A stretch of 36,271 nucleotides of DNA from positions 1 to 36,271 of the forward strand of contig JALAIB010000068.1 in NCBI GenBank assembly GCA_023645945.1. Reading direction: 5' to 3'. This DNA is from Diploschistes diacapsis (taxonomy: Eukaryota). The notes below the pieces were generated by a model that saw nothing but the letters and a program-made list of their open reading frames with translations, did not search any database and was not told where the DNA came from. The position numbers were made by a program, and so were the translations under genes. Each line of letters opens with the position of its first letter. Position 1 is the first letter of the stretch. This document shows, piece by piece, positions 1 through 36,271 of this stretch.

Positions 1-2113
1 ATATTATTACGTGATATAAATATTAAATAATTTAAAAAAATGTATATATAAATTTATATAGGACCTAACTTAGCGTGTATATAGATTAATTATCAGCCTT
101 ACGAGGTTTGTATGAACGGGGTAGGGAGCAGGTGGTGCTCCCGAATCGCCCTGCTTTTAAGCGAGCCTTAAAATTAGAGACTGGCTTAATATTTCTGGTA
201 ATACTTTCTTTCTCATCTTCGATAACGTTGAGAGGATTGATATTTTCCTTCAAGTGTGGCCTTCCAGCAATAAAGGATTGATCCTTATTATAACAACATC
301 TCCTGCAGCGGTAGCAAAGCGTTTAAACTGTGTTATGCATCTTGACCCATTCGCTGCCGACCTCGGCCCCGATGCTTTGTATGCACTTACAGGCTTTGAG
401 GCTTATAATGAGGACGATAAGACCGCCGCCGCCGAGATATGTTATCTTTTCGGTAGGCTCCTACTCGTTATGGTATAAGTGAGCGACTTCACTCGCGATC
501 GAGCTAGCTCATATACGGAATTTGTCGCCTTGTATCGAAAATCTTTAGCCAAGATCCTAGCAAGAGGGGAGGTTCCCCTAGAGTACAACTATATACTGAG
601 TACTGTTTGGGAATTGTCCTTGCATAATCTATTTACGGATGCGAGCACTTTGTAAAAGCTAGTAACATTTTTTGACCCTGATACAATTGAAGAACGCTTC
701 TTGACAACTTCCGCTGCTGGACTTTCTGATGAGAGACTAGAGTTTTTGGATGATGAATTCGAGTAAATACTTCTTTTATCTTCAATTTCTTTTTTAATAT
801 CGCTTTAGTTTCGGTGAGGCTGTCACCGCCTTAGTCCGATCGTCACTAATTAAGTACTTGTCCAATTCAAGGAGCCAGGGTCGAAGACGTTCTCCGTTTA
901 CCGTCTTGTGCAGTCTGCAGTCTTCACTCGGCTCAAGAAGAGTCACGTAGTATTCTTTCACCAATGTGCAGTTGTTTTTCTCTCAATGGCCTTCCCCAAT
1001 ACCTGGAACACGTCTAAATCACAGCAAGGACACAGCTGGAGATCGTGGGAAATATGCAGCAAGGTGCTGCCACATGTGAGTTGGTTGATTGACCTATCCA
1101 AGAAACACCAAATCAAACCTACCGATCCTTGGCCATTTGCAGAGCTCATCTTCCGTACTGGGACGTAAGTAGCGCAGACCTTAAAGTCGTTGCAAGCAAG
1201 GCACTGACACAGCCGCAGATATCTTTGGGAGCGTGAGCAGCCGACCATGGCTCTCAGGTTTTTCGATTATGGTCTTTCTCTCCAAGTTGACCGCACAAGT
1301 ATGGCTTGCAATCAGGCTGTCCGACTTCTGGGCCATATCGCTCTTGACATGGCACAGCCCGTCAGAGCATTGCAGTTATACACTGAGTGCCTAGAATACC
1401 GTCGGAAGCTCGTGGATTCCTCTAACCAGAGCATTGCAAACATTCTTGACTCAATTGCTTGTGCGCAAGTTGAGCTCAATGACACACCAAAGGCGTTCGA
1501 GGCTCTGGAGGAGGCATCGCAGATCCATCACAAGAACGATCCTAAACGGATGAGCCGGACTCTGTTTATCTACTCCATGGCATATCTGAGGGCAGGTGAG
1601 CCGGCAGAATCACTGGAAGCCCTTAAAAAATGCTGGGAACTTCAAGGGCTTACTCAGGAAGAGGTTGAAAAGTCACAGTATCCTAAGCACAGCGGCGACA
1701 TCGTTCTGTTATCACGAATCGAGGCAGCGAAGGGCAATAAAGAGCTATCACTGCAATTGGTATCAAAGACTGTAACAATTCGAAAAGACATCCTTGGCAA
1801 TAAGGGACCCAGGGTGGCTGACTCCATATACATCATGTCGGAGATGCTGAGGGACCAAGACAGGGAGGCGGTGGCAGCTAAGATCCTCAGAGAAATCATC
1901 GACATGGGGTAAGGGATGCCAGAGATGAGACCCTATGTTACAAGGGCGTTTTGGACTCTTGGAAGAATCGCCGAAGGATATAGTAATATGCAGGAAACAG
2001 AGAAACTGAAGGACAGTACGAGATAGGTCAAGAGCGAAATCGAGGCCAGGGAAAGCCATGACGAAGACAGTGATTCTGGGTTTGCCTGCTTAGTTCCGTG
2101 GTTGCTAATTTGA
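1..2113 (+). pseudogene. NB-ARC + TPR fungal NLR-like gene, RIP-damaged, 5' part outside window
   Basis: Manual translation from ~182 gives WLNISGNTFFLIFDNVERIDIFLQVWPSSNKGLILIITT (Walker B / RNBS-B-like segment of NB-ARC). ORF 1247-1912 has TPR-like helices (ALQLYTECLEYRRKLV..IANILDSIA). The frame continues past TAA 1910-1912 and a further TAG to TGA 2111-2113. Introns ~763-808 and ~1166-1218. Stops are consistent with CAA>TAA and CAG>TAG. Confidence 0.8.
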
Positions 2114-2329
2114 AGGAACCTAAATAAATAGGTGAAGCACTCGCGGATATATTTCATATGGTTGAGCTAGCATTGCCTTTTCTATCCACACCCTTCGTCT
2201 AGCGCTTTCTGGTAGGCGGACCTGGGTAGGCGGACCTGGGTATGTTCTATAGGGGCGTTCCCCAGCCTTCAACGGAGCAGAAAAAAGTTCATCACCTAGA
2301 GCCGCCTACCCAGGTCCGCCTACCCAGGT

Positions 2330-2353
2330 TGATTGATTGATTGATTGATTGAT
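2330..2353 (+). repeat. (GATT)n microsatellite
   Basis: tgattgattgattgattgattgat directly inside the left TIR. Confidence 0.9.
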
Positions 2354-2820
2354 ACACTGTCCCAGCCTTTTGAGCTATGCAGAAGTTCTATGTATCTGTT
2401 CCTTCTGTGGCTACTTGATAGAAACCAACATCTATCTTGTCTACTGTGATCTACTCTGACCAATATGTCCTGTTTGTGTCCGCTTCTCAGTTCCGTATAG
2501 GTTGTGATCATGTGCTTGCTGGGGATATATTGGGCACCGATGTGGCCTTAAGTTTTAGTTCCAACATATTATAGTTCTGCGTTTGTTGTTCTGATGGTGG
2601 TTTAGATTTGCTATTGTATATGTCTATTATTTGTCAGGTCAATAGATTTTGATATCACTCGGGAGCAACAATAACATGTTGTAATATATAAAGTATCAGG
2701 AGATCCGTTCCGAGCTATAGGTGGCATTGGTAGTAATAGCGTGATTCGATATGGTGGTTTCCTGAAGTATATGTTCTTTTCTGTCTGGTGTGATTGTTCC
2801 ATGTAGACCATCTCTTTTCC

Positions 2821-3340
2821 TTAAACTCCGCCTCTTCGCAATATACTTTTTAATCTCCGATGCCGTAAACTGCGGGTCGGGCAGGAAGACGGAGTGCCGA
2901 AGTCCATCTTCCGTCCATGGGCGTACATGGAAGAGGCGCTATCCTCATCCCGCGTACTAGGACTGTAATATTGGATGTTTCGTGAGGCTCGAAGGGTGAT
3001 TTTCGACGTATCGACGCGTCGTTGATGGAGGAGATGGATATAATTAAAGATCTATTCTGCGCTATAGGTGGTGAGAAGTGTTTTGTGCTGTAAATAATGA
3101 GAAGTGTTCTGTGCTGGTTATATGTCTCATATTAACTCCGCCTCTTCGTCGCGTATTCTTCACACTCTGACACCATAAACTGCGGTCCGGCAGGAAAACG
3201 AAGGACTTGAGTCCGTTCTTCATCGTGGGCGTACATGGAAGGAGCGCCACTCCGTTCCCGCGTACTGGGGCTGTGATGTTGGGTGTTTCGTGAGGTGAAG
3301 AGGGTGATTTTCGGCACGCTGACGCGTTGTTGATAGAGGT
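2821..3340 (+). repeat. Diverged ~210 bp direct repeat pair (~2821-3030 and ~3132-3340)
   Basis: Shared blocks in the same order: aactccgcctcttcg, taaactgcgg, ggcaggaa, tgggcgtacatggaag, cccgcgtact, gtttcgtgagg, agggtgattttcg, gacgcgt.gttgat. Confidence 0.85.
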
Positions 3341-4149
3341 TGATCGCGTGCTTAAAGATGTGTTCCCAACTGTTGGTGTTGACGCGTTTTTGATCTTTTC
3401 TCGGCGCGTCCTACTGCTGGCACAGGTGTGAGGTAGTCGTCGAAGTCGTCGAATATAGCGCAATAAGGCACCAGGGGACCTAGGTAGGCGGACCTAGGTA
3501 GACGGACCCAGGTAAGTGAACTTTCCGGCCCGGCTAGGGAGCACCTATGGAACGTACCCAGGTTCGCCTACCCAGGTCTGCACACCAACGTACGCTTTCC
3601 AAATGGACGCCTTCCAAGAGGCACATCTTATATTTCGCTAACCACGTGCCTCTAGAGCACATATTAGTCCTTTTACACCATATTCGCTTACCTATATTCC
3701 TCTTTCCCCGGGCCTCGATCTAAGTACTGATAAACGTACTAAGGCTGCTACTGAAGGTGGGATGAGCCCGCTGGACCGCTACATTAAGATACGACAGAAG
3801 CGTTACATAATCGAGATGGCTAATCGGAACGTCGACACCGACGTCTAATCGGCCGAAACATCGACAATGAGGTTGATTTACCAGGATCTGTGGCTATAGA
3901 ATGGAATAGAGGCTTTGAGAACACTGCTCATGTTTGAAGCGGGAATGCCTAGGTTCTACTGATCTCAGCCAAAAAACGCGGCGACATAGTCCAGCAAGGC
4001 AGAAATCAGCCGGCTAGTTTAAGCTGTGGCACTAAGCTGGGCGATTGTGTATATTCAGACACGAATGCACATTTCGAGTGGCTGGTGTACTGATTTTGTC
4101 TGTGCGGCTCATCCAAACACTCAAAACTGAACCATCCCCCATCCTATCT

Positions 4150-4661
4150 ACGCCCGACAGCTTTCAAGGTCCTTTGGGTCCCACTCCGACGTCCCATCTA
4201 CCGACGATTTTGCGCCTGGCCTCGACGAGGTCGGCTCGTCAAAGAGGCCACCTTTCTCACCCAAACTGCTAACTTCCTTGTCGTCCGTAGTCTCCCTTCG
4301 AAAATCTTCCGGAGTTATCACAACAGGAATTGGATAGTAAGTATCCTACAATATACTTAGTTAGGATATGGGATATAGAGGGTAAAAGCTCACCATATCT
4401 TTTTGATGAGGAGGCTAACTGGAAACGAAATAACTCGAATATACCGTACACTTCCTCTTCCGGCGAACAAACAACGATATATAGATCTGCGTCATATAAT
4501 TCAACAATCTCATTGCATTTTCTAAGGAGACTGCGTTTGCGTTTTTCGAAATTCTCGTTCGCTCTTCGCCCACCACTCTTTTTTTTTATGCTGCCTTCTC
4601 TTTTATCTCGCTTTTCAAAAGCCTGCAAGGTCGCATGAGCTGCGGATACTGAAGACATCAT
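4150..4661 (-). pseudogene. Small MADS-box (SRF-type) transcription-factor-like gene, frameshifted
   Basis: RRANENFEKRKRSLLRKCNEIVELYDADLYIVV resembles a MADS domain. After a frameshift at ~4470 it reads RRKRKCTVYSS..*PPHQKDM (TAG where W is expected), then an intron (gtgagc..gtag), then DTYYPIPVVITPEDF. Confidence 0.7.
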
Positions 4662-5189
4662 CACTCGAGGGCGACCGTGGCGACGTAAGTTTAGGAGGTA
4701 TCTTTCGCATGGACGGCGGCGATCGTCCCGTAGGTATCAAGGATTTCATTTGTCGTGGCCCTGATATCCTCTCTTCGTAGGGGACCAGAAATAGGCCATT
4801 GACTTCTCTCATACGGGTCACCGATTTGGGAGGCAATGGCAAATCCGCAGCTTTGAATGAGGTGAATGAAATGTCGGGGCCCAAACCGGGGCCTTCGAGA
4901 GAAACATTCAGGTTCGACGGCGTAAGCCAGAGGCACAGATGATAGTAGAGCCAGATTGGGCCCTCTTCTAGGGATCGTTTTCGCTGCAAGGAGAACTTGA
5001 CCACAGTAATTCCATGGTGCATTCAGTGTCTTCCCGATGCCCCGGCGAAATTTGTTTTTCTACCTCATGAATGGTGGACTATCGGTCAACCATAGTGACA
5101 CTGGAGCAACTTGCCTTTTGCGCTCTGCGCGTTGCCGTAACTAGTTGATGCATGGGTTAACGCTATCTTTGTCACTGAGGGCATTTATT

Positions 5190-6038
5190 GTAAATGCTAC
5201 GACGTGCGGCGCAGATCATCACTGGGCCCTTTCGAACCACGGCGGGAGCTGCATTAGACGTCGAGGACACACTTGCTTCCAGTGATGCAACAGCTCGAAC
5301 AAACGGCTCTCGAGGCCACCATGTGGATCAGCTCCACAACACTCCACGCGGAAATGACGCTGTGCGGAAGCAACAACAAGGACCCGAGCCCTCTCGATCG
5401 ATTTTCAAAACATACTCGAAAGGAAGTACGACATCCAGCTCAACCAGTTAGAGAAACGCGCACCACACGTCGTACCTCCATGGTGGACCCCACTATTCAC
5501 CCACATCGCTGAGTCGCCAGAGATCGCACTCAAGGAACACGACGCTACCGATCCATCTACGCTATGCGTATACACTTTATGGAAGTGGCATCGACGGCCA
5601 CGTTGGGGCTGCGGTGGTAGCACCGATGCTGGCAATCCAGGGTATTCGAGCGAGGAGAATGGAATACATGGGCACATCAACCACCTCCACCGCGTACGCG
5701 GCAGAGCTGAGGGGGGATGGAGCTGGCATTCTAGATCGTACTCGACGTCCACGCAAAGACCAACGCCGCCGGGAGGTGCATGGTCTTCACTGACAATCAA
5801 GCCGCGATTCAAGCGATGGCCAAACCCAAATGCCCCTCTGGACAATATATCCTAGCTCAGGCGGTCCGAGCACTGGACGAGCTCCGTAACCAAGGATGGG
5901 AGGTTCAGCTGCGCTGGATTCCCACACATGTCGGAGTTCTTGGCAACGAAGCCGCCGACCGAGCAGCCAAAGAAGCCGCCTGACATCATGCCGATGCACA
6001 GACGCATGAAGGATCGCCGATGGAATCAGAATCACTCT
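5190..6038 (+). mobile_element. Non-LTR (LINE, Tad-like) retrotransposon fragment: RT C-terminal region and RNase H
   Basis: RRAAQIITGPFRTTAGAALDVE (post-RT block) and RNase H motifs [10 protein letters not shown] and [26 protein letters not shown]. Several frameshifts; truncated at both ends. Confidence 0.88.
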
Positions 6039-6039
6039 C

Positions 6040-7400
6040 TGCGCGTTTGCTGCGTTTCTGTTGCGAATGACCGTCTCGCGGTATGCATCCAGTGCCCCGT
6101 AGAGTGTTCGCAGGCGGGCATCAACATCGTTGTCGAGAATGTTCTTGATTGCTCGAGAAAGCGCTCGAATATCGTTTACATCCCGTAGAAGATGCTATGA
6201 AAGTCCTTCGATATGAAAAGATTAATCGTCCCGAGTTAATTATCGATAAAGGCTGTTTCAGAATACCCAAATACCAGGTCTGATTTCGGTTCAAATAAAG
6301 AAAATGGGTTCGTAAGGATGGAGGGCTTGAGCGGAATAGGGACAGAATTGAACCACGGCTGATCGGCATTCCGGGTCAATCTCTGGTCGGGAAGCTTTTT
6401 TATGGCTAAAATGATTTGGGGAGTCAACTATTGTACAAGCTCTTCCTCGGCTTCGTTCTGAAGCTTACGGGATACATCTTTCAGCTCTTTAATCATAATA
6501 TCATCCAATTCGGAAGAGGTCCGTAAGCGCGATATTATTTTTAGCGCCCTCCGTACCAATTTTAAAGGAGCTTTTTCGCGCTCGATGAAGATGTTGCGAT
6601 GGCGCAACGACTGACGATAATCTAAGTCACAAATACTTGTAGTTGATTTTTTAAACTTTCTAGACGTCGATATCGTGTCTTCGAAATTATTATCTAGAGA
6701 CGGAAGCACCGAAGTAGGTTTACGGGGTATATTGACTGATATTTCGGGAAGTCGGAATTCGTTCTCTATCGAAGCTCTGCGAGATTAAGTGAACTCTTTT
6801 AACTAATTCTCAATAAAATCTTCCTTATCAGGCCCAGTTCTTATCTTAGTGTGTTACGCTAGCTTATGTCTCCGACGTTTCGCGCGATGGTTTAGTTCGT
6901 CTTCGGTGTTTATATAAAGCCGCCGTTTAGTTAATTTTTTGAATTAATAATATGACTTATGGAAGTGCTGGCGACAACTGACTGTTCTTTTGTGTTCCTA
7001 GTAGGTCCGCTGGTGAAATCGTAGGGTTTATGTTTTTTTTTTACGACGATTAGATTGCTTCACTGCTGGTTTCTGTAATGGCCTCGACTGTCCTTCCCTT
7101 TTAGTTCGTTGTTGGTTCGCAGCTTGTTTCTGTTGCAATCGCGGGCTCTTGCGAAAGGTGTCAGAGCTTAGTCTCGGGGTTCGCTCGAGCTGCTTGCTGG
7201 CTGCAACGCAGTCAGTGACATGGTATCGAGGCAATGAAATATTGTGGGGAGCAAAGAACTGACCCCTCTCCTGGATTCTTCGGCTCTTTCGCAGGTGTTC
7301 AGAGGTTGTCTTCGTCCTCGTCTTCGTCTTGGGCAGAACGGTGCCGTTTTCCTGTGGTCCTTCAGTCAGGTTGATTTCTAAATGATGGAGGCATTTTCCT
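6040..7400 (-). pseudogene. PD-(D/E)XK-fold / DUF7924-like protein, RIP-damaged with internal deletion
   Basis: Basic low-complexity N-terminus (LRKSRRIQER, FRKSPRLQQK), then DYRQSLRHRNIFIE..., then PWFNSVPIP..EPKSDLVFGYSETAF (PKPD-GY-AF-type motif) with in-frame stops. At ~6195 it jumps to the C-terminal HLLRDVNDIRALSRAIKNILD..RLRTLYGALDAY. Family call is from memory of the motif. Confidence 0.55.
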
Positions 7401-8875
7401 ACGGCTGGAACGATCGGGCGTGACCTGCTGACGGCCAGGTCTGTCGTGACCCTTTCGCGCTCTGTCTGTGTCTCGCTTTGCAACACTCGCTGCCATATTG
7501 ACTGGCAATGAATGACATGGAGGATGAGCCCACTATTCATAGCTCGCGCATGAAACGGAAAGCTGAAGAAGCGGGGTCGCAGATAGAGCCTGGTTTTGGG
7601 TGTTGCGGAGAACCAACATGGCTTGGCGGAATTGGAACAGTCAATCATTGCTCTGCAATGGCAATGCAACAAGCCTCGTAGGGAATTTCTAATCCCTATT
7701 GACATATTATAACAGCTCATCCTACAGCATCTTTCCCTTCCCGGACTGGGAGAACAAGTGTGGCTGGCATGGGGCTGGTTTCATTCAACATGCTTTGGAC
7801 TAGCTTGAAAATGAACAGGGTGGCCCTCCAAGGGGGCAGTGCCAATCCCCTCTCGCACTTGGCTGCTTAGCCTCAGCCTCGACGGCAGTCTGGCTCTGGA
7901 TTGGAACTGCTGCCTGAGGCCAGCTTGCTGGACAAATGTGAGTGGGACATACGGGAAGCTAGAACGCTGGCCGCAAGGGTCATACTTGGGGCCCCCTCGG
8001 CGCGAGAGAGGGTGGAGGGCCTGATTTTGGTACCCTGCAGATCTGTGCAATAATGAAGAAGCGCCTGAACTGCTTCGAGCAAGACGCAGTAAGTGGCTCT
8101 TATCGATTATCGAGAGCCAACCATTTCGCAGGCAGCAATGCCGACGGGGAGACAGGAAGTGCCAAAGCCACATCCTTGGCTGGTGTTAGTACGGCGGAAG
8201 CCTGTACTGTCTGTTTGTACTTCAACCCATGAACGCTTCACCGGTTGAGGGGTGGGGTCATAGTTGTTACCTGTGCATCGACCGTCATGGCGATCACCCT
8301 TGAAAATCCGTTGGTAAGCTTAGTACCTAGGCAGAAAGTTGCATCTTGTTGGTTCCGGGTAGATACGTCGTCTTTCCACTTATGTACGCAAAGACCACTT
8401 CTCCCTCTTAAGGAAATGACAAAGTTGCGGGGAAGTTGAGAGGAGCTGCGCTTGATGTGGTGAGAGAGAGGCCGGACCTGGCGAAGGAGCTCATCAAGCT
8501 GCGGCTTACAGATCAAGCGGAGTTTGACAAGATATTCAAGACTGCGGTGAAGGCCCTTTCCGCAACGAGGAAAAGACTGGCAATCGAAACTGGCAACACG
8601 CACCAAAGACATGGAAGTGTTAGCACTTGGATCAGCAGCAAGGAAATACACGGTTATCAAGCCTTTGATGGACCAGGCGGCTTCGATTCATACGGTGGCA
8701 CCTGTCGTTGGCTGCCGAGAGATCGTAGGCGCTTCGACAAAGACTCGCTCCCACCTCCGCGGACAATGCAGGCACACAGAGAGCATCAAAAGCCCGTTAC
8801 CCTTCATCTACCATCAAACCCCTATAAGGATAGTGATTCAACATGTTCAATGGAGCTACCTTGTCACGAGGAATA

Positions 8876-10278
<1,403 letters not shown>

Positions 10279-11285
10279 TCACGACAAAGGCAGCACGAGG
10301 CGACGGTGTAAAGTCACGTGATAATAGGTTGTGTTTGATGCAGCCCCTTAGGGATAGGCCAGCGCGTAATGCATCATGTCGATTGCAAGCGCTGACCAAA
10401 GAAAACCCTTGCTGCAATGTCTCGAGTTCCGACAATCAAGTTCCTATAAAGAATTAAAAACGCGACTAAGAGAAATATCGTCTACTAAGTCATAAAGGAA
10501 GTCTGGAATACACCTGATTGCTCTTATTTCGAATGTCACTGTTAAGTACGTCGTGCTTAGGGTGACGCTGAGTGCTGCTTATTATTAGATATAGGAATCC
10601 TAATCACACCAGTCATGTTGACCCTGTTAAGCACGCCACGGTCCGTATGGCGATAGTAGCCCAGGTAGTTCGAGGCGCGGGCCAGACTGTGTATATTTAT
10701 TACGATGAGCGGGCGGGTGTATACACGGGATATAAGTTTTATTCTGAGCGATTAAACAAGCCGGATGATTTTCTATAAGCTTGAGTGCGTCTTTGATGGG
10801 CGGTTTGATAAAGACGGTTGTTCATTATACTTTTTTCGAGGGGTAAGGAAGGTTAAAATCTGGGCTGCGTTCTTGGTTGTGCTCTTCCGGTTTGTAAGTA
10901 GATATCTCACTTCGGTCTCTTCCCAGCCGAGACGAAATAGGATAAGACTTGATCGGGATATAAGGATAAAAGGCTTAGAAGTGCGTGGCCGTTTCGTCAT
11001 TTTAATGATCATGAAGATGAACAGCGTTGAAAAAGAATACGTCTCCGATGTGCGAAGGATTGTGACGTTAGTAGAGGCAATCTTATCGATATGGGTTAGG
11101 GTATTCTAATCCTTATGTCGTCATCTTTAAAAGATGTGTCTATTGGATCCGTAAATTCTGGATTACAGAGCATGGTCATCCTATAATTCTTTAATGGCAG
11201 ATATTTAGTTGCCCAACAACTTGGTGATCGGGAGATATGTTTACTGAGGAAGGAGTTTCGGGTATTGTTTAATATGGGTGATACG

Positions 11286-11620
11286 TTAATTGGCGTCCCG
11301 TGCCTCCCTTGCCTCCTTTGCCTTCCACATCTCCTTCGTTGCGCGGCGAGGCCGTTTGCGAGGAGCGCCATCGTCCGGAGGAACAGTAGGTTGGATAGAT
11401 GATAGAGCTCGTTTTCGGCTAGCTGTTCCTCGAGTGATAGCATTAGGCTTAGATCGGATAGCCTCTTCCGCGGTCATGGGAGGCGGCGGCGGACGTCGTG
11501 TAAGTGCATTGGCACTTTCTGTGATCCCGCGTGTCAGAACTAGGATGAGGCTCAACAGCACCGAGATAGATACTCACCCAAGTGGCAGTCGCTAGCCAAT
11601 GTGGAAACATACTGGGACTT
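11286..11620 (-). repeat. Diverged duplicate of 13290-13610 (hydrophobic stretch + basic RKRPRRATKE module)
   Basis: Colinear DNA similarity; translations RKRPRRATKEMWKAKEAREA and PKRPRRATKETRKAREAREA. Confidence 0.8.
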
Positions 11621-11642
11621 AACATACCCAACATTCTTATTG

Positions 11643-11727
11643 GGACAGCTTTGGCTGGGGACAGGCTGTGGCTGGGCACAGGTTGTGGCTGAGGACAGGC
11701 TGTGCGAGGACAGGTTCTGCTGAGGAG
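11643..11727 (+). repeat. Minisatellite, ~5 imperfect copies of ~16 bp GGACAGGCTGTGGCTG
   Basis: ggacagctttggctg-gggacaggctgtggctg-ggcacaggttgtggctg-aggacaggctgtgcg-aggacaggttctgctg. Confidence 0.75.
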
Positions 11728-11868
11728 ACGCCTGCAGCTTCAAGGCATGGTCTCGAGTGGAAGCCCATTCAAGAGCTTCAGCGGAGGATCCATCTTAGGA
11801 CCCCTACAGAGAGATATTTAAAAGAGGATGAACCTCTAGGCAGATTCATGTACAGTGTCGACACCAAT

Positions 11869-12610
11869 ATGCGACGGGCTCGACTTCTGGGGAAAGAACG
11901 CAGCATCGTAACGGAAAAAGCTCTCAAGTGCAAGGGCATGGTCAGTGTCCGACTTGAGGTGCTGTCGTTTCCAGAGATTGTGGAGAGGCTGAAGAAAGCA
12001 TGTCAGGATGAAGGTTGTTGGCGGCTGCCGTTGCCGAATCACATTCCAGTTCAAATCGATAAGCAGAGTCTCGATGCCGCCCTCCGACGTTCACAGCGCT
12101 CGAGCAATGAACTCTTTGTGGGCCCTCGAGACGAATATTCCGAGCTCTAGTTTCCACCGGGTTACCAGCTCATGTGCCTTGATGGACAGTGCCGCGCTCT
12201 TGCTGCCGCAAAGGTTCTTCCTGTCGCGGACCGGAGGCGGATCGTAGATTTATATGCTGCAGGTATGAGACGCTTACTCTCGTATAGCGAGACATTACAT
12301 TGATATATGGTTGTTAGACCTCACAGAAGAGCTCAGGACGATTCTGGTGGAGGAACACTCGAATGAAGACCGTCCGCATCCTGGAGAGATCTACCGAAAA
12401 CTCCGGGCTCAATCACCTCCAAAGGGACTTGCGAATCGACAATTGGTGGTTTGAAAAACGGTGCTGGGCACGATTGTCACCTCATGGGACGCCGCAATGT
12501 CAAGCAGCTCCTGCGCCACCGTGAAATAACCGCGGCCTGTGATGCCCTGCTGGACGTTGTCGGACTTTAAATCGGACTGGCACCACTGAATTGCCTTAGC
12601 AAATCGCTGT
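11869..12610 (+). pseudogene. N-terminal part of a DUF3723-family protein (Starship-associated accessory gene)
   Basis: KCKGMVSVRLEVLSFP..VERLKK..EGCWRL..NHIPVQID..LDAAL..EL*FPPGYQLMCLDGQCRALAA..IVDLY, intron ~12263-12317, DLTEELRTILVEEHSNE..PGEIYRKLR, ..EKRCWARLS.. These match the conserved N-terminal blocks of DUF3723 proteins as recalled. Stop at 12148-12150, frameshifts, 3' truncated. Confidence 0.8.
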
Positions 12611-13128
12611 CCCCGATAACTCGGCACTGCGAGAATCTATCGTCGATCCCACCACCCAAGTTTTGGAACCGATTGGCTCGACGACTAAAGTTTCGAAAGA
12701 TCGACAACCTCTTCCGCCCATAAGGCGTCGAGCCCGACAATACCTCCGACTGGACCACACGAGAGTTCTGGAGGCTGGAGGCTGAGTCCGAGCCCGGGCA
12801 GCCGTTGCCGTTGGAGACGGACGATTGGGTTACCACCAGTCAATCAGAGCGTGTGGATGTGACCAAAGAAACCCCTTCGAAAGAGACGTGAGCGTGCACA
12901 TTGGTACCGAAGGGGCACAACGTCTTGACGCTGGCTCAGTCACAATATCCCTGTCACGTTCTACACACGGCTTCCGAATGAGGACAGAACTAGCAAGTCC
13001 TTATTTCTTCTGGGTCTGCCGCATTGAACCCGCAGTCCTCCTCTGCAGCTCCTTTCGGCCATACCTCTTCCCGAACAGTTGCTCGCATCGCTGCCGCAGC
13101 TCTCCACCAGCAAGGCTGTCCATGGCAA

Positions 13129-14900
13129 TCAACGAGGACTTCCACGTGACAACACACTGAGATAAACGTCCTTGACATCTGCCACCCTGCCGTCCACTCC
13201 AGCAACACCGCCACCGGGGCGAACGAAGTAAGCCTGTTTTGCGCGGGATGAACGCAATGATGTACGAGCCCGCTGGGCCTCCACTGCCTCTTGCGCCTCC
13301 CTGGCCTCTCTAGCCTTCCGCGTCTCTTTCGTTGCACGGCGAGGCCGCTTTGGGGGGACATCTTCGTCGAGAAGGACATGGGGTTGGGTGAACGACCGAG
13401 ACCGTTTTCGATAAGGTACTCCTTGGGTAACAGTGCAAGGCTCAGATCCAACAGCGACTTCTGTCGTCATGGGAGACGACGATAGTGGATGTCGTAGAAA
13501 GGCTCCGATGTTTTCTGTGATTCCGCATATCAGAATCAGGGATGACGTTCAACAGCGCGGTCATATCACTTACCAGAGTGGCAGTCGCCAGCCGATGCGT
13601 GAACACCCTGAGATTTACCTCCCCGGTCTTCGTCTCTAGACCGTCGATTTCTTGCCGGGCCTGGAAAATGGGTCCATTCCCAATCTCTCTCTTCGAAAGG
13701 CGGGCAATATCATCTCCTGCGGCTTCTGCAGCCTGCTCATCGTCCGTGACGCCGTCGTCCGTAGCTACCCGTGGCTCTTCCTGCAAGACTTGACGTGGAA
13801 TAGAGCCTACTGTCGTCTCCCTCTCGGTGCAATCAAGTATAGTCGACTGTGCCGCTTTTTGCTTCGACTTACGCAAGCCGAAGGTCTCCTCGTACTCGGC
13901 AAAGACGTCGTGAATTCGGCCAACAGACGCCGGTGCATCCGAATCAACACCGCTGCCACTGCAATCGTTATCACCATCATCTCCAGCTAGAGCACGGGCT
14001 TGGACAGCGTCATCATTGTGTGGTTCATTGCCTTCTTCTTGCTCGTGATCTACACGGTTGTCCGTGTTGTACTTCGCTGAGTAGTCTGGGGCGTGCTTAG
14101 CATCATCCGTGCGTGCGGCACATCCTCCAGAAAATTTTGGGGACCCATCGCCGGGATATGCCGGATCCACGGCTTCGCAGGTAGGCCTTTCGTCATCAAG
14201 ACTGGTGCCGTCGTGGTGCGTGTCAACCGACGGGTCATCTTCCAGCACAATCGGGTGGTCTAGAACAATACGTTAGCATGCACGGTCCCGGTATGCTCCG
14301 CGCGATGTGGGATCTTCTTCACTCACCTCGGCTGGCACCGAGTTGTATGCTTGTGACAGTTGCGGGGACAAGATTGGCAACCTCCTCGCTGTCACCCTCG
14401 CGACCACGCTCTCCGCCCGTCCTATCGACTGTGGCTGGCGATGCGAAGACCTTGCGGCCGAACTCGTCGCCACCTCCAAACGCTGGGTTGTTCTGCCTAA
14501 AGATCTCATGGAGAGATGGAAGGTCACTGGCTTCGCTTTTACAGTCAACGTCATCGTCGTGTTTGTCGCCTTCGTCGCCGGCCTCGATTTTGTCGCTGCA
14601 TGTCGCGCCACTACTACGGTCTCGAGCAACTCGGATGTCGCTGTTGTCGGGACTATGACACATCGGCTCCAAAAGTTCCCGCAGCACCAGACACGCTCGA
14701 GGGGTGTCCTGGTGAGAGGCAGTCAAGTCCACGAAATCGACGAAATCCCCTGTGCCAACAGAATTTGTCTGATCAGGAGATTTGGAGCTTTGTCTGCTCG
14801 ACGCACAAGTGGAAGACCCAACTGTGGGAGATTTGCTGAAAGTATGGTTGTCGAAGCGCGGTGCATTTCCTCGAGGTTGATATGCGATGAAGGCCGCCAT
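13129..14900 (-). pseudogene. Large acidic, low-complexity hypothetical protein gene (two exons, frameshift near 13540)
   Basis: ORF 14319-14900 (MAAFIAYQP..DLPSLHEIF) splices (gtgag ~14326 .. ctaac..ctag ~14260) to DHPIVLEDD of ORF 13442-14248 and ends in the basic KRPRRATKE module. No catalytic domain recognised. Confidence 0.45.
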
Positions 14901-16640
14901 GGCTGGAAAGCAATGAAAAATGAGCCAAAGCGGTCAACAGTGGTTCAGAACGATTATGAAGGAGATTGGATTGACGGCTGAAGATGAGAGAGCAACTGAA
15001 GCCATACATATAGAAGGTCGGCACTGCCCAAGGAGCACCCCAGTTTTGACTTCCCAGAAGGCCCAGGTGCAAGTTTTCACAACTGCCGAATTGACGCCCT
15101 CATCCGCAAACAACTCTTCTGCTGATGGTTTCCCAGGGGCCCCTTGCGGCCTGCATAAGGAAGATCATCGCGGCGGCCAAGTGGAGCAGGTCATACCACC
15201 AAAACGCGACAAGGGACAAGGGCTTTCGGTATCCTGAGTGAGGCATTGACCGCGACGACGGTAGTCTCAGTATGAGGGTGGCACAGGGTGCCGGCTCATT
15301 CTCCCCGGTCCCAAGGGTTCCAGGACGATGAGAAGCATCTTTGGAGCACCGCGAAAGCTCCTTCCAGTGTTTTTTGGGGGGGACGATCTTGCAGGCCCTG
15401 TTCGAAACCGATGGGCAACCTCAAAAGCACACGCCCGCCCACCATTGAGACCATCCGTTGCGGACGTGAATCGACGTCCGCGTTCGTCCGAGCCAAATTG
15501 TGTCTTGGGAGGCCGATTTTTGTTTTCCCCCCTGCGTCCTGCTGTCAGCGAGCGCCAATTTTGGCAATCACCGTACTGCATCCGGCTCAAATGGGACAGC
15601 AACAGCGAATCCACTTTGTCACACGCTGGCGTATGCCCCCATCGCAGGATGGCGACCCTGTTCCCCCGAGCGCTAGGGGCCAACCCCGAGAACTCAGCCC
15701 CGATCGACAGTGCAAATTCGAGACGGAGCATAGGCAGCAACGCGGGCGCACTGCCGATCAACTCGTGCGGTATTTTTGTGATTGGACGCACCAGGTGCGG
15801 CACTCAGCTTGCTGTGCCGGCCTGTGCCAACAACACCAGCGGCGCTTCACAGACTGCCGTGTCATCCTCCACTCAGTGTTCGGCACCGACGGAAGCAAGA
15901 GGGCTGAATGCCAACGCACGGCGACTCAGGCTGTTTTTGACGCTCTCCCCAACTCTTTCGCAAATCTGGAACAAACGCCAGAAAATCGACTTCAAGAAAA
16001 TCATCCAGGCGAGGCGGCACAGGGAGGCGCACCCGTGGTGAGACTCCCTCAGGATCCTCGGTGGAGGTGTGGATGGACGGGATCAGCTGAGGCCTGCAGG
16101 TTGTGCGGCCGGTGGAGCCAAATGTGTCACGCAGGAGTTGGAGGCCTCGAGGGGGCCGAAGAGGGCTGCGTCGAGGGGAGCAAAGGCCGCGAGGATCGAG
16201 GATTGGGAAGGTGATCGGAGTGCACTGGGAGATGCAAGGCGGATTCCGAAGCAGCTAGTGGAGAATCGAGGGGGGCCTGATGCGGCAGAGCAGGATGCAG
16301 GCGGCAGTGCGTGACGCACGACGGGTGCATCACGGCGACGGAGGTGAGAAAGAAAACAGGTTGATGGAAAGAGAATTGGGAAGAGGGAAGGGGACGAGGG
16401 TTCTTATAGATGTCAAAAGCGGCGGCGCACCCGGCCCCGGACCATGCCCGAAGCGGCAGGCCGCCTAAACCGCAGGCGGATTTCCCGGCAACATCTTTAC
16501 TACTATAGTATCTGTTTAGGTCCTAACCGAATCCGTACCCAGACTGTTACCGTGTACAGTGGAACCACCATAACATTAACCATGAGAGTTACAGTCAGCT
16601 TTTATCAATCTTATCATCACCCGACATTCTCCAGACTGCG

Positions 16641-17490
16641 CTAGTTATTGCATCCACGTTGCATTATACTTCTGCTCCTGCTCATCAATGATACTCGAAT
16701 GGCTTCGAAATCAAGACAGTCATGCGGTGTGCCCCGGTCCATCTCCGTTGACGCATGCAGGCGCTCGCCCAGGAATGTCTAGGTGAAGCACCTTCAAGAG
16801 CGAAAGGAGCTCCGCATGGGATGCCCAGCATAAGATACTCGAAACAATGGTCTATGTGTGCGTCCCACATCGGCTCACTATAGCCTTCAGTGAGCGTGGC
16901 CATGCCCTTGATCTGCCAATAGTGATAGCGAATCAAGTTATACACGCCATTAGCCGTTGGGCTGACGAGCTACAAGAGGAAAGCCTTACAAGACACTGCG
17001 TCTGGTGCATAATTGACACCTCGTAGAAGTCGGGCGGAGGCAGCGATGCCATATTAAGGTAGTGAAAGGAAAGCACAGTGCCTTGGGGCACACCGAGTGC
17101 TCCTGGTCGGCAATATACATCGCATCGTGGCCTGCTTGGCAGCTTGCCTTTCAGTGTGCTTTATGTGTGATTCACCAGGCAGCAGGGCGTCCCAGTGATG
17201 ATGAGTATCGTTCGAAAGCCTAATGTACCGGTCGTCGGGTGCGAAGACTCGTCTAACCCGGTCGAATACTGCGGCTGGAATAGTGTCGATGGGCGTCCGT
17301 CCTTGTCTGGCGTCAGTCGTACAAACACCATCAAGGCACATATCCAGCCCAGACTTAGCATAACTAGGAGGGCACGCAGAGAGGCTGGCTGTGGTTTGTA
17401 AGAAATCGGCGCTTGATCGAGATCGCCACCGAGCGACAAGATCTCATCGCTCTGTTTCTCTCGTAGAAGGGTTTTGGAATACATGTCCAT
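16641..17490 (-). pseudogene. UstYa/DUF3328 oxidase homolog #1
   Basis: N-terminal TM (LRALLVMLSLGWICALMVFV), FAPDDRY..HWDALLP, motif 1 YEVSIMHQTQCL (~16993-17007), motif 2 HIDHCFEYL (16844-16858), HDCLDFEAI. At least three frameshifts and an acceptor changed from TAG to TAT. Confidence 0.85.
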
Positions 17491-18414
17491 GGCGTGTGCG
17501 GACTCTGGAGCAATTGGAAAAGTGCAGACGAGATTTGGATGAGAGGTCAAGAACAAAGACCTTATCGAGCACGGCCAGAGAAAGATTCGTGCCGTCAGCA
17601 CACACATACTTTGGCAGTCCGGCACCTTTCCACCAACAGGTCCGAGCAGCAAGGTCTTGGCCGACGAGGCGAACAACGAAGGCGGTATTGCACTACCCCA
17701 TTCTCATAAAGTCACGTCCACAAGGTTTACGGTGAGGTTGACTGAGTGATCTGTGATCCAAAGCTAGTAAACTAAGACGTACACGCAGCATTGCAGCCGG
17801 ATGCAGCGGCAGCTGAACGGCGATCAAAGACGGCTCGGGACTGTTGGCCGCCTAGGTCTTCAGCGGTCGAAGTATATCTGAGGTATACTCGAGGTGGATT
17901 CAGATATGTATTCATATCTGGAGTGGAGAAGGTATGCATTGAGTTTCAAGACCGCTGATGACCGTGCATTTATATGCTCGTATGGCTTAGCGGTGTCCGC
18001 CACCTTATGCATCTCCGCTACCTAATTTCAGATATACTTACTCCATTGGGGTCACCTCTGCCTACAAACACATATACAGAGTCTATCCCCTAGTAGACGT
18101 CAGCGCTTACGCAGCCAACCCATTAGTTTCGCCTGCAAATAATAGAGTTCGATCTAGCGTCTATCATGGAGCAGGCCGCATTCTACATATGTTAGCGCGC
18201 ACAGTGCAGCTATCACTCTGAGGTTGCAGATGGTGAACATGGCTAGAGCAGATAGCCTATTCCATGCGATTGCTTACAGTTACTTTATCCTAGTATTGTA
18301 ACATAACGCAATGACACGACACACAGGAAGACCAGCCATTAATGGCTCAGCTCTTCTATGTCAGCTTCGTTCTTCCCACTTTTTTACACTGTCACAGAAG
18401 TCAACAATACTAAG

Positions 18415-19275
18415 ATGGGTGTTCCAATCTTCCAGAATCGCACCCATCCGCGGCCGGCTATCGTCGTGTTAACGGCGAAGATAAAAATGTCGGCCGCCAC
18501 CGGAGCCGTCTCTCAAGTGATACTATGGTCTACTGCTTCATCGCAGCGCTAGTTGGAGCGGCTGTCGGAGCAGGGGCTGAATTGAATAATTGTGCACCCG
18601 CTTCATCGTCAACACCACCCTTCATCCCAGAGCACGTCTTCATGCCTTCCATTCCCACTCTGTTCAAGCCGGATGAACGATAAATTGGCTGGACCGAGTT
18701 CGTGGACGACGACTGGAACCGGCTGCTCGGACGCAAGTCATGTTTGACGTCCGCGGACGGTTTTCGCTCATAAGTGTCAGCTACCGAGGCTGGCTATTTG
18801 CCCAAAGACGCCACGGTGGGAATGCTGGAATGCCTTGAACGGCCGAACCATTATGGCGAACAACCAAACGAGACTGACTTCTATCATATCTCGAATCCGC
18901 ATCAACTGCACTGTCTGGTATGATCGAGTAAGCCGATGTATCGACTAGACTAACCGGAGAAGAACGTCCTCCGTGTCCGCAATTTGCTACTCCGAGCTGC
19001 TAGCTAACTACAATGGCCCACCGCCCGACATTTCTGAAGACGATGCAGCCAACACGCGTTATCACTCGCGGCACCGTCACGAGTATCTTCGCCAAACCAC
19101 CATGTGCGGCGTCTCATTGGCCATTGACCAACGGCCCGCTGGATACCCAACGGAGCTGAGAGAGGACCGTTGGGGCAATCAACTTGGCTGGGGCACGCGC
19201 CGTGAGTGCATCAATTGGGATGGCCTTACCACATGGCAGGGTGAGCAGCTGCAGAAGTGGGAGCAGACGCAGTAG
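18415..19275 (+). pseudogene. UstYa/DUF3328 oxidase homolog #2
   Basis: TM (MVYCFIAALVGAAVGAG), FKPDER*IGW..DWNRLL (TAA 18681-18683), FYHISNPHQLHCL (18900-18914), intron, HSRHRHEYLRQTTMC (19063-19077), GWGTRRECINWDGL. Frameshifts present. Confidence 0.87.
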
Positions 19276-19539
19276 ATATCGGAGTCCGATAAAACCGATC
19301 TAACAATGCACACTCAACCTCGGGGACTTAGATGAGTCGAATAGAAATATGTTACAAAACGCGAATGGGATACCTTTTTGTATGGATTAACCCCAAAATT
19401 GTTCTTTCGATTAAAAAGCCTCGCCTTGCTTCGCATAGTCAAGGACGGTGCGTTGGCAAACTTACGCATATTGTATATTCCTCGAATAATGCCAAATTGA
19501 CGTTGGGTTTCATTGTCCATGTGATCGTCTGTTTTGGGT

Positions 19540-20373
19540 TGGCAACACTGCTTAACCCAGTACTTTGTCATCCAGTCCTTGACGGCCCATAAATCAGTAC
19601 ACACGTGCGCCACGCCATCTTCGAAGGAGTCGGGCTCACTGGTCGATGCCAACAGCCTCGTATCAAACCTGCACATAAGCGTTTGCCGAATCTGGTCCAG
19701 GCAATGAACAAAGATGGTGCCAGGGCTGCGTCTGGTTCGTACCATCGCGGAAATGGTGGAGAACGTTGCAAAATGACGGCCTGTACACGCTCAGCTGGCC
19801 CGTCGGCCGGAGACAAGCATTCACTTCCCGTGCAGCGTAGCGTATGCATCTCCGCAACGATATGGACGCCGTGATGAGGTCGCAATGGGTCTGGCAAGGC
19901 GCGCGGCAGCCCCGCTGCAGGAGTTTATGGAGTCCGGGAGTGAGAGGACGCCCGTTGCCCTCTGTTACTACCGTCAGCTGAAGGCCAAATGTGCCGGGAA
20001 GGTTTCCGGCAGACTGGAAAGAGTTGGTCGACGTGTGCTTTGTCGTCGCCCCTCGAGGTTGAAGGCCGTTTCCAGATAGAACGGCTGGCGTACCAGTGAT
20101 GCGGGAATGACTGGATGTCGTCAGGCAAGATAACGCGACAACAGTGAGACCCGACCCACGAGAGCTAAGTTTGTCCACTTGTGGCTAGCTGATGTTCGGT
20201 GTCGGTACTTCTTGTCGTCTTTGATGGCTCGCAAACCGCATCGCATTCGCTGCCACGAGCAGCAACAGGGGGATGGATACCGGCCAGGACCACCAGCGCC
20301 GAGAACATACGCTGCTGCGCGGGTTTCTGTCATATGTGTACTCGGCGAACGACTCTTCCTCCTCCCTCGCCAT
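19540..20373 (-). pseudogene. UstYa/DUF3328 oxidase homolog #3
   Basis: MAREEEESFAEY..WWSWPVSIPLLLLVAANA (TM), motif 1 VAEMHTLRC (19832-19846), motif 2 HL(+1 nt)VHCLDQIRQTLMCRFD (~19701-19716), DGVAHVCTDLWAVKDW. In-frame stops present; 3' end approximate. Confidence 0.82.
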
Positions 20374-20700
20374 TGTGCTGCTGGCCGTCGGCCAGGCTGT
20401 CACTGCCCCAGGCAAAGTCGCTTCCTTGATCAAAGGTTTCACAAGCTAACGTTGATAGTGGCGGCTCAGGGTATGTTTTGCCCTCTGGGGAATAGGTTAA
20501 GCTGCTGACGTGATGGAGCCGCTGAAGGCACTGAGATGGTCGACGGCGGCAAACTCATCTCGCGCGAGGCTTTCTCTGGCGTAGCTACGGCTACGACGAG
20601 AAGAAGAAGCGTGGGGAGGAAGAAACGGAGCTTCTGGATGGCGGCAAGTTCATCCCGCCCGAGGGCTCTGGAGCGCAGCTACGGCTACTATGAGGAGTAG
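20360..20700 (+). pseudogene. Kex2-processed repeat (KEP) RiPP precursor peptide gene, three exons, start codon lost
   Basis: Signal-peptide-like exon SLAIVLLAVGQAVTAP (to 20411); intron 20412-20458 (GC donor, gctaac branch, TAG); 12-nt exon 20459-20470; intron 20471-20518 (gtatgt, gctgac, GAG acceptor). Then two repeats, TEMVDGGKLISRE..RSYGYDE-KKKR and GEEETELLDGGKFIPPE..RSYGYYEE*, each with an indel just before RSYGY. Confidence 0.72.
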
Positions 20701-21537
20701 ACGGATATCACCACATGCAGAGGCCCTTCTTAGTCGGATTTTGACTTGATACTTGTCCAATAACAAGAAGAACCCTCGTTGGTCAGACCAGTTTTCTCTC
20801 TTGTTGGTGAAGCGCCGAAGAAGCCGATCAGGGGCCATGGGCGAAGAGATTGAAACGTGATGATCGCGGATGTAAAAGCGTATAGACAATGATATGCGGC
20901 TGCTATAGATTCTACCCTTGAACAGACATTGACGCTTATTCATTTGCTTATTCATTGTCCAGTCCATCCTTGTCTAGTTGTTCGTATGCCTCAGCTGCTT
21001 ATTACTTTAAGTCCTCACAAGTGAAAAGGGGGGCCCTTGCTTATAATCGGAGCACGGACGATGCTGAAGCAGCAGCAACGTTATAAAGATAGTAAGTCGG
21101 GCGCTGCTGTTTTTTATTGATAGGCGTTATAAGAGTCCCACCATGCTAAGGATTTTTTAACCTAAACCCCCCCCGGAAGAAAGACGTTATATCAAACACT
21201 ATTTTGGGAGGCAAAAAAACCATTTAGCTCGGAAGCACTAATGTCTATCAGAGGGTACTAATCACTGTACGAGAGATGCTATGCTGATACTCTAGAAGTT
21301 CGCTTTGGAACAAGGTGGAGGCGCACCGTCCCGGTTAGCCGGCTCAGCAGGGTGGTCCAAGCACAGAAACGCGAGGTTCGTTAGTTGCAAGGTATACATC
21401 AACCAAGACATGTCTTGTCTGGTTCGAGGTTTTGTGACTGTGATGTCGCCTCGGACAGGCTCCAGCCTGCGAATTTGGACGTCCAGGCTGCCCCTCCGTC
21501 AACGGCATCCAGCGAATTGACTCTCACACTGCCGCCC

Positions 21538-22668
21538 ATGCTGTCCCTCGTCCGCCTGCGCAATGCCTTTGGGCGCCGCAAGCATTACCAGCCGTTTTGG
21601 CAGACGTACGAGGACAAAGATGCATCAGAAGGCATCACCTACGAGCCGCAGCCAGAGATGCGCTACAGCGTCGTGCTCAAGGGAGCATGCCTTGCGCTGA
21701 CCTTTGCGACCATTCTGCTTGGCAGCTTACTCTGGTCAGAGCAGGGCGATATGGACCGCACGCGCCTCTTGCATTCAAGCTCCTACTGTAAGTGTTGACC
21801 GCCTGAAGGATATGGCGGTGGTGGATGCTGATACGGAGGGGAAAGGCTCCCTTTCTTGACGCAATTCCTGCTGCTTTGCAAGAGAGCCGGTTCAATGGCT
21901 CGACTCACTAGCCTTCGCCTTACCGACGCCCACCCAGTCTCGTAGTGGCCGTAGCACTCACGGACGATAAGCCGGTCCCATGCGGCGTCCACGGTGTTTT
22001 GTAACGGCTGGATAGGCTCATGTAGGCCAGTTCGTCGCCTGGACATCAATCTCACCCCAGACCAGTTCCAGCGTATTGGCCGACATATCGAGACGGCAGC
22101 AACTAACGCGCCTGAGCGTGGTGGCAGCCTTTCCGCCCAGTCAGAGTTCTCACATCAGGTATGTTGCCTTGTCTGCCGATACTGTTGATAAGAACAACGC
22201 GATACTGACAGCCGTATGCAGTCGCACTGTGTGGTACACTAGCAAGACACCCCATCCATTCTCTCTCTTTGAGGCTAAGCGTGTGCAGAACCTCCTCCGT
22301 AAGGCATCTCACTTTAAGTTCGATTAATTACAAACCCTGTGATCCAGACTTTCAGGTCCGTGACGAAATTTTCAAGATGCATATTGGTAAGAAACGGCCG
22401 AACAATGATGCAGCGCAAGACTAATGGCGTTTGCAGATCGCTGCGTGGAGATGCTCCGTCAAAACATTATGTACAATGCCAACCTCGAGGTTGTCACCGT
22501 CCATTGGATTGAGCAGCGCAGCCAGTCCTGCCGGGCTTCAGTACGGAGCGCACATGCCGTGATTTCGAGAGCATCCTGGAATGGGCCAAAGACCATCAAT
22601 TGCCAGAGGGAACGCCGTTGGTGCCTTTCAAGCCGTCAGGCGCTAAAGCTTTGGTGGCCCCGCCATAA
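21538..22668 (+). pseudogene. UstYa/DUF3328 oxidase homolog #4 (CctO/CctR-like subtype)
   Basis: TM (GACLALTFATILLGSLLW), EFSHQVCCL (22153-22167), NLLRKASHF, HI|DRCVEMLRQNIMYNAN..VVTVHWIE, PGFSTERTCRDFESILEWAKDH, stop 22666-22668. Frameshifts near 22327 and 22530. Confidence 0.87.
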
Positions 22669-23545
22669 GACAGAAATACAGTTGAAGGAACTGCGGTGGA
22701 CATTAGCCACTGAGTTCAGAACAACCCTTTGCGTGTCTAGGAGAGTATGGCCGCTACAGAGGCAAATATTGGATGCTATACCTCATCAGCCAAGAAAAGT
22801 ATGTTTGCAACATTGTGCCTATTTGATTGACTTGCTTGAGGGGGAAGCGGTTTACCCAGATGGGTCCAGTGTTCGAGACTCTGTTTGTAATCTATCCGAT
22901 ACATACGGATGTAGGGTAAAAAGCGAAACTTCTGGACTTTTTGTGTCAGTCTGCAGATTTTAGCAGTTCGTGCAGCTAATTAGCGCAACTCTATCGATCA
23001 GCCCTAGACCTCGCGACCACTGTGGAGGCGTTGCGGCGGCTAAGGCCATATATAGGAGCGGTTCTGACTCAGAAGTTCAGAACCACTGGCGTGCTCGGTG
23101 CTTCGAGTACTGACCAGGGTAAGCACCAGATACCGCCTGCGGTACTCCGAGTATTATAACCCGTTGTAACAGTGTTCAGAACGTTCCAACTGGATAACTG
23201 ACTGACTACCCGCAGACACAGGTCACATGGGGGGTAAAAATATCGGTTATAAAGTGGAGTATAAGGAGCATGGTGTACGGTGTATGGGAGATATTGTACC
23301 GAGGCTGGTGTGATTCGATTGCGTGATGTCTTCAGAAAATAAAATGTCTACTGCCAAGCCTAGGGGTTTAATGACTTATCTTCGTAGCAAAACCACACTG
23401 GTAGCCTTTATTTATGCTCAATCGATAAGCACTTCCGTTTTCAGCACACTTCGGGATATGCTGCTACTGGTCCCGCTCCATATTCCTTACCCGCTAGCAG
23501 CTAGTTGTTCACATCTTGAAGAAGGAGTGGCTGAGACCCTCGTTT

Positions 23546-24499
23546 TCAGTTGGGGTCCTCCTTGATGCCGTCCTCCAGCACCTATTCGGGCGTCTCGAGG
23601 TCAATTAAAGAGTCGGTAACGTTGTGGTCTACCGACCTCTGCTGCAGCATGTCCCGATTCTGGCAACTGTACACGGTGTTGAGGGCCTCGACCGGATCCG
23701 GGTTATCCTTCACCCAGTTCAATGTTGTGATGGAGGCATCCTGGACTGCTTGATCGTAATTCGACTTTGCAGGGGCAGACCCACGCCATGACACATAATC
23801 GCTTCTCTCAAGATTGAAGCAGCGATCTGGATCGTGTAAGCCTTGTGCTCAGCGGAAAAAGGCGAGGAGTCACGTTCGTGCCACTGAACCTCCTCGTCAG
23901 TATGGTTGCCAATGTAGAGAGTCGCGGTAGTAGGGCATATCCTAGTAATTGCTTCGGCGGAAAATATCTACGCAATGCATCTGATGAGGCCCACCGAGCA
24001 GCCCAACGGACTCGTTCGTGCCTGTCGCACGCAGGGCAGAGTCGGACCTGTGTTGACCTGCACCATGATGTCCTCGGGGACAGGGATGGCCATGGAGCCT
24101 GCTACCATGAGCTGTGGACCCCGTGCACATTGCCTGAGGAGAGCCTACCGCCGACCAGATCCAGCCAGAACGCATCGATCTCGAGTCCGGGCTTAGCCAT
24201 CTGCTTGGACTCCCATGTCCAGTGCTTGATGCTGTACTCGAACGCGTCCTTCGCCGGGACTGGGTCTGTCAGTTACGCTGGTGCAACGGGGAACAAGTCA
24301 ACAAGTCAACAACTCACAGGGCGAAAGGACATGGTACTGGTCTAGGCAATTGCTCGTGTCGTTGTTCGTCTCATTGCTTGCGCCATTGATCTGGTGCAGT
24401 GCATAGAACAGCGTCCCGAATAGGAGCACGTTCAGATTCAGCCCCGAGCAGAGCCTTGTTCTCTATCTTGCCATTGTTCAAGCCAGACTTTCCAGACAT
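23546..24499 (-). pseudogene. UstYa/DUF3328 oxidase homolog #5
   Basis: TM fragment LNVLLFGTLFYAL, PGLEIDAFWLDL, LGGPHQMHC (23972-23986), WHE|HRC, ILREAIMCHG|DASITTLNWVKDNPDP..NTVYSCQN. Several frameshifts. Confidence 0.83.

Positions 24500-36271: not shown

What the first reader, a model, noticed from the sequence alone, without database searches (positions are those of the whole stretch)
20360..20700. Hidden RiPP precursor: signal peptide + two Kex2-delimited repeats ending in SYGY
Seen: this gene is absent from the ORF track. Splicing two short introns around a 12-nt microexon joins SLAIVLLAVGQAVTAP-VAAQ in frame to AAEGTEMVDGGKLISREAFSG. The DNA then holds two copies of a unit TE(M/L)(V/L)DGGK(L/F)I(S/P)(R/P)E-x3/4-RSYGY(D/Y)E, separated by KKKR and an acidic spacer GEEE. 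Known: dikaritin precursors (UstA, PhomA, AprA) have a signal peptide, acidic repeats, KR sites and Tyr-containing cores, and lie next to UstYa genes. Inference: this was the cluster's precursor. Its core ends in SYGY and matches none of the cores I recall (ustiloxin YAIG, phomopsin YVIPID, asperipin-2a FYYTGY), so intact orthologs may make an undescribed Tyr-crosslinked cyclic peptide.
Basis: partly seen in the sequence, partly recalled or inferred. Interest (0 to 1): 0.9.

Follow-up and report, generated by a model that had tools for sequence, protein, structure and literature searches.

The report
Decayed fungal peptide-precursor gene beside UstYa relics
This is the broken remnant of a small secreted repeat-peptide gene, lying among four damaged UstYa-type oxidase genes in a lichen-associated fungus, and it has intact but unstudied relatives in other fungi whose repeats end in AYVHGSYGYD-KR.

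Summary
The two-unit DNA repeat at 20524-20701 is real: alignment score 56 against 14.3 +/- 2.2 for shuffles. It lies between UstYa (DUF3328) genes, four of them within 16.6-22.7 kb. It is not an intact hidden gene.

- **Frames:** in each unit the DGGK half and the SYGY half lie in different frames.
- **Start:** the signal-peptide exon has no start codon. Contigs of two close relatives leave the window at 20364/20365 and carry an in-frame ATG there.
- **Drift:** one relative differs in length by one base at both frame breaks.
- **Enzymes:** all four UstYa-like genes carry a defective HxxHC copper motif, and one also has a frameshift.

A scan of 1.84 billion proteins gave one hit, a repeat protein with AYVHGSYGYDDKKKR units. 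That hit led to two annotated 84-85 aa fungal proteins and one metagenome contig. Each has a signal peptide and repeats ending AAYVHGSYGYDKR. The X-bridged window reading aligns collinearly with them.

Verdict: a pseudogenised dikaritin-type precursor in a decayed cluster, from a family I found in no paper. Whether intact family members lie next to UstYa genes could not be tested.

The parts
20364..20365 (+). Breakpoint. Contigs of relatives X2 and X3 leave the window here on both sides, so the window lacks a block. The block is at least 375 nt by one X2 contig, and at least 228 and 245 nt by two X3 contigs. It holds the precursor's ATG.
   Evidence: tables 7 and 8. An independent Logan contig of X1, probably the same sample, spans the junction with 0 differences.
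20366..20411 (+). Remnant of exon 1: the hydrophobic and C-terminal part of a signal peptide (LAIVLLAVGQAVTAP), with no start codon of its own.
   Evidence: It aligns with the signal peptides of P0003 and L001.
20412..20458 (+). Putative intron 1 (47 nt): GC donor, CTAAC branch site, TAG acceptor.
   Evidence: From sequence only, no RNA evidence.
20459..20470 (+). Putative 12-nt microexon (VAAQ). With it the reading gives TAPVAAQ, which matches APVA of P0003. Skipping it also keeps the frame.
20471..20518 (+). Putative intron 2 (48 nt): GTATGT donor, CTGAC branch site, GAG acceptor.
   Evidence: From sequence only.
20530..20612 (+). Repeat unit 1. TEMVDGGKLISREAFSG is in frame A and RSYGYDEKKKR in frame B. 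The frame break lies within 20577-20583.
20613..20624 (+). Acidic spacer GEEE (frame B).
   Evidence: The same ...KKKRGEE junction is in P0002.
20625..20700 (+). Repeat unit 2. TELLDGGKFIPPEGSG is in frame B and RSYGYYEE plus TAG in frame A. The frame break lies within 20670-20676.
16641..17703 (-). UstYa-like gene U0. The first motif reads HQTQC and the second HIDHC. The C-terminal piece appears to lie in another frame.
   Evidence: Pfam PF11807, E 9.2e-5, profile positions 138-194. ORF translations. The frame change is my reading and was not confirmed by Pfam.
18520..19275 (+). UstYa-like gene U1. The first motif HQLHC is intact and the second reads HSRHR (Cys replaced).
   Evidence: Pfam PF11807, E 1.1e-9, profile positions 146-219. 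Translations.
19536..20150 (-). UstYa-like gene U2, divergent from the precursor remnant. The motifs read HTLRC and IFVHC.
   Evidence: Pfam PF11807, E 7.6e-7, profile positions 168-218. Translations.
21538..22668 (+). UstYa-like gene U3. The motifs read HQVCC and FADRC. There is a frameshift near 22515-22530.
   Evidence: Pfam PF11807 hits in two frames: 22409-22963 on profile positions 166-196 (E 4.6e-4) and 22513-22668 on positions 199-220 (E 1.1e-4). About 6 nt lie between them, too few for an intron. X2 has only one indel in 21284-22569, at 22368.

Best explanation
The stretch is the pseudogene of a small secreted Kex2-processed repeat protein. That protein was once the precursor peptide of a UstYa/DUF3328-dependent (dikaritin-type) RiPP cluster, and the whole cluster is decayed in this lichen-associated fungus and in its close relatives.

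The ancestral gene had a signal peptide, one or two short introns, and two units of about 25-30 residues. Each unit ended in a Tyr-rich core (...SYGY-D/Y-E), with KKKR and an acidic spacer between them.

By analogy with ustiloxin, phomopsin and asperipin-2a, the precursor would enter the ER. Kex2 would cut it after KR, and the membrane-bound binuclear-copper UstYa oxidases would cross-link a Tyr side chain to another residue.

Here that no longer happens. A deletion removed the start codon, both units are frame-broken, and all four neighbouring UstYa genes have lost copper-binding residues.

Shown: the repeat, the frame breaks, the breakpoint, the UstYa hits and motif defects, and the homologous family. 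Inferred: Kex2 processing, Tyr cross-linking, and the past link between precursor and oxidases.
For: Repeat and breaks:
- The repeat is real and its halves are spaced 95 and 94 nt.
- The motif pairs are split over two frames.
- Differences between the units in the DGGK half fall 4/2/6 on codon positions 1/2/3 of that half's frame, with three synonymous codon pairs. This is my count on the D1 copies. It fits past coding use of that frame.

Homologues:
- An exhaustive phmmer of the 31-aa frame-B piece against 1,835,955,588 proteins gave 1 hit at E <= 0.001. It is P0002 (E 4.1e-5, three stretches), a protein with AYVHGSYGYDDK(V/K)KR repeats.
- Searching with P0002 gave 3 proteins at E <= 0.01 among 233 candidates: the query itself, P0003 and P0004. 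The latter two are annotated hypothetical proteins of a Gnomoniopsis sp. and a Xylariaceae sp. Each has a signal peptide plus two repeats ending AAYVHGSYGYDKR.
- The metagenome contig L001 carries the same architecture.
- The window reading with X at both breaks aligns collinearly from signal peptide to second unit. Scores: 61 with P0003, 54 with L001 and 81 with P0002, each reached by 0 of 2000 shuffles; 43 with P0004, reached by 10 of 2000.

Loss of the start:
- Contigs of X2 and X3 leave the window at 20364/20365.
- Their loose ends carry an ATG five codons upstream, in frame with the retained hydrophobic stretch (table 7).

Cluster context and decay:
- There are four PF11807 hits within 6 kb.
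- U3 is frame-shifted.
- Each of the four genes has at least one defective HxxHC motif.
- Ala substitutions of those His and Cys residues abolish activity in CctR (PMC12435403, passages read).
- X2 differs in length by one base at 20571 and at 20663, the two break regions (table 4). So the frame is not conserved among relatives about 96-98% identical.
Against: - The match to the family rests on a short word (SYGYD) plus a charged, low-complexity junction (KKKRGEE).
- The family's invariant AYVHG block is absent here, and the DGGK(L/F)I half has no counterpart in the relatives.
- The N-terminal part alone aligns only weakly: 26 of 2000 shuffles reach the score with P0003, 52 of 2000 with L001, and 1563 of 2000 with P0004.
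- Frame A is open across the whole last exon (63 codons), and an in-frame ATG exists at 20273. A product therefore cannot be excluded.
- The UstYa exon structures could not be checked against close homologues, because that search found none. Apart from U3, 'decay' rests on motif defects and on my own reading of frames.
- The indel table for X2 was cut: 12 of the 21 gap letters of that contig were listed. X2's full frame is therefore not known.
- No RNA run was available.
Confidence: 0.7

Rival explanations
1. It is a live gene read in frame A only. Translation would start at the ATG at 20273, or use another upstream exon, and give a protein with a long N-terminal extension, one KKR site and a single C-terminal core ...ERSYGYYEE.
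For: Frame A is open from 20509 to the TAG at 20700, because the two shifts add up to three. The frame upstream of the hydrophobic stretch is open back to 20225 and holds an ATG. Frame A also happens to contain RKKR.
Against: - The 31 residues before the hydrophobic stretch are charged and unlike a signal-peptide n-region.
- X2 and X3 have a different, canonical start at the breakpoint.
- X2 has single-base length differences inside this ORF at 20571 and 20663. An ORF under selection would not tolerate them.
- In frame A the DNA repeat is read in two different frames, so the duplicated peptide is lost.
Confidence: 0.08
2. It is the relic of a Kex2-processed secreted signalling or pheromone-like peptide gene that was never a substrate of the UstYa enzymes. 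The neighbourhood would then be coincidental.
For: - In the survey of 7878 Kex2-processed repeat proteins, only 22% had DUF3328 genes within 15 genes (PMC7329392, passages read).
- No context could be obtained for P0003, P0004, P0002 or L001.
- The Atlas feature search put a mating-factor-alpha cluster among weak look-alikes of P0003. Its score of 0.81 is below the level that counts as more than a lead.
Against: - The remnant lies directly between two UstYa-like genes, with two more within 4 kb.
- DUF3328 genes peak at the position next to such precursor genes when they are present at all. Tyr-containing repeats are enriched among the linked ones, 65.6% against 38.2% (PMC7329392).
- The core here and in the family holds two to three Tyr.
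Confidence: 0.15
3. It is a chance duplication of non-coding DNA between UstYa genes. The peptide-like features come from composition and from picking among frames.
For: - Three frames must be combined to read the units.
- Tandem Repeats Finder reported nothing here.
- An unrelated non-coding 88-nt tandem duplication exists elsewhere in the window.
Against: - The only hit in 1.84 billion proteins is itself a KR-delimited SYGYD repeat protein.
- The alignment is collinear with three further family members, signal-peptide region included.
- Differences between the units fall in a codon-position pattern (my count).
- The relatives carry an in-frame ATG exactly where a signal peptide needs one.
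Confidence: 0.05

Closest known systems
Dikaritin precursors (UstA of ustiloxin, PhomA of phomopsin, AprA of asperipin-2a). Core sequences are as quoted in PMC7329392 or recalled.
   Same: - Signal peptide followed by tandem repeats that end in a Tyr-containing core and a KR site.
- Location among several UstYa/DUF3328 genes. PMC7329392 reports five such genes for phomopsin, two for ustiloxin and one for asperipin-2a. Four lie here.
   Different: - The core is ...SYGY(D/Y)E here and AYVHGSYGYD in relatives. It matches none of YAIG/YVIG, YVIP... or FYYTGY.
- There are only two units.
- No tyrosinase or methyltransferase was found by Pfam on ORFs of 65 aa or more between 10 and 27 kb.
- The gene and all four oxidase genes are damaged, so no product is expected.
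The AYVHGSYGYD repeat proteins found here. P0003 is hypothetical protein N0V82_007392 of Gnomoniopsis sp. IMI 355080. P0004 is GGR57DRAFT_507883 of Xylariaceae sp. FL1272. P0002 comes from a Logan contig and L001 is a metagenome contig.
   Same: - The order is signal peptide with an AP(V/L)A end, an acidic T(D/E)-led spacer of about 17-18 residues, SYGY-D, KR, then a second unit.
- The KKKRGEE junction is identical to that of P0002.
   Different: - The window lacks the invariant AYVHG block before SYGY.
- It has DGGK(L/F)IxxE in its spacer.
- It has introns in the signal-peptide region, whereas L001 is read without any.
- It is frame-broken and has no start.
Kex2-processed repeat proteins in general (PMC7329392; PMC6339444, seen only in the listing).
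   Same: Secreted, with repeats delimited by dibasic sites.
   Different: Most are not linked to DUF3328 genes and are thought to give linear peptides. This one sits inside a UstYa gene group.
UstYa clusters of lichen-forming fungi (PMC12048977; abstract and sections 8 and 22 read).
   Same: UstYa homologues with HxxHC motifs in fungi from lichens.
   Different: That survey found no repeat precursor in its two clans. Here a precursor remnant is visible, but it is dead, and the fungus's place in the lichen (mycobiont or associate) is not known.

Membership tests
Dikaritin-type (UstYa-dependent) RiPP precursor | N-terminal signal peptide with a start codon | tested here: not met
   Only the hydrophobic and C-terminal part remains (20366-20411). 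The nearest in-frame ATG is 31 codons upstream behind a charged stretch. Relatives X2 and X3 carry an in-frame ATG in the block that the window lacks. No signal-peptide predictor was available.
Dikaritin-type (UstYa-dependent) RiPP precursor | Tandem repeats, each holding a core peptide, in one open frame | tested here: not met
   Two DNA units exist, but each is split between two frames.
Dikaritin-type (UstYa-dependent) RiPP precursor | Dibasic (KR) Kex2 sites delimiting the repeats | tested here: met
   KKKR follows SYGYDE in frame B. Relatives have DKR or DDK(V/K)KR. Cleavage itself was not tested.
Dikaritin-type (UstYa-dependent) RiPP precursor | Aromatic (Tyr) residue in the core for ether cross-linking | tested here: met
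   The cores read SYGYDE and SYGYYEE. Cross-linking cannot be tested with these tools.
Dikaritin-type (UstYa-dependent) RiPP precursor | DUF3328/UstYa gene(s) close by | tested here: met
   PF11807 hits lie at 16685-16969(-), 18949-19275(+), 19314-19790(-), and 22409-22963 / 22513-22668(+).
Dikaritin-type (UstYa-dependent) RiPP precursor | Neighbouring UstYa enzymes with an intact HxxHC(x)nHxxHC copper site | tested here: not met
   The motifs read U0 HQTQC/HIDHC, U1 HQLHC/HSRHR, U2 HTLRC/IFVHC and U3 HQVCC/FADRC. The second-motif positions were checked against Pfam profile coordinates. U3 is also frame-shifted. The motif requirement comes from PMC12435403.
Dikaritin-type (UstYa-dependent) RiPP precursor | Transcribed, and a modified peptide detected | not testable with these tools
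   No RNA run was listed among the 5 runs returned.
AYVHGSYGYD secreted repeat-protein family (P0002, P0003, P0004, L001) | Invariant block AYVHGSYGYD at the end of each repeat (invariant columns of alignment A2) | tested here: not met
   The window keeps SYGYD / SYGYY only. The five positions before it read differently and hold the frame breaks.
AYVHGSYGYD secreted repeat-protein family (P0002, P0003, P0004, L001) | Collinear architecture: signal peptide, acidic spacer, core, KR, second unit | tested here: met
   X-bridged read-through against P0003, L001 and P0002: 0 of 2000 shuffles reach the score. Against P0004: 10 of 2000. phmmer E 4.1e-5 to P0002.

The most novel reading that the evidence does not exclude
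The window's relic and its intact relatives (P0003, P0004, L001, P0002) mark an undescribed family of UstYa-dependent fungal RiPPs. Their core AYVHGSYGYD, with three Tyr and one His, would be cross-linked by several DUF3328 copper oxidases into a new polycyclic peptide. The family would span Sordariomycetes and lichen- or rock-associated ascomycetes and would have been lost by decay in this lineage. The relic would then be the first visible dikaritin-type precursor in a fungus from a lichen, where a 2025 survey found none.
Probability: 0.35. Interest if true: 0.6.

Novelty: new member of a known kind. Interest (0 to 1): 0.35.

Why it matters
**For this window:** little, because the gene and its cluster are dead.

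**What the follow-up adds:**
- It turned up a conserved secreted repeat-peptide family, with a core ending AYVHGSYGYD-KR, that I found in no paper text searched.
- The relic gives the only evidence available here that this family was once paired with multiple UstYa oxidases.
- If the intact members in Gnomoniopsis and Xylariaceae also sit beside DUF3328 genes, they are ready candidates for a new Tyr-cross-linked cyclic peptide.

**A practical caution:** UstYa clusters in lichen-associated fungi can be pseudogene relics. Counting UstYa hits as biosynthetic potential overestimates what the fungus can make.

Tried and rejected
- **Whole genome of the window:** not held.
- **Earlier findings of this scan:** nothing by place, by sequence or by words that bears on this finding.
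- **RNA evidence:** no RNA holder was listed among the 5 runs returned, so the splice junctions and expression could not be tested.
- **Tandem Repeats Finder on 20200-20900:** 0 rows. The two-copy diverged repeat is below its threshold. The repeat finder and a shuffle test did show it.
- **The search for homologous proteins with the 52-aa frame-B ORF, longer proteins:** 24 candidates, none at E <= 1.
- **The search for homologous proteins with the U2 UstYa piece:** 3 candidates, none at E <= 0.001. No close UstYa homologue was therefore available to model exons.
- **tblastn of the UstYa pieces against the window:** only weak cross-matches between paralogues, the best at E 0.014. The paralogues are too far apart to help.
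- **Pfam at E <= 10 on further UstYa-region ORFs:** no new UstYa hits. One call failed on a coordinate slip and was corrected.
- **Solved structures for U1:** no relative, best E 0.31.
- **The listing of cluster members for P0002-P0004:** The sources of P0002 are unknown beyond 'Logan'.
- **Metagenome scan:** 17 pattern matches and 2 confirmed. L001 is only 1087 nt, so it gives no context. L002 has a single AYVHGSYG-like word in a short ORF without repeats or KR, and I set it aside.
- **ESM Atlas for P0003:** best score 0.86, below the level that is more than a lead.
- **Ding et al. 2016 by DOI:** not held.
- **Supplements of PMC7329392:** they hold accession tables, and 0 occurrences of GSYGY or SYGYD were found in the 3 files.
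- **A single 107-nt intron (20412-20518) instead of two introns with a microexon:** also in frame. It was not rejected, but the microexon reading fits P0003 better (APVA).
Full report
**What is there**

The window is fungal DNA. It has short ORFs broken by introns, and Pfam finds fungal secreted hydrolases and UstYa domains. A public run labelled 'lichen metagenome' holds every sampled word of 19300-23000 and may be its source. A run of a coded organism (X2) holds 27% of the words and a rock-metagenome run (X3) holds 17%.

At 20524-20701 there are two direct DNA units. The repeat finder gives a 46-nt pair (74% identical, spacing 95) and a 29-nt pair (83% identical, spacing 94). A local alignment of the two units scores 56, against 14.3 +/- 2.2 (max 28) for 2000 shuffles. 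Only 2 of 722 adjacent block pairs elsewhere in the window score as high, and both belong to an unrelated 88-nt tandem duplication at 28009-28178. In the six-frame translation of the whole window, SYGY and DGGK each occur twice, and only here. The repeat is therefore real.

The spacings 95 and 94 mean that the two halves of a unit cannot share a frame in both units. In fact they share a frame in neither.
- DGGK of unit 1 and SYGY of unit 2 lie in the frame of ORF 20509-20700.
- SYGY-DE-KKKR-GEEE-TELLDGGKFIPPE lies in the frame of ORF 20535-20693.
- The two shifts add up to three, so the first frame stays open to the TAG at 20700, but it reads the duplicated DNA in two different frames.

The splice model joins in frame and has good branch sites (CTAAC, CTGAC) and one good donor (GTATGT). 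Intron 1 has a GC donor and intron 2 a GAG acceptor. Skipping the 12-nt microexon also keeps the frame. The 'signal peptide' is only LAIVLLAVGQAVTAP. The nearest in-frame ATG (20273) lies 31 codons upstream behind a charged stretch.

**Relatives' DNA**

Contigs of X1, X2 and X3 were laid on 19200-23100.
- **X1** matches without a difference. This is an independent assembly of what is probably the same sample, and it spans 19200-21153.
- **Breakpoint:** X2 and X3 contigs both leave the window at 20364/20365, from both sides. One X2 contig has 375 further letters before the junction. Two X3 contigs have 228 and 245 further letters.
- **Lost start:** the last letters of the right-hand loose ends in both runs contain an ATG five codons before the junction, in frame with the retained hydrophobic stretch. 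The simplest reading is a deletion in the window's lineage that took the start codon and the upstream region.
- **Indels at the breaks:** X2 also differs in length by one base at 20571 and at 20663, which are the two break regions. In X2 the halves of unit 2 would share a frame and those of unit 1 still would not. This holds if none of the unlisted indels falls there; 12 of that contig's 21 gap letters were listed.
- **X3** shows the window's state at both places.

Single-base indels inside a 180-nt 'exon', between genomes that differ at about 2-4% of sites, mean the stretch is not under coding constraint.

**Is it a former gene at all?**

The differences between the two units in the DGGK half fall 4/2/6 on codon positions 1/2/3 of that half's frame, with three synonymous pairs. 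This is my count on the copies shown.

The 31-residue piece RSYGYDEKKKRGEEETELLDGGKFIPPEGSG was scored against 1,835,955,588 proteins. Exactly one reached E <= 0.001: P0002 (E 4.1e-5, three stretches). It is a 149-aa call on a Logan contig that ends in at least three AYVHGSYGYDDK(V/K)KR units joined by acidic spacers.

Searching with that repeat region gave 3 proteins at E <= 0.01 among 233 candidates: the query itself, P0003 and P0004.
- P0003 is 85 aa, a hypothetical protein of Gnomoniopsis sp. IMI 355080.
- P0004 is 84 aa, from Xylariaceae sp. FL1272.
- Each has a typical signal peptide (MAFK...) followed by two repeats, TDDTL...SAAYVHGSYGYDKR.

A scan of metagenome contigs gave 17 pattern matches, of which 2 were confirmed. 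L001 (1087 nt) has the same gene with two repeats in frame and a third behind a frame break. L002 has one similar word only, and I set it aside.

A reading of the window's pieces with X at both breaks aligns collinearly with these proteins, from the end of the signal peptide (TAPVA... against AAPVA...) through SYGYD and KR into the second unit. The scores were 61 (P0003), 54 (L001) and 81 (P0002), each reached by 0 of 2000 shuffles, and 43 (P0004), reached by 10 of 2000.

Against this:
- The N-terminal part alone is weak: 26, 52 and 1563 of 2000 shuffles reach its score.
- The family's invariant AYVHG is not present in the window.
- The DGGK(L/F)I spacer has no counterpart in the relatives.

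**Surroundings**

Pfam UstYa (PF11807) matches four places:
- 16685-16969(-), E 9.2e-5.
- 18949-19275(+), E 1.1e-9.
- 19314-19790(-), E 7.6e-7.
- On the + strand, 22409-22963 (profile positions 166-196, E 4.6e-4) and 22513-22668 in another frame (positions 199-220, E 1.1e-4).

The last two hits are about 6 nt apart, too close for an intron, so that gene is frame-shifted. X2 shows only one indel in 21284-22569, at 22368, and therefore seems to share the shift.

The family's HxxHC(x)nHxxHC motif binds two coppers, and Ala mutants of its His and Cys residues are inactive in CctR (PMC12435403, passages). Here the four genes read HQTQC/HIDHC, HQLHC/HSRHR, HTLRC/IFVHC and HQVCC/FADRC. I anchored the second motif to the Pfam coordinates. 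Each gene therefore has at least one defect.

I could not check the exon structures against close homologues, because that search found none. Apart from the frameshift, 'decay' of the enzymes is therefore an inference from motifs. No tyrosinase, methyltransferase or transporter domain was found on ORFs of 65 aa or more between 10 and 27 kb.

**Mechanism**

By analogy with ustiloxin, phomopsin and asperipin-2a, summarised in PMC7329392 (passages), the ancestral protein would have entered the secretory pathway. Kex2 would have cut it after KR. UstYa oxidases would have cross-linked it through a Tyr side chain. In that survey DUF3328 genes are most frequent right next to such precursor genes. Tyr-containing repeats are also enriched among the linked ones, 65.6% against 38.2%. 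These steps are inferred. Nothing here shows processing or chemistry, and in this organism the pathway is almost certainly dead.

**Comparison with what is known, and novelty**

The architecture is that of a dikaritin precursor, but the core is not one of the described ones. The strings HGSYGY, SYGYDKR, YVHGSY, RSYGYD and GSYGYD occur in none of about 8.4 million full texts searched. GSYGY and SYGYD also do not occur in the three supplementary tables of PMC7329392, which hold accessions rather than sequences. Other papers' supplements, and papers outside the library, were not seen. The 2025 survey of lichen-forming fungi found UstYa homologues but no repeat precursor in its two conserved clans (PMC12048977; abstract and sections 8 and 22).

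So the window holds a new but dead member of a known kind, and it points to an intact family that has not been studied. The key open point is whether the intact members lie beside DUF3328 genes. I could not test it, because no flanking DNA was reachable for P0002, P0003, P0004 or L001.

**Verdict**

- Interest is modest for the window itself. It is higher for the family it led to.

Noticed in passing
window 28009-28178: An 88-nt unit is present in 1.9 tandem copies (89% matches, no indels) in a stretch without Pfam hits, between the GH25 and GH12 genes.
   Followed up: partly
L001 400-605: In the metagenome relative the third AAYVHGSYGYDKR repeat lies behind a stop and in another frame than repeats 1-2. 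It still differs from them mostly at synonymous positions. This is either a recent frame break or a sequencing error.
   Followed up: partly
window 26791-27342(-), 29388-29762(+), 31481-32650(+): A group of secreted-hydrolase genes lies 6-12 kb downstream: GH25 lysozyme-like (E 1.1e-33), GH12 (E 1.6e-35) and an S10 serine carboxypeptidase (E 3.2e-50). An S10 enzyme could trim C-terminal K/R after Kex2, but nothing links it to the relic cluster.
   Followed up: no
window 12800-16500: A GC-richer stretch (55-58%) has long overlapping stop-free frames on both strands, up to 312 codons, and no Pfam hit on any of them.
   Followed up: no
window 22409-22963(+): After the frameshift in the fourth UstYa-like gene, the old frame stays open for about 145 more codons with no family match. 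This looks like a chance open frame.
   Followed up: no
window 1208-1912(+), 4269-4736(-), 8876-9586(-), 34007-35365(-): Other genes in the window: a TPR protein, an SRF-type (MADS-box) transcription factor fragment, a protein kinase exon, and an enoyl-CoA hydratase/isomerase (ECH_2, E 1.6e-111).
   Followed up: no
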